DNA from: Candidatus Poribacteria bacterium
Lineage (GTDB): Bacteria > Poribacteria > WGA-4E > WGA-3G
Reading direction: 5' to 3'
DNA length: 64,000 nt
Assembly (NCBI GenBank): GCA_003635255.1
Contig: PYJC01000133.1
Coordinates: forward strand, 6,686 to 70,685
The translations under genes and the position numbers were made by a program. Positions 1-64,000 of the stretch are shown piece by piece; within the stretch, counting starts at the first letter, position 1; every line of letters begins with the position of its first letter. Under the pieces are notes generated by a model. That model was given only the letters and a program-made list of their open reading frames with translations, was not told the origin of the DNA and ran no database searches.

Positions 1-1
1 C

Positions 2-679
2 TCGTTCAAGGTAAAACCGGGTGAAAAGGTCGCACTTGTCGGACATACCGGTGCGGGGAAAACCTCTATCATCAATCTGCTCTGCCGATTCTACGAAATT
101 AACAAAGGACAGATACTGATTGACGGTGTAGATATCAAAGAGATGAATCTGGAGGAATTGCGGGAAGCGATTAGCATCGTGCAACAGAACATTTTCCTCT
201 TTTCCGATTCGATTGAACAGAATATTAGTTTGGGCAACCCATCAATCTCGTCGGAACAAGTGAAGAAGGCAGCACAAGACGTGAATTTAGACGGGTTCGT
301 TCAGAAGATGCCTGCGGTTTACGACACAGAAATCAGAGAGGGTGGTGTTGGGTTATCTGTTGGGCAGAAGCAGTTGGTCGCTTTTGCCCGGGCACTAGCC
401 TCCGATCCGAGTATCCTCATCCTCGATGAAGCCACCTCAAGCGTTGACACTGAAACCGAACTCCTGATTGAGGATGCGCTCAAGCGTTTAATGGAAAACC
501 GGACGTCTGTTGTTATTGCACATCGGCTTTCAACGATCCAGAATGCGGATAAGATTATTGTGATGCATCACGGCGAAATCCGAGAAACCGGTACGCACAA
601 TGAGTTATTACAACAAGGCGGTATCTATTATCGGTTGTATCAGTTGCAATACAAGGGACAGGAGAAAAACAGTAATTAA
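2..679 (+). CDS. ABC exporter ATP-binding domain (MsbA/ABCB-like), 5'-truncated by the window edge
   Basis: Frame 2 is open from nt 2. It carries Walker [13 protein letters not shown] signature LSVGQKQ, Walker [10 protein letters not shown] and H-loop AHRLST. The listed ORF 143-679 is only its internal-Met part. Confidence 0.9.
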
Positions 680-925
680 ATCAGGAAGAGGCAAGATCAG
701 ATGAAGATTAAGATTCTAAATGGGTAATGTGTAGGGACTATTGCCCAAATCAGGACTTACAGCTTTCTTCGATCATTTGTTTCAATACACGAGAAGATTA
801 TTCCCGTGCTGGAAGTTCTCTTTCCACTTGGTCATCCGCACGTTTGGTGGTCCGACCGATTTTAGTGGATGGGGTTCACCTATTCATCGGATTTTTAAAA
901 ATCTTGACATTTTTTGCAGATTTTT

Positions 926-954
926 TTGACATTACCAGAAATTGTGAGTATAAT
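926..954 (+). promoter_or_regulatory. sigma70-type promoter (TTGACA-17 nt-TATAAT), first of a tandem pair
   Basis: TTGACA at 926-931 and TATAAT at 949-954 with a 17-nt spacer, preceded by a T-rich tract. Confidence 0.5.
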
Positions 955-997
955 TAATACAATTCGTGCGGTTATTTATAGATTTATCGCGATTTTT

Positions 998-1026
998 TTG
1001 ACATTCGCGAAAATTCTGGGTATAAT
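998..1026 (+). promoter_or_regulatory. sigma70-type promoter (TTGACA-17 nt-TATAAT), second of the tandem pair, abutting a Fur box
   Basis: TTGACA at 998-1003 and TATAAT at 1021-1026 with a 17-nt spacer. About 45 bp is a direct repeat of the promoter at 926-954. Confidence 0.55.
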
Positions 1027-1031
1027 TAAAG

Positions 1032-1050
1032 GATAATGAGATTCGTTATC
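1032..1050 (+). promoter_or_regulatory. Fur box-like operator
   Basis: gataatgagattcgttatc resembles the classical 19-bp Fur consensus GATAATGATAATCATTATC and lies 6 nt after the -10 element. Confidence 0.65.
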
Positions 1051-1124
1051 AATTTTTCGGCATCGAAATCTCTAAAATCTCTAAATAAAAGTCTAAAAAT
1101 CACAGTGCCAATACCAATAAAAAT

Positions 1125-1143
1125 GATAATGAGTCTCAATATC
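1125..1143 (+). promoter_or_regulatory. Fur box-like operator
   Basis: gataatgagtctcaatatc lies just upstream of the ATG at 1165. Confidence 0.6.
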
Positions 1144-1164
1144 ATTTTTATTGAATTTCTATTC

Positions 1165-2412
1165 ATGAAAAAACAATTGCTTTTCCTCGCTATCTGGGGA
1201 CTGTTTATTTTCGTAAGTGTCGGTGCCATTGCTGAATCAAATCCGTTCTCAGTCTCTGGATACGGGGTGATCCACTATTCTCACTTCGATTGGGAACTTG
1301 ACCCGGGTAGGCGCGCTGCTATTGATATAGAACGTTTCGTCATCGCCCCAAAATACCGTATCAACGATACTATCCGACTGGAATCGGAACTCGAATTTGA
1401 ACACGGCGGCACCGGTAGCACGATGGAATTCGATAAATTTGAAGAGTTTGGCGAATTTGAGATGGAGATTGAGAAAGGTGGCGAGGTGATCGTCGAAAAA
1501 CTTGCGGCTGTCTTCTCTTTCCAACCCACTTTTAACCTTCGCGTTGGACATATCATCGTTCCAGTAGGGCTTGTCTCGAAACGCCACCGACCCCAACACT
1601 ATTTCACCACAACCCGTCCCGAAGCGGAGGCACACCTCATCCCAACGATTTGGCACGAAACCGGTGTCGAAATTTTCGGTTCACTCGGTTCACTGAACTA
1701 TCAAGCGCAAATCATCAACGGCTTAGATTCAACCGGATTTAGTTCCCGGCACTGGATCGTTCGCGGACATCAACTGCGATTTGAAACTGTGAATGCTGAG
1801 GCACCTGCGTTCGTTGGACGACTTGATTACGCGTTTAACGAAAACGCAACCGTCGGTATTTCCGGATACTACGGAGACACCGCAGCAAACCGACCGAAAC
1901 CTGATGTAGACTTCGATGCACATGTCGGGATTGTGAGTCTTCACGGATTTTATGAAGTAAATGCGGTGAAAGTTCGAGGGTTGTTCCTCTGGGGAGCACT
2001 CGAAAATGCCGATCAGTTATCTAAAGTCAACCGGACGCTCTCCAATAACCTTAATGTAAAACGGACACCGATAGGCAGTTCAGCCCTCGGTTGGTACATC
2101 GAGGCGGGCTACGATATCTTATCACTTTTCAGACAACCAAATAACAAAATGGGACATCAAGATCAGAAGGGCATTCTTTCCAACATGGCCTTAGATGTCT
2201 TCGCGCGTTACGATTATTACGATACGATGGCGAGCGTTGAAGGGATTATTTTCGACAATCCGCGGTGGGAAAGAACCACGTGGACTTTTGGGATCAATTA
2301 CCACGTCCACCCACAGATGGTCTTCAAGAGCCACTATTCCCTCCGACGATTGGCAACAAAAGAAAAAAATAAGGAAAATACCTTCGCACTCGGCTTCGGT
2401 TTTCAATATTGA
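1165..2412 (+). CDS. outer-membrane beta-barrel (porin-like) protein
   Basis: I chose the internal ATG at 1165 (MKKQLLFLAIWGLFIFVSVGAIA signal peptide) over the ORF start at 1036. The protein has alternating beta-strand-like hydrophobicity and a C-terminal FALGFGFQY aromatic terminus. Confidence 0.6.
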   Translation: MKKQLLFLAIWGLFIFVSVGAIAESNPFSVSGYGVIHYSHFDWELDPGRRAAIDIERFVIAPKYRINDTIRLESELEFEHGGTGSTMEFDKFEEFGEFEMEIEKGGEVIVEKLAAVFSFQPTFNLRVGHIIVPVGLVSKRHRPQHYFTTTRPEAEAHLIPTIWHETGVEIFGSLGSLNYQAQIINGLDSTGFSSRHWIVRGHQLRFETVNAEAPAFVGRLDYAFNENATVGISGYYGDTAANRPKPDVDFDAHVGIVSLHGFYEVNAVKVRGLFLWGALENADQLSKVNRTLSNNLNVKRTPIGSSALGWYIEAGYDILSLFRQPNNKMGHQDQKGILSNMALDVFARYDYYDTMASVEGIIFDNPRWERTTWTFGINYHVHPQMVFKSHYSLRRLATKEKNKENTFALGFGFQY

Positions 2413-2424
2413 TAAAGGAGTCAT

Positions 2425-2571
2425 TAGTTATAAGTTATAAGTTTTTAGTTAACTTCGGATGTTTCTACATCTCCTTGTAACGACTACTACCGAATTGAGG
2501 TTGTGGTATCCACAAGAGAACGTCGATAACGCACAACCCAGACTTATAACTTATAACCGATAACTTATAAC
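2425..2571. repeat. inverted arrays of heptad-periodic repeats (TTATAAG xN ... CTTATAA/CCGATAA xN) flanking a ~90-nt core
   Basis: The left arm is tagttataagttataagtttttagttaac (2425-2453). The right arm is cttataa|cttataa|ccgataa|cttataa|c (2543-2571). Confidence 0.8.
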
Positions 2572-2591
2572 TATTTTCCATGGAGATTTTT

Positions 2592-3662
2592 ATGAAACTC
2601 TATAAAGTTTGGACACTACTGTGTTGTCTACTACTCACATCCGCTTTTGTTGTCGGATGTGGAACTGATGAAGAAGATGAACACGACGACCACGACCATG
2701 CTGAGGCTTTTGATGCCACCACAATGCTCAACGATTTTGCGAATGGCATCGTGGTACCCACCTATACCGATCTGGATAATAAAGCAGGTGCACTTTTATC
2801 CGCTGTTAAGGCACTGGAAAGCGATACCTCGCAAGGGAATCTCGAAAAAGCACAACAAGCGTGGGTAGCCTCTCGAATACCTTGGGAACAGAGCGAAGCA
2901 TTTCTGTTCGGTCCCGTAGATACACAAGGTCTTGATCCGGCACTGGATAGCTGGCCCGTTGATCATGTCAATCTACAATCCGTTCTGGACAGCGGCGATT
3001 CCTTAACAGTGGATTTCGTCGGTGGATTAGAAGATACACAGAAAGGTTTTCACACAATTGAATTCCTGTTGTTCCGCGAAGGCGACCAACGCAAAGCATC
3101 CGATATAACTGATCGTGAACTGGAGTATCTCCTTTCGACGACAGAGAATCTCAAGGCGAGTACCTCCCAACTACGGTCGGCGTGGGCATCAGACGGTGAA
3201 AACTTCGCCAGTAAAGTTACACAGGCCGGCACGGGTAGTGCCGTTTATCCCTCACAGAGTGCAGCCGTGCAAGAAATCGTCAACGGTATGATCGTCATCG
3301 CAGATGAAGTCGCGAATGGCAAGATCTCTGACCCTTACAACGAATCCGACACAACCCTTGTTGAATCTCAGTTTAGTTTCAACTCCATCGCGGATTTCCA
3401 GAACAACATCCGTGGAATTCAGAACGTCTATGGAAAAGGTCTCAACGGATTCGTGAACGGTCAAGATGCAGCGTTAGACACTCGTTTCCAGCAAGAGGTG
3501 CAGGCAGCGATTGATGCTATCGGCGCAATTCCGGATCCGTTCCGTGATTCGATTACAGCGAACCGTGGCGCTGTCCAAGCTGCGATTGATGCTGTCAGAA
3601 CGGTTCAACAAACACTCGAACAAGATATACTTACACTCGTTCAGTCGAGTGCGTTTAATTAA
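2592..3662 (+). CDS. imelysin-like (peptidase M75 / IrpA-EfeO-like) lipoprotein
   Basis: GGAG lies 7 nt before the ATG at 2592. It has a lipobox LTSAFVVGC followed by an acidic His-rich linker, and a GFHTIEFLLF (HxxE) motif typical of imelysins. Confidence 0.7.
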   Translation: MKLYKVWTLLCCLLLTSAFVVGCGTDEEDEHDDHDHAEAFDATTMLNDFANGIVVPTYTDLDNKAGALLSAVKALESDTSQGNLEKAQQAWVASRIPWEQSEAFLFGPVDTQGLDPALDSWPVDHVNLQSVLDSGDSLTVDFVGGLEDTQKGFHTIEFLLFREGDQRKASDITDRELEYLLSTTENLKASTSQLRSAWASDGENFASKVTQAGTGSAVYPSQSAAVQEIVNGMIVIADEVANGKISDPYNESDTTLVESQFSFNSIADFQNNIRGIQNVYGKGLNGFVNGQDAALDTRFQQEVQAAIDAIGAIPDPFRDSITANRGAVQAAIDAVRTVQQTLEQDILTLVQSSAFN

Positions 3663-3729
3663 TATGTATCTTGTATAAGAGATTTAATTCCTGAAACATG
3701 TAAACACGAAAGGGCTATTTCGTTTTGCA

Positions 3730-3753
3730 GGGAACAGTAGAAATACTGTTCCC
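3730..3753 (+). other. strong intercistronic hairpin (10-bp perfect stem, GAAA loop)
   Basis: gggaacagta-gaaa-tactgttccc lies between the imelysin-like and DUF1111-like genes, with no U-tract after it. Confidence 0.6.
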
Positions 3754-3779
3754 CGATCATACTTTGGAGCATTACCGTA

Positions 3780-5198
3780 ATGTCGATAGTGAAAGGGTTA
3801 AAACATTTTTACAGTTTACTGCCCATAATTCTTTTGGTGTCAGTCCTGCTGATTGCGTGTGACGCAGAGTCCCCTGTGGCAGTAAAGTCGACACCCGTAT
3901 TTTTGACAAGCGAACTCTCCGGTGGCGAGACGACTATCTTTGATGCGTCAAGCCATGCTTTTTCAACCCCCGCCCCTAATCTTTCTCCCGCAGCATTTGA
4001 AAAGCATTTGGAAGGTGATGTCGAATTTGAAGCCAATTTTGTGACAGCCCCCGCGGTGGTAAACCCCGGGCTGGGACCTATTTACAACAACATTTCGTGC
4101 ATCAACTGTCATAGCCGGGATGGTCGGGGGCGACCGCCAAAAGTTGATGAGAAATTTGTGTCCATGCTCTTTAGGCTGAGTCTTCCGAAGCCGGCAGATT
4201 CGATGGATGGGCAACCGCCTATCCCCGTGCCAGGATTCGGGACACAACTTAACAACCGCGCCATTTTCGGAACAGCACCAGAAGGTAAGATTAAAATTGA
4301 TTATACCGAACAAACGCTAACGACAGCAGACGGGACGCGTGTGCATCTACGTTATCCGAACTACACATTTACGGAAACCTATCAACCCCTGCCAGAAGAG
4401 GTTGAATTATCGCCACGTGTCGCACCAGTTGTCTTTGGACTCGGTCTGCTTGAAGCGATTCCTGAAGACGTTATCCTCGCTTATGCAGATGAAACCGATG
4501 CTAACGGGGATGGTATATCCGGTAAGCCTAACTACGTATGGGATGTCGTCCAACAGCGTTACACCCTCGGTCGTTTCGGATGGAAAGCGAACCAACCGAC
4601 ACTTCTTCAGCAGGTCGCGGCGGCGTATCACGACGACATGGGGATAACGACCTCCCTGTTCATGACAGAAAACTCGGCGGGACAAGCGCAACTCACTGAC
4701 CAGAGTGTAACACCAGAAGTTAGCGACGAAATTTTAGACGTGGTGACGTTCTACGTTCAAACACTGGCAGTGCCAGCGCGACGCAACGTGGATGATCCAC
4801 AGGTTAAACAGGGTGAGCAACTTTTTGCTAAAGCACAATGCACCAGTTGTCATGTTCCGACGTTAAGAACGGGTGTTTTAGCAGGTGTGCCTTCGGTGAG
4901 CAACCAAACAATTCAACCGTTCACTGATATGTTGTTACACGACATGGGACCGGAATTAGCGGACAATCGTCCCGATTTCCGCGCCAGTGGTACCGAGTGG
5001 CGAACACCCCCACTATGGGGCATCGGCTTAGTGAGAACGGTTAACGGTCATACCAACTTCCTCCACGACGGCAGGGCACGGGACTTAATGGAAGCGATCC
5101 TCTGGCACGGCGGGGAAGCAGAGGCATCAAGGCAAGCCGTTGAGCAGATGTCAAAAGGAGAACGCGACGCACTCATTGCGTTCTTGGAGTCCTTGTAA
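3780..5198 (+). CDS. di-haem cytochrome c peroxidase-like oxidoreductase (DUF1111 family)
   Basis: It has an N-terminal signal with lipobox-like LLIAC and two CxxCH haem motifs (CINCH at 4098-4112, CTSCH at 4839-4853). The size and imelysin neighbourhood are typical of DUF1111. Confidence 0.8.
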   Translation: MSIVKGLKHFYSLLPIILLVSVLLIACDAESPVAVKSTPVFLTSELSGGETTIFDASSHAFSTPAPNLSPAAFEKHLEGDVEFEANFVTAPAVVNPGLGPIYNNISCINCHSRDGRGRPPKVDEKFVSMLFRLSLPKPADSMDGQPPIPVPGFGTQLNNRAIFGTAPEGKIKIDYTEQTLTTADGTRVHLRYPNYTFTETYQPLPEEVELSPRVAPVVFGLGLLEAIPEDVILAYADETDANGDGISGKPNYVWDVVQQRYTLGRFGWKANQPTLLQQVAAAYHDDMGITTSLFMTENSAGQAQLTDQSVTPEVSDEILDVVTFYVQTLAVPARRNVDDPQVKQGEQLFAKAQCTSCHVPTLRTGVLAGVPSVSNQTIQPFTDMLLHDMGPELADNRPDFRASGTEWRTPPLWGIGLVRTVNGHTNFLHDGRARDLMEAILWHGGEAEASRQAVEQMSKGERDALIAFLESL

Positions 5199-5242
5199 AA
5201 AGCGTAATTTCGCACCAACATCCGTTGGTGCTAACACACAAC

Positions 5243-5261
5243 GAGAATGAGTCTCAATTTC
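5243..5261 (+). promoter_or_regulatory. Fur box-like operator
   Basis: gagaatgagtctcaatttc lies upstream of the small lipoprotein and TonB receptor genes. Confidence 0.55.
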
Positions 5262-5290
5262 AATATAACAGTATCAGATTAAGGATTTAG

Positions 5291-5545
5291 ATGATGCACT
5301 TAACCTCTATTATACTCAGAAGTTTGCTGTTAGTGTCCGTCATAGCAACCAGTTTAGTTTTGCTTGGTTGTGAAAGCGATCCTATACTCGCCCCACAAAC
5401 CGAAGCCGCTGAAGAGGGCGGCAGTTACGGCAACACGAATTTACCAGTTGGTGGCACCCAGAACACGGGAAATACGGTTAAAGATGCGCAAAAAAATAAA
5501 CTTCGTAACAACCGCATCACAACCACAAATCCAAAACTCTTTTGA
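5291..5545 (+). CDS. small putative lipoprotein (84 aa)
   Basis: Signal peptide plus lipobox VLLGC, sitting between the Fur box and the receptor gene. No recognisable domain. Confidence 0.45.
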   Translation: MMHLTSIILRSLLLVSVIATSLVLLGCESDPILAPQTEAAEEGGSYGNTNLPVGGTQNTGNTVKDAQKNKLRNNRITTTNPKLF

Positions 5546-5564
5546 ACGCATAGGAAACAAATCA

Positions 5565-8081
5565 ATGTATCAATTTTTGGGGACAACCCGCAGGCTTTCA
5601 AAAACTTGCATTAGGACAGCAGCAATTGTAACCACCCTATCTCTTCTATTAGGAATACCGAACTTTGGTCAAGGCTCAACTGAAATTAGTGGGATGGTAA
5701 TTGATAAAGAGACAAAGCAACCCATCTGGGGTGCCGTTGTTAAGATTGAATCGGACGGACAGGTTTTAGCAGAAACAACAACAGGCAAAGATGGAAACTT
5801 CCGCCTTACGCCAGATGTTCAAGGTGAGAAACAGATTCAGGTCACTTCAAGCGGTTATAATCGCCACAGCGAGATACTTGCGCTTAACCCCAATTCAACA
5901 CACAATTTGGAGATTCCGTTATCCAGTCAAACTTTTCGGCTCGCCCCGATAGAAATTATCGGCGAATCGTCGCGTAAACATAGAAAACTTACCGGGACGA
6001 TGAGCATGCTTGAACCAGAAATCGTCGACATCATTAAACCCGTCGGAACACAGGAATTACTTGAACTCATACCGGGTATTAACGGCTACGCAGACGACGG
6101 TTTTGGGAACTCGCGCTTAAGCATCGGCATCCGAGGACTGAATCCGCGCCGAAGTGCGCGTGTGCTTATATTGGAAGATGGTGTTCCGATACAACCTGCC
6201 CTTTATATCTATCCGAATGCTTACTACAATCCACCCGCAGATCGCATCAATGCCGTCGAAGTGATTAAAAGCAGTGCAGCACTTCGATACGGACCGCAAA
6301 CGATGGGCGGGGTTATCAACTATACAACCCGAAAACCCGGGGGAACAAAAGGGATAGCAAATCAGTTTACGGTCGGCAACAACGGGTACTACAGCGCATT
6401 TTCAGAATGGAGAGGTATCGGCAATCCCGAAAAAATCGTGTCTGATGTCCAACTCCTCTATAAACACGGAAACGGATTCAGAGAAAATAACACATTTGAT
6501 CAGGCAAATGGAACGGTAAAAACCCTTTTCCAACTCAGCGAGGAAAAAACCCTCTACCTCAAACTTAACGGTAATTATGAAAACTCCAACGCAACGTATA
6601 CCGGTCTGACAGAGTACTCCTTCCAAACCGATCCGAATTTCAATCCGAAAGAACACGACAATTTTAAGATCCTGCGAACCTCACTCGACCTCATCTACAC
6701 CAACAGACTCTCAACAAATCTCGTCAGCAATACGATAATGTATACAAGCGTGTTTGATCGACGGTGGTGGCGTGAGGACGATATTTTCGTGCGTCCCGCG
6801 GCACTTGAAACCGGAAATCTGGTGCCAGTGCCTTATTTCCAAACGGGTGACCTTGTCAGAACCGGTAATGGAAAAAGCAACTTCGGGATCCTCCGCACCT
6901 TCTACGTCGGTGGACTTGAGCAGAACTACACTCTCAACCACAGTATTGCTGGAAATTTAGCACATACTGAAATCGGGGGTAGGGTACACTGGGAACGCTT
7001 TATTGATGACAAGAAAACCGGCGACGCACCAGATGCCCGCGACGGCATCTACTATACTGGCACTCCCGGCTCCGAAACCGATCCAGTAAAGATTGTAGGG
7101 CAAAGTCACCATTATGAAACCATCGCATTGGCACTCTACGCCAAGGAACAGATGAATTTTAAAAGGTTAACCGTTACACCGGGTTTGCGGTTTGAGGTGT
7201 TTAAGCAGGATCGGGTAGATCGGTTACGCGGTTCGGTGCTTGCAGATAAGGTTTCATCAGTGCTGTTGCCGGGGATCGGTGTGAACTATGAGTTCGGGCA
7301 ATTAAACCTTTTCGGCGGCATCCACCGAGGGTACACAGCACCTTCCAGCGGGGCACTGAAGATTACGAATTTTGGACAGAATATTGATGCCGGTGGGCTT
7401 GACCTTAAACCTGAGAAAAGTTGGAACATCGAACTCGGTTTCCGGTCATGGATACCGGGCGTTATTTTAGAAACCTCTGGATTCTTAATTAGGGTTGAAG
7501 ACTTAGTCGCAGCCGGACGCGGCACAGCCTTCAAGAACTTAGGCAAAGTTGATCTATCAGGTGTGGAGATGGCGATGACGTTGGGGATGTCCGAATTTGT
7601 GTCGATACTGCCTGACCTTAACCTCTCTTATACATATCTCCAGACAAAGATTGTTGAGGGTATCGTGAAATCCGCGACTATTGCCGGGAACGTTGATGTC
7701 GAGTTAAACGGCAACGAATTGCCTTACGCGCCACAGCACACTTTCACGGTCGGATTGGCGAAACGCATTGGGGATGTCCTCCGCTTGCGCGTAGATATGC
7801 GGTTCGTAGATGAAGTCTTCACTGACTTTGAAAATCTCCAACAAACTTTCAACCGCGGTGATACAGGTCCCATTCCGAGTTACACAATTGTCAATGCAAG
7901 TATAGACTACAAAATAATCCAACAGTGGCAGATATTTCTTACTGCCAAAAACATTTTTGATCACGTATATATCGGGTCGCGCCTGCATTCAAATGCAGGT
8001 CAACCTGAAGCTAACTTGAGCTCGGGCATCCTCATCGGTCCGAGACGACAGATACTTTTCGGTATCAAACAAGGTTTCTAA
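5565..8081 (+). CDS. TonB-dependent receptor with N-terminal carboxypeptidase-regulatory-like domain
   Basis: I chose the ATG at 5565 (MYQFLGTTRRL...) rather than the ORF start at 5364, which overlaps the lipoprotein ORF. It has a CarbopepD_reg-like GMVIDKETKQPIWGAVVKIESDG, plug motifs (RGLNPRRSARVLILEDGVP) and a terminal ...FGIKQGF. Confidence 0.85.
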   Translation: MYQFLGTTRRLSKTCIRTAAIVTTLSLLLGIPNFGQGSTEISGMVIDKETKQPIWGAVVKIESDGQVLAETTTGKDGNFRLTPDVQGEKQIQVTSSGYNRHSEILALNPNSTHNLEIPLSSQTFRLAPIEIIGESSRKHRKLTGTMSMLEPEIVDIIKPVGTQELLELIPGINGYADDGFGNSRLSIGIRGLNPRRSARVLILEDGVPIQPALYIYPNAYYNPPADRINAVEVIKSSAALRYGPQTMGGVINYTTRKPGGTKGIANQFTVGNNGYYSAFSEWRGIGNPEKIVSDVQLLYKHGNGFRENNTFDQANGTVKTLFQLSEEKTLYLKLNGNYENSNATYTGLTEYSFQTDPNFNPKEHDNFKILRTSLDLIYTNRLSTNLVSNTIMYTSVFDRRWWREDDIFVRPAALETGNLVPVPYFQTGDLVRTGNGKSNFGILRTFYVGGLEQNYTLNHSIAGNLAHTEIGGRVHWERFIDDKKTGDAPDARDGIYYTGTPGSETDPVKIVGQSHHYETIALALYAKEQMNFKRLTVTPGLRFEVFKQDRVDRLRGSVLADKVSSVLLPGIGVNYEFGQLNLFGGIHRGYTAPSSGALKITNFGQNIDAGGLDLKPEKSWNIELGFRSWIPGVILETSGFLIRVEDLVAAGRGTAFKNLGKVDLSGVEMAMTLGMSEFVSILPDLNLSYTYLQTKIVEGIVKSATIAGNVDVELNGNELPYAPQHTFTVGLAKRIGDVLRLRVDMRFVDEVFTDFENLQQTFNRGDTGPIPSYTIVNASIDYKIIQQWQIFLTAKNIFDHVYIGSRLHSNAGQPEANLSSGILIGPRRQILFGIKQGF

Positions 8082-8189
8082 CACTGGCGTGGGTTGAAAA
8101 TGGGACGCAATTCAATTGGGGATGCGTCCGGTTTCTCAATCGCCATCACGACCCACCTATTAACAATGACGTAAGTTACAATTTCCATA

Positions 8190-8208
8190 GATAATGAGAC
8201 TCATTATC
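8190..8208 (+). promoter_or_regulatory. Fur box-like operator (perfect palindrome)
   Basis: gataatgag-a-ctcattatc lies 25 nt upstream of the ATG at 8233. Confidence 0.7.
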
Positions 8209-8232
8209 TAATAAATTACTAAAGGAGAAAAC

Positions 8233-9549
8233 ATGAATTACCTGACAAAAAAATTCCAATGGTTAGTTGTCCTGCTAACTGTTGCGAGTCTATTTCTATC
8301 GGCTTGTGGGAGCGACGAAGAGGACGACGATGCTTTAGAGGAAGATGCTGCGACTACGATCGACGTTCCGCAAGCGTACGTCTTTGACAGCCGCTTTATG
8401 GAAGGCGAAAGCAGTGTCGCCTATTCAGGACAGGTCGTACGTAACCTGCTGCTGCAAGACCTAAAGGCTCTCACCGACAGCGTCGGAAAAGATGGCGCAC
8501 GTTCTGTTGCTGTGTCGGATATGCTTAAACTCTACGAATACGATGACGCACTTAACCTAAAAACGTCAACGACTACAGGGGCATTACCGGCGAGTGAAAG
8601 TCACTATTCAGCACTTTCGACTGGGAAAAATCTTGTCGGTAAGATTTCCGACGAACCTGTCATCGGTTACAACCGAACTGCGGATGATCTGGTACGCGAA
8701 TGGTTCAAGGGTATCGCGGACAACTCGCAAGATTCTGATAAACTCGGCACCTCAATGGCTTATACCACCGATGATGGTGTTGATATGTCACAGATGGTTA
8801 ATAAGGTCCTCATCGGTGCAGTTCCCTATTACCAAGCGACAGGAGTCTATCTCGGTGGTCTGCTTGAACGGGATAACAGTGAAGGAAAAGATGGGAAAGC
8901 CTATACCGCAATGGAGCACGCATGGGACGAAGCCTTCGGCTACTTCGGTGCCGCTCGCGACTATTCCCGCTACAGTGATGAACAGCTCGCTGGAAAGGTC
9001 GATGATTTCACGTTCGATTCTAACGGCGACGGAAGCATCGACTTCAAATCGGAATACAACTTCGGGCTCTCCAGAAATGCTGGTAAGCGGGATAAGGGCG
9101 GATCAGGCGTGGATTTCACACAACAGATTTTCAACGCTTTCCTTGCTGGCAGAACCGCAATCACGAATCAAGGATCGGTCGCAGAAATTAGCGCACACCG
9201 CCAAGCTGCTGCAGAAGGTATGGAGAAGGTTATCGCGGCAACTGTGGTACACTACATTAATGATACGCTCAGTGATATGTCCCAGTTAGGCACAGCGGAA
9301 GAAAATCGTGCCAACTTAAACAAACATTGGGCAGAAATGAAAGGCTACACAGTCGCGTTGCAGTACAACCCGTTCCGGTTGATTACTGATGGACAACTCG
9401 CCGAATTGCATGGTATCATGGGAGAAGCACCCATATATGATGAACCGGGCAGTAACAGCTACAAAACCCAAGTAGCTAATTACGAACGCGCTAAGGCGGT
9501 TATGCAGGCGGCATACGGGTTCTCCAACACAAACATGGCGAACTGGTAG
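8233..9549 (+). CDS. lipoprotein, DUF4856-like (imelysin/TonB-receptor-associated family)
   Basis: Lipobox FLSAC plus an acidic linker. The HAWDEAFGYFG motif and ~440-aa size resemble DUF4856 proteins found in iron loci. The family call is from memory only. Confidence 0.5.
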   Translation: MNYLTKKFQWLVVLLTVASLFLSACGSDEEDDDALEEDAATTIDVPQAYVFDSRFMEGESSVAYSGQVVRNLLLQDLKALTDSVGKDGARSVAVSDMLKLYEYDDALNLKTSTTTGALPASESHYSALSTGKNLVGKISDEPVIGYNRTADDLVREWFKGIADNSQDSDKLGTSMAYTTDDGVDMSQMVNKVLIGAVPYYQATGVYLGGLLERDNSEGKDGKAYTAMEHAWDEAFGYFGAARDYSRYSDEQLAGKVDDFTFDSNGDGSIDFKSEYNFGLSRNAGKRDKGGSGVDFTQQIFNAFLAGRTAITNQGSVAEISAHRQAAAEGMEKVIAATVVHYINDTLSDMSQLGTAEENRANLNKHWAEMKGYTVALQYNPFRLITDGQLAELHGIMGEAPIYDEPGSNSYKTQVANYERAKAVMQAAYGFSNTNMANW

Positions 9550-9593
9550 GTATCAATGTAGGTCGGGTTTAACTACAAAGATGCTTTCCACGG

Positions 9594-9619
9594 GTAGGTG
9601 CGTCACAATACGCACCTAC
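9594..9619 (+). terminator. hairpin after the DUF4856-like gene (9-bp perfect stem)
   Basis: gtaggtgcg-tcacaata-cgcacctac has an A/T-rich tail but no clean U-run. Confidence 0.4.
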
Positions 9620-9634
9620 TAAATAACTTAATTC

Positions 9635-11083
9635 ATGACAACGGAATTCAGAGCTTGGAGTATTGTATTTATCGGTTGTATAGGCTCTCGGTTGCTTAGC
9701 ACTATCTACTACATTGAAGACTTAGATAGCCTCCGCTTCGCACTGAGTATGATAGACTACGATGTTGCCAAGTTGCAACCACATTTTCCAGCATATCCTG
9801 TCTTCTGTTGTGTTGCCAAACTTTTCTATGCAGCCACGCGTCGTTATGCTTTGGCATTTTCACTCATTGGAGGGTTATCAACTTTTTTCACAATCTTCTT
9901 TACACTAAAGATTGCGAAACTCCAAAACACCTCGTTATTGGGAAAGATTACCATATTTCTGGTATTCATGAATCCCTTGTTCTGGTTGATGAGCAACCGC
10001 TACATGCCTGATACAATGGGAGTCGCTTTCTTGCTGGCAAGCCTATATTTTACAGCAAGACAAGCCAAAAGCAACGCCGAGACGTTGTCAGATTCCCACA
10101 ATGCCATCGGATTTCTCCTCGCGGGTATGCTGATCGGGATACGACTTTCGTATTTTCCACTTTTGGTCCCTGCGTTGGTGGTACGGTTAAAACACCCGGG
10201 TCGGCTGAAGTGCATCGTGGCTGGTGTTATCGGTGTGCTTGTCTGGTTCGTTCCACTGCTCTCGATTACCGGATGGACGACACTAATAGCCGCAGCGCAG
10301 ACACAAAGCCACGGGCATTTTTCGGACTTCGGTGGCGCAGTTTCTACGCATCCTGTCCTGTGGCACCGCTTGACAAAACTTTTTGAAAGCATCTGGGCAG
10401 ATGGATTTGGACTCTACTGGCAAGGTCGGCACCCCATAACCGTTTGCACAGCGATTATTCTAATCGGCATTGTCGCAGCCAATTGGCAAATACTGAAGAG
10501 ATGGACGACAGAAAAAATTTCTGAGGACTATCCCTCGTTTTTCAACGCTATCCTTATCGGATGTGCTGTCTATCTCGTATGGATTTTCTTGGGGCAGAAC
10601 GTTATCCATAAGAGCCGACATGTTTTACCGTTGTTACCTTTTCTAAGCTTAGGCATTGCATTCGCGTGCAGCCGTATCATAGGGACGCAGGATCGATTTC
10701 GCCGTCTGTTCGCCTTTTGTACTGTCATCATCTTTTTTCTCTGTTATAGTTATGTCACCCTACACACTGTCGTCCAACACACAAAACCGACAGCGATTGC
10801 GCAAGTACACGAATATCTACGGGACAAACAAAATGAACAGAGTGATAAACTGAATATTGTATCTGTCCCATTAATAAAATACTACTTGGTTTCACAAGCA
10901 ATAGAAGCAATTTATATATCAATTAAAAGCGAGGCAGATCTTGCCCAACTTGATAAATTGGAAACTGGATTCGTTGTGATTGGAAGCCCATTGCCGAATC
11001 GAGTGCCCAAAGTCGAAAAGGTGTTCTACCACAATCCGTATGTGAATCGGATGTGGTCCGAAATTCCTCTGTTTGAATATTAA
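9635..11083 (+). CDS. polytopic membrane protein, GT-C-like (ArnT/PMT-type) glycosyltransferase candidate
   Basis: It has more than 10 hydrophobic segments and an acidic first-loop motif YYIEDLDSLRF. Confidence 0.4.
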   Translation: MTTEFRAWSIVFIGCIGSRLLSTIYYIEDLDSLRFALSMIDYDVAKLQPHFPAYPVFCCVAKLFYAATRRYALAFSLIGGLSTFFTIFFTLKIAKLQNTSLLGKITIFLVFMNPLFWLMSNRYMPDTMGVAFLLASLYFTARQAKSNAETLSDSHNAIGFLLAGMLIGIRLSYFPLLVPALVVRLKHPGRLKCIVAGVIGVLVWFVPLLSITGWTTLIAAAQTQSHGHFSDFGGAVSTHPVLWHRLTKLFESIWADGFGLYWQGRHPITVCTAIILIGIVAANWQILKRWTTEKISEDYPSFFNAILIGCAVYLVWIFLGQNVIHKSRHVLPLLPFLSLGIAFACSRIIGTQDRFRRLFAFCTVIIFFLCYSYVTLHTVVQHTKPTAIAQVHEYLRDKQNEQSDKLNIVSVPLIKYYLVSQAIEAIYISIKSEADLAQLDKLETGFVVIGSPLPNRVPKVEKVFYHNPYVNRMWSEIPLFEY

Positions 11084-11103
11084 GTCTATACGGATGGAAC
11101 ACA

Positions 11104-12531
11104 ATGGAAAGTGCTAATCTTCACATCCTCGGCGGCGGTCCCGCCGGATTGACAACAGGATACTACGCCAAGAAACACGGTTTCCCCAATTTCACCATCT
11201 TTGAAGCCGGTGAACACGCTGGAGGGAACTGCCGTACGCTCAAAATCAAGGGTGTAGATTGTAGATATGCCTTCCTGCAAAGAGACGATTTTCGATTCGA
11301 TACCGGAGCGCACCGCTTCCACGACAAAGATCCACAAGTTACCAAGGAGGTGAAAACTCTTCTTGGTGACGATTTGTTACGCGTAGAGGCACCGAGCGAA
11401 ATATTTTATGAAGATAAATTTTACCGGTTCCCACTTCTGCTGAACGACCTGGTCCAAAAACTCGAAACCAAGACGCTGCTAAAAATCGCATGGGAGAAAA
11501 TCCATAACAGACGTAGAAAACAGGCAGACAACTTCGCCGAGTTTGCTATTAACCAGTATGGGAAAACATTGGCAGAACACTTTTTACTCAATTACTCCGA
11601 GAAATTATGGGGACAGCCCCCACACAAACTCTCTACCGCTATCGCAGGGAACAGACTTAAAGGATTGGATTTGCGGAGTTTTCTCCGTTCAACCGTACTC
11701 GGAACTCCACAAAACCCAGCGCACTTAGATGGTTCTTTCTTTTATCCGAAATACGGCATCGGCATGATTAGCGATAAATTATGCGAATTCATCGGACCCG
11801 ATCATATCAAGTTGAAGCACCGAGTCAACCGATTGGTCCACAAAAATGGGAGAATTGCGCGTATTACCGTAAATAAGGTATTGGACACACATCGCGCTAC
11901 TGCAGCGCAAAACGAGATTGAAATACCCGTTTCGACAGTGATTAATACACTGCCATTGACACTTTCAATGCGGATGTTAGACCCGCCGCCACCACCAGAA
12001 CTTTGTGCAGTTGCGGATACAATCAAATACCGACACCTTTTGCTCTGTGTTTTCTGCTTAAATCGTGATGCTTTTTCATCAAACGCCTCAATCTATTTTC
12101 CGAGTGAAGAATTCCCTTTTACGCGCTTGTATGAACCCAAAAACCGAAGTTCCCACATGGCACCCAAGGGACAGACAGTGATCGTATTAGAGTTGCCCTG
12201 CTACAACGATGATGCCGTGTGGAATATGTCGGAGACGATGCTACAAACCGAGGTGTGGGAGGCTTTACAACGCGTCAAGCCAATAGGGCAAGAGGAAATT
12301 ATCCACTATCAAAGTTACAAATTACCGTTCGCCTATCCCGTGCTTGAGATGGGGTTTGAAGAGAACGTAGCCCGTCTCGTCGCCTATTTTGAAACGTTTG
12401 AGAATCTGTATCTGACGGGCAGAAGTTCTCTGTTCCGCTATCTGCACCTGCACGACCTATTTAAAGCAGGAAGGGAAGTTATAGAACGGATAGCAAACGC
12501 GAAAAATCGGACAAATTCAGAAATCGAATAA
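11104..12531 (+). CDS. FAD/NAD(P)-binding oxidoreductase (amine-oxidase / protoporphyrinogen-oxidase-like fold)
   Basis: N-terminal Rossmann motif HILGGGPAGLTTGYY, ~475 aa. Confidence 0.65.
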   Translation: MESANLHILGGGPAGLTTGYYAKKHGFPNFTIFEAGEHAGGNCRTLKIKGVDCRYAFLQRDDFRFDTGAHRFHDKDPQVTKEVKTLLGDDLLRVEAPSEIFYEDKFYRFPLLLNDLVQKLETKTLLKIAWEKIHNRRRKQADNFAEFAINQYGKTLAEHFLLNYSEKLWGQPPHKLSTAIAGNRLKGLDLRSFLRSTVLGTPQNPAHLDGSFFYPKYGIGMISDKLCEFIGPDHIKLKHRVNRLVHKNGRIARITVNKVLDTHRATAAQNEIEIPVSTVINTLPLTLSMRMLDPPPPPELCAVADTIKYRHLLLCVFCLNRDAFSSNASIYFPSEEFPFTRLYEPKNRSSHMAPKGQTVIVLELPCYNDDAVWNMSETMLQTEVWEALQRVKPIGQEEIIHYQSYKLPFAYPVLEMGFEENVARLVAYFETFENLYLTGRSSLFRYLHLHDLFKAGREVIERIANAKNRTNSEIE

Positions 12532-12537
12532 AAAAAT

Positions 12538-12567
12538 TTGACATCACTTTCTCGAATATAGTATAAT
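12538..12567 (+). promoter_or_regulatory. sigma70-type promoter (TTGACA-18 nt-TATAAT)
   Basis: TTGACA at 12538-12543 and TATAAT at 12562-12567, after an A-tract. Confidence 0.5.
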
Positions 12568-12617
12568 ATATACGTATTGATACAAAGAGGGCTAACTGAA
12601 TATACTTTATCAAAAAT

Positions 12618-12636
12618 GATAATGAGTCTCATTTTC
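12618..12636 (+). promoter_or_regulatory. Fur box-like operator
   Basis: gataatgagtctcattttc lies ~50 nt downstream of the -10 element. Confidence 0.6.
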
Positions 12637-12790
12637 AATTTTTAGAAGGTAGATTCAGGTATGCTAATTTCCTCCGAGTGGTGATTCAAATGGAGATGCT
12701 TGCTAAAGGCAGATAAAACATATCTACCCACAGTCACGCATGTTCCGTATGGTCGGCGGGGAACAGGATACCCCGCCTCACCATAAATAT

Positions 12791-12809
12791 GATAATGAGT
12801 TTCATTCTC
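12791..12809 (+). promoter_or_regulatory. Fur box-like operator
   Basis: gataatgagtttcattctc lies immediately before the AAGGAG RBS of the IsdG-like gene. Confidence 0.65.
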
Positions 12810-12828
12810 AAATAAACAAGGAGCGGTT

Positions 12829-13185
12829 ATGATAACTGTTGCGAACCGAATCTACGTCACACCGGAATACCAAGACGAATTTGAGGAGCGATTCCGAAAT
12901 CGCGCACGTCTTGTTGACGGGATGCCAGGGTTCATCTCGAACCAAGTGCTACGTCCCGTCAATGAGGGCGATCCTTATGTCGTTTTTACACTCTGGGAAT
13001 CACGAAAGGATTTTGAAAACTGGGTAGAATCCGAAGAATTCCGTAAAGGACACGCACAGTCCGGCACATTGCCGAAAGAAGCGTTTACACAATCAAATAA
13101 ACTTGAACTTCACGAGGTGTTTCTCGATTCCACGCAACCAGATCTGCAGGAAGAACCACGCGGGGGTCCGTTTAAGGTCCACTAA
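12829..13185 (+). CDS. IsdG/HmoB-like haem-degrading monooxygenase (ABM fold)
   Basis: 118 aa. The ABM-like pattern (ANRIYV..., FTLWESRKDFENW, FRKGH) resembles the Asn/Trp/His triad of IsdG-type enzymes. Fur boxes lie upstream and haem uptake genes downstream. Confidence 0.65.
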   Translation: MITVANRIYVTPEYQDEFEERFRNRARLVDGMPGFISNQVLRPVNEGDPYVVFTLWESRKDFENWVESEEFRKGHAQSGTLPKEAFTQSNKLELHEVFLDSTQPDLQEEPRGGPFKVH

Positions 13186-13421
13186 AGCAGAATAATAGCA
13201 GAAAAAGCGACGCAACAAACAGGACATGCTCCCAACTGCCAATTGTTAGCCTCTTGTCCATGTTTCTAAGGGAAATACACACATCGATTGCGAACCGACG
13301 GCGTTTCGCGTTTTGCGGGTTTCTCACGCACTATGCTGAAGCGTTACTACCCGATGCCTTTTCTGCCTTAATTAGAATACGCTATCAGCGTTGTGATTGT
13401 CAAGTAAATTTGGAGATTAAC

Positions 13422-14135
13422 ATGTCAAACGCCCCTGATTCAGTACCCGATGAAAAAACAATAAAAAAACTCAAAAAACAGCGACGACGTTCACCTTACG
13501 CATTTCTACCCCTTTCATGGAGCCGAGGCGCGTTTCTCAAGTGGCTCCGACGAACACACGCGTGGCTTGGGCTATGGGGTGCGACTTTGGGCATCCTTTT
13601 CGGGGTTACCGGTATTTTGCTCAACCACAGAGGCACACTAAAAATTAACGCCGCCAAAACTGAGCAGACGAGACGGGAACTCTCACTGCCAGATTACAAA
13701 TTTGAAAATGTTGAAGCGTTCGCAGCGTGGCTGCAAGCAGAACTCGAACTGGACAAGAAATGGAGCCGTGCGCGCTCACAGGAACCCCGAGAAATTAGCT
13801 GGGGTGGCAAATCCGTCACGCAACCCGAAAGATGGAGCGTCAGTTTTAGCAATCCGAAACGGAGTTATAGCGCAGAATATTGGGTCGGCAACGCTTACAC
13901 GACTGTCAGGCAATTTGACAGGAATATATTTGCTTTTCTCAATCGGTTGCACATGTCGAGCGGAATGGGGGTCGCTTGGATTCTTCTCGCCGATACGATT
14001 GCCGGCAGTCTAATTATCCTTGCCCTCAGCGGCATACTGCTTTGGACACGTTTACACGGACCACGGTTGCTTGCAGCAGGGCTTATCTTCGGGTCCTTAA
14101 CCCTTGCTATCGTCTTTGTTTGGCGAGCCTTTTAA
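13422..14135 (+). CDS. PepSY-associated TM-helix protein (PiuB-like)
   Basis: I chose the ATG at 13422 after GGAGA. The WLRRTHAWLGLWGATLGILFGVTGILLNHR motif is typical of PepSY_TM proteins, and a second TM pair sits at the C-terminus. Confidence 0.7.
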   Translation: MSNAPDSVPDEKTIKKLKKQRRRSPYAFLPLSWSRGAFLKWLRRTHAWLGLWGATLGILFGVTGILLNHRGTLKINAAKTEQTRRELSLPDYKFENVEAFAAWLQAELELDKKWSRARSQEPREISWGGKSVTQPERWSVSFSNPKRSYSAEYWVGNAYTTVRQFDRNIFAFLNRLHMSSGMGVAWILLADTIAGSLIILALSGILLWTRLHGPRLLAAGLIFGSLTLAIVFVWRAF

Positions 14136-14154
14136 TGGATTCAGGAGGAAAATT

Positions 14155-16119
14155 ATGATGTCAAACGGGAAAATTTGGTTTTTACGGATACTGATAAACC
14201 TTGTGTTCGGATTGCTCCTGCTCGCTATACTGAGTTCCGCTGAGAGCGGAGACGAGACCCCTGAAACTGACCCCACTGCCGAATTAGCACCTGTTGTGGT
14301 GACCGCAACAAAGACACCTCAACGTTTGGAAGATACACCGGTTATTACAAATCTTATTACACGCGCCGAAATTGAAGCAACCGGCGCAGAGAACATCGGA
14401 GAGGTTCTTGAACATACAACAGGCATCACTATCCACCGAGATGGACACGGTGACGGGGTGCAACTTCAAGGACTCAACTCCGAATACATACTAATCCTTG
14501 TGGATGGCGAACCACAGGTTGGACGTATTGCAGGCAAACTTGACATGGCACGACTTGCTGTTGAAAACGTTGAGCGCATAGAGATCGTCAAAGGCGCGAC
14601 CGCCGCTCTTTTCGGCAACGCCGCACTCGGCGGCGTTATTAACATCATTACCCGTAAGGCGACTTCTCCCTTCTCGGTACAGGTTTCCCAAACATTTGAG
14701 CAAAACAGCACACTCGACAGTCGAGGCACGGTTGAATTGCAACGCGATAACCTTAACGCCCTTTTAACACTCAGTAGAAACTATCGAAATCCAATTGATT
14801 TGGACACATCTGATCTCACAACCACAATCGACGGTTACGCTAATGTGACTGGCTCCGCACGGACAGAATATCAACTCACGCCAGCGACAAATCTCCTGTT
14901 TTCTGGACAATACTTTACCCAGCACCAAGAAGGTATCAGCGATAGCGGGTCCGTCGTTTTTGACAGACTCGGCGATATCGAAAACTTCAGCGGAAGCGTC
15001 GGAGTAGAACACGAATTCGGTGATCGCACACAACGGAAATCTCCAACTTCACTGACTGGAAAACTCTATGCAACCCGATATGACGATGAATCAACCGTCA
15101 TCAATAGAGATTCAGCAGAAATAAGTTCCCAAAATATTAACATTCAAGACCTGCTCAAGGGTGAACTGCAATTTGACACAGTGCTTTGGGAAAAACATCA
15201 ATTCACCCTCGGCGGAGAGGCCGTCATTGAAAATCTCCAATCTCAGCGGATTACTGGTGGAGAACGTGACATTCTCACCAATTCCCTCTTTGTGCAGAAC
15301 GTATTCCGTCCCGTCTCTGCATTCGCACTTGTCCTTGGTGGACGTTTAGACAATCACTCCGAATTCGGCACACATTTCAGCCCAAAGTTGAGCACCATGT
15401 ATCGGATGACCGACAATTTACGCCTTCGCCTTTCGTATGGACAGGGGTTTCGTGCACCAGATTTCAAAAACCTATATCTCGACTTTACAAATGTGACAGC
15501 CGGTTACCAAGTGTTAGGCAATCCGAGCCTTCAACCTGAATCCTCACACAACTGGAACCTCGGGGCAGAGTATCAGATATTCGACAATTTGATTGGCAGA
15601 ATCCACGTGTATCGCAATGACTTGCACAATCTGATTGAAGCCGAGCGCATCGGACAAAGCGCAGCGGGCGGAAGCAAATTTGAATATCAGAACATTAGCA
15701 AGGCGTTCACAGAGGGTGTTGATGTTGAAGCCGTTGTCGGTAGCATTAGCGGGTTTACTTCAACCGTCGGCTACGCGTACCTTCGAGGTGCGGATAAGGA
15801 GACCGGACTACCGCTACTCAACCGTTCAACGCACAGTGGAACGCTCAAATTGGCGTATCTACATGCCAATACCGGCACTCAAATCGACTTGCGTGGACGA
15901 TACGCCAGTCCTTGGGGGTTCTTTGATGACGGCGACAAAGTGCTTGAATCTGAAGAATTGGCACCGAGTTATTGGGTCTGGAACCTCCGCGCTTCAAAGA
16001 CACTTCTTAAAATATTCAAACTGTCAATCGGATGCAATAATATTTTTGATTTCAAAATCCCGACATTTTATACATTTACGGGCCGCTCATTTTATGGCGG
16101 TCTCGCTTTAACCTATTAA
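14155..16119 (+). CDS. TonB-dependent receptor (haem/haemophore-type by context)
   Basis: AGGAGG lies 6 nt before the ATG at 14155. It has a signal peptide, a TonB box-like APVVVTATK, plug motifs (IEIVKGATAALFGNAALGGVINIIT) and a beta-barrel. Confidence 0.85.
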   Translation: MMSNGKIWFLRILINLVFGLLLLAILSSAESGDETPETDPTAELAPVVVTATKTPQRLEDTPVITNLITRAEIEATGAENIGEVLEHTTGITIHRDGHGDGVQLQGLNSEYILILVDGEPQVGRIAGKLDMARLAVENVERIEIVKGATAALFGNAALGGVINIITRKATSPFSVQVSQTFEQNSTLDSRGTVELQRDNLNALLTLSRNYRNPIDLDTSDLTTTIDGYANVTGSARTEYQLTPATNLLFSGQYFTQHQEGISDSGSVVFDRLGDIENFSGSVGVEHEFGDRTQRKSPTSLTGKLYATRYDDESTVINRDSAEISSQNINIQDLLKGELQFDTVLWEKHQFTLGGEAVIENLQSQRITGGERDILTNSLFVQNVFRPVSAFALVLGGRLDNHSEFGTHFSPKLSTMYRMTDNLRLRLSYGQGFRAPDFKNLYLDFTNVTAGYQVLGNPSLQPESSHNWNLGAEYQIFDNLIGRIHVYRNDLHNLIEAERIGQSAAGGSKFEYQNISKAFTEGVDVEAVVGSISGFTSTVGYAYLRGADKETGLPLLNRSTHSGTLKLAYLHANTGTQIDLRGRYASPWGFFDDGDKVLESEELAPSYWVWNLRASKTLLKIFKLSIGCNNIFDFKIPTFYTFTGRSFYGGLALTY

Positions 16120-16140
16120 TACGAGAAAGGATACAACCAC

Positions 16141-16788
16141 ATGACACGGCTCATGTACACAACCTTACTGTTAGTTTTCACCATCAGCACCACTGTCTTG
16201 ACAGTGGATGGTGAACTTCACCAAAACACACTCACGGTCGATGCGACCGACCGTGAAAACTGGGCTTATGTCAATCTCACTGAAGGTGAAACGGTTGACA
16301 TAGCCGACGCGGCAACCTCAATGGCGTGGGACCTCGGTTTTAAACGGACTGGGGTCATCGCCAACGGGGGTGTCAGCGGTCCCAGCAAAACTGGGGCACT
16401 GGCTTTGGAGGACATCTCTTTTGAAGATGTCCTCGAAGCCCCGGAAGGTGAGTACGTTTCGGACACCGAACAGATTGCGACATTCGCACGAGGCGATGGT
16501 TGGTACACCTACACCGGACCCCCAAATCACTGGGTTTTGCCGAACCCGAAAATTTACATCTTGCGAATCCCTGCGGATCCAACGGCATCCGAAGGTCCAT
16601 ATTATTACGCGAAAATCCGTTTTATCGGTTACTACGAAAACAACGAAACCAAGGAAGGTTCGGGGTACGTCAGCATAGAATATGTTTTGCAGGACGATGG
16701 CACCCGCATCTTTATCGAATCTGAACCCACAAGCACTGACGCGAGCGGCAAATTAGCAACCACGTGGGCATCAATCAAATCAAAGTAG
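16141..16788 (+). CDS. HmuY-like haem-binding protein (paralogue 1: no lipobox, C-terminal KLATTWASIK tail)
   Basis: It shares DAT(D/N)RE(N/A)WAY...AWD(L/I)GF(K/Q)RT...NGG(V/I)SGP...GWY(T/I)YTGPP(N/T)HW blocks with the two genes downstream. Confidence 0.6.
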   Translation: MTRLMYTTLLLVFTISTTVLTVDGELHQNTLTVDATDRENWAYVNLTEGETVDIADAATSMAWDLGFKRTGVIANGGVSGPSKTGALALEDISFEDVLEAPEGEYVSDTEQIATFARGDGWYTYTGPPNHWVLPNPKIYILRIPADPTASEGPYYYAKIRFIGYYENNETKEGSGYVSIEYVLQDDGTRIFIESEPTSTDASGKLATTWASIKSK

Positions 16789-16828
16789 CAGGCACGCTCC
16801 GACGTGCCGTTGCATAAGGAGATTAAAA

Positions 16829-17059
16829 ATGAGTTACAAAACAGAATTTTTATCACAAGCCGAAGTATGCGCCATCTATCAATGTATGGATGGACATATC
16901 CACCTGAAATACCGCACTTTGGACATCGCCATGGATGCCTGTGATTTCCACCAAGTTGCTGAAGTCTTTGTCAAAGCATTACATGTTTTGCAGCAGGTCG
17001 AAGAACCGGTAAATGAGGAAATCGATCTGCAAAACATGGATACACACGTAAAAGTTTAG
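16829..17059 (+). CDS. small Cys/His-rich hypothetical protein (76 aa)
   Basis: AAGGAG lies 7 nt before the ATG. No recognisable domain. It is embedded between HmuY-like genes. Confidence 0.4.
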   Translation: MSYKTEFLSQAEVCAIYQCMDGHIHLKYRTLDIAMDACDFHQVAEVFVKALHVLQQVEEPVNEEIDLQNMDTHVKV

Positions 17060-17208
17060 CACAAGGTGTAGGGAGACCACCCAGAGGCACACCTCGAAAC
17101 GTCCAGTTGAAACAAATTGAGTTGTAGCAGCCCAATTTCCCTACACTATTTTAACCGCGTCGTGCAGACGGCACAGCACTTGCGCTGCTTCTTGACTGGA
17201 GAATTACC

Positions 17209-17901
17209 ATGAAAAGCATTAGAAACTTTGTCAATCAATATGGCATCACTTCCCTTATCCTTACATTAGGTGTTGTTGTCCTTTTCAGTTTCGGCTGTGG
17301 TTCCGAGAGTGAAGAAGACGTTGAAAATCCGCTTCAACCAGAGGACACTGCCGACACGACACCGTTGGTGACGACAGATGCTGATACACAAGCACCGGTT
17401 GAGGATCCTGTCGGACTGGAAGCATTTACATTCACAATTGACGCGACGAACAGGGAGGCATGGGCATACTTCTCTTTCGATGCCGGAGACGTTGTTGAGA
17501 TAGAAGATGCCGAAAACTCCGAAGCGTGGGATATCGGCTTCCAACGGACAAAGGTCAAACTTAATGGGGGTATCAGCGGACCAGGAATGGGCAGTGTCGT
17601 TATGCTCACCGAGACAACTTTTGAGGCAGTAACCGAAGCACCAGCAGACGGATACAAGGCGGATACAGACGACACGCTCGCAATCGTCCCACAAAGTGAA
17701 AAGGGATGGTACATCTACACCGGACCACCGACACACTGGGTCCTTCCCTTAGAGGATCGGGTCTTTGTACTAAAAGCCGCAGACGAAACATTCGCCAAAG
17801 TCCAATTTATCGGATACTATAAAGACAACGAAAACAAGAAGGACAGTGGTTTTGTGACGTTTAAATACGTCCACCAACCAGACGGAAGTCATAATTTCTA
17901 A
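17209..17901 (+). CDS. HmuY-like haem-binding lipoprotein (paralogue 2)
   Basis: Lipobox LFSFGC. Same conserved blocks as 16141-16788. Confidence 0.7.
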   Translation: MKSIRNFVNQYGITSLILTLGVVVLFSFGCGSESEEDVENPLQPEDTADTTPLVTTDADTQAPVEDPVGLEAFTFTIDATNREAWAYFSFDAGDVVEIEDAENSEAWDIGFQRTKVKLNGGISGPGMGSVVMLTETTFEAVTEAPADGYKADTDDTLAIVPQSEKGWYIYTGPPTHWVLPLEDRVFVLKAADETFAKVQFIGYYKDNENKKDSGFVTFKYVHQPDGSHNF

Positions 17902-18137
17902 ATGTTGAGAGCAGATTCAGGTATAACTTTCGCTTGGAGGGTTTTCGGCGAATTGATGATCAGATAGAGACCCATACCGATCACTCTTGTCTCATCTTTG
18001 CTCAATTGCAACCGAATATCATTACATAACCGAAAACCCCCATAAATTGGAGTTTAGCAGCCCAATTTTTCTACACGATTTCAACTCGGTAGTAGGACAG
18101 GTATAGTCCCGCGCCGTCTATTGATAGGAGAATTAAC

Positions 18138-18830
18138 ATGGAAAAAATTAGAAATTTTGTCAATCGACATAACACTATTTCTCTCATACTAATGTTAGGT
18201 GTTGTCATCCCTCTCTGTTTCAGTTGCAGTCGCATTGGTGAGGACACTCTCAACGAATTGCTTCCGCCGGAGGATACCACAGACACAACATCCCCGGGGA
18301 CGGTAGACACTGATACACAAGCACAGGTTGAGGAACCTAGCGGACTTGAAACATTAACATTCACAATTGACGCGACGAATACAGAGACATGGGCATACTT
18401 CTCTTTTGCCTCTGGAGACGTTGTTGAAATAGAAGATGCCGAAAATTCGGAAGCATGGGACATCGGCTTTCAGGCGACAAAGGTCAAACTTAATGGCGGT
18501 ACCAGTGGCACAGGAATGGGCAGTGTCATCATGCTCACCGAGACAACTTTTGAGGCAGTAACCGAAGCACCAGCAGACGGGTACAAGGCGGATACAGACG
18601 ACACGCTCGCAATCGTCCACGGAAGTGGAAATGGATGGTACATCTACACCGGACCACCGACACACCAGATCCTTCCGTTAGAGGATCGGGTCTTTGTGCT
18701 AAAAGCCGCGGATGGGACATTCGCCAAGGTTCAATTTCTTGGATACTACAAAGACAACGAAAACAAGGAGGAAGGTCGCCACATCACGTTTAAATACGTC
18801 CATCAACCGGACGGAAGTCATAATTTCTAA
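18138..18830 (+). CDS. HmuY-like haem-binding lipoprotein (paralogue 3)
   Basis: Lipobox-like PLCFSC. 230 aa, co-linear with paralogue 2. Confidence 0.7.
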   Translation: MEKIRNFVNRHNTISLILMLGVVIPLCFSCSRIGEDTLNELLPPEDTTDTTSPGTVDTDTQAQVEEPSGLETLTFTIDATNTETWAYFSFASGDVVEIEDAENSEAWDIGFQATKVKLNGGTSGTGMGSVIMLTETTFEAVTEAPADGYKADTDDTLAIVHGSGNGWYIYTGPPTHQILPLEDRVFVLKAADGTFAKVQFLGYYKDNENKEEGRHITFKYVHQPDGSHNF

Positions 18831-19031
18831 TTTTCGGTACACTTAAAAAACCGATAACTTGCTATTGAAAATTTTGTAGGGTAATCCGTTAAGAATACCC
18901 CTAACCGTCGTCTATACAGAACAACTGAATAACGAGTTCATGAGATGTTGGGCATGGAGCACCGTCCATCATAAATCTCCTTAAATTGAGCGGGTTCCAT
19001 GCCCGGCGACTCATTTTCATACGGAGGAAAA

Positions 19032-19997
19032 ATGCAAATTTTTCGAGCAAACTTGTTCAAGGCGTGGGCATTAAGCGTTTCAATCTTTATTCTGTTTGGG
19101 ATTATACTCTGCCTCGCTGTCGCAGGTTCAATTGAGGTCACAGATGCTGAGGGGAAAACTGTCGTTATCACCTCAGCAGAACGTATTGTGAGCCTGAACG
19201 GCAGTACGACCGAAATCCTCTTCGCTCTGGGTGTTGGCGATAATGTGGTCGGTTGCGATGCATCGTCAACGTATCCGAAAGGTGTGAAAGACAAGCTACC
19301 GAGTGTCGGATATCAGTATGGACTGAACGCCGAAGGAATCCTCTCCTTGAATCCGACACTGATAATTGGGCGCGATGATGTGCGACCACCGCAAGTCGTG
19401 CAACAACTCCGCATGGCGGGTGTAACCGTTCTATTGCTTAAGGAACCCCGCTCTTTTGAGGCTGCCAAACAACGGTTGTTAACGATCGGTAAAGCAGTCG
19501 GACACGAGAAAAAGGCTAAGGAATTGACGAAGGCTTTGGATACTGATATTGAGAAATTGGAAGCCAAACTCGCTTCACGAAAAGAGACACCAAAACAGAA
19601 AGCACTCTTTCTCTATCTACGGGGAACACAAACCACACTCGTGTTAGGGACCGACACCGCACCGGGAGCAATGTTTGATATTGTTGGAGCTGAAAACGCA
19701 GCGGGAAACATCAAAGGAAGCAAACCGATGACAGCAGAAGCCGTAATTGCCGCACAACCCGATGTCTATGTGCTGTTCACTACAAGTCTGAAATCTATTG
19801 GTGGTATTGACGGATTGCTCAAATTGCCGGGCTTGGCACATACACCCGCGGGAGAAAATAAACGGATTGTGACGCTGGATGGACAATATTTGGCAGGATT
19901 CGGTCCGCGTTCTGGGCGCGCTGCACTCGACCTCTTCCGAGGTATTTATGAAACCGATGGATATTTCGTTGCCACTGGAGACGAAGAACGACCTTAA
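19032..19997 (+). CDS. hmuT: haemin ABC transporter substrate-binding protein (HmuT/ShuT-like, class III PBP)
   Basis: GGAGG precedes the ATG at 19032. It has a signal peptide and the motifs RIVSLNGSTTEILFALGVGDNVVG and PDVYVLF. hmuUV-type genes lie downstream. Confidence 0.75.
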   Translation: MQIFRANLFKAWALSVSIFILFGIILCLAVAGSIEVTDAEGKTVVITSAERIVSLNGSTTEILFALGVGDNVVGCDASSTYPKGVKDKLPSVGYQYGLNAEGILSLNPTLIIGRDDVRPPQVVQQLRMAGVTVLLLKEPRSFEAAKQRLLTIGKAVGHEKKAKELTKALDTDIEKLEAKLASRKETPKQKALFLYLRGTQTTLVLGTDTAPGAMFDIVGAENAAGNIKGSKPMTAEAVIAAQPDVYVLFTTSLKSIGGIDGLLKLPGLAHTPAGENKRIVTLDGQYLAGFGPRSGRAALDLFRGIYETDGYFVATGDEERP

Positions 19998-20039
19998 TTT
20001 GAGATCCAAATAGGTTGTGCTTACCCTAAGGAAAGATTT

Positions 20040-21212
20040 ATGAGAAACAGATTTTCCATTTCACTGATTTGGGTCGCCATATTCATAGTGACAGCAAACA
20101 CCTTTGCCCAAGATTTCACACAATCGGATTTACCAGAAGGTGCTAAAGCCCGCCTCGACAAAGGTAGAATCAATGAAATAGCGTATTCTCCCGATGGCAA
20201 GCATCTCGCGGTAGCGAGTGGCACTGAGATTTGGCTCTACGACGCGCAAACGGGTAAGGAACTTGAACTGCTTGCAGAGCATACGGATGCGGTCATCAGT
20301 ATAGCATTTAGTTCAAATGGCAAAACCCTTATGAGTGGTGTTTCGGACGGTACTGTCGGTATTGTGCATCTATGGGATGTCGCGACTGGCAGCAAGATAC
20401 GAACACTTACAGCGCACGCTGGAGCCATTAACGTAGCGTTTAGTCCGGATGACAGCACCATTGCAAGTGGTAATAGGGACGGTATCATCCGTCTATGGGA
20501 CGTTGCAACTGACAGCGAGATACGAACCCTTAAAGGGCATGTAGGTTGGGTCAGCAGTATAGCGTTTAGTCCAGATAGTGAGACGCTTACCAGTGGTGGC
20601 TCAGACCGCGCTGTCCGTCTGTGGGATGTCGCAACTGGCAATGAGATACGAACATTCACGGGACATACAGATGCGGTTATCAGCATAGCATTCAGCCCCG
20701 ATGGCAACACCATTGCAAGTGGGGGGGCTTGGCAGGAAGGCATCGTCCATTTGTGGGATGTTGCGACTGGAAACGAGATACAAACCCTCACAGCACATAC
20801 AGACGCAGTCGTTACCTTAGCATTTAGTCCAGATAGCAAGACCCTCGCAAGTGGTAGTAGGGACAACACGCTCCGTCTGTGGGATGTTGCGACTGGAAAC
20901 GAGATACAAACCCTCACAGCACATACAGACCCGGTTATTGGCGTGGCGTTTAGTCCCAATGGCAACACACTCGCAAGTAACGGATTAGATGGTACGGTAG
21001 TGTTGTGGGAGCTGCAGCCCACTGCACCAGAGTATCTTGTTGAGGATGTCAACAAGGACGGTGTTGTTAACATCCTTGACCTAACTTTGGTTGCGTCTAA
21101 CTTCGGTAAAAGTGGAGAAAACGTTGCGGATGTCAACGCAGATGGTCTCGTGAATATACTGGACCTGACGTTGGTTGCTGCAGCATTTGGAAATAGTGCA
21201 GATGCGCCTTAA
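20040..21212 (+). CDS. secreted WD40-repeat protein with C-terminal type-I dockerin-like module
   Basis: It has a signal peptide, about 7 units of ...LWDVATG.EI.TLT(G/A)HT..V.S(I/V)AFSPDG.T(L/I)ASG and a C-terminal DVNKDGVVNILDL...DVNADGLVNILDL (21039-21209). Confidence 0.85.
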   Translation: MRNRFSISLIWVAIFIVTANTFAQDFTQSDLPEGAKARLDKGRINEIAYSPDGKHLAVASGTEIWLYDAQTGKELELLAEHTDAVISIAFSSNGKTLMSGVSDGTVGIVHLWDVATGSKIRTLTAHAGAINVAFSPDDSTIASGNRDGIIRLWDVATDSEIRTLKGHVGWVSSIAFSPDSETLTSGGSDRAVRLWDVATGNEIRTFTGHTDAVISIAFSPDGNTIASGGAWQEGIVHLWDVATGNEIQTLTAHTDAVVTLAFSPDSKTLASGSRDNTLRLWDVATGNEIQTLTAHTDPVIGVAFSPNGNTLASNGLDGTVVLWELQPTAPEYLVEDVNKDGVVNILDLTLVASNFGKSGENVADVNADGLVNILDLTLVAAAFGNSADAP

Positions 21213-21335
21213 ATATGAACACACTATTTGGTGAACGCACTTACACTATGGATTAGGATCTACGCAATTTTCTCATGAAACCCTGCGTAGACTTTGACAA
21301 GAAAACATCAATGCAACGTATAGGAGGATATTTAG

Positions 21336-21950
21336 ATGGGACGATATACCGGACCCCGGTTAAAAAAGATGCGGGCTTTAGGCGTAGAATTACCAGGTCT
21401 TTCACGGAAATCAATAGCCAAACGCCCCCATAAACCGGGAGAACATGGACAAACTACCCAGAGACCTAAAGACTATAAACTCCGTTTATTGGAAAAACAA
21501 AAACTGCGTTTTAACTATGGTATAAGTGAACGTCAACTCCGTCGAATTGTTCGCGAAGCCGTGAAAAGTAAAACACTAACGGATGACAAAATTATCGAAC
21601 TACTTGAACGACGTCTCGATAACGTTGTGTTCCGAGGTGGACTCGCGCCGACAATCCCTGCTGCGCGTCAATTAGTCAACCACAACCACATGACGGTTAA
21701 TAATAAACGGGTTAACATCGCATCATATCGAGTTAAAGTTGGCGATGTAATTCAATCACGCGAAAGAAGCATGAAACTTGAACCGATTCAGGTTGCCTTA
21801 TTAGACGGACCTCAATTGAACCTCCCTGAGTGGCTTGAATTTGACGAAACAACAGCGTCAATACGGATTTTAGCACTTCCAAATGCCGATGCCGTCCCTT
21901 TCCCGTTAGAAATGTCCTTGGTGATAGAATTCTATTCGCGTCTACTTTAG
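21336..21950 (+). CDS. rpsD: 30S ribosomal protein S4
   Basis: MGRYTGPRLKKMRALG... N-terminus and an S4 RNA-binding domain (RRLDNVVFRGGLAPTIPAARQLVNHNHMTVNNKRVNIASYRV). Confidence 0.95.
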   Translation: MGRYTGPRLKKMRALGVELPGLSRKSIAKRPHKPGEHGQTTQRPKDYKLRLLEKQKLRFNYGISERQLRRIVREAVKSKTLTDDKIIELLERRLDNVVFRGGLAPTIPAARQLVNHNHMTVNNKRVNIASYRVKVGDVIQSRERSMKLEPIQVALLDGPQLNLPEWLEFDETTASIRILALPNADAVPFPLEMSLVIEFYSRLL

Positions 21951-21986
21951 TGCTTCTTTTAAATTTCTCAAGTGAACGGAGTTCGC

Positions 21987-23246
21987 ATGAAATCAACACT
22001 GTTTTTCTGTCTGTTTTTGACATTTATACTCGGAGCGCGTGCTGAAGATCTGGCTCCCCAAAAAAGTACTACGCGATGGACAGGTTTTCGCGGAAACCAC
22101 GGCAATAGTCACACCACCGCAATTAATCTGCCGCGCACTTGGAGCGAAACTGAAAATATCGCATGGGCAACTGATTTGCCAGGCTATGGTCAGTCAAGCC
22201 CAGTTGTTTGGGACGGAAAGGTTTTCGTCACTTCAAGCAAAGGGCCAATGAAAGAAACGCTTGTTGTGTTATGTATCGAAGTAGGAAGCGGCGAAGTGCT
22301 GTGGACAAAACGCTTTGAGGCAAGTCATAAAACCGAGCGGGCAGATATGATTTCACAAGCAGCACCAACCCCTGCAGTAGATGCCCAATATCTATATGCT
22401 TTCTTTGAAAGCGGGGATATCTTCGCATTGAACCACCAAGGTGAAAAAGAGTGGCACCGTTCACTTACCAAGGAATACGGACCATTTATAGGAAATCACG
22501 GAATTGGCAGCTCAATCGCCCAAACTGACGCCGCAGTAATTCTGCTAATCGATCACAGTGCTCCCTCATATCTACTGAGTATCAGCAAAACAGACGGCAC
22601 AAATCTCTGGAAACGTGATCGAGAGAAACGTGTGTCGTGGACCTCTCCTATTATTAGCACTGCCGCGGACGCAACGGAAATCCTTATTAGTTCTAACGGT
22701 ATCGTTGAAGCGTACAACGCCGAAAACGGTGAACGACACTGGTATGTAGAAGGAATCCAGAAAAATACAGTTCCCTCACCGACAGTGACAGACGAATGGG
22801 TCGTCGTCGGTTCCTCACAAAAAGGAGAAACGCTTGCCATCGCGCGGGGCGGCACCGGCGATGTTACTGAAACTCATATTCGTTGGAAAGCGGATGTTGC
22901 TTCAAGTTTCGGGTCTCCCTTAATCCACCGCGACAGTGTGTATGTTGTCAATAAGGCAGGCGCACTGTCTTGTCTCAACCTTGAGACAGGTGGTGTATTT
23001 TGGACGACGCGAATCGGCAGTTCGACTTGGGCATCACCGATCATCGCAGGAGATATGCTCTACTTCTTTGGCAAAGATGGGGACACATCTGTAATACAAA
23101 TCTCCTCAGAACAACGTACAGAGGCTCCTCCCACCGTGAGCATCAATGCCTTAGCGACAGAAAGCCGCGTTTACGGGGTGGCAGCTATCAATGGCGCATT
23201 CTTGATCCGCACAGGCAGAAAGTTGATTTGTGTCGGAAAACCGTAA
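21987..23246 (+). CDS. secreted PQQ-like (BamB-type) beta-propeller repeat protein
   Basis: The ATG at 21987 gives the signal peptide MKSTLFFCLFLTFILGARA. It has repeated W...G..SSP(V/I)... propeller blades. Confidence 0.65.
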   Translation: MKSTLFFCLFLTFILGARAEDLAPQKSTTRWTGFRGNHGNSHTTAINLPRTWSETENIAWATDLPGYGQSSPVVWDGKVFVTSSKGPMKETLVVLCIEVGSGEVLWTKRFEASHKTERADMISQAAPTPAVDAQYLYAFFESGDIFALNHQGEKEWHRSLTKEYGPFIGNHGIGSSIAQTDAAVILLIDHSAPSYLLSISKTDGTNLWKRDREKRVSWTSPIISTAADATEILISSNGIVEAYNAENGERHWYVEGIQKNTVPSPTVTDEWVVVGSSQKGETLAIARGGTGDVTETHIRWKADVASSFGSPLIHRDSVYVVNKAGALSCLNLETGGVFWTTRIGSSTWASPIIAGDMLYFFGKDGDTSVIQISSEQRTEAPPTVSINALATESRVYGVAAINGAFLIRTGRKLICVGKP

Positions 23247-23287
23247 AAACACGGTTGACCACTCATAGAACGCTTATAAGTCTACCT

Positions 23288-24283
23288 ATGCAAAAGCGAA
23301 CGAAAATTCTGCTCATCCTGATCGGCGTGCTTCCAGTATCAATGTGCATCGCAGCAGGTGTAGGTGCGTATCAGATCCTACCCTGGCGTATCCCTGAAAT
23401 ACTATTTTTTAAAAAGGACGGTTTCGCAGTCCTTGTTCACGTCCGTTTTCCGCGGGTCATTTTATCCGCCGTCGTTGGCGCGATGTTGGCAATATCAGGG
23501 GCAACACTGCAAGGTATTTTTCGCAATCCGCTGGCAGATCCCGGATTAATCGGTGTCACAGCAGGGGCAGGGTTGGGCGCGACGATCTGGATCGTCTTGA
23601 TCGGTGGCGGTGCGTTAGGTATATGGGGACTCCCTGTCGCCGCTTTTGCATGTGGAATGCTCGTGACGGTCAGTGTCTGGAAAATCGCCGAGGGAGAAGG
23701 AAAAGTCAGCACCTTAACGTTGCTACTCGCAGGCATTGCGCTCAACAGTTTCGCTGGCGCGGGGATAGGTCTAATGACATTCCTTGCTGACGACGAGCAG
23801 CTCCGAAGTCTTACCTTTTGGTTGCTCGGTGGGTTCGGTGGCGCGACGTGGCAAGTTGTCTTTGTAACGCTGCCAATTGCAGCTATAGGGCTACTTGTGT
23901 TGTCGCGGCAGGCAGCGGCACTGAATGCAATGAGTTTGGGCGAATCTGAAGCGTATCACCTCGGCGTTTCAACGGAAACACTGAAAAGATGGTCAATTTT
24001 TGGGGTCGCGTTGACGGTCGGCGCAGCGGTCTCTGCCGCGGGGGGTATCGGTTTCGTCGGGCTTGTCGTTCCACATCTCTTGAGACTTTTGGGTGGTGCT
24101 GACCATCGCTATGTGCTACCGGGTTCAGCAGTGGGTGGTGCAATACTGTTGGTCCTGGCGGATTTGTTCTCCCGAACCGTTGTTGTGCCTGCTGAATTAC
24201 CTGTAGGTATCGTCACCGCATTCATCGGGGGTCCCTTTTTCTTGTGGCTGCTGCTTAGGTTCAAACGCGAGGTTCTTCTATAG
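23288..24283 (+). CDS. hmuU: haemin ABC transporter permease (FecCD family)
   Basis: I chose the ATG at 23288, because the ORF extension back to 23000 overlaps the preceding gene. It has FecCD motifs (GATLQGIFRNPLADPGLIGVTAGAG, LLLAGIALNSF, GGIGFVGLVVPHLLR). Confidence 0.85.
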   Translation: MQKRTKILLILIGVLPVSMCIAAGVGAYQILPWRIPEILFFKKDGFAVLVHVRFPRVILSAVVGAMLAISGATLQGIFRNPLADPGLIGVTAGAGLGATIWIVLIGGGALGIWGLPVAAFACGMLVTVSVWKIAEGEGKVSTLTLLLAGIALNSFAGAGIGLMTFLADDEQLRSLTFWLLGGFGGATWQVVFVTLPIAAIGLLVLSRQAAALNAMSLGESEAYHLGVSTETLKRWSIFGVALTVGAAVSAAGGIGFVGLVVPHLLRLLGGADHRYVLPGSAVGGAILLVLADLFSRTVVVPAELPVGIVTAFIGGPFFLWLLLRFKREVLL

Positions 24284-24292
24284 GGAGGAGTA

Positions 24293-25066
24293 ATGATGGT
24301 TAAATTGGAAAACGTTGGTTACCAGATCGGTAAGCAGTGGTTAGTCCGAAACATCAACGTTACAATTGAAAACGGGGCGTTATGGGGACTCGTCGGTCCC
24401 AACGGTGCTGGAAAATCGACACTCCTGCGCCTAATTTCTGGTGAACTCTTGCCAACGACAGGCGAAGTTCGGATTTTCGGGAAACCTATTCAGAGTTACC
24501 CACCGAAAGAATTGGCACGCATCCGGGCTTATCTCCAACAGAAACGGGACATAAATTTCCCCTTCACAAGCCTGGAGGTCGCGCTATTTGGGCGGCACCC
24601 GTATCTCAACGGCACAAAGGAGACTGTCGATGATGTCTCAATCGCCAAGGGCGCACTGCAGCGGGTGGAAGCGAATATGTTTGAGGAACGGCTTTATCCG
24701 ACGCTATCTGGGGGCGAAGCAAGCCGTGTTGACGTTGCACGGATTCTCACCCAAGCCCCAGACCTGTTTCTGTTAGATGAACCAACGAATCATCTGGATC
24801 CGAGATATCAAGTACGAATACTCAACCTATGCAAAACAATTTGCAGTCGAGGCAAAACCGTTATCACGGCAATTCACGATCTGAATCTTGCCTCAATGTG
24901 TGCAGATCAGTTGTTGCTGTTGAAAGATGGAGTTTCTGTTGCATCCGGACCACCGCAAACAGTCCTAACATTGGAACTCTTATCAGAAGTCTACAATATT
25001 CCATTTGATGTATTACCACATCCGGATGGCCACTTGTGGGTGATGCCTACCGTAGATCTTTCGTAG
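24293..25066 (+). CDS. hmuV: haemin ABC transporter ATP-binding protein
   Basis: Walker A GPNGAGKST, signature LSGGE, Walker B LFLLDEPTNHLD. Confidence 0.85.
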   Translation: MMVKLENVGYQIGKQWLVRNINVTIENGALWGLVGPNGAGKSTLLRLISGELLPTTGEVRIFGKPIQSYPPKELARIRAYLQQKRDINFPFTSLEVALFGRHPYLNGTKETVDDVSIAKGALQRVEANMFEERLYPTLSGGEASRVDVARILTQAPDLFLLDEPTNHLDPRYQVRILNLCKTICSRGKTVITAIHDLNLASMCADQLLLLKDGVSVASGPPQTVLTLELLSEVYNIPFDVLPHPDGHLWVMPTVDLS

Positions 25067-25220
25067 AAATTTCATCCATAATATTTGAAACAAAAAAACT
25101 TGAAATCCGTTCTAACCTGTGATATACTTGTAGATGCCCTGACAGAAAATTAAGAATCTACATTTTAACATAATCTGAAATACAAAACTTGCTATAATCA
25201 CTAATCATAGGAGACACACC

Positions 25221-25682
25221 GTGGAGCAAGCAAGAAACGACGCAATCATCGAAGAACTCATTCGCGCTTATTGGTTAGAGTTAGAGGCAACGATCAATTA
25301 TCTCGCTATTTCCGTCGATTTAGATGGTATTCGTGCTGAAGAGATTAAGAAGTCCTTGGCAGCGGATATTCAAACAGAGATTACACACGCACAAGAACTC
25401 GCCGCTCGTATCAAGGAGATCAATGGACGAGTTCCTGGCTCGTTCGCTTTTAAACCCGAACAAGCTTCGCTGCAACCACCAGAAAACTCAACGGACCTTG
25501 TGTCAGCAATCCATGGGGTTATTGAAGCGGAAAACGTCGCGATTGACCAATACAATAAGATTATTCGCCTGTGCGATGGGATAGACTACGTCACACAGGA
25601 CCTCTGCATCAAACTCCTCGCTGATGAAGAAACGCATCGCCGGGAGTTCAGAGGATTTCTCAAGGAATTTGAGAACGACTAA
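25221..25682 (+). CDS. ferritin-like di-iron protein (Dps/bacterioferritin-like fold)
   Basis: GTG start after AGGAGA. It has two ExxH motifs (EITHAQE, DEETHRRE) in a four-helix-bundle-like sequence. Confidence 0.6.
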   Translation: MEQARNDAIIEELIRAYWLELEATINYLAISVDLDGIRAEEIKKSLAADIQTEITHAQELAARIKEINGRVPGSFAFKPEQASLQPPENSTDLVSAIHGVIEAENVAIDQYNKIIRLCDGIDYVTQDLCIKLLADEETHRREFRGFLKEFEND

Positions 25683-25722
25683 TCCCATTAAAACGTACTG
25701 AAAGCGATTTCTGAAAAAGCGA

Positions 25723-25755
25723 ACAACGGGCAACAATGCCCGTTGTCTGTTTTTA
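25723..25755. terminator. rho-independent terminator between convergent genes
   Basis: acaacgggc-aacaat-gcccgttgt followed by ctgttttt. Confidence 0.7.
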
Positions 25756-25801
25756 AAACTAAAGTACAGAAAGCGATCACGACATGCACGGAAAAAGAAA
25801 C

Positions 25802-26431
25802 CTACTGCTTCTCAAGCACCATTTCTTCACCGTCAGGCGTTATTAGGATAAGCGTATCGTCCTGTTTCGTACAAGCCGAATGCGCAAAGGGTTGGATCAA
25901 ATCCGACCTGACCCCTTCGTCGTAATCTTGCTCTGCTTCTGCGAGTGCCATATCCAATGCGATCTGAAAAAAATCTTTGGGTTCAGTGGCTATGTGCACC
26001 TCAGATTCTTTTGTAAATATGGAGAGTGTCTGACCATCGAAGGCGTAACTCCCCAACCATGTTCCAGTCGCCTCAAGCGTAGCGGGCGGTATATCTGGGA
26101 AATCCATTACAGTTTTTTCCGCAAGATCGCAAGTCCACGAATCATCAGCCGCAAAAACGTAGTTAAGTCGTCTTACCGTGATCTCTGCTTCTCCGCCAAC
26201 TGTAAAAGATTCGAGGTATTCTTCGGGCGTTTTACCGAAAATTGAAACAACCTCCCAAAAACCGTACAATTCTTCATTTGCCAACGCCGAAACAGACGAT
26301 TCACCTGCTAAGGCTTCAGCCTTTTCTTTTTCTAACTCTTCAGGTGTTTTTAAATCCTCACCACAGCCGACCACGCCTAAAAGCATCAGACTCACAAGTA
26401 GGATCGAAACAACAAAATTTTTCTGAATCAT
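25802..26431 (-). CDS. hypothetical lipoprotein
   Basis: The ATG at 26431 is preceded by GAGG. Lipobox LLGVVGC. No recognisable domain. Confidence 0.55.
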   Translation of the reverse strand: MIQKNFVVSILLVSLMLLGVVGCGEDLKTPEELEKEKAEALAGESSVSALANEELYGFWEVVSIFGKTPEEYLESFTVGGEAEITVRRLNYVFAADDSWTCDLAEKTVMDFPDIPPATLEATGTWLGSYAFDGQTLSIFTKESEVHIATEPKDFFQIALDMALAEAEQDYDEGVRSDLIQPFAHSACTKQDDTLILITPDGEEMVLEKQ

Positions 26432-26489
26432 TGATTTCCTCACAGTAGTAGGCACGCTCCGCGTGCCGTCACACCCTACAGAACCGATG

Positions 26490-27380
26490 CTATAATCTCG
26501 TCTTCAACGCACCCCAGACCGTCGGCAACTTCTGCGCGGGTTCCACACTCAGTCCGGTTTTGGATTCAAAATTTTGGAATACTTCAGCATCGGTGAGCGG
26601 TCGGTTGTAAATACGGACCTCATCAACGATACCACGGAAAAATCCTTCCGCCTTGCCACGGTTGTTCCCCGCGCCAAGATAGACAGGTTCCGTGAACGGG
26701 ATAAAGATGGACTTCGGTAGTGTTATAGATACTCTTGGTCTGTGCCGTTCACCGTCTATGTAGATAACTTGTACGCCCGACTCACGCCCGGCTTCGTCTA
26801 CATAGGGCTCATAAACATAAACAATATGATGCCATTCTCCATCACAGATTGAAAGGAACCTTCTGGAATTGGAGGTGCTGCATCCATGCTTTAGGTTTAC
26901 GATCCCATGCTTGAAATCAGGCTCTCCGCCTTTATGCTTGATATAAAGGTTAATAACATCCGCAAGGAAAGCTCCATTTGATGCATTAAAATCCATTCCC
27001 CAACCCGCACAGTCTCGACCAATAACTTTAAAAAGCGTCATCCAATCTTCCTTGAAACCGGTTTTGACCCAAGCTTCAAACGTAGATGCGCCTATCTGAC
27101 TCCCAAAATCACCGAGGTTTGTCAAGTTCACATAATCGTCCGAACCATCAAATTCCAGAGCATCCTTCACCTGTCCAGCGACAATTTTTGGGGATCCTAC
27201 AATTGTCCCATCATTTTCACCCCAGATATCTCTGGCTGTCTTGCCAACAATGTCCTGCCGATCAAACGTCCAATAACTCACGAGTCCGTCTGTTACCACC
27301 GATTTTGTCCATCCGTTGTGACAAAACGTAGCAATGGTTAGCACGGATATAAAAAGAGAGATTAACTGCTTCATAGCCAC
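26490..27380 (-). CDS. secreted LamG / concanavalin-A-like lectin-fold protein with C-terminal KLPTVWGALK tail
   Basis: It has a signal peptide and LamG-like blocks (GLVSYWTFD..., ALEFDGSDDYV, IVDEVRIYNRPLT). Confidence 0.65.
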   Translation of the reverse strand: MAMKQLISLFISVLTIATFCHNGWTKSVVTDGLVSYWTFDRQDIVGKTARDIWGENDGTIVGSPKIVAGQVKDALEFDGSDDYVNLTNLGDFGSQIGASTFEAWVKTGFKEDWMTLFKVIGRDCAGWGMDFNASNGAFLADVINLYIKHKGGEPDFKHGIVNLKHGCSTSNSRRFLSICDGEWHHIVYVYEPYVDEAGRESGVQVIYIDGERHRPRVSITLPKSIFIPFTEPVYLGAGNNRGKAEGFFRGIVDEVRIYNRPLTDAEVFQNFESKTGLSVEPAQKLPTVWGALKTRL

Positions 27381-27424
27381 TACTCCTTAATAAGTTATTT
27401 TCGTCGCGATAAAACAATCCAATT

Positions 27425-28168
27425 TCACTGACTATCATTTTCCTCAATTTGCTGCGCTACAAAATCAACATGAACACCCTTTTTCAGAAACACAGTCCAT
27501 CGTTTTGGAAGCTTATCTCCGGCAATTCGGTCAATCTGTCCTATCACACGGATGAGAACGATCTGTTCCCTCAGCAACACTTTGTTAATCTCAACAACCG
27601 TCTCATTCTCACGAGGATTTTCAATCAATCCTGACACACCTATAATTCTATCACTTGGCGCAGGAAGCCCTGTCGATTGACTGACGATATCTGCCAGACC
27701 GTTCGTCCCGTATAACGCACTTGAATCGTTCCATTTCAAAACGCGAGTCGCATCGTATTGCTCAACAGTCGCCCCTATAAGATCATCTTGATACCCTTCA
27801 ATCGAAATCCAGTCGTCAACCTCCAGTTCCTGTTCCGCAGGCGTTAAATCCCAATCAATCTGTTTAGCCGCTGGTAGCGGTGATGTATTTTCCTTTTCTT
27901 CTACGGCCACAGGTTCCTGCGCAGACAGCACTTCCGGTTCTGGTGCTGTAATCTCCGCCGCAGGCGCGGTTTGGACGGTTTCCTGATCCGATACCACTAT
28001 CGGTGCTAACACTCCATTTGTTGAATCGGATACAGACACCACTTGTTTAGGATCTTCCACCAACTCCGCCGTATCCGGCGCGAAAATATACAAAAAAGCC
28101 GTAATCACAAAACCCAAGGCAGAGATACCTAACAAGATAAAGAAAGTAAACTTAAATACCGTTCTCAT
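27425..28168 (-). CDS. membrane-anchored hypothetical protein
   Basis: It has a single N-terminal TM (FKFTFFILLGISALGFVITAFLYIF), then a Pro/Glu/Ala-rich linker and a globular C-domain. Confidence 0.5.
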   Translation of the reverse strand: MRTVFKFTFFILLGISALGFVITAFLYIFAPDTAELVEDPKQVVSVSDSTNGVLAPIVVSDQETVQTAPAAEITAPEPEVLSAQEPVAVEEKENTSPLPAAKQIDWDLTPAEQELEVDDWISIEGYQDDLIGATVEQYDATRVLKWNDSSALYGTNGLADIVSQSTGLPAPSDRIIGVSGLIENPRENETVVEINKVLLREQIVLIRVIGQIDRIAGDKLPKRWTVFLKKGVHVDFVAQQIEENDSQ

Positions 28169-28227
28169 AAAGCCTCTCCTTCCTTTCAGATCCGCTTAAT
28201 GATGGTACGGAACAAGTCATCGTTTAC

Positions 28228-29403
28228 CTATTCTGTTCTTAATCTCGGATCCAAGGCATCACGGACAGCATCACCGAACAGATTCGCAGGCAGCACCAAC
28301 CCGAACATAAAGGCAAACGCCGCCGCGAGATTCCACCACACAATCGGATCGCGCGCAAGCTCCAAACGTGCCGTGTTAATCATGTTCCCCCAACTCCCCG
28401 TCGTCGGATCAACGCCGATCTGCAGGTAGCTCAGCAATGCTTCTGTCAACACCAATCCGCTAAACCGCAAAATGGCGGTGATCAACACGATATGCATAAG
28501 ATTCGGAATCAAGTGCTTGAGAATAATGAGTCCACGCCGCACACCGAAGGCTTCAGCCGCTTGGATATACTCCAATTCTCGGAGTTTCAGCGTTTCGCCA
28601 CGTAGGATACGGCACAACCCCGTCCAACTGCTGATACCCATAATCAGACAGAGATTAAATAACCCCTGTCCAAAAAGGAGCATGAAGGCAACAATCAACA
28701 GGATAGCCGGAATCGAATCAAGTGTCGCATAGATGTATTGAACGGCATCATCTACCCAACCGCCGAAATATCCCGCAATCACACCGAAAAGTATGGCAAA
28801 CGGCACAGCGATCAAGGTCGTAAACCCACCGATAATAAGACCCGTACGGATCCCTTTCAGTGCTTGATAGAAGACATCGCTGCCAACCTTATCGGTCCCT
28901 AAGAGATGTGTGCGTGGATGTTCAAGTGGCGGGTATTCCCGAACTGTGCGACCCTCAGGTGTTTCGATAGTGCTTTTGGCGTACAGATGGGTTGCTAAGG
29001 GCGCGGAATAGGTCTTCTCGGTACGTTCGCGAAGCGGCGTGCAGAGCCTATCAAGGAGGCTCAACCCTCTCGGTTTATAGACAACAGCACCGTCCTCGTT
29101 TCGCGTGAGTATCTGGTCGGTTTGTCGTATCAACGGATCACGCCAGCGAACGCTATCCAATATACCGATGAGGAGATACGCCAAAAGGATAATCAAACAG
29201 ACCATAGCGAGACGGTTCCCGCGTATCTGTCTCGCAGCGTTCCGCCAATGTTCTTGCCGCGAGGCGTATCGGAGAAGCCACGCCGCAGCAACAAGACATG
29301 CGATAACGATAATGTTCTGATACGCATCAGAGTGCCAGACCCAACTGAGTCGGTCACCCATTCCGATGCCTTCAGTATCGACTCCCAATAAAAAAATAGG
29401 CAT
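28228..29403 (-). CDS. ABC transporter permease, OppC/DppC family
   Basis: LGTDKVGSDVFYQ motif, EAA loop (IQAAEAFGVRRGLIILKHLIPN) and 6 TM segments. Confidence 0.8.
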   Translation of the reverse strand: MPIFLLGVDTEGIGMGDRLSWVWHSDAYQNIIVIACLVAAAWLLRYASRQEHWRNAARQIRGNRLAMVCLIILLAYLLIGILDSVRWRDPLIRQTDQILTRNEDGAVVYKPRGLSLLDRLCTPLRERTEKTYSAPLATHLYAKSTIETPEGRTVREYPPLEHPRTHLLGTDKVGSDVFYQALKGIRTGLIIGGFTTLIAVPFAILFGVIAGYFGGWVDDAVQYIYATLDSIPAILLIVAFMLLFGQGLFNLCLIMGISSWTGLCRILRGETLKLRELEYIQAAEAFGVRRGLIILKHLIPNLMHIVLITAILRFSGLVLTEALLSYLQIGVDPTTGSWGNMINTARLELARDPIVWWNLAAAFAFMFGLVLPANLFGDAVRDALDPRLRTE

Positions 29404-29404
29404 T

Positions 29405-29526
29405 GATAGTTGTCAGTTATCGGTTGTCAGTTGTCAGTTGTCAGCACTCAGTCATATTCTTGTGGCAGTTACAAGAAAAGCACCCGCCACAAATCGTCTC
29501 TTAACTGACAACTGAGTACTGAAAGA
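29405..29526. repeat. inverted heptad arrays (TTGTCAG xN ... CTGACAA xN) flanking a ~55-nt core
   Basis: The left arm 29405-29444 is gatagttgtcagttatcggttgtcagttgtcagttgtcag. The right arm 29501-29526 is ctgacaa|ctgagta|ctgaaag. Confidence 0.8.
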
Positions 29527-29557
29527 TTTTTCGGAGAAAAATCGTACTGAAAACCAT

Positions 29558-30574
29558 TTATTCCTGATACACGGCTTCGTGTGTGTGAAATCCATCTTTA
29601 ATCACAGCCGCGTCCAGATTGTCCTTGTCAACCTGAATAGGTGTCAGCAAGATGGATGGCACGTCAATTTTGCCGTTGTTCACGGTCTGCGTAGCCTCGG
29701 CAATCGGTTCACCCTTCGCGAGCGCAACAGCCGCCTGTGCCGCTTTTGTCGCAATGAGATGGATCGGTTTGTAAACCGTCATGGTTTGCGTTCCCTTGAC
29801 AATCCGTTGACACGCCGCAAGTTCAGCATCCTGTCCCGAAACGAGAACGCGCCCTGCCAAATTCTGACCCTCAAGTGCCTGAATCACACCGCCAGCCGTG
29901 CCATCATTCGAGGCAACAACAGCATCTATCTTATCTTGGGTCTGTGTCAAAACCTGTTCCGTCTTCTTGAGCGCGTCACGCGGATCCCAATTGACTGCCC
30001 AGTGTTTTCCTTCTGCTACCAACCGAATATCGCCATTGTCAATCGCGGGTTGTAAAGCACGTAGTTGTCCTTGCCGTAGAAGTTGCGCATTATTGTCCGT
30101 TGGCGCGCCACCGAGCAGGAAATAGTTCCCTTTCGGCTTTTTGCGAAACAGGTACTCGGCTTGCAAATACCCCACCTGCTCGTTATCAAAGGAGATATAG
30201 AGATCGGGTGAACTCTCACGAATCAACCGATCATAAGCGATAACCTTGATCCCTTCAGCATGTGCAGCTTCGACAATTTGCGAAGCGGCGACGCTATCCT
30301 TCGGGATAACAACGAGGACATCTACACCCTGTGTGATCATGTTCTCTGCTTGTTCATTCTGTTTCCGTTCATCGCCATCAGCAGATTGAACGATAACCTC
30401 GGCACCCAGTTTTTCTGCCTCAGCGATGAAAATGTCCCGATCCTTCGGCCACCGTTCTACCCGCAATGACTCTACGGACAAACCGATTTTAATCTTCTTA
30501 GCACCCTGATCAGCACATCCCGATAGCATCACAAGACACGCCATCAAAACAGAGAGAAGTAAGGTCGTTTTCAT
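29558..30574 (-). CDS. xylF: D-xylose ABC transporter substrate-binding lipoprotein
   Basis: The ATG at 30574 gives MKTTLLLSVLMACLVMLSGC. It is co-linear with E. coli XylF as I remember it (KIGLSVESLRVERWPKDRDIF..., YISFDNEQVG, VVASNDGTAGG, SGQDAELAA, MTVYKPI). Confidence 0.8.
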   Translation of the reverse strand: MKTTLLLSVLMACLVMLSGCADQGAKKIKIGLSVESLRVERWPKDRDIFIAEAEKLGAEVIVQSADGDERKQNEQAENMITQGVDVLVVIPKDSVAASQIVEAAHAEGIKVIAYDRLIRESSPDLYISFDNEQVGYLQAEYLFRKKPKGNYFLLGGAPTDNNAQLLRQGQLRALQPAIDNGDIRLVAEGKHWAVNWDPRDALKKTEQVLTQTQDKIDAVVASNDGTAGGVIQALEGQNLAGRVLVSGQDAELAACQRIVKGTQTMTVYKPIHLIATKAAQAAVALAKGEPIAEATQTVNNGKIDVPSILLTPIQVDKDNLDAAVIKDGFHTHEAVYQE

Positions 30575-30657
30575 CCCAATTTTCCATCTGGTGCGTGGCA
30601 GCCAAAACGAGTTGGTAAAAGTACAACTGTGCTTCATATTGACACTCCTTTCAAGAG

Positions 30658-31914
30658 TTATTCTTGTTTTTCTGGCACATCTGTTTCAGAAGCCGATGTT
30701 TCGGGCGCATCTTGGCTAACGACATCGCCGATTTTAAGGGGTTCCGCTATATCAACAACACGGAAGACAGAGACTTTATCCGTCAGAATTTCAGAAACCG
30801 CTAAGGTCCCAATTTTTTTTGGCACGTGCGTTAGAATCTCACCGGTATCTATGTCTCGCACCGGTTTACCTTTGGTGAAAACAGCAAACTCTTGATTGAT
30901 AGCGATATCCCTATTGGATCCGATGCTGACATAGATTTTATCTGGATTCTCATTATCAACATACTGAATCTTCCCTTTAATAGGTCCCTCCGCTACAGTT
31001 GAGGCATCTTCCTCTCCTTTTTCGGCTACCGGTTGCGATTCCCAAGGTGTAATGAAATTCGGTCCAACATTATCCCGGAGTGCCAAGACGACTTTAACCA
31101 ACGCTTCATTCGTTACGATACCGAAAAGTGTTCTATCGTATTCAGCACTCGCAAACTTGATTTCATTAAGTTCAGTCGGCTTAACGATCGGACGTGGATT
31201 TTTCCGCTGTTTCTCCGACGTCTGACCAAATGTGAGGTTCGTTCCTTCCTCTGTCATACTCGCTTCAAGGGACGCGAATTTTGTGGCACCATACGTGTGA
31301 TCACGGACAGTCGAGATTCTCGGTTCAGCAATGAGGTCGCCGGACGCATTGTAAAATTTCATCTCCAGTTTAATTGCGACACGGTGTATCGATCCACGCA
31401 GAATAACCGGAGCCGTGTAACTTGCAGTGCCCGGTCCTTGGGGTGCTCTGCGTCCGCCTTCTCGCAGGGTCCGCGAAGCACTGGTTCGGAACCGTTCCTG
31501 ATTAAACTGACGAATCTTGCCTACCGCAATTACATCGGCATTGAGATGCTTCGCCAGCGTCGCGCGCTGTTCCTGATTCAGTCTTTTCAAGTTATGTCGC
31601 GAGAGCGTCATAACTGCCATCGCATCTAAGAGTTCATCTTTACTGATCGGCGCATACATGTTCGTTTCGACCAGTTTCCGATTCAGCATTCTGGTAAATC
31701 CTGCCTCTAAATCCCATCGTTTCTTTGAACTGAAAATATTTCCTATAAACCCAGGTATACAACCACATCCGGTCGGGGAATCAAAGCGACTGTTGTCCTC
31801 AAAATAGAGCACCGCAATCCGTTTTTTTGGCGTAGTCTCGCTAACAGCAATAGGGCAGATGATGAAACCCAAGCTGAGTCCCGCCACGAATAGATATGAG
31901 AAGAAGCGTTTCAC
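30658..31914 (-). CDS. secreted hypothetical protein, possible CsgG/HfaB-like N-domain
   Basis: It has a signal peptide, KKRIAVLYFEDNS and ...DVIAVGKI... patterns, and a C-terminal SH3/OB-like segment. The family call is weak. Confidence 0.35.
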   Translation of the reverse strand: MKRFFSYLFVAGLSLGFIICPIAVSETTPKKRIAVLYFEDNSRFDSPTGCGCIPGFIGNIFSSKKRWDLEAGFTRMLNRKLVETNMYAPISKDELLDAMAVMTLSRHNLKRLNQEQRATLAKHLNADVIAVGKIRQFNQERFRTSASRTLREGGRRAPQGPGTASYTAPVILRGSIHRVAIKLEMKFYNASGDLIAEPRISTVRDHTYGATKFASLEASMTEEGTNLTFGQTSEKQRKNPRPIVKPTELNEIKFASAEYDRTLFGIVTNEALVKVVLALRDNVGPNFITPWESQPVAEKGEEDASTVAEGPIKGKIQYVDNENPDKIYVSIGSNRDIAINQEFAVFTKGKPVRDIDTGEILTHVPKKIGTLAVSEILTDKVSVFRVVDIAEPLKIGDVVSQDAPETSASETDVPEKQE

Positions 31915-32046
31915 TGTCTTTTAGCCTCCTTTTTCGTTTACTCACCTTCACGATTATAGTCTAACAGTTGTCTGAACATTTATCAAGAAAATTTAACCCA
32001 TCCTAACCAGAAAACGTTTGAAATACAGTAAGATATCTGGTATTCT

Positions 32047-32145
32047 TATAGTTAGCAGCCCTCAGTTAAAGCGCAGTTTGTAATCGTTAGAAAGGTTGTA
32101 ACATCCACAAAAGTTAACTGACAACTGATAACCGAAAACCGATTA
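32047..32145. repeat. inverted heptad-type arrays (CAGTT-rich left arm, CTGACAA|CTGATAA|CCGAAAA|CCGATTA right arm)
   Basis: Read directly. The right arm spans 32115-32145. Confidence 0.65.
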
Positions 32146-32177
32146 CTATTCAATATGCAAACGAAAAAGGAAACCCT

Positions 32178-33236
32178 ATGTTTACAACGAATAGATCTGT
32201 GTCCTGCAATTTACGACATATCTCTATATGCCTTACACTGATTACGTCCCTTGTCCTCTACGGTTGTAGTGATAAACAGTCAACAGAAAAACCGAAAACC
32301 GCGGACACCGCTTCTCAGGAAAAAGAATGGCTCTCAATTCTCGGCGGCGTGATAGGTGGCAGTTTTTCGCAATTCGCTGGCGGCGTTCGCCAAGTCCTCG
32401 CAAAACATGAACCGCACCTGAAAATATCTGTCGACGGCTCCGCCGGTTCCGTCGAAAATACACGGCGCGTGAACGACGATCCCGAAGCACTCGGTGTCGT
32501 TTTCGCCGCTGAAGGCTATCTCGGCTACCACGGGAAAGAGATTTTCGCTGAAGAGGGACCGAAAACCAATATCCGCGTCGTAACGTTACTTTTTATCGCC
32601 TATGACCAGTTCTCAACATTAGCGAACAGCGATGTCCATCAGCTTGAGGATATCGTCGGCAAAAAAATCGCTACGGGGGCAAGCGGTTCCGGCACCGCAC
32701 AGACGTTGGAGCGGTTAGCGAAACTGGCGGGTATCTGGGGGAAATTCACACCGATTTACAAGGGCGGCACTGCCGCTGCAGAGGCACTCCAAAATGGACA
32801 AGTCGAAGGGTTCCAATGGCTTGTGAGTGTACCGAATAGTGCTGTTATCGAATTGACAACGATTAAATCCATCCGGATGCTTGATCTCGACACACCTGCC
32901 AAAAAGTACGGTTTCTACGAAAAGTATCCGTTCTATATCCCCGGTGCTTTGCCGGAAGGCGCGTATGACGGAAAAGTTAAACCCGTAAAAACTATTTTGA
33001 TGCCAACCGTCCTCATTTCAAACAAAGCGGTGAGCGAAGAGACGATCTATGCCATTCTGAAGCACATTTATTCACCGGAGGGACATCAGGCGATGCTACT
33101 CGTAAATCAAGCGGCAGCAGATATGACGATAGAAAACGGACCGAAGGCGTTCGTCATTCCGCTCCATCGTGGCGCATACAAATTTTGGAGTGAGCAGGGC
33201 GTAGAAATCCCACCACACGCAATGCCAGTCGATTAA
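32178..33236 (+). CDS. TAXI-family TRAP transporter solute receptor
   Basis: Lipobox VLYGC, and a GGVIGGSFSQFAGGV...GSAGSVENTRRV... block typical of TAXI/NMT1-like receptors. Confidence 0.7.
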   Translation: MFTTNRSVSCNLRHISICLTLITSLVLYGCSDKQSTEKPKTADTASQEKEWLSILGGVIGGSFSQFAGGVRQVLAKHEPHLKISVDGSAGSVENTRRVNDDPEALGVVFAAEGYLGYHGKEIFAEEGPKTNIRVVTLLFIAYDQFSTLANSDVHQLEDIVGKKIATGASGSGTAQTLERLAKLAGIWGKFTPIYKGGTAAAEALQNGQVEGFQWLVSVPNSAVIELTTIKSIRMLDLDTPAKKYGFYEKYPFYIPGALPEGAYDGKVKPVKTILMPTVLISNKAVSEETIYAILKHIYSPEGHQAMLLVNQAAADMTIENGPKAFVIPLHRGAYKFWSEQGVEIPPHAMPVD

Positions 33237-33264
33237 CTGTTCTCAGGTTTCAATCTTCATTTAA

Positions 33265-33292
33265 CCCCACTTACTGATAACTGATAACCAAC
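33265..33292 (+). repeat. heptad repeat array (CTGATAA x2-3)
   Basis: cttactgataactgataaccaacaaaa. Confidence 0.6.
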
Positions 33293-33298
33293 AAAAAT

Positions 33299-33327
33299 TT
33301 GACAAACGCCGGCTTTCATGATACAAT
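33299..33327 (+). promoter_or_regulatory. sigma70-type promoter for rplM-rpsI (TTGACA-17 nt-TACAAT)
   Basis: TTGACA at 33299-33304 and TACAAT at 33322-33327. Confidence 0.5.
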
Positions 33328-33428
33328 ATTACACGGTTGTGTTCGCACTTATACAAATATGCTATTGAGAGCAGGGCATGCGGACAAGAGACTCCAAATA
33401 GTTTTGTTAGGTAAAGGGATAGGAAATC

Positions 33429-33866
33429 ATGGTACTAAAAAAGAAAACCTATTTTCCGAAAACAGATAAAGACATTAGATGGTTTGTGGTGGACGCGGAG
33501 GGACAGACACTCGGACGGCTGGCATCCCGCATCGCACACGTGCTGCGCGGAAAGAATGACCCGCGGTTCACGCCCCATGCAGATTTAGGTTTTCGCGTTG
33601 CTGTTGTTAATGCGGAGAAGGTACACGTCACAGGAAAGAAAAGGGAACAGAAAGTCTATTTTAGGCATAGCGGTTACCCCGGTGGTGATAGATACCGAAC
33701 CTTTGATGAACAGATGAACCTGAAGCCAGAAATAATTATCAAGGATGCCGTCAGAGGGATGCTCCCAAAGAATCACCTCGGCAGGCAATTAATGAAAGGC
33801 CTCAGAGTTTACACCGGACCGTCTCATCCGCACCAAGCACAGGAACCGGAAGTCTTAACGTTTTAA
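33429..33866 (+). CDS. rplM: 50S ribosomal protein L13
   Basis: WFVVDAEGQTLGRLASRIAHVLRGKNDPRFTPH... is canonical L13. Confidence 0.95.
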   Translation: MVLKKKTYFPKTDKDIRWFVVDAEGQTLGRLASRIAHVLRGKNDPRFTPHADLGFRVAVVNAEKVHVTGKKREQKVYFRHSGYPGGDRYRTFDEQMNLKPEIIIKDAVRGMLPKNHLGRQLMKGLRVYTGPSHPHQAQEPEVLTF

Positions 33867-33965
33867 TTGAGTTGAGGAACCACGATCAGAAAGCGTTCCG
33901 ACAACTACCCCATAAATCGTAGGAGGGGTTTGTAACCCCGATTGACTTTGGAGAAGATCAGCAGT

Positions 33966-34361
33966 ATGGCTATTGAACAATTCTGGGGAACCGGCAGACG
34001 TAAAACCTCAGTCGCGCGCGTCCGGATTATCCCCGGCGGTGAAGCTGGGATTACCGTCAATAAGAAACCGATTCAGGAATACTTCCAACGGGCTGACCAT
34101 TGGCAGGCAGCGCAACGCCCGATTGAGCATGTCGAGAAAAGCGGTGAGTTTGCTGTCCACGTCAATGTAAAAGGCGGTGGACATACCGGACAGGCAGGCG
34201 CAATCTCGCACGGACTCGCACGCGCACTCGTCAAAGCGGACGAATCCCTGAAGCCCTCCTTGAAAAAAGCAGGGTTCTTGACGCGCGATCCGAGAATGGT
34301 CGAGCGGAAGAAATACGGGCAAAAAGGCGCACGCGCACGCTTCCAATTCTCTAAGCGTTAG
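33966..34361 (+). CDS. rpsI: 30S ribosomal protein S9
   Basis: The ATG at 33966 gives MAIEQFWGTGRRKTSVARVRI..., and the protein ends ...ARARFQFSKR. Confidence 0.95.
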   Translation: MAIEQFWGTGRRKTSVARVRIIPGGEAGITVNKKPIQEYFQRADHWQAAQRPIEHVEKSGEFAVHVNVKGGGHTGQAGAISHGLARALVKADESLKPSLKKAGFLTRDPRMVERKKYGQKGARARFQFSKR

Positions 34362-34488
34362 AATTGTCGACCACCTCGCACATTTCACCGTTGGACGGAT
34401 ATTGAAACCCGCCAGCAGCGTTCCCCTTAATCACGGATTTTATTCTAACATAAAATGCACGCTTAGGTCGTAAGACAGGCGCGGCTAA

Positions 34489-35811
<1,323 letters not shown>

Positions 35812-35859
35812 TGTGAGTCGAAAATAATGTGAACTTTTTCCAGATTCTTGCGTTTTAAT

Positions 35860-35888
35860 TTGACATCCACCTAAAAGTGTGGTATCAT
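35860..35888 (+). promoter_or_regulatory. sigma70-type promoter for the tRNA pair (TTGACA-17 nt-TATCAT)
   Basis: TTGACA at 35860-35865 and TATCAT at 35883-35888, ~20 nt before tRNA-Lys. Confidence 0.5.
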
Positions 35889-35907
35889 TAAAATTTGTGA
35901 TTACTTT

Positions 35908-35980
35908 GAGCCGTTAGCTCAGCAGGTAGAGCATCTGACTTTTAATCAGGTGGTCACAGGTTCGATTCCTGTACGGCTCA
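35908..35980 (+). tRNA. tRNA-Lys (anticodon UUU)
   Basis: Manual cloverleaf: acceptor GAGCCGU/ACGGCUC, anticodon loop CUUUUAA, T-loop TTCGATT. Confidence 0.9.
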
Positions 35981-35989
35981 CATTCTTTT

Positions 35990-36064
35990 GCCCCCGTCGT
36001 CTAGCCTGGCCAAGGACACCGCCCTTTCACGGCGGCGACACGAGTTCAAATCTCGTCGGGGGTA
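35990..36064 (+). tRNA. tRNA-Glu (anticodon UUC)
   Basis: Manual cloverleaf: acceptor GCCCCCG/CGGGGGU, anticodon loop CUUUCAC, T-loop TTCAAAT. It resembles canonical bacterial tRNA-Glu. Confidence 0.9.
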
Positions 36065-36091
36065 TTTCATTGCAAATAGTCCCTCTAAAAA

Positions 36092-36126
36092 AACAAGCCC
36101 CAATCCTCACAGGGCTTGTTTTTTGT
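36092..36126 (+). terminator. rho-independent terminator after the tRNA pair
   Basis: aacaagccc-(11 nt)-gggcttgtt followed by a T-run. Confidence 0.8.
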
Positions 36127-36186
36127 CGGTAATTCCCAGGGCCGGTAGGTTTAATTCGGTAATTCTGATCCCCTTTCTGTCAGAAT

Positions 36187-36314
36187 CGCGGAGTGCGCGG
36201 AGAACGCGGAGAACGCTGAAAAGGCTACGCTAACTTCTACCTTGCCTTTCGTCCGAGATGTGGGCGGTAAGAAATCTTCATTCCGCGTCCTCTGTGTCTT
36301 CCGTGCCTTCCGTG
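36187..36314. repeat. inverted arrays of ~9-nt repeats (GCGGAGAAC xN ... TTCCGTGCC xN) flanking a ~65-nt core
   Basis: The left arm is cgcggagtgcgcggagaacgcggagaacgc (36187-36216). The right arm is ttccgcgtcctctgtgtcttccgtgccttccgtg (36281-36314). Confidence 0.75.
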
Positions 36315-36400
36315 ATTCAGACGACAAGAGAATCCACCTCACAGAAAAAAACATAAAACAAGATGTCTATGATTCACAAATTACCGAAACCGCACCATTT

Positions 36401-38809
36401 TCATCGTGATAGGTGCGCAGCGACAAGCTTTTCCAACCGCGTAGCCCAAATTTCAGGAGAATGAACCTTCCCGCTTCGCGCCTCAATCACTTTTCCATCG
36501 GTATCAATCAGTACGACTGCCGGGCACTTAACCACAGAAGCCAACCGCTCAATCACCAGACTGAACTGCTGAGCCAGTGGGCCCTCATAATCATCATAAA
36601 TGTGCTGTCCCGGATACCCTTTCTCGCGGATATAGTTGCGGAATGCTTCTTCATTGTTCCATCCGCCAGTGTTAACACTGATAATCTCAAACCCCTTGTC
36701 GTGGTATTTCTGGTATACCGTGTCCAGGGATGTTAGTTCCGCTTCACAATAGTCACTCGTCGTCCAAAAATAGAGCAGCACAACCTTCCCGCGATGCACC
36801 GAGAGCGAAACCGGTGTGCCATCTACAGTGACGGCTGAGAAGTCTGGAACCGCTTTCCCAACCCGCGTGAGTTCAGTCCACTTTACGAGTTGCCCGAGCT
36901 GTTCGCTTCTGGTACTAACCGAGAGAATCTTGCCATCTCGGTCAATAAGCCACTGTGAAGGCACACTATTAATGCCGAAATACCGCGCAAGTTCACTCTC
37001 CCACCCCTTACCATCAAAAATCTGGAGCCACGGGATATCGTGTTCCTGAATAAATTCGCGGAGTTCCGCTTCGCTTTCGTCTAAACTCACACCGATAACG
37101 TCGAAGCCATCCTGGTGATAGTGCGCGTATGCTTCTTTGATATGCGGCATCTCTGGCGCGCAGAAGCCACACCATTTTGCACAGAAATTGAGGAGCACCA
37201 TTTTGCCGCGGTAATCCGAGAACGAAACCGGTGTGCCATCAAATGCCACCGCTGAAAAATCCGAGAGTTCTTTGCCAACCCACGCTGTCTGATCCCATAC
37301 GGTCTTGATCTCTGAATGCCCCACCCACGGATATTTTTCTGCGGATTCGGTGTCACCCAACGCTTCATAGATATCGCTAAGTCCACGTAAAGCGTACCAA
37401 TCGTCGGGTTCTTGTTCAAGTCGTTGCTGAAAGGCGTGCTGTGCTTCAACAATCAGAGGTTTACACCGTGCAAGCAGTTCGGCGTTTTCCTCGGGACTTC
37501 TCATCAGATTCCGATAGATATAGCAAGGCGTTCTCCCGACATCTTTGTACAGTTTTGCCAACCAGTGATACAATTCAGATTCATCTTGCTGCTTCGCGCT
37601 TTCAAACAGCCTTTCGAGTGTGGTCAGCGTTAATTCAAACAAAGGATCTAAAGATTCTCTATAATGGCTAAGTGCAAGAAAACAGGTCTCCACATCATTA
37701 GGAGTCAGTGTCATCGCCTGTTCAAGGAACAGAAGATCCCTGTTTCCTGCACCGTTACCTTCCCAGACAATGATTGCCAACATCTTCATCGCCGCGCCGT
37801 TGTCCGGTTCCTTTTCGAGCACCTCTTCAGAGAACTCTCGGAGTTCTAAAAGCATCGCTTCAGGGAACCGTGAAACGTACTCAGGCAGCTGCGGGGGCAG
37901 TGTCGTTTTACCGTCAACAACGCCTGTTTCAATCCTCGCTTTGAAGTAATCCAAAAGTTGTTCCTGAACTTTCGGGGTGAGTTCCCACCAAGGTTTTGAG
38001 AGTCCACGATCCTCCAGTGAATCAAGGTAGGTATCCCAGAAATCTATATTTTCGGGCGTTCCATTGTCTAAACCACACGCGTTAGCCGATTCTTGAAGCA
38101 ATTTTTTCTGAAACGCTGCCTGCGTCTCAGGTAATAAGGCTCTACATCTTTTAATCAAGGTATTAAGCTTTTCAATCAATGTCCCGAACTGCTCAATTCG
38201 CTCTGGTATTTCAAAGTCTGCCTTGAGAGACTTGATTCTCTGATAGACTGCGTACGGCGTTACTCTATGCCGTTGATAAGCAAACTTCGCATCTCGATAA
38301 TGTAACGTATTGTCCTGTCGCTTTGCCCATTCAAAGAGGCTTTCAAGCGCGATAAGCACTTTTTCTTGTTCATCAATACGTCCGAAACCGTGATATTGCC
38401 TGTACTTGTCAATCAAATGCAGATTTATACACGGATCTTTTGGCACCAATGTCAACGCCTTTTCCACGAATGGTAGACTCTCATCGTAGTTCATATCTCT
38501 CGCTGCTGCTATTGCCAAAATTATAGATGCGCCGCCGTTGTCCGGGTCTGTTTCAAGAACGGCTTCTGCCAACATTCTTAGTTTTGGTTGCATCTCCTCA
38601 GAAAAACGCCAATAATAGTCATGGAAACCGGGTGGAAGTGCCGTCTGGTCATCCGAGACTCCCGCCTCAACCTTCGTTTTGAAGTAAGCGAGGAGTTCCT
38701 CCTGCGTCTCTGCGTCTATCTCTTTCAATTCACCTCTTGCGAGTCCATAGTTGTAAAGTGAGTCGAGGAGTGTATACCAGAAATCTGTAGAATCATGTTT
38801 CGTAGTCAT
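36401..38809 (-). CDS. cytoplasmic protein with a duplicated helical (TPR-like) N-module plus two thioredoxin-fold (TlpA/redoxin-like) domains
   Basis: I chose the ATG at 38809 (GGAG upstream). There is no signal peptide. The ~300-aa N-module occurs twice (DFWYTLLDSL...ETDPDNGGA / DFWDTYLDSL...EKEPDNGAA). The first Trx domain has WCGFC. The second lacks CxxC (FWTTSDYCEAE). Confidence 0.65.
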   Translation of the reverse strand: MTTKHDSTDFWYTLLDSLYNYGLARGELKEIDAETQEELLAYFKTKVEAGVSDDQTALPPGFHDYYWRFSEEMQPKLRMLAEAVLETDPDNGGASIILAIAAARDMNYDESLPFVEKALTLVPKDPCINLHLIDKYRQYHGFGRIDEQEKVLIALESLFEWAKRQDNTLHYRDAKFAYQRHRVTPYAVYQRIKSLKADFEIPERIEQFGTLIEKLNTLIKRCRALLPETQAAFQKKLLQESANACGLDNGTPENIDFWDTYLDSLEDRGLSKPWWELTPKVQEQLLDYFKARIETGVVDGKTTLPPQLPEYVSRFPEAMLLELREFSEEVLEKEPDNGAAMKMLAIIVWEGNGAGNRDLLFLEQAMTLTPNDVETCFLALSHYRESLDPLFELTLTTLERLFESAKQQDESELYHWLAKLYKDVGRTPCYIYRNLMRSPEENAELLARCKPLIVEAQHAFQQRLEQEPDDWYALRGLSDIYEALGDTESAEKYPWVGHSEIKTVWDQTAWVGKELSDFSAVAFDGTPVSFSDYRGKMVLLNFCAKWCGFCAPEMPHIKEAYAHYHQDGFDVIGVSLDESEAELREFIQEHDIPWLQIFDGKGWESELARYFGINSVPSQWLIDRDGKILSVSTRSEQLGQLVKWTELTRVGKAVPDFSAVTVDGTPVSLSVHRGKVVLLYFWTTSDYCEAELTSLDTVYQKYHDKGFEIISVNTGGWNNEEAFRNYIREKGYPGQHIYDDYEGPLAQQFSLVIERLASVVKCPAVVLIDTDGKVIEARSGKVHSPEIWATRLEKLVAAHLSR

Positions 38810-39035
38810 AATCATCTCCAAGGTTATTTTGAGAAAATGCAACTTCAGATACAGCAGTCTACTTAGAAGAATTAGTGTCGCATCTCTAACACCCACTTGT
38901 CAAGCAAATATCAGATATGCGTTCAACTGACACACGTAAGTGTTTTTCCATGATCTATTCATGAAGATAGATATAGCGAAACCCAACAATCCAAACACCA
39001 GAGGCATGAGAATATGTTGGGTTTCCGTCCGAATT

Positions 39036-39066
39036 AAAGTCCCCTGATAAGGGGGATTTAGGGGGT
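39036..39066. repeat. AAAGTCCCC(C)TGATAAGGGGGATTTAGGGGGT repeat, copy 1 of 3
   Basis: The same 31-32-mer occurs at 50279-50310 and 52504-52535. A shared distal AATTYGCGTAAGTCYC box lies ~40-70 nt further on. Confidence 0.85.
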
Positions 39067-39135
39067 TTAAAATCAAAAAACTTCGCTCCGCGTGCTAAAT
39101 TCGCGTAAGTCTCAATCCATTTGTCCACTGCTTCG

Positions 39136-39399
39136 TTACTGAAAATAATCTGCGTTGATGTCTATGTAATCTTCCCACGCTTCGGGAACTTCATCCTCTA
39201 TAAAGATCGCCTCAACCGGACACGCCGGTTCACATACAGCTCAATCGATGCATTCTTCGGGATCAATGTAGAGTTGATTTACCGCTTCAAACGCGTCAGC
39301 TGCACTGGTCGGATGCGGGTGAATGCAATCTACAGGACACACGTCAACGCATGCGCTGTCTTTTACGTCAATACAGGGTTCGCAAATTACATACGTCAT
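39136..39399 (-). CDS. 7Fe-type ferredoxin paralogue with an in-frame TGA replacing a [4Fe-4S] Cys ligand (candidate selenoprotein, or a recent pseudogene)
   Basis: It is the same length (264 nt) and co-linear with 39483-39746. The TGA is at plus-strand 39241-39243, where copy 1 has TGT (second Cys of CIDCSVCEPECP). The frame continues for 34 codons (AVCEPACPVEAIF...ADYFQ) to a TAA at 39136-39138. Confidence 0.5.
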
Positions 39400-39482
39400 T
39401 TTTTTTCTCCTTGTTGTGTGTTTTTTGATCGGTTGGCACACCAATGCCAAATACTGGTATTCGCGTGCCAACCCGTTGTTAT

Positions 39483-39746
39483 CTATTGAAAATAGTCTGC
39501 GTTGATCTCTATAAAATCTTCCCATTCTTCAGGGACTTCGTCCTCTATGAAGATCGCCTCAACCGGGCATTCGGGTTCACATACACTACAATCGATGCAT
39601 TCTTCAGGATCAATGTAGAGTTGATTGACCTCTTCAAATGCGTCGGATGCATCAGTCGGATGTGGATGAATACAATCTACGGGACAGACATCAACACAAG
39701 CACTGTCTTTTACGTCAATGCAGGGTTCACAAATTACGTACGTCAT
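39483..39746 (-). CDS. fdxA: 7Fe ferredoxin ([3Fe-4S][4Fe-4S], FdxA type)
   Basis: MTYVICEPCIDVKDSACVDVCPVDCIH...QLYIDPEECIDCSVCEPECPVEAIF matches the Thermus/Mycobacterium/Azotobacter-type pattern. AAGGAG RBS. Confidence 0.9.
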   Translation of the reverse strand: MTYVICEPCIDVKDSACVDVCPVDCIHPHPTDASDAFEEVNQLYIDPEECIDCSVCEPECPVEAIFIEDEVPEEWEDFIEINADYFQ

Positions 39747-39838
39747 TTTTTCTCCTTTTTGTGTTTTTTAATCGGATAGGCTGCCAGTCCTAAGTCATTT
39801 GCGTCGGTGTGCGTGCCAATCCATTCCTTTTCTTCACT

Positions 39839-40576
39839 TTAAAATGGGAGGGCAGTCGTCACGTCGGCAGATGTCCAATGAATCTCAGGGTTCAGTGCAT
39901 CGCTTGAATACCGATAACCCCCTTGGACATAACGGATACCTACCATGTTTTCTAATCGATAGGTGAGTTCCTTCGCCTCTGCGATATTCACCTCAATGTC
40001 TGCGTTCTTCTGTAGCTCAAAACCCTTGTGAAGCAATTGCACATGTAACCCATATCTTTCTAAGGCAGATGCAAGCCGATTTGCCAAGGTCTGAAACTGT
40101 GATAACTCCAAGTTAGCCCCATCTTCCTGCCATAGATTAAAACCGTTATGACATACCGGGATGTCTAACCCCTCCTTTTCCAACATTGTTTTTAGTTTCA
40201 TCATGTCGTTGTTGCGATAGCCTACTCCTTCATCCGCGAGGATTTCCAATTGAAATCCCCAATCAACAACATTCAAAGGAAGCGACTGTTCCGCAATTAA
40301 GGACTTCAGAACCTCCTTGATTTCTGGGACGCGGTATGTCTCTAAAGCGAGTCGAGTCGTCGCTTCATCCCTCTCAGATGCCGACCTACCTACGTAGATA
40401 CCGTAACTTAGATTGTTTTCATTCAACCATTGCTCTACGACTTTCTCTATCTTCGACTGTGTTAAACGGTCCGACTTCTCACTCACCACTAACGGACCGC
40501 TATCGGAAGCAATGAGAGGCAGTTTAAGTTCGGTAATCAAGGCATCTAATAATTCTTTCACATCGTTTGGACTCAT
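39839..40576 (-). CDS. hypothetical protein, paralogue of 40633-41340 (unknown family)
   Basis: AAGGAG RBS. It has no TM segment or signal peptide. It shares the N-terminal M(S/T)P..VKELL..LI.E..LP and three GF.L strand-like motifs with its neighbour. Confidence 0.6.
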   Translation of the reverse strand: MSPNDVKELLDALITELKLPLIASDSGPLVVSEKSDRLTQSKIEKVVEQWLNENNLSYGIYVGRSASERDEATTRLALETYRVPEIKEVLKSLIAEQSLPLNVVDWGFQLEILADEGVGYRNNDMMKLKTMLEKEGLDIPVCHNGFNLWQEDGANLELSQFQTLANRLASALERYGLHVQLLHKGFELQKNADIEVNIAEAKELTYRLENMVGIRYVQGGYRYSSDALNPEIHWTSADVTTALPF

Positions 40577-40632
40577 GGGTTTTTCTCCTTTTTGTAAGTT
40601 TCTTCCCTCTTATAATTTCGTCCTTTTGCGAT

Positions 40633-41340
40633 TCAACGCCGCGGGAAACGCCATGGGGAGACACAAATACTCGCACTCGTCCAACTCGTTTCCGAGGCAT
40701 CATCACGGTTTACATACTCGTACGTATTCAGTACATAATTGATGCCGAAAGTTATATCTATCTGTTTGGCAAGCTTCCTGACTTGTGACAGGGGCACCGT
40801 GGTTTCCGCCGCCTTTTCGAGTTGGAAGCCGAGATGAAACATTTTTGCTTTTAGTCTGTTTGCTTTTAATAAAGCCTCAAACCGATGGGCAATCTTCTCA
40901 AGCTGCGATAGTTCAACCCGGGTCCTTCCTTTCTTGTGTAATCGAAATCCACCATGAAGGATCTTGACAGGGTAACTCGTCGTGTCATCCTCCGACAGCA
41001 TAATCAATCGGAAGCCACAATCGGTAAAACGGATAGGCAGCTCTTGTTCTGCTATAACTGATTCAAGGAGGGCTTCAACCGCTGAGGCTTCCAGCAATTC
41101 TTTGGCTGGTGAAGTAGCGTCGGTTTTGGTATAGAATTCCATAATTTCCGGAAGTCCCGGAAGAAGTACATGGAGCTTACCGTCCTTGTTCCATTGCGCG
41201 ATAACGTCCTTAATACGCGCCTCTGTCGTGGAATGCCGCGCCCCTAAATCTTGGGAGGGTAATATATCAACAATGTCAATTGGAAGACATGCCTCCGCAA
41301 TTAAGACCTTCAACAATTCCTTGACTTCTGTCGGTGTCAT
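40633..41340 (-). CDS. hypothetical protein, paralogue of 39839-40576 (unknown family), first gene after the ECF sigma factor
   Basis: AAGGAG RBS. It has no TM segment and no zinc-finger anti-sigma motif. Confidence 0.6.
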   Translation of the reverse strand: MTPTEVKELLKVLIAEACLPIDIVDILPSQDLGARHSTTEARIKDVIAQWNKDGKLHVLLPGLPEIMEFYTKTDATSPAKELLEASAVEALLESVIAEQELPIRFTDCGFRLIMLSEDDTTSYPVKILHGGFRLHKKGRTRVELSQLEKIAHRFEALLKANRLKAKMFHLGFQLEKAAETTVPLSQVRKLAKQIDITFGINYVLNTYEYVNRDDASETSWTSASICVSPWRFPRR

Positions 41341-41354
41341 GTCGGGTTCTCCTT

Positions 41355-41392
41355 TTGTGAATTAAGAATGCAAATCAGCAGAAAAGGTTACA
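41355..41392 (-). promoter_or_regulatory. candidate ECF-type promoter motif (copy 2), upstream of 40633-41340
   Basis: The minus-sense sequence TGTAACCTTTTCTGCTGATTTGCATTCTTAATTCACAA is ~85% identical to the motif at 43547-43584. Confidence 0.45.
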
Positions 41393-41418
41393 TGAATTTT
41401 TCCGATACTGCACACTTT

Positions 41419-42042
41419 CTAACCTTTATCGCGGAATATATTGTCGAACTCACCCGGATATTCTGATTTCATCCAAGCGACTAACTTCTGTTTCGCCCGA
41501 TGCAACCGCACCTTCGTTGCCGATGGACTAATATCCAATGTTTTCGCAATTTCTTCAAGCGTCATGTTATCGAGTCGCAATTCAAATGCACGCTGCTCTG
41601 ATTCCGGCAACCGCTGTGCCAAACCACGAACGATTTCTAATTGCTCTTCGGCGATGATTGTCTCTATAGGTGAGCGATGCTCAGGTTCTATTGTGTAGGT
41701 TTCAAAGATTTCATCAACAGGATCCGTCTCAATACTTCTCCGGTTTTCTCGGATATGTGTAGCGATGAGTTGCTTTGCGATGCTAAACATCCAACTTGAG
41801 AACTTTTTGCGATCCCGAAGCGTTCCGAGGTGCTTGTGTACCCTGATAAACGTCTCTTGCATCAGGTCTTGCGCTGTCTCCCAACTCCCAACCCGCCTGT
41901 AAAAGAAATTGAGAAGCGACATCTCATAACGGTGATAGAGGATTTCAAAGGCACCCTCATTTTCATCGTCTAAACTTTGATACACCAGTTCCTCGTCTCG
42001 TGATTCATCCATCGCCATCACATCCTGTCTTAGCATCGCCAC
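41419..42042 (-). CDS. ECF-type RNA polymerase sigma-70 factor
   Basis: Region 2 (LLNFFYRRVGSWETAQDLMQETFIRVHKH) and region 4 HTH (MTLEEIAKTLDISPSATKVRLHRAKQKL). Confidence 0.85.
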   Translation of the reverse strand: MAMLRQDVMAMDESRDEELVYQSLDDENEGAFEILYHRYEMSLLNFFYRRVGSWETAQDLMQETFIRVHKHLGTLRDRKKFSSWMFSIAKQLIATHIRENRRSIETDPVDEIFETYTIEPEHRSPIETIIAEEQLEIVRGLAQRLPESEQRAFELRLDNMTLEEIAKTLDISPSATKVRLHRAKQKLVAWMKSEYPGEFDNIFRDKG

Positions 42043-42129
42043 CTATAGCAAAAAATCTCAAAATATATCAATCTCTCAGTAGGAACACCCTTTGTGGGGG
42101 TCCGTAAACTTCGTTTGTAGTAGGGCGAT

Positions 42130-43473
42130 TCATCGCCCGTCAATTTCCGACGAATCTTTTTTGCCCTCTATTTCCGTCTTAACCAATTCTTCTAACAGGC
42201 TGCCTCTCGCCGCAACCGAGATAACCTTGCCCTCCCGATCCATCAAAAACGGTGCCGGGATACCGCGGACACCATACTGCTCCACGAGATGACCAGCCCA
42301 TTTTTGACCGTCGAAAATTTGTCGCCACGGTATCCCCTGCTCTTTGATGAACTCGCGCAACACCGCTGCGTCTTCATCCAAACTCACGCCGATAACCTCA
42401 AAACCTTCGCCGTGGTATTTCTCGTACACCGCTTTGATCCGCGGTATCTCTCCAATACAAGGACCGCACCACACCGCCCAGAAATCGAGCAAGACGACTT
42501 TGCCACGGTAATCCGCAAGTGAAATCGGATTGCCGTCAAGGTCAACTGCTGATGAGAAGAAATCAGGCAACACCTGTCCTACCCATCCCAAACTGGGATC
42601 TGCTTTGACCTGATATTCATTCGCAAGTTCGATATTTCCTAATTTCTCATGAATATTCGCTAATCCTCTGAGGGCACTCCGGTCATCTTTGTCCTGTTCC
42701 AACTGCTTCTCATAAACCCTTTGTGTTTTCTTAAATACCTGTTCCGCTGCGGCAGTATTTCCTAAGGCCTCTTGGATTTCAGTTAACATGCGAACAATAT
42801 CCCAAGCATCTGGACGCTGCGCCAACTGCTCTTCAAAGACATCCTGAATCTTACCCATGACCGCTGTCCACCGTTCATAGAGTGGATCGTCGCTTTCAAG
42901 TTCCTTGTAAAAATCGTTGGGTCGCGTTGTGACATACAAATAGTCATAACAACACCGGAAGAGCCATTGATACAACATCGATTCTTCACCTTCGCGATGC
43001 CATTCAAATAACCGTTCAAGCGCGATAACGGCCTTATCAAAGTAGAGCGGATCAATCCCAGATTTCACAAACGCTAAATAGCAGAGCGATAGATCGTTCG
43101 GCAGCAACAGCGTCGCTTTCTCCGAAAAGACCCAGTACTCATCGGGCGGTATGTCGTAGGTCCACCCCGCCAGCGCGATTGCCAAAAATTTTGCGGCTGC
43201 ACCGTTATCGGGATCGGTTTCCAGCGCGTTTTCCGCGTGTTCTTGCAGCTGTTGACACATCGCTTCAGGAAGCCGCCAGACATACTCGTTCCATATCAAA
43301 TCCGGTGGAAGGCGGGTTTCTCCATCAATGACACCCGCATCAATTTTCGCCTTGAAATGGTCAACAAGTTTTTCTTGAACATCGGGCGAGATCTCCCACT
43401 CAACACTCGAAAGCCCTCGGTTTTCAAGCGTACCAAGAAACGCATTCCAGACATCTACACTGTTTTCTTTCAC
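42130..43473 (-). CDS. cytoplasmic helical N-module plus TlpA-like thioredoxin (WCGPC) protein, single-module paralogue of 36401-38809
   Basis: I chose the GTG at 43473 (GGAGG 7 nt upstream). There is no signal peptide. The N-module is homologous to both repeats of the 802-aa protein. The Trx motif is FWAVWCGPC. Confidence 0.6.
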   Translation of the reverse strand: MKENSVDVWNAFLGTLENRGLSSVEWEISPDVQEKLVDHFKAKIDAGVIDGETRLPPDLIWNEYVWRLPEAMCQQLQEHAENALETDPDNGAAAKFLAIALAGWTYDIPPDEYWVFSEKATLLLPNDLSLCYLAFVKSGIDPLYFDKAVIALERLFEWHREGEESMLYQWLFRCCYDYLYVTTRPNDFYKELESDDPLYERWTAVMGKIQDVFEEQLAQRPDAWDIVRMLTEIQEALGNTAAAEQVFKKTQRVYEKQLEQDKDDRSALRGLANIHEKLGNIELANEYQVKADPSLGWVGQVLPDFFSSAVDLDGNPISLADYRGKVVLLDFWAVWCGPCIGEIPRIKAVYEKYHGEGFEVIGVSLDEDAAVLREFIKEQGIPWRQIFDGQKWAGHLVEQYGVRGIPAPFLMDREGKVISVAARGSLLEELVKTEIEGKKDSSEIDGR

Positions 43474-43546
43474 GATTTTACCTCCAAATTTTTCTTGTTC
43501 ATAAAATATCTGATTTCGATTTTGTATCCTTGAATCTGAGCCTTCA

Positions 43547-43584
43547 TTGTAGATTAAGAATGCAAATCCCACAAAAAGGTTACA
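43547..43584 (-). promoter_or_regulatory. candidate ECF-type promoter motif (copy 1), upstream of 42130-43473 and the sigma gene
   Basis: The minus-sense sequence is TGTAACCTTTTTGTGGGATTTGCATTCTTAATCTACAA. Confidence 0.45.
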
Positions 43585-43658
43585 TAAAAAAGGATCGTCC
43601 CTCAATTATCATATAATTTACACACAAACTTACTATTGTTCATAGTACGACAACCTGT

Positions 43659-43696
43659 CCGCTGACGGCTGATGGCTGACGGCTAATTGCTATTCT
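43659..43696 (+). repeat. heptad repeat array CTGACGG|CTGATGG|CTGACGG|CTAATTG|CTATTC
   Basis: Read directly. Confidence 0.8.
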
Positions 43697-43747
43697 TTCC
43701 CATTTCGTGCTACAATTATTCTTCAAACCACGCAAGCGAACATATCT

Positions 43748-45292
43748 ATGAATAATGCTACCTATTTGATTTTGCTACTGCTCTGTTTTTATATCACCGC
43801 TGGCATCTGCGAAACACCAAACGGCGCATCCCTCCACGGCACCTGCGTTGATGCCGAAAACGGACAACCAATTCCCGATGTCCTCGTCCGTGCCGCTGCT
43901 GAAAAACTCACACAAGTCTACCCCGATCGCAAGTTTGAACACGCAACGGCAACAGCTGCCGATGGTGCTTTTTCACTGACGATCCCCAACGATCCGCAAA
44001 CCTATTACGCCTTCTCACTCATGGCACTCCATCCTCAGTATCAGGCGAAACGCTTGCGACACGAGATGTCTCCCGGAAAAAGTAAGTATCAGTTAGGAAA
44101 GATCGCACTGAGACGCACCCTATTTCTGCATGGCAAAGTCTCTGGTGCAAAGAATGTCGCTGGACGCGTCGTAAGTCTGAGGATGCACACGAAATCGGCA
44201 GACTTCTTTCGCGCCGCCGCACCGATTGAAAACGCAGCAAAAATTGACACCACGGGCAACTTCCACTTTACGGACCTCTATCCGATCGAGTACACCTTGA
44301 CAATTTCTCAGGACGGTGTTATTATAGCGTATGTAGCGTCTATTAACCCGCAAAAACAGACACAGATTGCTATCCGCTTGCCGAAAATGAAAACGTTACG
44401 CGGCAGAGTTGTCGATACGCAAGGGCATCCAATCGCAGGGGCACAGGTTTACGCGACGCGCCACGCCGAAACGCCACACGGACACAGCGCACGTCTCGCA
44501 ACAGCACAGACAAACGATGTGGGCAATTTTCAGATACAGGTGTTAGAAACTGAACCACGATTTCTCTCGCTTGAGATAAGCAAAAAGGGTTATTTTTCCA
44601 GAATCTACGAGCACGTGGACATCGGAAAAATGCCGTCAATTATCCCACTCGAAAAAGGGGTTACCGTTAAAGGTCGTGTTGCCTTACCACGGAACCTCCC
44701 CTCGGATGCACAGTTCACTGTGAAGGTATTTCCCACAGATATACGCATGGAACCGAACTTGAATCCTTTAGCGTTACATAAACCGCTCTTATCAAGATCC
44801 TTTCCTGTAACAGCATCCGCTTTCAGCATTAGTGGACTTTTTGCGGAAAAATACACCCTCTACGTCGTCGGCGATGGCATCTCGGCAACCGGTATTGATG
44901 TGAACGCTGCCGTTAACACCGAAGCACGCTTTATTATCGCCGATCAACCCTTAACAACGCTTCAGGGACAAGTCCTTTGGGCAGATACAGAAGAACCCGT
45001 TCCTAACGCTGTTGTTTCGCGCGCGTGGTATCCGTGGGAATTACATCCGTTCGACATGTCAATGACGCTGGATCGGTTTGAGGTGGAGACAGACACACAT
45101 GGCAAATTTAAATTCTCCAATCTCACAGAAGCGCGCTATCAATTACACATCCGCGCTGTCCACGCAGTCTTTGAAGCAACCACACAACGTTACCAGCGAG
45201 CACGCATTCACAAACAGGTCGCAATACCTGCCGCTGGCACGACATACCGCATCTATCTGGGAAAACAAGATGGCACCCCTTTTGCAAAGTAG
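43748..45292 (+). CDS. secreted protein with multiple carboxypeptidase-regulatory-like (Ig-like) domains
   Basis: It has a signal peptide and repeated (L/V)(H/R/K/Q)G.(V/C)(V/L)D...G.P(I/V)..A.V motifs (four or more copies). Confidence 0.55.
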   Translation: MNNATYLILLLLCFYITAGICETPNGASLHGTCVDAENGQPIPDVLVRAAAEKLTQVYPDRKFEHATATAADGAFSLTIPNDPQTYYAFSLMALHPQYQAKRLRHEMSPGKSKYQLGKIALRRTLFLHGKVSGAKNVAGRVVSLRMHTKSADFFRAAAPIENAAKIDTTGNFHFTDLYPIEYTLTISQDGVIIAYVASINPQKQTQIAIRLPKMKTLRGRVVDTQGHPIAGAQVYATRHAETPHGHSARLATAQTNDVGNFQIQVLETEPRFLSLEISKKGYFSRIYEHVDIGKMPSIIPLEKGVTVKGRVALPRNLPSDAQFTVKVFPTDIRMEPNLNPLALHKPLLSRSFPVTASAFSISGLFAEKYTLYVVGDGISATGIDVNAAVNTEARFIIADQPLTTLQGQVLWADTEEPVPNAVVSRAWYPWELHPFDMSMTLDRFEVETDTHGKFKFSNLTEARYQLHIRAVHAVFEATTQRYQRARIHKQVAIPAAGTTYRIYLGKQDGTPFAK

Positions 45293-45372
45293 TAGATACA
45301 TGTATGACACCAGGTCCAATACGTACGGTTTGATGAAGTTTAAGAAAATATTTCGGTAATTCTATATTTTCC

Positions 45373-45580
45373 CCCGGCCCGGTAGGTTCGGTTTCCTAAC
45401 CGAACCGGATCTGAGGTGTAAACTGTGTATATCCCAAACCCTCTTGAATCCCAGAGGGATGGCATCTGTGTAGAAACATGCATCAAAACCAAAACCTAAG
45501 CCCCAGAGGGGCGGCATTTGTAAGGATCGTTGTGACCAAATATCGTGAAAAATCATTAACTTGACACCTATGGTGCGCTG
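45373..45580 (+). repeat. composite multi-hairpin repeat element, copy A
   Basis: It contains CCGGTAGGTTCGGTTT..AACCGAACCGG, then ...cctcttgaatcccagagggatggcatctgtgtagaaaca..., then ...gccccagaggggcggcatttgtaagga..., then ...ttgacacctatggtgcg. The same module order occurs at 53647-53877. Confidence 0.8.
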
Positions 45581-45714
45581 TGTTTTGAATAGAAAAAATT
45601 GTAGTTTCCCTAAGGCTAACTGTTGGTTTTTAGATACACTAAAGAACCTTGTGGAAAAATATGGTATCTCTGGAGATAGAGTTGTTGCGTCTTCTCTTTA
45701 ATTGCAATAAAATC

Positions 45715-46467
45715 ATGTTAAGGATAATTGTAGCTATCCAATTTCTCATTCTCGTTTTTCCAGCAAACGCTGGCTTGCACGCTACATACACAGTGGATGA
45801 GCGGGTCATTCTTCAGGAGATCGCCATCCCTGAAGCAGCGGGTGCCTATTATCGAGAACCGGGTAAATTGGTAGTATCCGAAGACGGAGACCGCTGGTTC
45901 GGACCAGAAATCGACAGTCTGGTGCTTTGTCGTAATACCGCGCACGCATTCAATGGTGCTGGCTTCTTCGATATTATTTATACGCGGGAGGATGCCAAAG
46001 TCTGGCCCTCCGCAACGCCGGGGAAGGTCTGGTGGTATCGGCAACAGGAGTGGCGGTTCGCTGATGCTAACACGCCGTGGGGCACTGACACCGTCCATAT
46101 TATCCTCACAGCTGAAATCGGATGGCCCGAGATTGATGCAGCCAATAGTGTTACTGGGTACCCTTGGAGCGGATTTGAGGAGCATTGGCGCGAGGGTGAA
46201 ACTATAAAATCTAAGGCAGAGATCGTCGGTTATCACCAATATGAGCAGGCAGGCAAAAGATACCTCGCACCGAAGTACTACAAACGCGGAACTTCGAGTT
46301 ATTCCTGTGCAACTGCGCGAAGACATTACGATTTGAAAGTGTTGAAACATGACGAAGGACACTTTACGTCGCCAGAATTTCGTCCCGAAGTCAACAAACT
46401 CAGCCGCCGTGAAAAAGGAATATCAAAAGACACAAGCAATTGGTACGATTGTATACGCCTCAAATAA
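45715..46467 (+). CDS. secreted hypothetical protein (module gene A1)
   Basis: The ATG at 45715 gives a signal peptide (MLRIIVAIQFLILVFPANA). It is a paralogue of 47267-48034 (YYR.PG...WFGPE..SL.LC...WYR.Q.WRFA...TPWGT...TGYPWSG.E.HWR.GE...WYDCI). Confidence 0.6.
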   Translation: MLRIIVAIQFLILVFPANAGLHATYTVDERVILQEIAIPEAAGAYYREPGKLVVSEDGDRWFGPEIDSLVLCRNTAHAFNGAGFFDIIYTREDAKVWPSATPGKVWWYRQQEWRFADANTPWGTDTVHIILTAEIGWPEIDAANSVTGYPWSGFEEHWREGETIKSKAEIVGYHQYEQAGKRYLAPKYYKRGTSSYSCATARRHYDLKVLKHDEGHFTSPEFRPEVNKLSRREKGISKDTSNWYDCIRLK

Positions 46468-46479
46468 ACAGGACCATTA

Positions 46480-47175
46480 ATGAAAAAAATTGTTCGCGTT
46501 TTCAAATTAGCAGTCATCATCTGCACATTTCTTATTTCCTTACCGGGCTCGGATGCTGTCCTTTGGGAAGACCACTTTGAGCAGGCAGCGAAAGAAGACT
46601 GGCAGCACATCGGAAAAGATTCCATTTGGACGGTTGAGGACGGATTTTTAAAGACGGAAATCCAAGCGCAAGCACAATGGAGTGCTATCTTCGAACTTTA
46701 CCAATTCATCGCCTATCCGGGTCCCTATAACGACTTTACAATCACCCTCGAAACTATCGGGGCAGCGCGTGCCAGATTCGGCATCGCACTCGCAAAGCAT
46801 TTCGACACCACCGTGCCAGAAATGGATGAACACGGCTACTACCTCTTTTTCACGAACGACATGTATGCATCAAGAGATGGCGAGGTTCTTATCGAACCCG
46901 GACAACGCTGGAATACAGACGAACTCCAGCAGATGGAATTACACTTTAAAGACGGCAGATTCCAACTCTCCGCGGATGGCGAATCTCGCATCGACTTTAC
47001 GGACGCGAACTTCAATCAGGTCGATAGTATCGCTTTTATACTCGCAGGATTTATCACAGAGGATGTCAATGTTGGCAACGCCTGGGTAGACACGTTTACA
47101 ATTGATGGACTCGCAGTCTCACCCATACGAAAATTAGCAACAACCTGGGCAAGCCTAAAGCAAGAAGACCCCTAA
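46480..47175 (+). CDS. secreted DUF1080/LamG-like lectin-fold protein with KLATTWASLK tail (module gene B1)
   Basis: It has a signal peptide and W(E/H)D.F....DW...GK..W.V(E/D)DGFL typical of DUF1080-like jelly rolls. It is a paralogue of 48083-48784. Confidence 0.6.
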   Translation: MKKIVRVFKLAVIICTFLISLPGSDAVLWEDHFEQAAKEDWQHIGKDSIWTVEDGFLKTEIQAQAQWSAIFELYQFIAYPGPYNDFTITLETIGAARARFGIALAKHFDTTVPEMDEHGYYLFFTNDMYASRDGEVLIEPGQRWNTDELQQMELHFKDGRFQLSADGESRIDFTDANFNQVDSIAFILAGFITEDVNVGNAWVDTFTIDGLAVSPIRKLATTWASLKQEDP

Positions 47176-47226
47176 AAGGTATCCGCTGCCTGCTAACAAG
47201 GTATCTTTCTAAAACAGTAACCCTCT

Positions 47227-47264
47227 TAACTGAAAACTGGTAACTGGTAACTGACAACTGTTAA
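47227..47264 (+). repeat. heptad repeat array CTGAAAA|CTGGTAA|CTGGTAA|CTGACAA|CTGTTAA
   Basis: Read directly. It lies between the two copies of the A-B module. Confidence 0.8.
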
Positions 47265-47266
47265 AT

Positions 47267-48034
47267 ATGCTCCGAAAAAATTTAGACTTCATCTTCGACG
47301 CATTTTTACTCCTGACCGTCCTCAGCATCGCGTTTTGGAACACCTACGCCAGAGCACGATTGAATCCGGGCGAACGCGCCCAACCCGCGAATTCAGGATT
47401 CTATTACCGAACCCCCGGTGTAAACGGAAAATGGTTCGGACCCGAACTCAATTCGCTCACGCTTTGCAAGGGTGTCCATAATCCATACAACAACAGGGGA
47501 CAGTTTGACATCGTAGAAACCCTTGAAAGTGCAGCGGTCTCCCGCTCAAGCATCCGAGGCGCGCTCCACTGGTATCGCGGACAGCAGTGGCGTTTTGCCA
47601 CAGACGATACGCCGTGGGGCACAAACTTTTCCTATATCACACTCCGCGACGATTTAGGATGGAGCGAGATTAGTGTCGGTGGCGGCACAACCGGCTACCC
47701 ATGGAGTGGCGTTGAACGGCACTGGCGCGACGGTGAGATTATCCGAGCACAGGCTTTCGTCATCGGATGGCGGCGGTACGCGCGCGGCGCAGAGCGGTGG
47801 GTCTGTCCCATGTATTACAAAATTGGCGGATGGGAAGGTGAATCCCTTGAAGTCAACTGCAAAACCCTAAGAACTTGGTTCCCATCGGATTGGGATGTCT
47901 TGAAACAGAACAACGGAGACTTCGGTCCACCCATCGAACGCAAACCCGGTGTTCTGAGCCGATGGGGAAAGAAAACACAACGCTGGTACGACTGCATAAA
48001 GATTAGTGGGTCTGAGCGGACCCAAACCCGGTAG
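47267..48034 (+). CDS. secreted/membrane-anchored hypothetical protein (module gene A2)
   Basis: It has an N-terminal hydrophobic segment and is a paralogue of 45715-46467. Confidence 0.6.
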   Translation: MLRKNLDFIFDAFLLLTVLSIAFWNTYARARLNPGERAQPANSGFYYRTPGVNGKWFGPELNSLTLCKGVHNPYNNRGQFDIVETLESAAVSRSSIRGALHWYRGQQWRFATDDTPWGTNFSYITLRDDLGWSEISVGGGTTGYPWSGVERHWRDGEIIRAQAFVIGWRRYARGAERWVCPMYYKIGGWEGESLEVNCKTLRTWFPSDWDVLKQNNGDFGPPIERKPGVLSRWGKKTQRWYDCIKISGSERTQTR

Positions 48035-48082
48035 ACGCGATACCGAAGCAACATTTTTTGCCGCTCGCGATGCCAACTTACT

Positions 48083-48784
48083 ATGCCATACAAAAATCTA
48101 AGCATCTTCATACTTTTTTATACCCTCATTAGCTGCACCCTCTCCGCATCCGCCGAGACGTGGCACGACGATTTTGATGCCGAAAACCCAGACGCATGGG
48201 ATGCCGTCGGAAAGAATTTCATCTGGAAAGTAGATGATGGATTTCTACGCGTAGAGGTGAAACGTGAATGGGAGATAGACTACGAACTCTACCAATTCAC
48301 CGCAGTCCCGGGACCTTATAGGAACTTCATAATCAAGATAAACGATTTCGGCGGCGATAAAACGCGCTTCGGTTTTTGTGTCGGACAGCATTTCTCCGAT
48401 ACCCCCGGAGAGGATCCATTCTTTTATATCTTTTTTCCCGATGAAATCAGAGCAAGGCGTTTTGACGGTAAAGGGAACAGCCACCCCTTCCGCTTTCGGC
48501 TCTCCAGAGAGCCGCGCATCCGTTGGGAAACAGATACCTTGACACAGATGGAATTGCACTTTAATTTAGGATACTTCGTGCTATTCGCAGACGGTAAATT
48601 CCGCACTGCGTTCCAAGATGCCAACTTCGACAAAATTGAGATCCTCGGCTTTGTCATGGAAGGCATTAACATCGCAAACGAGTGGGTCGGTAAGGCATGG
48701 GCAGACTCCTTCACCATCTCAGGGCTCGACATCACACCAGAAGCCAAATTAACCGCAATGTGGAGCCAACTCAAGATTAGATGA
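48083..48784 (+). CDS. secreted DUF1080/LamG-like lectin-fold protein with KLTAMWSQLK tail (module gene B2)
   Basis: It has a signal peptide and is a paralogue of 46480-47175. Confidence 0.6.
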   Translation: MPYKNLSIFILFYTLISCTLSASAETWHDDFDAENPDAWDAVGKNFIWKVDDGFLRVEVKREWEIDYELYQFTAVPGPYRNFIIKINDFGGDKTRFGFCVGQHFSDTPGEDPFFYIFFPDEIRARRFDGKGNSHPFRFRLSREPRIRWETDTLTQMELHFNLGYFVLFADGKFRTAFQDANFDKIEILGFVMEGINIANEWVGKAWADSFTISGLDITPEAKLTAMWSQLKIR

Positions 48785-48963
48785 ATAAAGCAGCACGATT
48801 TATAGTAAACCTTAGAATTATGTGGGCACCTATCCTTTAACAAATACTCGTTCGTAGTAGGGCAATTCATTGCCCGTTGTACCTAAGGAGTACTCTGATA
48901 TTTTCAGGTTTCACTATAAGTGACTGACGATAAGGCTTAGGTCATATTATTCAACACTGAAGA

Positions 48964-50124
48964 TCATTCAAAGACCTGAAATGCGCCGTCCTTAACGACC
49001 AGCACAATCTGCTCATACAATGCGTCTCCGTCAGCATTAAAAGAGAAGTTGCCTAAAATCGTGGGTAAATCCTTCGTCTGTGCGAGTGCATCCCGAATAG
49101 CGGTTGAATCTGTCGATTGTGCTACCTTAATTGCATTGGCAAGCACATGGAGCGTCACATACGATTGTGCCGCCCACGGCTCAGGTTCAATACCGTATTT
49201 CGCTCGATAATTCTCAATAAAGGCCTGGTTTCCGGGGGCATCAGATATATTCGACCATCCGATAAAACCTATTGCCCCTTCAGCACCATCACCCGCCTTT
49301 TGGACTTCATCCATGGTTAAATCAGGCGCAATCACGTGAAGAGTATCGGGAAAACCTACCTCGGCTGTTTGGGCAACAATCCGCGCTATTTCTTGCGCGA
49401 GTGCGGAGATAAAGAGGGCATCCGGCTCCACCGCCATTATATTGGTTAATTGCTGAGAAAAATCGGTATCACCGGTTTCAAAGGTTTCCTCGGTTAAAAT
49501 CTCAACCCCGTTCGCCTCAAGTACCGTCCTTAACACCTCGTTGCTACTTCTGGCGTAGACATCGATCTCATCATAAATCGTCGCGACTTTTTGATAACCG
49601 ATTTTCTGCTGAGTCACTATCACCCCACTCGGAATGCTTATATTTGTGGCGAGACTGGTGCGAAAGATAAAATTTCCGATCCCGCTCAAACCTGCAGCGG
49701 AGGAGACCGAACTGAAAGCGATGACCCGATTTTCCTGCGCAATTGGCGCAGCCTCTTTAAGGTGCGTCGAGATCGCAAGTCCGACGATAGCAGGTACACC
49801 TTGATCAACCAGATGTTGTACCGCCTCCTTCGCGCCCTCTGGGGTGCTACGATCATCCACAGTGATAAACCTAAGATTCACATCACCGAGGCTGTTAATC
49901 TCTTCGCGTGCCAATTCAAAACCGCGTTGCATTGGAAACCCATACGGTTCAGCGTATTTCCCTGTCAGTGCCACAACAACGCCGATAGGAATATTTTCGT
50001 CCATCATCGGAGGCATTTCGCCATTAGATACCACCGAGACGACTCTCCCACAACTGAAAAGTCCAACAGTGAAAACAATCATTATTAAAGCAAATACAAA
50101 TATTATGACGCTTTTTATTTTCAT
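48964..50124 (-). CDS. ABC transporter substrate-binding protein, LivJ/branched-chain amino-acid type (Peripla_BP_6-like)
   Basis: It has a signal/lipobox region (LFSCG), IPIGVVVALTGKYAEPYG and ~385 aa. Confidence 0.7.
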   Translation of the reverse strand: MKIKSVIIFVFALIMIVFTVGLFSCGRVVSVVSNGEMPPMMDENIPIGVVVALTGKYAEPYGFPMQRGFELAREEINSLGDVNLRFITVDDRSTPEGAKEAVQHLVDQGVPAIVGLAISTHLKEAAPIAQENRVIAFSSVSSAAGLSGIGNFIFRTSLATNISIPSGVIVTQQKIGYQKVATIYDEIDVYARSSNEVLRTVLEANGVEILTEETFETGDTDFSQQLTNIMAVEPDALFISALAQEIARIVAQTAEVGFPDTLHVIAPDLTMDEVQKAGDGAEGAIGFIGWSNISDAPGNQAFIENYRAKYGIEPEPWAAQSYVTLHVLANAIKVAQSTDSTAIRDALAQTKDLPTILGNFSFNADGDALYEQIVLVVKDGAFQVFE

Positions 50125-50224
50125 GCTTAATTTCTTCTTCCTTTTTTCACTAAATCTGGTGACGGTTTTTGGTAAAATATCCCAAGTTACCGCCTAATAG
50201 GTTTTGGGTGTTTAAACACAGATC

Positions 50225-50394
50225 TTTTAATGAAAAACGTGAGTTTGATAAATACTTAGGATTTCCGCATTTTCTTTTAAAGTCCCCCTGATAAGGGGGA
50301 TTTAGGGGGTTAAATTGCTGAAATCTGCCCTTTTTCGCACGATTTGTGTCCGTCCTGACTCCTAATACTTTTTCAAGCTCACGTTAATGAAAAG
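50225..50394. repeat. MITE-like unit: imperfect ~26-bp inverted repeats flanking copy 2 of the GGGGGATTTAGGGGGT repeat
   Basis: The left arm is ...aacgtgagtttgataaatacttagga (to 50261). The reverse complement of the right arm is aacgtgagcttgaaaaagtattagga (50360-50394). The core 50279-50310 is aaagtccccctgataagggggatttagggggt. Confidence 0.55.
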
Positions 50395-50731
50395 CGTCTC
50401 TTCACACCCTGTAGGGGTGGTATATCTATAGAAAATCGTGTCTCAAGCCCCCGCACTCCAGCGGAGTGCTATGTGAATGAAAAGTGGCAACTTGGGTTAA
50501 AACAGTGATACAATAGAGGTCCCTCATAGCACTTCTGTTCCATCCACGCTTAGTTATAGAGTATCACATAAGTCCGAAAAAATGTCAAAAAATCATGACA
50601 ATTTTCTTCTTGACCAACGAAGATAAACGTAGTATCCTTAGTAAAAATCAATACCTGCTTCACACCACAACGCACAATAAATATACCACAAAATCACACT
50701 TGGCTCCACTTTTCGGGACGCATTTACGTTT

Positions 50732-51631
50732 ATGCTTGAAAAAGAATTTAGGAACGAAGACCCATCAGGCAAGATTATTGCCTTTATGTTGCTCATTGTT
50801 TCTCTCATAGGTGGCGGGGCATTCGCCGTTAAACTCGGCCTGCAAGGCTTCCCACCGCTAAAAATGGCACTCTTTCGCTGTATATTAGGCGTTATTTTCG
50901 TTGGCGGCGCAGGATTTTACTATGGGATGTCAATGCGGATGCGCTTCGAGGAGTTCCGTCGGTTGCTCCTGATCGCTGTCCTTTACACCTTGCATACGAT
51001 CACGCTGAACGTCGGCACCCAACATACAACAGCCGCGCGTTCAACCATTTTTTTTAGCCTATACCCGCTTTTTACAGTCCTGTTTGGACATTTCTGGCTG
51101 CCAAATGATCGGCTCACTAAAACGAAAACATTCGGTATTCTCACCGCGTTCGGTGGCGTGTTTCTCGCAATTATGCCAAATCTGCAAGGTCGGAACGTCA
51201 CAGGATACCTCATCGGCGATCTCATCGTAATTCTCAGCGCATGTTTCTTAGGACTCCGCATTACATTGACAAAAGTATTCGTTCAAGACATTTACCCGTA
51301 CCGTTTGCTCCTCTGGTTGTTGGGTTTAAACATTCCCTGCTTTTACGTGCTCAGTTCCATTTTTGAGAGCGAGCAATCCGTTGAATGGACGCTGGCAAGC
51401 AGTGCTGGGCTCATCTATCAGGGATGGGTTATCACAGGTTTCTGCTTTTTAGGGTTGACATGGACGCTAAGAAAATACAAAGCGAGTAAATTGGTCGTTT
51501 TTTCTTTCCTGATGCCGCTGTCCGGCGTTCTGTTTAGCCATCTATTTTTAGGTGATGAACTGACCCTCGACTTGGTGGCAGGCACCGGATTGGTGGCAAT
51601 CGGAATCTATCTTGTAAATAGGCAGCGTTAA
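50732..51631 (+). CDS. DMT-superfamily (EamA-like) transporter
   Basis: It has 10 predicted TM segments in two EamA-like halves. Confidence 0.75.
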   Translation: MLEKEFRNEDPSGKIIAFMLLIVSLIGGGAFAVKLGLQGFPPLKMALFRCILGVIFVGGAGFYYGMSMRMRFEEFRRLLLIAVLYTLHTITLNVGTQHTTAARSTIFFSLYPLFTVLFGHFWLPNDRLTKTKTFGILTAFGGVFLAIMPNLQGRNVTGYLIGDLIVILSACFLGLRITLTKVFVQDIYPYRLLLWLLGLNIPCFYVLSSIFESEQSVEWTLASSAGLIYQGWVITGFCFLGLTWTLRKYKASKLVVFSFLMPLSGVLFSHLFLGDELTLDLVAGTGLVAIGIYLVNRQR

Positions 51632-51673
51632 TCTGCCCACGAACGAATGAACACGAAAGGAGTTGTACATAAA

Positions 51674-52516
51674 ATGACTCAAAAAGGAATCCTGTACGTC
51701 CTAATCCTTACCATTTTGTCGGTCTGTGGCACACAACACATCCCCTCTGCCGATGATATCCCTGACGGTATGGTACTCATCCCCGCAGGCGAATTTGAAA
51801 TGGGGAGTCGCACTGGCAAAAACAATGAACGTCCAGTGCACACCGTTTATCTTGATGCCTTCTATATGGACATCTACGAGGTAACGAACGCACAATATAA
51901 AATTTTCGTCGATGCAAATCCGCAGTGGCAAAAAGATAACATTCCCGAGGAATATCACGACGGTGTATACCTCAGACTCTGGGATGGGAACACCTATCCC
52001 GAAGGCAAAGCTGACCATCCTGTCGTTTATGTGAGTTGGTACGCAGTGATGGCTTACGCAGAATGGGCAGGCAAACGGTTACCAACAGAGGCAGAGTGGG
52101 AAAAAGCAGCGCGCGGCGGACTTATCGGGAAAGCGTATCCATGGGGCGATACCATTGATGCAACCCGCGCAAACTTCACACGGCATTTCAACGCGCCAAT
52201 CGCTGTCGGGCAGTACCCACTCAATGGTTACGGTTTATGCGATATGGCTGGGAATATCTCCGAGTGGTGTCTCGATGAATACGATCCTGATTTCTATGCA
52301 ACTTCCGCACGTAAAAACCCATTTTCAAAAGGAAAACGTCAAGCGACTATCAATGATTTCAAAAAAGTGCAGCAGAAAGAACGCGTGTTACGTGGCGGCT
52401 GCTGGAGCGATAACGGATTGTTCCTGCAGGTCTCGTACCGTGACTGGGGACCGCAGAATTACACCAGCGTCTTCCGCGGGTTCCGCTGTGTGAAAGACGT
52501 ATTAAAGTCCCCCTGA
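51674..52516 (+). CDS. formylglycine-generating-enzyme family (SUMF1/FGE-sulfatase domain) protein
   Basis: MVLIPAGEFEMGS, RPVHTVYLDAFYMDIYEVTN, HPVVYVSWYAVMAYAEWAGKRLPTEAEWEKAARGG, GNISEWC, RVLRGGCW. The start at 51674 is preferred (AAGGAG upstream). Confidence 0.8.
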   Translation: MTQKGILYVLILTILSVCGTQHIPSADDIPDGMVLIPAGEFEMGSRTGKNNERPVHTVYLDAFYMDIYEVTNAQYKIFVDANPQWQKDNIPEEYHDGVYLRLWDGNTYPEGKADHPVVYVSWYAVMAYAEWAGKRLPTEAEWEKAARGGLIGKAYPWGDTIDATRANFTRHFNAPIAVGQYPLNGYGLCDMAGNISEWCLDEYDPDFYATSARKNPFSKGKRQATINDFKKVQQKERVLRGGCWSDNGLFLQVSYRDWGPQNYTSVFRGFRCVKDVLKSP

Positions 52517-52535
52517 TAAGGGGGATTTAGGGGGT
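52504..52535. repeat. AAAGTCCCCCTGATAAGGGGGATTTAGGGGGT repeat, copy 3, overlapping the stop codon of the FGE-family gene
   Basis: The gene's last codons ...AAG TCC CCC TGA lie inside the repeat. Confidence 0.85.
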
Positions 52536-52627
52536 GTTTTTGCTGGGGTATTTCTTAAAAACACTGAAATAATGATTTTGGGGTAAATGTGTCCCCTTTC
52601 TACTCAATTTGCGTAAGTCCCGTTAGG

Positions 52628-53449
52628 TTAATCGCCCAAATTCTGCGCGATAAGCGTCAAATCCAGAATATCAACAGTCCCGTCCGCATTCACATCCGCC
52701 GCCGTATCCACATCCCCAAGACGAGCAGCGACAAAGACAAGGTCTAATATATTGACAACACCGTCACCCGTTACATCATAAGCAGACGCATCTGGAACCA
52801 AGTTGGAGCGTATCAAATTAAAAACAATATCCTGACTGGTCTCAACTTTAACAATCCCAACATTCGGTGCCAACCATTGGTAAGAGGTAGAACGGCCTAT
52901 TGACGACGTAGAGACAGTCCTTGAATTCAGTTGAATTTTAAGGCAGTTCTCAAATGTCCCCGCGGGTGTTACCACATCTTCTACCGCAACGACTTCGTAG
53001 ACACTGGAGACTGAAACTCGACCTGTGAGTACAACTTCTGTTTCCAAAGTAAACCCCCATGAATCCCCAAGTGCGAATGATGCTGGGAAAAACAGAGCGG
53101 GTGGTGATAATACAGCAGTGGCTGTACCGAATATTGAACCGAGTTCCGCAACAACTTTATGCAGTTTCACGCCGTCATCGTCAAAATGCACAAAGTACGT
53201 TTCACCCGTAGTTTCGTCTGTGCCCACCGTCTCTGCTGTTCTTTTGAAGCGTGCGATCTCTCTACCGTCAATACGTTCTTCGGCAGCTTCAATCGTATAG
53301 GTAACCCGTTCAGTCCCATCCGCAGTCTCCAACACCCAGATATTACCCAAATCCGTCGGATAGTACTCCACAGTCTCCGCCACCACAACAGACAGATAGC
53401 ACAATAAAAGCACCAACACCAATACAACACGACCCCTTTTTACAACCAC
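52628..53449 (-). CDS. secreted protein with C-terminal type-I dockerin-like module
   Basis: It has a signal peptide and a C-terminal DVTGDGVVNILDL...DVNADGTVDILDL (52631-52780). Confidence 0.7.
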   Translation of the reverse strand: MVVKRGRVVLVLVLLLCYLSVVVAETVEYYPTDLGNIWVLETADGTERVTYTIEAAEERIDGREIARFKRTAETVGTDETTGETYFVHFDDDGVKLHKVVAELGSIFGTATAVLSPPALFFPASFALGDSWGFTLETEVVLTGRVSVSSVYEVVAVEDVVTPAGTFENCLKIQLNSRTVSTSSIGRSTSYQWLAPNVGIVKVETSQDIVFNLIRSNLVPDASAYDVTGDGVVNILDLVFVAARLGDVDTAADVNADGTVDILDLTLIAQNLGD

Positions 53450-53577
53450 TAAATCTCTCCTCCTATCTTCTAATCGAGTTCACATTAGCATAGCATACCG
53501 AACATGCAAAGTCAAGCAAACGCAAAATTCAGGGTAGAGCCATTCAGTGTGCCTATTTTTCGGTCAGATTTTCATCC

Positions 53578-54070
53578 CAGGCCCGGTAGGTGCGGTTTGC
53601 TACCGCACCATAGGTGTCAATTTAAGAAAAATAACCGCCTCGGCCCCAGGACCGGTAGGTTCGGTTTCCCAACCGAACCGGATTTTTACAGAAGACCTTG
53701 AATGTTTCAGAAACCTCTTGAGTTCCGTAGGAACGGCATCTTTGTAGAAACACGACACGTCCGAGGAACAGCCCCGTAGGGGCGGCATCTATAGGGACAT
53801 CACTCTGAAATGGCGAGGAATATCCCTAAATTGACCCTATGGTGCGGTTTGCTACCGCACCCATAAGGGTCAATTTAAGAAAAAGTAACCGTTGTGGCTC
53901 CCAGGCCGGTAGGTTCGGTTTCCCAACCGAACCGGATTCTACGCGAAAACCTTGAAGACCTCACAACCCTCTTTAGTCCCGTAGGGTTTATTTGCTTGGG
54001 TGTTTCTTCAGCATGTTTATATCCACAGTTGCTAAAACGCTGCCAAAAATCGCTAAATTGACACCTATGG
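53578..54070. repeat. cluster of composite multi-hairpin repeat elements (one partial copy plus copies B and C)
   Basis: The partial copy is at 53578-53627, copy B at 53647-53877 and copy C at 53900-54070. GGTAGGT(T/G)CGGTTT-hairpins are at 53578, 53647 and 53900, and a ~50-nt near-perfect palindrome is at 53827-53877. Confidence 0.8.
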
Positions 54071-55111
54071 CATTGAATGGCTCTGAAAAATTAGACATTA
54101 TAACGATTTAAGAATATATTGTGTCAATTAACGCTTAGGATATATTTCACGTTGTTTTGTTGTCTTTTAGCGGGATCATTTGCGAGTTGTCCTCATTTTT
54201 ACCATTTTGAGCAAAAATGTGTTTATCGGATGACCAAAAATATGAATAAGGATACATAATTCATCCATTATTATGTCTAATGTCTATTTTATGCAACCTT
54301 TCGTCCTAACATACGCGTTATAATAATATGAAGCCCCTATTTTTGTTTCACACTACATGAAAAACAATTTATTGGGGATTAGCCGCATTGTAAAAAGGCA
54401 CTTTCTCTGCTTGTGGAGAAGGGGATTATCAGAGACGGACGCGTACTTTGAAGCAGTTGTAATAATTATCTGAACCGGGATTTATAGGATTTAGGGATTT
54501 TCAGGAGTGTAGCCGTCATGACAGCCACATATTTTCGGATTTTCCGATAAAATTCACTTTTTTTTCATAATTTATGACATTTTTTTCATTTTATGCACGA
54601 AAAGGGGTTAAAAAAATTGTCTTTAATATAGTGTTCGGTTAGTGTTCGGTGAAAATTTAGATTTAACTCAACTTGCTACCTAAAAGACCATAGTTGTTCA
54701 AATCCAACTTTTCCTCGAATATCATGCGGATTACCTGAAGTGCCAACGGATAACTCCTTTCTAATGAGATTGTATTGTAGCACAATCTTCCTTTAGGGTG
54801 TGGTCTAAAAAACCGATGGCAGTACACTTGTTGTATGGTATTGGCAGACATTGCTTACCCCCTAAAAAAGAACAACTACCTCTCCCCAAAGATGTTGAAT
54901 TTACTAACCCCAGTCTTTTATCACTCAGCTACGATAGGTAGTAGGTAGAAGCGAAATGGGCTGATTTGTGGCTGTGCCGCCCGAACGGGTTAACGAATAA
55001 ATTTGCATTTTTAAATCAAATATGTTATCGTATCCTTTCATTTGATTAGACGAAATTCCTTACCATCCCCGCAATTCACCTTATTCAGTAAAAACATAAA
55101 AAACACTAACC

Positions 55112-55825
55112 ATGTCCAAACGCACAATCCTCACACTCATCATCATCCCCGCACTGCTAATTGCTGGACTTATCCTCGTGCTTATCAACAACCCACCCGG
55201 AACCACCGCCGAACTTCTGCTGGAACGACAACACATCGACTTTGGAACCCTCCCAGAATGGGAAGGATCCGTAAAACAATCCATAACAGCACGAAATGGA
55301 GGCAAAGACACACTCCGTATCCAAAGCGTTCACACAGGCTGTAGTTACGCGAAAATCACAGCACCCGATGTAATCCAACCAGAGACAGAAGGAACATTTC
55401 ACATAACCATTAACCCAGAAATCCTGCCTACTGACGAGACCTCGGCAACCGCGATCATTTACACCGATAGCCGCAAAACCCCAAGTGTCGCTTTGACGAT
55501 CCTCGCCACCGCCAAACGGTTTGCGAATCTCAATCCTGATGTCTGCGAGTTCGGAAACATCCATCCCGAAACGACGCATCAAAAGCGTATCAAACTCACC
55601 GTGAACGCACCGCTCAACACCTCGGAGATCCGTCTCTTACCCGCAAACCATCCGAAACTGACATGGCAGATGACACCTGACCCAGACGCAGATACATCAC
55701 TGCTTATTACAGTTCAACTCGGTCCGCTGAAAAAGAGAGGGCACTTCGCATCATTACTCACTGTGGCGTTTCCTAACCAACGAACGTTGACACTCCCGGT
55801 CCACGGATTCATTAAAAAAAACTAA
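55112..55825 (+). CDS. DUF1573-like membrane-anchored protein (two Ig-like modules)
   Basis: It has an N-terminal TM segment, and IDFGTLPEWEGSVKQSITARNGGKDTLRIQSVHTGCSY resembles the DUF1573 signature. Confidence 0.55.
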   Translation: MSKRTILTLIIIPALLIAGLILVLINNPPGTTAELLLERQHIDFGTLPEWEGSVKQSITARNGGKDTLRIQSVHTGCSYAKITAPDVIQPETEGTFHITINPEILPTDETSATAIIYTDSRKTPSVALTILATAKRFANLNPDVCEFGNIHPETTHQKRIKLTVNAPLNTSEIRLLPANHPKLTWQMTPDPDADTSLLITVQLGPLKKRGHFASLLTVAFPNQRTLTLPVHGFIKKN

Positions 55826-55898
55826 ACAATCTACGCCGTGTCGTCGCAACTTCTGATCTTGTAGGATTCTCACCGCGAAGCACTTCGAGTCGCGACGC

Positions 55899-55945
55899 CT
55901 ACTGACGGCTGACGGCTGATTGCTGACGGCTGACGGCTGATAGCC
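55899..55945 (+). repeat. heptad repeat array CTGACGG|CTGACGG|CTGATTG|CTGACGG|CTGACGG|CTGATAG
   Basis: Read directly. Six in-phase heptamers. Confidence 0.85.
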
Positions 55946-55962
55946 ATCAACCAAATAAACGC

Positions 55963-55992
55963 TTGACAAAATACAGCAAATTGTAGTATCAT
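55963..55992 (+). promoter_or_regulatory. sigma70-type promoter (TTGACA-18 nt-TATCAT)
   Basis: TTGACA at 55963-55968 and TATCAT at 55987-55992, ~40 nt before the ATG at 56031. Confidence 0.45.
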
Positions 55993-56030
55993 TAATACAC
56001 AAGCATTCGGAAAAATCAGAAGAACCCTTC

Positions 56031-57131
56031 ATGGAAAAACGCTACTTCGATTTCAGGGATATTTTCCAAGTCATCCGCTACGGATTCAGCGGACGAAAGA
56101 TCGCCGTTCATCTCATTGGACTCATCATCGCGTATCTGATTTATGAAACTTTGGTATATCTCAGTCTCTTCGTTGTAGGTGGCACTGCCGCTCAGAACTT
56201 TTGGAATACTTACGCACTCCTACCCGTTCCGCCGTTCAGTAACGCAGAATTCGCACAGATCACTGAAATCGCAATGTGGATCGGCGTGGGCAGCTTCGCA
56301 TGCATCTTTTTCTTCGCAAGCACCGTGGCTTCCAAAATTACCATTGAGCAACTCCGCGGAGATTTCTTCTTCTCAGTCGGAAATGCCGTGACCTTTCTCA
56401 AAGGGCACTGGAAGTCTGTTGTAGGCGCGTTCATCAGCTTATGTCTCATACAGATATTTCTCGCGCTAATACCGTTTAGCATCGCGTGGATCGGAAAGTT
56501 ACCGGTCATCGGAAAACCGTTTCTCATGGTCGCCTCACTGTTCATGCCGATCGGCTTTTTTCTCGGTATGCTCATAGCATTAATCGCTGTGGTCTGCTGT
56601 GTGAGTCTACTCTTTGTGCCTGCGGTTGTCGCGACTACAGGTGCCGATGCGTTTGAAACAATCTATCAGCAATTTACCATCGTTTGGAACAAATCGTGGC
56701 TCACGGTGTGTTATGAAGCGATGTTGTTTCTGATCAAACTCATCTTTGTACCCATCTGGGCGTTTTTCTGTCTTGCCGGCTTTTCAATCGTCCTGTATCC
56801 GATGTGTCTATTCCATCCAGGACAGATGGAACACATCATGGGGCGCGCAAACCTATGGCTCGGTGGGGCTGTTGACCAGTTCGCGATGCTACCGTATATT
56901 AACAATTTCGGTGTTTTTAACATCGGCAGTGCCATGCAAGAGACATCCGCTTTCATTACGACAGTAACAGCAATTTTTCTCACAATCACGCTCCTAATGG
57001 GAATCGGAGTGGTGATTGCATACCTGTTTTCAATCGCTTCCGCCGGAAACACGGTCATTTATACGATTTTGCGCAAGAAAATTGACGGATATAACTTGTT
57101 AGTTCCATTGCATGCGGAATCGACCGAATAG
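56031..57131 (+). CDS. polytopic membrane protein, unknown function
   Basis: It has about 8 hydrophobic segments and no recognisable motif. Confidence 0.55.
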   Translation: MEKRYFDFRDIFQVIRYGFSGRKIAVHLIGLIIAYLIYETLVYLSLFVVGGTAAQNFWNTYALLPVPPFSNAEFAQITEIAMWIGVGSFACIFFFASTVASKITIEQLRGDFFFSVGNAVTFLKGHWKSVVGAFISLCLIQIFLALIPFSIAWIGKLPVIGKPFLMVASLFMPIGFFLGMLIALIAVVCCVSLLFVPAVVATTGADAFETIYQQFTIVWNKSWLTVCYEAMLFLIKLIFVPIWAFFCLAGFSIVLYPMCLFHPGQMEHIMGRANLWLGGAVDQFAMLPYINNFGVFNIGSAMQETSAFITTVTAIFLTITLLMGIGVVIAYLFSIASAGNTVIYTILRKKIDGYNLLVPLHAESTE

Positions 57132-57180
57132 TGCAGGATTATTTAGTTTTCGGTTTTTTGGTTTCCCAATTTTAGACACC

Positions 57181-57216
57181 CCAGGCCCGGTAGGTGCGGT
57201 TTGGAACCGCACCGGG
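57181..57216. repeat. solo CCAGGCCCGGTAGGTGCGGTTT..AACCGCACCGG hairpin, flanked by inverted T-rich/A-rich arms (57140-57235)
   Basis: It belongs to the same hairpin family as 45373, 53578, 53647 and 53900. A degenerate copy is at 36138-36170. Confidence 0.7.
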
Positions 57217-57509
57217 ACCGAAAAAGAAAAATCAAACATTTAGAGAGCCCGATAATTTGTCTAAAACTAAATCACCCTGCGAATAGTGGACTGCACAACC
57301 ACCTCTTTATGAAAAAGGGATGGTAACCTTAACGCGGTCATTCTCGTAAAATTTGAAAATATATAGAAATTTGAGTAAACAATAGTCTGCAACGCCTCTT
57401 GGACTGGCAGGGTTTGTAACTTCCAAATCTGTCGCGAATCAGAGAAACCTCTCTTTCCGACAACTCTCACTGCGCGGCAAACTGATAACCATCAAATAGG
57501 ATAGCAACT

Positions 57510-60344
57510 ATGTTCCAAAATATGCTAACAAAAGTCTTCGGTAGTAAAGAAGACCGGGATGTCAAAAAATTTCGCGACATTGTTGAAGCCGTCAACCAAC
57601 GCGAACCAGATGTCAAAAAACTCACAGATGCACAACTACAATCCAAAACACCTGAATTTCGCCAAAAATTAGAGGCAGGCGCGTCGCTTGATGAACTCCT
57701 ACCAGATGCGTTCGCTATCGTCCGAGAAGCAGCCGTGCGGACGTTAAAACAACGCCACTACGATGTCCAAATTATGGGCGGTGCCGCACTCCACCAAGGC
57801 TGCATCGCCGAGATGCGGACAGGTGAAGGTAAAACGCTCACCTCAACACTTGCTGTCTACCTCAACGCACTCACCGGAAAAGGTGTCCATGTCGCCACCG
57901 TTAACGACTATCTCGCACGCCGCGATGCTGAATGGATGGGGAAAATCTATAACTTCCTCGGACTTTCCGTTGGGCTCACACTCAACCTAATACCCTATGA
58001 ACAGAAAAAACTCGGATACAAGGCAGACATCACCTACGGTGTTCACAGCGAGTTTGGATTCAATTACTTGCACGATAACAGTGCCCTCTCGCTTGAGGCG
58101 AAGGTGCAACGCGGGCACGCCTATGCGATCCTTGATGAAGTCGATAGCATCCTCATTGACGAAGCGCGGACACCGCTCATTATCTCAATCGCCGCCGGTA
58201 AACCCGCTGAACTCTATAGGCAAGTCAACAGCGTTGTCACACACCTCAAAGAAGGCGAACATTTCCAGATTGACCAGCAGGGGAAGTCGCGCGGCTCTGT
58301 AACACTCACCGATGAAGGCGTTGAAGAAGTCGAACGCCGCCTCGGTGTCGGCAATCTCTACGAACATACCAATATCGCGATGGTACATCACGTCAATCAG
58401 GCACTCACTGCAAACCACCTCTACAAACGCGATGTCGATTATCTCGTCGAAAACGGCGAAGTCCTCCTCGTCGATGAATTCACTGGACGAAAACAGATTG
58501 GTAGACGGCTGAGTGAAGGATTACACCAAGCGATTGAGGCGAAAGAGCGTGTGAGAGTCGTTCAGGAAAACGAAACCAGTGCTAAGATTACCTACCAGAA
58601 CTACTTCCGTATGTACGATAAACTCGCCGGTATGACAGGAACCGCCGCCACAGAGGCAAACGAATTCGCGCATATCTACGGGTTAGAAGTTGCTGTCATC
58701 CCTACCAATGAACCCATGATCCGAATGGATCACGCCGACCAAATTTACGCAACCGAGGAAGCAAAATATAACGCCGTCTTGGAAGACATCGGCGAACAAC
58801 ATGAAAAAGGGCGTCCAATACTCGTCGGTACAGCCTCGATTGAAAGCTCTGAGAAACTCAGTAAGATGCTCAGAGCCAAACATCGAGACATCAAACACCA
58901 GGTTCTGAACGCCAAGGAGCACGCACACGAAGCCGATATCATAGCACAAGCAGGTGTCCCCGGTGCCGTGACAATCGCTACGAATATGGCAGGTCGGGGT
59001 GTCGACATCCTACTCGGCGGGAACCCGGAAGGCTTAGCAAAGGAAACGCTCCGAAAACAGAAGGTTAAGGTGGAAGAACTACCGCCAGAATCTGAAAAAT
59101 ATCAGGCAGCATTTGAAGCAGCAGAAGCCATTTGTAACGAAAACAAAGAAAAGGTGTTAGCCGCAGGCGGGCTCCATATCGTCGGCACAGAACGCCACGA
59201 GTCGCGTCGGATTGATAACCAGCTCCGTGGACGTTCTGGCAGACAGGGCGATCCAGGCTCGTCCCGATTCTATCTCTCCCTCGAAGACGAATTGATGCGA
59301 AAATTCGGATCCGAACGTTTGCAAGGGTTGATGACACGCGTCGGAATGGACGAAGAGGTGCCATTAGAACACCCGTGGGTTACCAAGTCCATTGAAAAAG
59401 CGCAGACCCGGGTTGAGCAGATGCACTTTGAGATCCGTAAAAATCTTCTGAAGTTTGACGATGTGATGGATTCACAGCGCGACACCATCTATACCTTGCG
59501 CGACACCGTCTTGGCATCCGCGACCGACATGTCAATATTAGCTGAGAGTGCGGATGCAACCGAAACGGACGCACCGGAATCGTCAGAAAACGGGAACACA
59601 CCAGGAGAAAGTGGGCTCGCAGCACTCGCTGAAAAAGGCGACAAAGCACCTGCCACCCTCAAAACAACAATCTGGCAGATGATTGAGAGGGTCGTTGAGG
59701 ATGCAGTCGATGACAATCTGCCAGAAAAGGGCGGAAACACGCTTGAAAATCCCGATAGATATGAGCAGTGGTTGACAAGTAAGTTTCCGGTCAAACCAAT
59801 TTGGAATCCGCCATTGGCACAGGCAAGTCTTGACGAGGTCGAGAAACAGACCTTGGCAACATTGCGCGAGGTTTATGAGCAACGCGAAGCCGAATTCGGA
59901 CCCGAGATGATGCGTCTTCTTGAACGCCTACTCCTTCTTGATAGAATTGATGATCACTGGAAGGATCACCTCCAGAATATTGACTACATTGAGGAAGGGA
60001 TCCGTTTCGGCGCAGGATACGGCGGCAAAGACCCGATCGTCGTCTTTAAAAACGAGGCACTCGCGGTCTTTGAGAGTATGTATCAACAAATTGAGGAAGA
60101 GGTCAGCGAATTCATCTTCAAATCTCAGGTCAACACCGAAGCACCACGCCGTACGCAAGGGCGGCGTGCTGGCAGACCGCGTAGACAACCACCGAGACGC
60201 ACCCAAGCAAACAGAGCCGCTTCAGCCAGCGATCAAGCCGAATTCGCTTCGCAACAGGCGATGGGGAACATGCCGAAGGTCGGTAGGAATGCACCTTGTC
60301 CGTGTGGTAGTGGTAAAAAGTACAAGCGATGCCACGGTGCCTAA
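57510..60344 (+). CDS. secA: preprotein translocase ATPase SecA
   Basis: [16 protein letters not shown]..., DEAD-like motor motifs ([28 protein letters not shown]) and a C-terminal zinc finger [14 protein letters not shown]. Confidence 0.95.
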
Positions 60345-60346
60345 AA

Positions 60347-60451
60347 CGTTAAAAGTCTGTAAAGTGTCCTCAAGTCCATAAAGTTAAAAGAAGGCTTGCA
60401 CGCGCTATAACTTTCCAACTTTAGTTCACTTTAGCACATTTCGTAACTTTA
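60347..60451. repeat. inverted arrays of ~9-10-nt AAAGT / ACTTT repeats flanking a short core
   Basis: The left arm is gttaaaagtctgtaaagtgtcctcaagtccataaagttaaaag. The right arm is ctataactttccaactttagttcactttagcacatttcgtaactttaa. Confidence 0.65.
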
Positions 60452-60667
60452 ATGGAGAACGCCTTGAATTCCGAAAACGCTTACACACTCTCGAAAACAC
60501 TACTTGACATCCTCGCGTGTCCGGCATGTAAAGGCGGAATAGTACACGATGAAACGGCACAGAAACTGGTATGTACCGGTGAGTGTCAACGTCGCTACCC
60601 GATCCGTGAAGGCATCCCGGTAATGCTGATTGATGAAGCAGAATTACCTGATGAAGAACCGGGCTAA
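60452..60667 (+). CDS. Trm112/YcaR (UPF0434) family small zinc-ribbon-like protein
   Basis: LLDILACPACKGGI...LVC.GECQRRYPIREGIPVMLIDEA is the typical family signature. Confidence 0.75.
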   Translation: MENALNSENAYTLSKTLLDILACPACKGGIVHDETAQKLVCTGECQRRYPIREGIPVMLIDEAELPDEEPG

Positions 60668-60821
60668 TGTAGAAAGCCGATAGCACAGATCCGTTTAGAA
60701 TTAATCAGAAACCACCGCGGGCGGATAGAAGACAACGTACACAGCATCCATCGCGTCAAAATTGACCAGAGCCCATCGTGAAACGAAGTGGAACGATGAG
60801 CGGAGGCCCATATTTAAAAAA

Positions 60822-62063
60822 ATGAAAATTCTATTTTTGAGCCTCCGGTGTCCGTATCCACCACATCGGGGTGATCGGATCCGGTCATACAACTTTATCA
60901 AGCAACTCGCGAAACAACATGCCGTAACACTCGTTTATTTTGCAGAGTCTGAAACCGATATCGAATCAGCAAAACATTTAGAACCGTTCTGTGAACGCAT
61001 CGAGTGGGTGCGTTTCCATCGTTCTTTCGCATTCCTGAATACAGGGGTTCACTGTTTATCAAAACATCCGCTCCAGCTGCACTACTGGTACGCACCACAG
61101 ATGCAACGTAGGATTAACGAACTTCTCGCGCAGGAACGTTTTGAACTGATTCACGCGCAGCTTTTTCGGATGGGGCAATACGTGACAGAAGTCCAGGGGC
61201 CCGCTAAAGTCTTAGATTTATGTGATTCGTTGGCACTGAATCTCAGTCGCCGCGCCGAACTTGAAAGCAATCCTTGGCTCGCAAAGATAAAATTAGATTG
61301 CACTCCAAAACGTTTTTTGGTAAAATTAGAGGAAAAGCGGGTGCGGCGTTACGAAGTCGATATTATGAAGGCTTTTGATTGCGGCACGGTTGTCGCACGT
61401 TTCGACCGCGACTATCTGCTGGCACAAGATGATACCTTGAATCTATCGATTGTGCCGATGGGCGTTGATCTCGGCTATTTTCAACCGAATCCGATAACAG
61501 ACCCCGCACCGATGCTACTCTTTACGGGGACGATGAACTATTTTCCGAACGCCGATGCTGCAATCTATTTCTGTGATGAGGTGTTCCCCCGAATTCGAGA
61601 ACGGCATCCGAAAGCGTGCTTTTATATCGTCGGCAATCATCCATCCGAGCCTGTGAAACGGCTCGAAGCACAAGCGGGTGTGACTGTTACCGGTTATGTA
61701 CCGGATGTCCGTCCCTATTTTGAAAAAGCATCGGTCTTTGTTGCCCCCTTACGCGCCGGGTCGGGCATACAAACCAAAAATTTGGAGGCGATGGCGATGG
61801 GTGTACCTGTTGTCACAACTTCCGTCGGCGCGATGGGTTTGGAAGCAGATATCGGCAAGGAACTGCTTGTCGCTGATACACCCACAGATTTTGCCGAACA
61901 GGTCATTCATCTACTTGATAATAAATGCTTACGGCAAACCCTTGCACAAACTGCCAGAACCCGCGTCGAAAATAGTTATAGCTGGGAGGCTATCGGAGAG
62001 CGTCTAAAGCATGTTTATGCTCAAGCAATCCAAACACCAGGATTTGAAGCTACCTCACAATAG
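60822..62063 (+). CDS. GT4-family glycosyltransferase (exopolysaccharide-type)
   Basis: The ATG at 60822 gives MKILFLSLRCPYPPHRGDRIRSYNF. The C-terminal GT1/GT4 EX7E region is GSGIQTKNLEAMAMGVPVV. Confidence 0.8.
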   Translation: MKILFLSLRCPYPPHRGDRIRSYNFIKQLAKQHAVTLVYFAESETDIESAKHLEPFCERIEWVRFHRSFAFLNTGVHCLSKHPLQLHYWYAPQMQRRINELLAQERFELIHAQLFRMGQYVTEVQGPAKVLDLCDSLALNLSRRAELESNPWLAKIKLDCTPKRFLVKLEEKRVRRYEVDIMKAFDCGTVVARFDRDYLLAQDDTLNLSIVPMGVDLGYFQPNPITDPAPMLLFTGTMNYFPNADAAIYFCDEVFPRIRERHPKACFYIVGNHPSEPVKRLEAQAGVTVTGYVPDVRPYFEKASVFVAPLRAGSGIQTKNLEAMAMGVPVVTTSVGAMGLEADIGKELLVADTPTDFAEQVIHLLDNKCLRQTLAQTARTRVENSYSWEAIGERLKHVYAQAIQTPGFEATSQ

Positions 62064-62143
62064 CACCCCAAAGACTGACGGCAAGGCAGTGACCAGAAAA
62101 ATATGCGAAAACCCTGACCATTAAAAATTCTTGAGGACAGAAT

Positions 62144-64000
62144 ATGGATAAACCGAAAATAAAGTGGAGTTCTTTAGTTGTTGTTGATGTAATTCTTATT
62201 AACATTGCGTTCCTATTCGCTTACCTAACCAGCCTGCAATTCGGTTTTGACCTCTTAAAACAGCCAATACCGTTCTCCACCGTATTGCAGAACGCAGACA
62301 TACCTGCTTATCAGTATTTTTTCGCCAGTGCTGCTGTCGTTACGATAGTCCGCGTCGGTTTCCTATTGGGGTTCAATCTCTATAAACCGATGTGGCAACA
62401 CGCTGCCGCTCAGGAATTCCGAAAACTCGGCACCGCAATCATATTGGCGACTATCGGACTCATCGGGCTTTCCGTGCTACTGAAAATCGCATGGGTGCTG
62501 TTCTTGATTGATGGATTCTATAACTTCGCACTCATCGGGTTTACCAAATTCTCCAAACAAATCTTTCAAAAAGATAGACGGGTCGCCAGCACAAGTCTTC
62601 AGAATCCCAAAGGTTCAGACGGTGTGAACGCCTTATCCAATCTACCGGCACGAAACCCCCCCACAAAAGTCCTCATCGTCGGTGCTGGAGAAACGGGGAT
62701 CGGTGTCTTACGCGAGCTTAGAAATCATCCCGAAAAAGGGTATGTACCGGTAGGCTTCATTGACGACGCACCCCGTAAACTCGGAAGAACCGTCGCAGGG
62801 CTTGAAGTACTCGGCACTACCAGAGACCTGACGTATATCGCACGAAAACGAGAAATTGACGAGGTCGTCATCGCTATCCCCTCAGCACCCGGCGGAAAAA
62901 TTCGTGAGATTATCCGGCAGTGCGAATACCGTGGATGCCAATTCAAAATAGTCCCGAACATCCACGCAATCCTTGAAGGGCGCGCAAGTGTCAGCCACAT
63001 CCGAGAAGTCCGATTTGAGGACCTTCTGAATCGCTCCATCTCGCAGATGGACATGGCTGAGGTTTCTAAATACCTTTCTGGCAAACGTGTGATGGTAACA
63101 GGTGCCGGGGGTTCAATCGGATCCGAACTCTGCCGACAGGTAGCGAAACTCGATCCTGAACTCCTTATCCTCTTCGGGCGCGGTGAGAACAGTATCTACC
63201 ACACGGATATAGAACTTCGCGAATTCGAGCCAGAACTTAACCGCGCTTTAATTATCGGCGATATTCGAGACAACGCCAAGGTCTCCCAAATTACGCGTAA
63301 ATATCGACCCCATATTATCTTCCATGCCGCTGCGCACAAACATGTCAAGTTCATGGAGAACCACCCCGACGAAGCCGTGAAAAATAACATCCTCGGCACC
63401 CAAAATCTGATCGATGCCGCGATTAAACACAACGTAGAGGCATTTATCCTCGTCTCATCTGATAAAGCGGTGAACCCAACGAGCGTTTACGGGGCTTCCA
63501 AACGTGTGACGGAGAAATTGATTCAGTGCAAGGCGAAGCAGAACGGAACACGCTTCATCGCGGTCCGTTTCGGAAACGTTATCGGCAGTCGCGCAAGTGT
63601 CCTCCCAAATTTCAAACGTCAAATCGCTAAGGGCGGCCCCGTCACGGTTACGCATCGCGAAGCGACACGCTATTTCATGACAATCCCTGAAGCCGTCCAA
63701 CTTCTCATCCAAGCAGGGGCTATGGGAAATGGTGGCGAAATTCTGATGTTAGACATGGGAGAACCGATCAAAATCCTTGACCTCGCCCAAGACCTCATCC
63801 GTCTCTCTGGACTTGAAGTCGACAGGGATATCAAGATCGCATTTACAGGTTTAGAACCCGGCGAGAAATTATATGAGGAACTCCTTACACCGAAAGAAGG
63901 CGTTACTGCGACAAAACATCAACGTATTTTTGTAGCACAATTGGAGGAGATTGAGGAACGTCAACTCCTCTCTCAGATTAACGAACTCTCGCAGCTCGCA
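62144..64000 (+). CDS. polysaccharide biosynthesis protein, CapD/PglF/WbpM-type membrane-anchored NDP-sugar 4,6-dehydratase (3'-truncated by the window edge)
   Basis: It is absent from the ORF track because no stop is reached, and the frame is open for 619 codons from the ATG at 62144. It has N-terminal TM segments, VLIVGAGETG, a second Rossmann motif VTGAGGSIGSEL, FHAAAHKHV and SSDKAVNPTSVYGASKR. Confidence 0.85.
   Translation, partial: MDKPKIKWSSLVVVDVILINIAFLFAYLTSLQFGFDLLKQPIPFSTVLQNADIPAYQYFFASAAVVTIVRVGFLLGFNLYKPMWQHAAAQEFRKLGTAIILATIGLIGLSVLLKIAWVLFLIDGFYNFALIGFTKFSKQIFQKDRRVASTSLQNPKGSDGVNALSNLPARNPPTKVLIVGAGETGIGVLRELRNHPEKGYVPVGFIDDAPRKLGRTVAGLEVLGTTRDLTYIARKREIDEVVIAIPSAPGGKIREIIRQCEYRGCQFKIVPNIHAILEGRASVSHIREVRFEDLLNRSISQMDMAEVSKYLSGKRVMVTGAGGSIGSELCRQVAKLDPELLILFGRGENSIYHTDIELREFEPELNRALIIGDIRDNAKVSQITRKYRPHIIFHAAAHKHVKFMENHPDEAVKNNILGTQNLIDAAIKHNVEAFILVSSDKAVNPTSVYGASKRVTEKLIQCKAKQNGTRFIAVRFGNVIGSRASVLPNFKRQIAKGGPVTVTHREATRYFMTIPEAVQLLIQAGAMGNGGEILMLDMGEPIKILDLAQDLIRLSGLEVDRDIKIAFTGLEPGEKLYEELLTPKEGVTATKHQRIFVAQLEEIEERQLLSQINELSQLA

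Follow-up and report, generated by a model that had tools for sequence, protein, structure and literature searches.

A probable lineage-specific ECF sigma factor regulon with thioredoxin-fold and ferredoxin genes in Candidatus Poribacteria

Promoters of RpoE-like ECF sigma factors typically have an AAC-containing −35 element and a short −10 element, both of which are present in the duplicated promoter motif described here. The SigR regulon of actinomycetes includes the thioredoxin system, and its promoter is autoregulated. With the RpoE, AlgU and SigW systems (and their regulators RseA, MucA and RsiW) the present locus shares a two-domain sigma factor (sigma2 plus sigma4), a promoter with an AAC-containing −35, a short T/C-rich −10 and similar spacing, and apparent positive autoregulation from a promoter 5′ of the sigma factor's own operon. 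With SigR–RsrA it shares the character of a cytoplasmic ECF system tied to thiol-redox proteins. It also resembles ECF29, ECF238 and ECF114, which, in the part of Casas-Pastor et al. 2021 (PMC7826278) used here, likewise have no recognisable anti-sigma factor nearby and carry a short conserved C-terminal tail. The same part of that paper gives sixteen ECF groups without a known regulator, which leaves the initial annotation's view of the missing anti-sigma factor as an exception unsupported.

The 64 kb stretch of DNA that we analysed (the window) contains all seven of the co-directional minus-strand genes that had been grouped into one cassette; all features described below lie on that strand. 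In related genomes, a CarboxypepD_reg gene and purA–rpsI–rplM also adjoin the cluster. Domains were assigned by Pfam and NCBIfam profile searches of the cassette proteins. The ECF sigma factor (41419–42042) has Sigma70_r2 and r4_2 domains (Pfam) and matched TIGR02937 with 104.5 bits (cut-off 42.9). Its true start is probably an ATG 8–10 codons downstream. The solved structures nearest to it by sequence are RpoE, AlgU and SigW. Only 82 close homologues were found, and every named one is from Poribacteria. No anti-sigma domain was detected in the cassette proteins with Pfam or NCBIfam, even at E ≤ 10, and no anti-sigma family was seen among the flanking genes, in agreement with the earlier reading that a canonical anti-sigma factor is missing from the cassette. 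The seven proteins contained no Kyte–Doolittle 19-residue window above 1.9, no signal-like N-terminal segment and no HxxxCxxC motif. These scans bear out the initial claim that transmembrane segments, signal peptides and ZAS motifs are absent, and by them all cassette products are cytoplasmic.

A 30-nt motif, TGTAACCTTT-N12-CATTCTTA, was sought in the window and in about 650 kb of related loci. It has exactly two copies in the window, compared to 0.02 exact copies expected by chance. The first, P1 (TGTAACCTTTTTGTGGGATTTGCATTCTTA, an exact match at 43555–43584), lies 82 nt 5′ of the GTG start of a TPR–thioredoxin (TPR-Trx) gene. The second, P2 (TGTAACCTTTTCTGCTGATTTGCATTCTTA, 41363–41392), lies in the spacer between the sigma gene and the orphan gene unkA, 23 nt 5′ of the unkA ATG, with a Shine–Dalgarno sequence (AAGGAG) between P2 and unkA. 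Both copies are retained in 36/36 other Poribacteria loci that cover the region, including a divergent clade in which the sigma factor is only 60–65% identical. P1 is found 5′ of TPR-Trx, or directly 5′ of sigma at loci without TPR-Trx. P2 lies 19–24 nt 5′ of unkA in 36 of the 37 other loci covering the spacer, and in L021 the P2 motif is 679 nt 5′ of unkA. In L028 and L029, each duplicated unkA is preceded by an extra copy of the motif. In some species as little as 24–30 nt separates TPR-Trx from sigma, and we therefore take the two genes to be co-transcribed. From unkA to the next gene, the minus strand has a single terminator-like site, a hairpin (39040–39056) 3′ of the second ferredoxin gene and within a REP-like element, which likely ends the P2 transcription unit.

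The two identical ECF-type promoters thus join sigma both to TPR-Trx and to unkA, unkB and the ferredoxins, in keeping with the dedicated sigma-centred unit first suggested. The motif could in principle be the binding site of some other regulator and not a promoter of the cassette sigma factor. The cluster is also conserved in related genomes: the order sigma–unkA–unkB–ferredoxin is retained in every Poribacteria locus covering it, with one to six copies of unkB and one to three of the ferredoxin gene. That this is mere conserved synteny among close genomes, with no functional unit, finds some support in the flanks (CarboxypepD_reg, purA, rpsI and rplM), which keep their order in the close clade as well. 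However, an identical promoter precedes two transcription units and is retained in the divergent clade, where the flanking genes differ; promoter and unkA were duplicated jointly; and every component is confined to one lineage. We consider synteny alone highly improbable and, because both promoter copies are retained in every other locus covering the region, favour an autoregulated local regulon.

This unit comprises six of the seven genes. The seventh (36401–38809) encodes TPR2Trx2, an 802-aa paralogue with two helical N-modules and two thioredoxin-fold domains (TPR and two Redoxin matches, Pfam/NCBIfam), the first with a CGFC motif and the second without CxxC. Its own conserved 5′ block contains TTGACA (38871–38903), unlike P1 and P2, and the ECF motif was not found 5′ of the gene with up to three mismatches. 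It occurs in this position at only 7 of about 21 closely related loci. Because of its different promoter and variable presence, we restrict the functional unit to the six genes at 39136–43584. TPR2Trx2, which had been counted as a cassette member, probably lies outside the sigma regulon, to judge by its upstream sequence.

The P2 unit ends with two ferredoxin genes. The first, fdx1 (39483–39746), encodes an 87-aa FdxA-type protein (Pfam Fer4 families) with Cys at every position of its 7Fe pattern, as taken from the sequence; its score against NCBIfam FdxA_Actino was 93 bits, under the cut-off of 125. Its paralogue fdx2 (39136–39399) has an in-frame TGA at 39241–39243. We correct the position of this TGA, which falls not on the first but on the second Cys of CxxCxxCxxxCP, a [4Fe-4S] ligand position. 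Ten nt after the UGA is a candidate bacterial SECIS hairpin (AACCGG-CGUGU-CCGGUU, 39214–39230) with G at position 2 of the apical loop. TGA terminates 6 of the 34 window genes in the usual way, a point in favour of selenocysteine. If fdx2 were a pseudogene, or its TGA an assembly error, this would fit the failure to find tRNA-Sec or sel genes in the 64 kb window, and JGI metagenome scans gave no further TGA copies. Against this, four distinct species (the window copy, L009, L014 and L015) have TGA at one and the same codon; the 34 codons that follow and the usual stop are conserved, and the species differ there by synonymous changes; and the replaced residue is a functional Cys. In addition, the hairpin with its apical G is identical in 4/4 TGA copies, compared to 0/75 Cys copies with both a perfect stem and G at loop position 1 or 2. 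We thus regard a pseudogene or error as improbable, and fdx2 as a candidate selenoprotein with Sec as a [4Fe-4S] ligand. Sponge symbionts commonly have SelA and SelB (PMC5649159), and Poribacteria, which are sponge symbionts, are reported in the relevant part of PMC13582414 to use Sec. The second and third ferredoxin copies of the divergent clade each have a TTGACA-N17-TATAAT promoter of their own, so ferredoxin expression is not purely sigma-dependent.

On balance, we read the cluster as an ECF sigma regulon that is self-contained and specific to the Candidatus Poribacteria lineage. The RpoE-like sigma factor would recognise TGTAACC-N16-(C)ATTCTTA. P1 would drive the TPR-thioredoxin and the sigma gene itself, giving positive autoregulation, while P2 would drive unkA, unkB and the two 7Fe-type ferredoxins as far as the hairpin 3′ of fdx2. 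The output would be a cytoplasmic electron-transfer and thiol-redox module made up of the ferredoxins (in one of them selenocysteine would serve as a [4Fe-4S] ligand), a disulfide reductase and two alpha/beta-repeat proteins that may be ferredoxin partners or sensors. Redox or Fe-S-damaging stress is the likely stimulus. The sole conserved promoter for sigma is its own, and therefore a pure positive loop would need an antagonist.

The orphan proteins unkA (235 aa, 40633–41340) and unkB (245 aa, 39839–40576) are paralogues with 30% identity. Neither matched a Pfam or NCBIfam family, even at E ≤ 10. The AF2 model of unkB (pLDDT 93.5) has six alpha-beta-beta repeats, in which the invariant residues Asp105, His143 and His183 occupy equivalent hairpin positions. 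A search with this model found no match among solved (PDB) or viral (BFVD) structures (TM < 0.25). The profile searches with both orphans and the structure search with unkB gave no characterised family. Homology searches with unkB gave 151 matches, every named one from Poribacteria, and 18 matches among 1.84 billion representatives. Every named match to the sigma factor, to the helical N-module or to the unkA/unkB family came from Poribacteria. The predicted fold of unkB, and by its 30% identity that of unkA, differs as an alpha/beta repeat from every known anti-sigma domain. In some species unkA is duplicated along with unkB copies, which resembles an output module more than a stoichiometric regulator. 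unkA directly follows sigma at every locus holding both, and has a conserved basic C-terminus (WRFPRR). We tentatively propose unkA as the best single candidate for the antagonist: this +1 gene is invariably linked to sigma and appears to depend on it for expression, and an inhibitor so placed would give negative feedback. In sigma distances, co-variation is stronger with unkA than with unkB (partial r 0.64 and 0.20, respectively), which is weak evidence. The modelled repeat fold speaks against this role.

The TPR-thioredoxin ranks second as a candidate antagonist. TPRTrx1 (42130–43473) is a 447-aa cytoplasmic fusion (TPR and Redoxin/AhpC-TSA in Pfam and NCBIfam) whose GTG start is upheld across species by a conserved Shine–Dalgarno sequence and promoter 5′ of it. 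Its N-module (residues 1–297, nt 42583–43473) is all-helical and TPR-like, with 211 homology matches, all from Poribacteria. Its C-terminal domain (nt 42214–42582) has a thioredoxin fold of the ResA/TlpA type, and its active-site motif, WCGPC, is present in about 85% of homologues. The AF2 model (pLDDT 89.3) matched ResA, TlpA and DsbE domains in Foldseek. As a thiol switch, reduced TPR-Trx would hold sigma by its helical N-module, oxidation of WCGPC would free sigma, and more TPR-Trx made from P1 would reset the system, an RsrA-like logic on a thioredoxin fold. Known anti-sigma domains are likewise all-helical, and co-variation with sigma equals that of unkA. The first 30 residues are strongly conserved, yet have a pLDDT of 54–73, as is typical where a segment folds upon binding its partner. 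TPR-Trx is adjacent to sigma, and would be co-transcribed with it from P1, in 23/37 loci. However, it is not adjacent in the other 14, and L009 and L027 retain remnants of recent deletions. One paralogue subgroup has lost CxxC, no anti-sigma family matched at E ≤ 10, and the multi-copy nature of the family would suit a general disulfide reductase made only as an output. We consider a thiol switch rather unlikely.

It is quite possible that no cassette protein restrains sigma, that all neighbours are pure outputs, and that control is by one of regulated proteolysis, phosphorylation of a linker motif, autoinhibition or partner docking by the C-terminal tail, or a trans-encoded factor. The sigma factor has a conserved linker motif (EHRSP) and C-terminal tail (WMKxEYPGEFDxIF), with invariant columns in the homologue alignment that include the stretch EYPGEFDxIF. 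In the part of PMC7826278 that treats the sixteen groups without a linked regulator, such short conserved extensions are proposed modulators. unkA, unkB and the ferredoxins also behave like an expandable output module. On the other hand, the tail spans only about 15 residues, sigma contains no cysteine, kinase or protease genes were not found among the flanking genes, and positive autoregulation seldom lacks a linked brake.

The proposed regulon differs from all of these described systems. The context of TPR-Trx, unkA/unkB and ferredoxin genes was not found among the ECF groups in the part of PMC7826278 considered, and unlike ECF29, ECF238 and ECF114 as described there, the sigma tail has neither Cys nor an RCE/D motif. 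In the closest known case of Sec, as in fdx2, Sec replaces Cys in or near a metal-cluster motif, and just downstream lies a bacterial SECIS hairpin whose apical loop carries G; fdx2 differs in its small FdxA-type ferredoxin host and in the place of Sec, which would be the second ligand in CxxUxxCxxxCP. Such a family was not found in the portion of a 2026 review considered here. TPRTrx1 shares its fold (target-normalised TM 0.81–0.89) and Pfam families with TlpA/ResA/CcmG-type oxidoreductases, but scores under the NCBIfam ResA and TlpA cut-offs. Unlike these, it has no signal peptide or membrane anchor, carries the classical cytoplasmic thioredoxin motif WCGPC and is fused to a 300-residue, lineage-specific helical module. 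In contrast to RpoE, AlgU and SigW, the sigma factor belongs to a group whose named homologues are all from Poribacteria, it has no membrane-spanning anti-sigma factor with an N-terminal anti-sigma domain, its partners all appear to be cytoplasmic, and its +1 gene has its own promoter copy and a predicted alpha/beta-repeat fold. Unlike SigR–RsrA, a ZAS system, the cassette has no HxxxCxxC protein; its thioredoxin fold occurs in a fusion with a TPR-like module whose gene lies 5′ of sigma, and its main output would be ferredoxins and orphan proteins.

All seven co-directional minus-strand ORFs of the proposed cassette were present. By Pfam and NCBIfam they encode TPR-Trx (42130-43473; TPR plus Redoxin/AhpC-TSA), an ECF sigma factor (41419-42042; Sigma70_r2 plus r4_2, TIGR02937), unkA (40633-41340) and unkB (39839-40576), neither of which has a family, the FdxA-like ferredoxin fdx1 (39483-39746), its paralogue fdx2 with an in-frame TGA at 39241-39243 (39136-39399), and an 802-aa protein with TPR and two Redoxin domains (36401-38809). 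As the initial annotation had it, the products carry no TM helix or signal peptide (0/7 with a matching hydrophobic stretch), no ZAS motif (0/7 in a regular-expression search for HxxxCxxC) and no anti-sigma factor: among the seven proteins and the flanking genes, Pfam and NCBIfam returned 0 such matches, with none to class I-III ASD, zf-HC2, RskA, FecR or similar domains. All named homologues of the cassette proteins come from the phylum Poribacteria. The flanks encode transporters, binding proteins, CarboxypepD_reg-domain proteins, purA, rpsI and rplM, and a defence-system or mobile-element reading was dropped, as these are housekeeping and transport genes and the locus is syntenic. Rfam and tRNA scans of the window found tRNA-Lys and tRNA-Glu only. 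On the plus strand, 45649-48784 holds four successive ORFs without a Pfam match (272, 231, 255 and 233 aa), all kept upstream of the cassette in other Poribacteria, and at least one has a signal-peptide-like N-terminus. The first three form two paralogous groups: 45649-46467 and 47267-48034 (+) are ~40% identical, and a second copy of 46480-47175 (+), at ~39% identity, occurs in other species.

The sigma factor has the domain architecture of the ECF (group 4) sigma-70 proteins, with sigma2 and sigma4 but no sigma3 in about 200 aa. It matched only Sigma70_r2 (6e-17) and r4_2 (4e-13) in Pfam, and scored 104.5 bits against a cut-off of 42.9 for TIGR02937 (NCBIfam). A promoter with an AAC-type -35, as in autoregulated group 4 operons, precedes its own operon and is presumably read by it. 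Its close homologues number only 82, and those with a name are all from Poribacteria; a word-indexed search for relatives outside the phylum returned Poribacteria orthologues alone. Its closest solved relatives are RpoE, AlgU and SigW. The protein contains no cysteines, and has an EHRSP linker motif and an invariant C-terminal tail, WMKxEYPGEFDxIF.

Aligning the regions upstream of orthologous genes from 39 Poribacteria loci revealed a near-invariant block, TGTAACCTTT-N12-CATTCTTA, with an AAC-containing -35 and a short T/C-rich -10. The 64 kb window holds exactly two zero-mismatch copies, compared to 0.02 expected by chance. P1 (43555-43584, minus) lies 82 nt ahead of the TPR-Trx GTG start codon. 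P2 (41363-41392, minus) falls within the 78 nt that separate sigma from unkA, with AAGGAG following it and the unkA ATG 23 nt further on. Both were found in 36/36 other loci covering the region. Where the TPR-Trx gene is missing (14 loci), P1 directly precedes sigma, and in two loci with duplicated unkA (L028, L029) each extra unkA has its own motif copy. Across about 650 kb of loci there was a single off-target match, with 2 mismatches. The motif spacing differs by one base from the E. coli sigmaE consensus. Together with the kinship of the sigma factor to RpoE, AlgU and SigW, these features argue for reading P1 and P2 as its own promoters. P1 would then drive TPR-Trx and sigma, giving positive autoregulation, and P2 would drive unkA-unkB-fdx1-fdx2; the first terminator-like hairpin met on that strand lies beyond fdx2, at 39040-39056.

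That hairpin sits within a REP/MITE-like element, AAACCCCCTAAATCCCCCTTATCAGGGG(G)ACTT (39038-39068, minus). Other Poribacteria also carry the element in intergenic spacers, in places repeated two or three times in tandem; in loci L007 and L016 it stands in tandem between TPR-Trx and sigma. The 82-nt leader of P1 (43474-43554, minus) is kept in sequence across the close clade, one of two groups of Poribacteria loci. A regulatory RNA in this leader was rejected, as the alignment gave only a 5-bp consensus helix of -1.4 kcal/mol and no covarying structure. In L008, L012, L013 and L022, ~40-nt tandem repeats (GGCACAGGCTAACAGCCTATGCTACAAAAGA...) between P1 and the first gene make the leader 115-367 nt long instead of 82 nt.

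Of the seven-gene cassette first described, six genes go with the two promoters, and the 802-aa gene probably does not. No ECF motif within three mismatches lies upstream of that gene, which has a different conserved block with TTGACA. Of about 21 closely related loci only 7 have it at this place, and in loci without it purA directly follows the ferredoxins. Its product is a TPR-Trx paralogue with two N-modules (the helical, TPR-like N-terminal part of TPR-Trx) and two Trx folds, the second without CxxC. It probably lies outside the regulon and does not belong to the conserved unit.

Does the conserved gene order reflect function or general synteny? The order sigma-unkA-unkB(x1-6)-ferredoxin(x1-3) is kept in every Poribacteria locus covering it. 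Part of this is general synteny, because in the close clade the cluster is likewise bordered by a CarboxypepD_reg gene and purA-rpsI-rplM. In the second, divergent clade, sigma identity falls to 60-65% and only 3/14 loci show the window's flanking genes, yet gene order and both promoters persist. This persistence among other flanks, and the joint duplication of promoter and unkA, argue that the linkage of the cassette genes is functional. The unkB family has grown to 3-6 tandem copies in the divergent clade, with P2-unkA-unkB modules duplicated in L025, L026, L028, L029, L030, L033 and L037. Between the copies, the same seven loci carry ferredoxin fragments of 28-30 N-terminal codons that resemble recombination scars.

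Both ferredoxins carry the CxxCxxxxxCxxxCP...CxxCxxCxxxCP pattern of 7Fe FdxA proteins, with a TGA replacing one Cys in fdx2. They are ~20 residues shorter than the NCBIfam models and score below their cut-offs (FdxA_Actino, 93 bits versus 125; FdxA_fam, 45 versus 65). The in-frame TGA reported initially is codon 53 of fdx2, and by alignment to Azotobacter vinelandii FdI it falls on the second Cys of CxxCxxCxxxCP, a presumed [4Fe-4S] ligand. Four species have TGA at this codon (the window, L009:10821-11081, L014:1296-1556 and L015:11184-11444), and 75 copies have Cys. The TGA copies retain the 34 codons that follow, as well as the normal stop, and differ synonymously between species. Ten nt after the UGA is a hairpin, AACCGG-CGUGU-CCGGUU (39214-39230), with a perfect 6 bp stem, loop CGUGU and a G at apical-loop position 2 in 4/4 TGA copies. 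A bacterial SECIS is recognised as a stem-loop a short way past the UGA with an apical-loop G at position 1 or 2 (PMC13582414), an arrangement found in 4/4 TGA copies and 0/75 Cys copies. The stem is kept in 8/75 Cys copies, all of them lacking the loop G; TGA and Cys copies differ here by a synonymous Ala codon, GCG versus GCA.

TGA is also an ordinary stop in 6/34 window genes, and the 64 kb window contains no selA, selB, selC or selD. Poribacteria are reported to encode Sec-containing hydrogenases (PMC13582414), and SelA and SelB occur commonly among sponge symbionts (PMC5649159). Metagenome scans for further TGA ferredoxins gave 0 matches with a first pattern and 59 with a second, all by chance and 0 of them ferredoxins. 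From the codon and hairpin conservation, fdx2 is very probably a selenoprotein with Sec at the second Cys of CxxCxxCxxxCP. The available part of a 2026 review's table of prokaryotic selenoprotein families has Fe-S and 2Fe-2S-related entries and HgcB but no FdxA-type ferredoxin, and an FdxA-type ferredoxin with Sec would probably be a new selenoprotein. The L009 copy, in which the context is GICEPACP, may have changed from Cys to Sec independently.

Upstream of fdx2, an inverted repeat, GGTTGGCACGC...GGTGTGCCAACC (39431-39473, minus), lies between the ferredoxin genes. A similar repeat occurs in L006, L014 and L015, where the sequence varies by species and the hairpin potential recurs; the repeat may be an operator, or a hairpin for mRNA processing or stabilisation. 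In the divergent clade, ferredoxin genes 2 and 3 each have a near-consensus TTGACA-N17-TATAAT promoter (L025:12780-12855 and 13110-13182; L034:6430-6485 and 6745-6810), so ferredoxin expression there does not depend entirely on the ECF promoter.

Since the sigma factor's only conserved promoter is its own, some brake is expected. What restrains it? One candidate is TPR-Trx, which is co-transcribed with sigma, helical and redox-active, with a conserved but poorly modelled N-terminus. A conserved Shine-Dalgarno sequence and the promoter establish its start codon. The model (pLDDT 89.3) comprises a TPR-like N-module of about 13 helices and a ResA/TlpA-type thioredoxin fold, and its Trx domain aligned by Foldseek to ResA, TlpA-like and DsbE structures with target-normalised TM 0.81-0.89 and rmsd about 2 Å. 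The thioredoxin fold has the TlpA-type insertion and CxxC, with CGPC and CGFC motifs in the cassette proteins, which scored 95 and 147 bits against the NCBIfam ResA cut-off of 170. WCGPC, the classical cytoplasmic thioredoxin active site, is present in about 85% of TPR-Trx homologues and lost in a paralogue subgroup. The N-module is confined to Poribacteria, and Pfam at E<=10 returned TPR matches alone, within its last 80 residues. TPR-Trx is missing beside sigma in 14/37 loci, with visible deletion remnants in L009 and L027, and we consider it an unlikely antagonist. The remnants lie between P1 and sigma (L009:8299-8596, L027:8299-8535) and fuse the first ~15 codons to the last ~25, which indicates recent internal deletions.

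The stronger candidate within the cassette, still a tentative one, is unkA. It is the +1 gene after sigma in every locus and would itself be sigma-dependent, making negative feedback possible. In a mirror-tree analysis, sigma co-varied with unkA at a partial r of 0.64 compared to 0.20 with unkB; the analysis did not separate unkA from TPR-Trx. However, unkA and unkB copies are duplicated together, the residues common to the two proteins resemble those of a ligand-binding or enzymatic protein, and the fold of unkA speaks against such a role. The two proteins are 30% identical, and their family has 151 members in a 5.8-billion-protein set and only 18 matches in a profile search of 1.84 billion representatives. 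The earlier description of them as paralogues without a known family stood: neither Pfam at E<=10 nor NCBIfam matched them, the family profile gave nothing significant against PDB sequences, and Foldseek of the unkB model against PDB and BFVD gave nothing (TM<0.25). AlphaFold2 predicts unkB with pLDDT 93.5 and pTM 0.88 as six alpha-beta-beta repeats, in which the invariant Asp105, His143 and His183 take equivalent hairpin positions. This predicted fold is unlike any known anti-sigma fold.

A bolder and rather improbable reading makes the unkA/unkB family a structurally novel class of soluble sigma regulators. Here unkA would be an anti-sigma factor of unprecedented alpha/beta-repeat fold, unkB would serve as a decoy or an anti-anti-sigma partner, and a redox signal would come from the ferredoxins expressed with them, the Sec-ligated one among these; the whole would be a ferredoxin-sensing partner-switch controlling the ECF sigma factor. 

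Mechanisms outside the cassette may control sigma instead, a reading we hold at a little under even and ahead of unkA and TPR-Trx.

We conclude that the cassette is best read as a Poribacteria-specific, cytoplasmic ECF regulon of six genes and two promoters. The orphan-fold protein pair and the ferredoxins, one with probable Sec ligation, are its probable outputs, and a redox-stress regulon with an internal antagonist, as proposed initially, is plausible. It offers a first handle on the redox-stress physiology of these uncultured symbionts and gives two phylum-specific orphan families a regulatory context, one of them with a confident predicted fold that matches no solved structure. If real, a Sec-ligated [4Fe-4S] ferredoxin would help to explain the tuning or protection of Fe-S centres by selenium. 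This compact circuit of one sigma factor, two identical promoters and four protein types is a clean test case for the control of ECF sigma factors that lack an anti-sigma factor.

In comparison with known systems, TlpA/ResA-like oxidoreductases have an export signal or membrane anchor, whereas the cassette Trx proteins, of which TPR-Trx was matched by Foldseek to the fold of that family as first suggested, have no hydrophobic N-terminus. An ECF sigma factor without a canonical anti-sigma factor is an already known situation: the ECF re-classification, in its available text, describes 16 groups without a linked regulator and names short conserved C-terminal tails as possible modulators (PMC7826278).

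Follow-up and report, generated by a model that had tools for sequence, protein, structure and literature searches.

The ferredoxin gene pair and its surroundings

The stretch of DNA analysed here (the window, 64,000 nucleotides) comes from a member of the phylum Poribacteria and carries on its minus strand two ferredoxin genes in tandem, referred to as copy 1 and copy 2. Each open reading frame has 264 nt (87 codons and a stop codon), the nucleotide identity between them is 84.8%, and the two start codons lie 347 nt apart, leaving a gap of 83 nt between the genes. A preliminary description of the locus had reported the same length and distance together with an intact 7Fe copy 1, and both the coordinates and the starts were confirmed. 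The features of the region are the following, all on the minus strand:

39136..39399, minus: predicted Sec-type 7Fe ferredoxin gene (copy 2), 87 codons and TAA, with orthologues carrying the same TGA and an intact frame; product MTYVICEPCIDVKDSACVDVCPVDCIHPHPTSAADAFEAVNQLYIDPEECID-U-AVCEPACPVEAIFIEDEVPEAWEDYIDINADYFQ (U predicted)
39241..39243, minus: in-frame TGA, codon 53 of copy 2, aligned to Cys42 of solved 7Fe ferredoxins; predicted selenocysteine codon
39214..39230, minus: SECIS-like hairpin over codons E57-P58-A59-C60-P61-V62, with synonymous sites invariant in 16/16 TGA forms
39483..39746, minus: Cys-type paralogue (copy 1), intact 7Fe ferredoxin of 87 aa whose codon 53 is TGT; hairpin broken (CCC, GAA, TGC)
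39400..39482, minus: intergenic spacer, with the ribosome-binding site AAGGAG of the Sec copy at 39407-39412
39431-39473, minus: 9-bp inverted repeat GGTTGGCAC...GTGCCAACC inside the spacer between the ferredoxin genes
39040..39056, minus: terminator-like hairpin with a T-rich tail behind it, some 80 nt 3′ of the Sec-copy stop
39839..42042, minus: conserved upstream cluster, syntenic with the ferredoxin pair in other Poribacteria
41419-42042, minus: ECF sigma factor gene, part of the upstream cluster
40633-41340 and 39839-40576, minus: two mutually paralogous genes of unknown function, part of the upstream cluster

The homology between the two copies extends about 75 nt 5′ of both and includes the ribosome-binding site. 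Since no terminator was predicted in the spacer (39400-39482), the ferredoxin genes are probably co-transcribed, and the transcription unit probably ends at the hairpin at 39040..39056. A link to the ECF sigma factor was considered as evidence and dropped, because the sigma factors of two clades are only about 27% identical and Poribacteria encode about 50–60 of them.

Both proteins resemble the 7Fe FdxA-type ferredoxins over their full length, with the best matches across residues 1–86 to Mycobacterium smegmatis FdxA (2v2k, E = 7e-25), Bacillus schlegelii ferredoxin (1bc6, E = 2e-23) and Thermus thermophilus ferredoxin (1h98, E = 1e-21); over the group, Azotobacter vinelandii FdI included, E ranges from about 1e-25 to 1e-16. 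They share with these proteins the C-terminal helix region and the cysteine pattern Cx7Cx3CP ... CxxCxxCx3CP, which is met by C9, C17 and C21-P and by C50, U53, C56 and C60-P in copy 2, and by all seven cysteines in the Cys copy. They differ from the solved 7Fe ferredoxins by an insertion of 10 residues (PHPT.A.DAF) that follows the first motif and by the lack of a long C-terminal extension, and copy 2 differs from them also by its predicted Sec codon at the Cys42 equivalent. The NCBIfam FdxA equivalog cut-offs were not reached (FdxA_Actino, 94.6 bits vs 125; FdxA_Protbact, 74.7 vs 135; FdxA_fam, 35.6 vs 65), suggesting a related but distinct short subfamily. An AlphaFold2 model of the Cys copy, built on a 26-sequence alignment, had a mean pLDDT of 55.7, too low to be used.

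The in-frame TGA and the constraint on the downstream frame

The two copies correspond codon for codon except at position 53, where copy 1 has TGT and copy 2 has TGA (...LYIDPEECID-U-AVCEPACPVEAIF... in the predicted Sec-copy product). This position aligns with Cys42 of 2v2k and 1bc6, a [4Fe-4S] ligand and the second Cys of CxxCxxCxxxCP. After the TGA, copy 2 remains open for 34 codons encoding AVCEPACPVEAIFIEDEVPEAWEDYIDINADYFQ, up to a TAA at 39136-39138. The earlier proposal that a TGA at 39241-39243 takes the place of a cluster-ligand Cys codon and is followed by an open frame was thus borne out. Direct reading of the copy 2 sequence found no in-frame ATG, GTG or TTG after the TGA, so the C-terminal half could not be translated separately.

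Genes of this type are annotated in public databases as 50–52-aa or "partial" ferredoxins, and gene callers and GenBank alike list such short products, which is what would be expected if copy 2 were a pseudogene, or encoded a deliberate 52-residue product, following a nonsense mutation in a duplicate. Moreover, only a single base change is needed to turn TGT into TGA. With the 52-aa N-terminal product as query, truncated homologues of 52 and 50 aa with 79–96% identity were recovered. In all 17 of their loci that were fetched, a TGA stands at the same column, and behind it the frame reads xxCEPxCPVxAIF...INAxYFQ until the true stop is reached. Altogether, the same-column TGA was found in 25/25 TGA-lineage genes (16 distinct sequences) belonging to at least three sequence clades, with an intact C-terminal half in every case. 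An orthologue alignment had been suggested as a check on the locus, and the TGA was kept in every TGA-lineage orthologue that it contained. This set is not fully independent, as a single sponge metagenome project contributed many of its sequences.

A search with a codon-degenerate DNA pattern, in which synonymous sites were left free, matched four species-representative genomes, all of them Poribacteria; three of the four are chromosomes of 5.2–7.0 Mb, and one genome has two TGA genes. Two singletons from outside the phylum (L022 and L023) may be either errors or cases in which Sec was acquired independently. The TGA-type gene is present on the complete chromosomes OY764073.1, OX639973.1 and OZ240244.1, and a cluster look-up placed the TGA form on dozens of contigs of up to 8.1 Mb, from short-read as well as long-read assemblies. 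A sequencing or assembly error in the window, for which nothing speaks except the single-base nature of the change, can on this ground be discounted for practical purposes, because the identical TGA was recovered across samples, assemblers and technologies, in sequences 79–96% identical to that of the window.

The all-Cys paralogue adjoins the TGA gene in most genomes. At one locus (L005) the TGA form is the sole copy, and at two others (L012 and L020) both copies are TGA forms. Opposite the TGA, the tandem paralogue and every Cys homologue have TGT or TGC. Among the TGA forms, the base 3′ of the UGA is always G and the two codons before it are invariant.

The substitutions between the two copies were counted again and agreed with the preliminary description, with 16 synonymous and 3 non-synonymous codon differences before the TGA and 8 and 5, respectively, after it; the stop codon also differs, TAG in copy 1 and TAA in copy 2. 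Exactly one internal stop per gene was found in all 25 genes, with no further stop or frameshift in the 34 post-TGA codons. In three independent pairs, the post-TGA dN/dS was 0.10–0.18 at pS 0.41–0.75 (pooled Fisher p = 2.7e-10), which supports the earlier view of the post-TGA frame as coding. The substitution pattern demonstrates, as far as a comparison of genes can, that the frame after the TGA is translated and under strong purifying selection. With the same TGA in 25 genes of at least three clades and in four species-level genomes, with 34 constrained codons behind it, and with loci that possess no other copy or only TGA forms, an origin by nonsense mutation is hardly tenable; the recent nonsense mutation, originally left as the alternative, is effectively refuted by these comparative data.

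TGA terminates 6 of the 35 window ORFs of at least 250 codons, among them three neighbours of the ferredoxin genes (ends at 40633, 42130 and 36401), which argues against a global reassignment of TGA. Three positions had been named before as ordinary TGA stops. Those at 48782-48784 and 52514-52516 do end long ORFs; the one at 5543-5545 did not hold up, since the frame that it closes has only 84 codons and overlaps a TonB-receptor gene. An all-against-all tblastn search for Cys/TGA pairs returned the ferredoxin site only. A crude codon-usage scan for TGA-interrupted genes yielded nothing but antisense artefacts, missed the ferredoxin itself and was discarded.

A SECIS-like hairpin downstream of the UGA

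The mRNA of copy 2 can fold into the hairpin AACCGG-CGUGU-CCGGUU, which has a 17-nt core and starts about 10–11 nt 3′ of the UGA. Counted from the U of the UGA, the stem AACCGG/CCGGUU occupies nt 14–19 and 25–30 and the apical loop CGUGU nt 20–24 (39220-39224), while in copy 1 the stem is interrupted, reading AACCCG instead of AACCGG. The perfect 6-bp stem with a GU loop, interrupted in the Cys copy, which the preliminary description had noticed, was in this way mapped to 39214-39230 and confirmed.

The hairpin is encoded in all 16 distinct TGA forms by the codons CCG, GCG or GAG, TGT, CCG and GTT, whereas at conserved Pro and Val codons elsewhere in the TGA genes three or four synonymous codons are in use. 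Synonymous sites were invariant in 4/4 hairpin codons compared to 4/19 elsewhere (p = 0.008). A perfect stem with a G at loop position 1 or 2 was present in 16/16 TGA forms and in none of the 10 Cys forms. At synonymous sites the hairpin is hence kept in every TGA form, with the loop G separating these from the Cys forms.

The bSECIS model requires a loop of 3–9 nt, a stem of 4–16 bp with a G in the first two loop positions, a UGA-to-loop distance of 16–37 nt and a minimum free energy of -7.5 kcal/mol or lower (PMC13188914). All four criteria were met by 16/16 TGA forms and by 0/10 Cys forms: the hairpins of the TGA forms have a loop of 5 nt (3 in variants), CGUGU or A-GUG-U, a stem of 6–9 bp, a spacing of 16 nt and energies of -7.6, -9.3 or -12.6 kcal/mol. 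The window's own hairpin lies at the limits of the model, its 16-nt spacing being the lower bound and its energy -7.6 against a threshold of -7.5.

The stem varies among TGA forms by one change from A-U to G-U and one added G-C pair. No two-sided compensatory changes were found, so covariation does not prove the base pairing, which is backed instead by the invariance of synonymous sites. Three Cys paralogues retain the same stem, and the hairpin sits in the strongly conserved EPxCPV motif. This suggested that its conservation is partly inherited rather than Sec-specific, and that the loop G (GAA vs GAG/GCG) discriminates at least as much as the broken stem. When a 91-nt segment was folded, the minimum-energy structure did not contain the hairpin and folding was no better than that of shuffled sequences (z = -0.09); the 91-nt minimum-energy folds have a larger hairpin common to both copies, stronger in the Cys copy and not significant vs shuffles. 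The evidence for the hairpin is thus comparative and not thermodynamic. Rfam yielded no SECIS family, neither with gathering thresholds across the entire window nor with E ≤ 10 in the surroundings of the genes, and only chance-level matches appeared (freshwater-2, snoRNAs). Within these bounds, the invariance of synonymous sites establishes that a constraint at the RNA level acts on a putative hairpin fitting the SECIS consensus.

With the known bacterial selenoprotein genes whose SECIS lies in the coding region (prototype E. coli fdhF) and with the consensus bSECIS model of Zhang and Gladyshev, copy 2 has in common a UGA aligned with Cys, a hairpin immediately downstream, a G-U apical loop, and a spacing and energy within the consensus. 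The essential loop G and U of fdhF are at positions 23–24, and the numbering of the copy 2 hairpin is close to this. The hairpin differs from fdhF in being very short (17-nt core), so that it compares with the upper stem-loop known as the "minimal" fdhF element rather than with the complete one of about 40 nt; no bulged U is evident, and there is only a weak hint of a lower stem that would include the UGA.

It could be argued that the UGA is leaky and is decoded without SelB by a tRNA for Trp, Cys or Arg, whether near-cognate or suppressor, and that the hairpin is only a general stimulator of read-through or a by-product of the protein motif. The small size of the hairpin, the absence of compensatory covariation, and the invariant G after the UGA with the two invariant preceding codons, which could constitute a read-through context, are all compatible with this, as is the fact that neither the window nor 209 kb of related loci directly showed the Sec machinery. 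Nevertheless, Trp or Arg at a [4Fe-4S] ligand is not expected to give a working cluster, and yet the remaining motif is under strong purifying selection; the TGA and Cys forms are separated by precisely the loop G that defines a bacterial SECIS, and TGA is a normal stop in the neighbouring genes. We consider such read-through very unlikely.

Concerning the machinery, an ARAGORN scan of the window and 13 related loci gave no tRNA-Sec, and tblastn with E. coli SelA, SelB and SelD as queries gave no match in the window and 209 kb of related loci. Because the sampled DNA amounts to a few per cent of a 5–7 Mb genome, the Sec machinery is neither confirmed nor excluded in the source organism. COG matches to SelA, SelB and SelD are recorded for all three Poribacteria genomes that have been tabulated, bin70, bin44 and WGA-3G (PMC5649159, Table S4). 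The GC content of the window, 47.25%, is near the 47.18% of bin44. Sec-type group 4 hydrogenases have also been reported in Poribacteria (PMC13582414).

Recoding of the UGA by a SECIS-like hairpin and a SelB-type factor might also end with cysteine, if a tRNA-ReC (selC*-like) served as the donor; the product would then be an all-Cys ferredoxin gated by recoding. Translation of UGA as Cys by tRNA-ReC with a downstream SECIS has been described in several bacterial phyla (PMC13582414, citing Vargas-Rodriguez et al., 2018), and insertion of Cys would fit the conserved TGA, the purifying selection and the SECIS-like hairpin as well as insertion of Sec does. The accessible portion of the same source reports tRNA-ReC for Armatimonadota, Desulfobacterota and JAPLJL01, not for Poribacteria (PMC13582414); the SelA and SelD that make Sec are on record in all three tabulated Poribacteria genomes (PMC5649159); and, with an all-Cys paralogue already adjoining in most genomes, a second route to the same protein would be without obvious purpose. 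For these reasons we regard a cysteine-inserting tRNA as an unlikely, though not an excluded, donor.

A predicted selenocysteine ligand in a simple electron carrier

The conservation of the TGA, the downstream frame and the hairpin across many Poribacteria genomes indicates that copy 2 is most likely a Sec ferredoxin and not a broken gene. We conclude that it is, with high probability, a functional gene for a selenocysteine-containing FdxA-type 7Fe ferredoxin, with the reservation that the inserted residue is inferred and no data on selenium incorporation exist. In the mechanism that we propose, the UGA at codon 53 would not be read as a stop during translation; the hairpin, with its 6-bp stem, its CGUGU loop and a G-U near the 5′ side of the loop, would function as a minimal bacterial SECIS, to which SelB with Sec-tRNA(Sec) would bind, bringing selenocysteine to the ribosome. 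The predicted product is a full-length ferredoxin of 87 residues, in which Sec would replace the second Cys of CxxCxxCxxxCP, the [4Fe-4S] ligand equivalent to Cys42. That Sec rather than Cys is inserted, that it ligates iron and that this has a functional consequence are all inferences. A Sec/Cys paralogue pair with a minimal SECIS was already the suggestion of the first inspection, and it gains support from the conserved TGA, the purifying selection and the conservation of the hairpin.

Term-level searches of the 2022 and 2026 prokaryotic selenoprotein catalogues and a scan of NCBIfam retrieved no simple ferredoxin, in agreement with the earlier remark that no described ferredoxin with a selenocysteine Fe-S ligand was known. 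The catalogued Fe-S selenoproteins are alike in having Sec in proteins with Fe-S clusters, and PRK07118 and the CopZ-like proteins have it within or close to a cluster motif rich in Cys, but none is a small FdxA-type ferredoxin. The window ferredoxin scored 21.7 bits against the HgcB model (NF040864; cut-off 99), and the Sec of HgcB lies in the C-terminal tail, unlike that of copy 2. PRK07118/NF005503 was not among the best 25 of the 26 NCBIfam matches at E ≤ 0.001. In a 2026 structure of HdrA, Sec197 is not bound to a cluster but is joined to a Cys as a selenylsulfide. Closer in principle is the large subunit of [NiFeSe] hydrogenase, in which Sec naturally takes the place of a metal-ligating Cys and Sec and Cys isoforms coexist, with Sec-type variants reported in Poribacteria; there, however, Sec sits on the catalytic Ni-Fe site of an enzyme, whereas in copy 2, the gene of a simple electron carrier, it would be a ligand of the cubane.

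The second position of CxxCxxC belongs to the "unique" iron, has a variable ligand and governs the interconversion of [3Fe-4S] and [4Fe-4S] clusters. The ferredoxin of Pyrococcus furiosus (Asp14) and ferredoxin III of Desulfovibrio africanus reportedly carry a residue other than Cys there. The Asp-type ferredoxins thus vary at the same motif position as the TGA of copy 2, which would supply not a carboxylate but Sec, an analogue of Cys that is softer and more nucleophilic. In a synthetic peptide maquette, a [4Fe-4S] cluster still assembles after one Cys-to-Sec swap, and its potential is nearly unchanged, -476 vs -471 mV vs SCE (PMC10946529). The maquette is an artificial peptide of 14 residues in which Sec stands in for the first Cys, and the TGA of copy 2 is at the second. 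Because the potential of this peptide is barely shifted, an altered oxygen tolerance or iron lability at the Sec site seems likelier than a tuning of the redox potential, by analogy only.

Nearly all known occurrences of selenocysteine are in catalytic redox sites or, in a few enzymes, at Ni, Mo or W centres. If confirmed, copy 2 would represent a natural swap of thiolate for selenolate on a [4Fe-4S] cluster, so far only attempted with peptides, with an all-Cys control retained beside the Sec form in the same operon, and the pair would make it possible to test whether a Sec ligand alters the cluster's potential, its stability towards oxygen or the lability of its iron. The very small SECIS (17-nt core), one nucleotide away from the Cys paralogues (GAA vs GAG/GCG), would furthermore offer a compact model of a codon switch from Cys to Sec. 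The systematic annotation of TGA genes as products of 50–52 residues or as "partial" implies that the selenoproteome of Poribacteria is under-called, and the Sec ferredoxin has most likely gone unrecognised until now. On balance we lean towards the view that Poribacteria make a natural ferredoxin with a selenolate, not a thiolate, on one [4Fe-4S] iron at the motif position of the removable "unique" iron, alongside its all-Cys twin. Among simple electron carriers it would then be the first from nature to have a Sec-ligated cubane Fe-S cluster. The Sec isoform may, for instance, tolerate oxygen better, or it may be site-differentiated with a sensing or catalytic role, which would suit the alternately oxic and anoxic tissue of sponges.

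Copy organisation and gene neighbourhood

Two co-linear ferredoxin frames of 264 nt, sharing 84.8% nucleotide identity, lie in tandem on the minus strand of the window and differ at codon 53:

39483-39746, minus strand: copy 1, intact 87-residue ferredoxin
39136-39399, minus strand: copy 2, co-linear with copy 1, with an in-frame TGA
39241-39243, plus-strand positions of a minus-strand codon: TGA, codon 53 of copy 2 (TGT in copy 1)

After the TGA, the frame of copy 2 stays open for 34 codons and ends with TAA. Our recount of codon differences between the copies reproduced the preliminary figures, namely 16 synonymous and 3 non-synonymous before the TGA, and 8 and 5 after it. About 75 nt 5′ of each copy, ribosome-binding site included, are also duplicated. 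TGA acts as an ordinary stop elsewhere in the window, as had been stated, ending 6 of the 35 long ORFs, three of which are genes adjoining the ferredoxins.

The pair ends a conserved minus-strand cluster, in which an ECF sigma factor is followed by two paralogous proteins and then by the ferredoxins:

41419-42042, minus strand: ECF sigma factor
39839-40576 and 40633-41340, minus strand: two paralogous proteins of unknown function, 245 and 235 aa, 29% identical

The paralogous proteins, for which no Pfam or NCBIfam match was found, are kept between the sigma factor and the ferredoxins at all clade-A loci and could be partner proteins of the sigma factor. A terminator-like hairpin is present 3′ of copy 2 and none was detected between the two copies. 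The intergenic region carries a 9-bp inverted repeat, GGTTGGCAC-N25-GTGCCAACC (39431-39473, minus strand), whose left arm TTGGCACGC recurs upstream of copy 1; since it lacks a T-run it is not a typical terminator, and a site bound by a regulator or a hairpin for RNA processing is possible. Two related loci, L019 and L021, resemble the window in the sequence preceding the TGA copy.

Flanking the cluster are two large TPR proteins whose thioredoxin-fold domains are ResA/TlpA-like (36401-38896 and 42130-43605, minus strand); both are Cys forms, with the motifs WCGFC and WCGPC, and bear a weak likeness to NCBIfam selenoprotein models (WAxxUGC, TUGYCR). L001, L004 and L005, which are syntenic, lack the gene at 36401-38896 and have tRNA-Glu/tRNA-Lys genes and purA directly after the ferredoxins. 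The window also holds two TonB-dependent receptor genes on the plus strand (5364-8081 and 14104-16119), the second of which matched NCBIfam Sec TonB-receptor models (CU, PCPU, FCYXU, PUIUD) weakly and far below cut-offs.

Conservation of the TGA and of the frame behind it

As gene callers were expected to cut TGA-bearing orthologues at the same point, the 52-residue N-terminal product of copy 2 was used as query against a large protein collection. The closest matches included six clusters of exactly 52 or 50 residues (79-96% identity), and in the DNA of all 17 loci behind them the codon 53 column holds TGA, after which a conserved frame (xxCEPxCPVxAIF...INAxYFQ) runs open to a true stop. GenBank and IMG label these genes 'ferredoxin, partial' or plain 'ferredoxin', at 50-52 residues. 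The 90%-identity cluster of one 52-residue fragment (P0004) also contains a 479-residue sensor-kinase-like protein (P0141), which looks like a database clustering artefact.

We then scanned 185,579 species-representative genomes with the codon-degenerate pattern C-I-D-TGA-x-[V/I]-C-E-P-x-C-P-V, leaving all synonymous positions free. It matched four genomes, all Poribacteria, three of them chromosomes of 5.2-7.0 Mb (OY764073.1, OX639973.1 and OZ240244.1, the last with two TGA-form genes). Cluster look-up yielded dozens more contigs, up to 8.1 Mb, from both short-read and long-read assemblies, a recurrence that rules out an assembly error.

The preliminary description had left open a single recent nonsense mutation, and had proposed an alignment of orthologues as a check; in this alignment the TGA column is conserved, with no decay of the downstream frame. 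Over the 33 codons that follow the TGA, the TGA-form orthologues gave a dN/dS of 0.10-0.18 at pS 0.41-0.75 (Fisher p = 2.7e-10, three phylogenetically independent pairs pooled), and all 25 TGA-lineage genes have exactly one internal stop. No in-frame start codon follows the TGA, so that the C-terminal half is obtainable solely via read-through. The shared TGA in intact frames, the purifying selection and the lack of a downstream start together refute the nonsense-mutation alternative.

The Cys form precedes the Sec form in the window and at L004, L017, L019 and L021; at L001 and L002 the Sec form precedes a more divergent Cys copy, and at L005 it stands alone. In a second Poribacteria clade two TGA forms flank a cupin gene:

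L012:10001-11002, L013 and L020:3512-4515: pairs of TGA forms, 91 and 85 codons

Here the first TGA form shares 32 nt with the end of an ECF sigma gene, the sigma factor is only about 27% identical to that of the window, and no Cys copy was found nearby. A neighbour-joining tree, only tentative given how short the sequences are, puts TGA forms at three or more separate positions, which implies that Cys/Sec switching or gene conversion took place more than once.

Two FdxA-type genes on high-GC metagenome contigs that are not Poribacteria-like also carry TGA in this Cys column and stay open behind it, but they lack the hairpin described below; sequencing errors, pseudogenes and independent acquisitions of Sec are all possible explanations:

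L022:348-680 (Ga0302320_10214730), 62.5% GC
L023:2222-2458 (Ga0105239_10127879), 57.9% GC

The hairpin 3′ of the UGA

The SECIS-like hairpin AACCGG-CGUGU-CCGGUU was located at 39214-39230, starting 10 nt past the UGA, exactly as first placed. Minimum-energy folding returned a larger hairpin common to both copies and no better than shuffles, and thermodynamics was thus uninformative. Sequence comparison, in contrast, gave a strong signal. The codons of E-P-x-C-P-V read GA(A/G) CCG G(C/A)G TGT CCG GTT in all 16 distinct TGA-form sequences, whereas elsewhere in these genes conserved Pro and Val positions are encoded by three or four synonymous codons; synonymous invariance holds for 4/4 hairpin codons vs 4/19 elsewhere (p = 0.008). 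The codon after the first Pro is GCG or GAG in all TGA forms and GAA in most close Cys forms, and the Cys forms with GAG there lack the stem. The perfect 6-bp stem together with the loop G was seen in every TGA form (16/16) and in no Cys form (0/10).

In the bacterial SECIS consensus, a stem of 4-16 bp carries a loop of 3-9 nt, one of the first two loop positions is G (typically N-G-[G/U]-N-N), the loop lies 16-37 nt from the UGA, and the MFE is -7.5 kcal/mol or lower (PMC13188914). The window hairpin, whose 6-bp stem carries the 5-nt loop CGUGU 16 nt from the UGA, folds at -7.6 kcal/mol; it satisfies all four criteria, being at the limit for spacing and energy. Variants from other lineages carry A-GUG-U loops on stems of 7-9 bp and fold at -9.3 to -12.6 kcal/mol. 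No two-sided compensatory change was found at any base pair among the TGA forms compared, and no Rfam family matched the hairpin region. In three Cys paralogues adjoining TGA forms the AACCGG/CCGGUU stem is complete, and the loop (GAA, not GAG/GCG) is all that separates their hairpin from that of the TGA forms:

L004:9655-9918, L017:2179-2406 and L019:1758-2021: Cys paralogues with the stem kept

They are remnants of an earlier Sec state or else 'pre-SECIS' sequences that one mutation would make functional; such paralogues, a single nucleotide from a working SECIS, would make Cys/Sec switching easy.

The flanks of the UGA are also invariant in 16/16 TGA forms, with TGC ATC as the first two CID codons (39244-39252, minus strand) and G as the base that follows the UGA (in 39238-39240, minus strand); Cys forms vary at these positions. 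This context may favour recoding over termination.

Predicted cluster ligand and proposed decoding of the UGA

Both copies align end to end with solved 7Fe ferredoxins (Mycobacterium smegmatis FdxA 2v2k, E = 7e-25; B. schlegelii 1bc6, T. thermophilus 1h98, A. vinelandii FdI), from which a 10-residue insertion and the absence of a long C-terminal tail set them apart. NCBIfam placed both nearest to FdxA models, below cut-offs, with no selenoprotein model among the matches listed (best 25 of 26), and the AlphaFold model was too poor for use. In 7Fe ferredoxins the ligands of the [4Fe-4S] cluster are Cys20, Cys39, Cys42 and Cys45, and those of the [3Fe-4S] cluster are Cys8, Cys16 and Cys49. Position 53 aligns with Cys42, and the predicted Sec is therefore a [4Fe-4S] ligand, in agreement with the position first assigned to it. 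It is the second position of CxxCxxC, the 'unique' removable iron site, where some ferredoxins naturally carry Asp.

tRNA-Sec, selA, selB and selD were found neither in the window nor in 209 kb from related loci, but this sequence amounts to just a few per cent of a genome of 5-7 Mb. For the Poribacteria bins bin70 and bin44 and the reference Ca. Poribacteria WGA-3G, respectively, 2, 4 and 2 SelA hits, 1, 1 and 1 SelB hits and 1, 2 and 1 SelD hits are published (PMC5649159, Table S4), and the GC content of the window (47.25%) is near that of bin44 (47.18%). Another paper reports Sec-type group 4 hydrogenases in Poribacteria (PMC13582414). The sel-gene hits and these hydrogenases are indirect evidence for Sec machinery. 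The hydrogenase paper also describes tRNA-ReC, which puts Cys at SECIS-dependent UGA codons (PMC13582414); decoding of the copy 2 UGA as Cys by this tRNA would equally depend on the hairpin, is a real rival to Sec insertion, and cannot be excluded from sequence data alone.

The original observation of a TGA at a Cys codon with an open frame beyond it is confirmed, and we are almost certain that the UGA is read as a sense codon and that the full-length product is functional. The conserved TGA, frame and hairpin support its reading as a Sec form beside a Cys paralogue; that residue 53 is selenocysteine inserted through the hairpin we consider probable, on sequence comparison and indirect evidence.

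Full-text literature searches found no report of a Sec ferredoxin. In HdrA the Sec is part of a selenylsulfide and does not ligate a cluster. The natural case named for Sec as an Fe ligand is the [NiFeSe] hydrogenases, in a paper that made a Sec-ligated [4Fe-4S] peptide (PMC10946529). We rate the present case as ordinary bacterial Sec-recoding applied to an ordinary ferredoxin, and the predicted outcome, a Sec-ligated cubane cluster, would be unprecedented.
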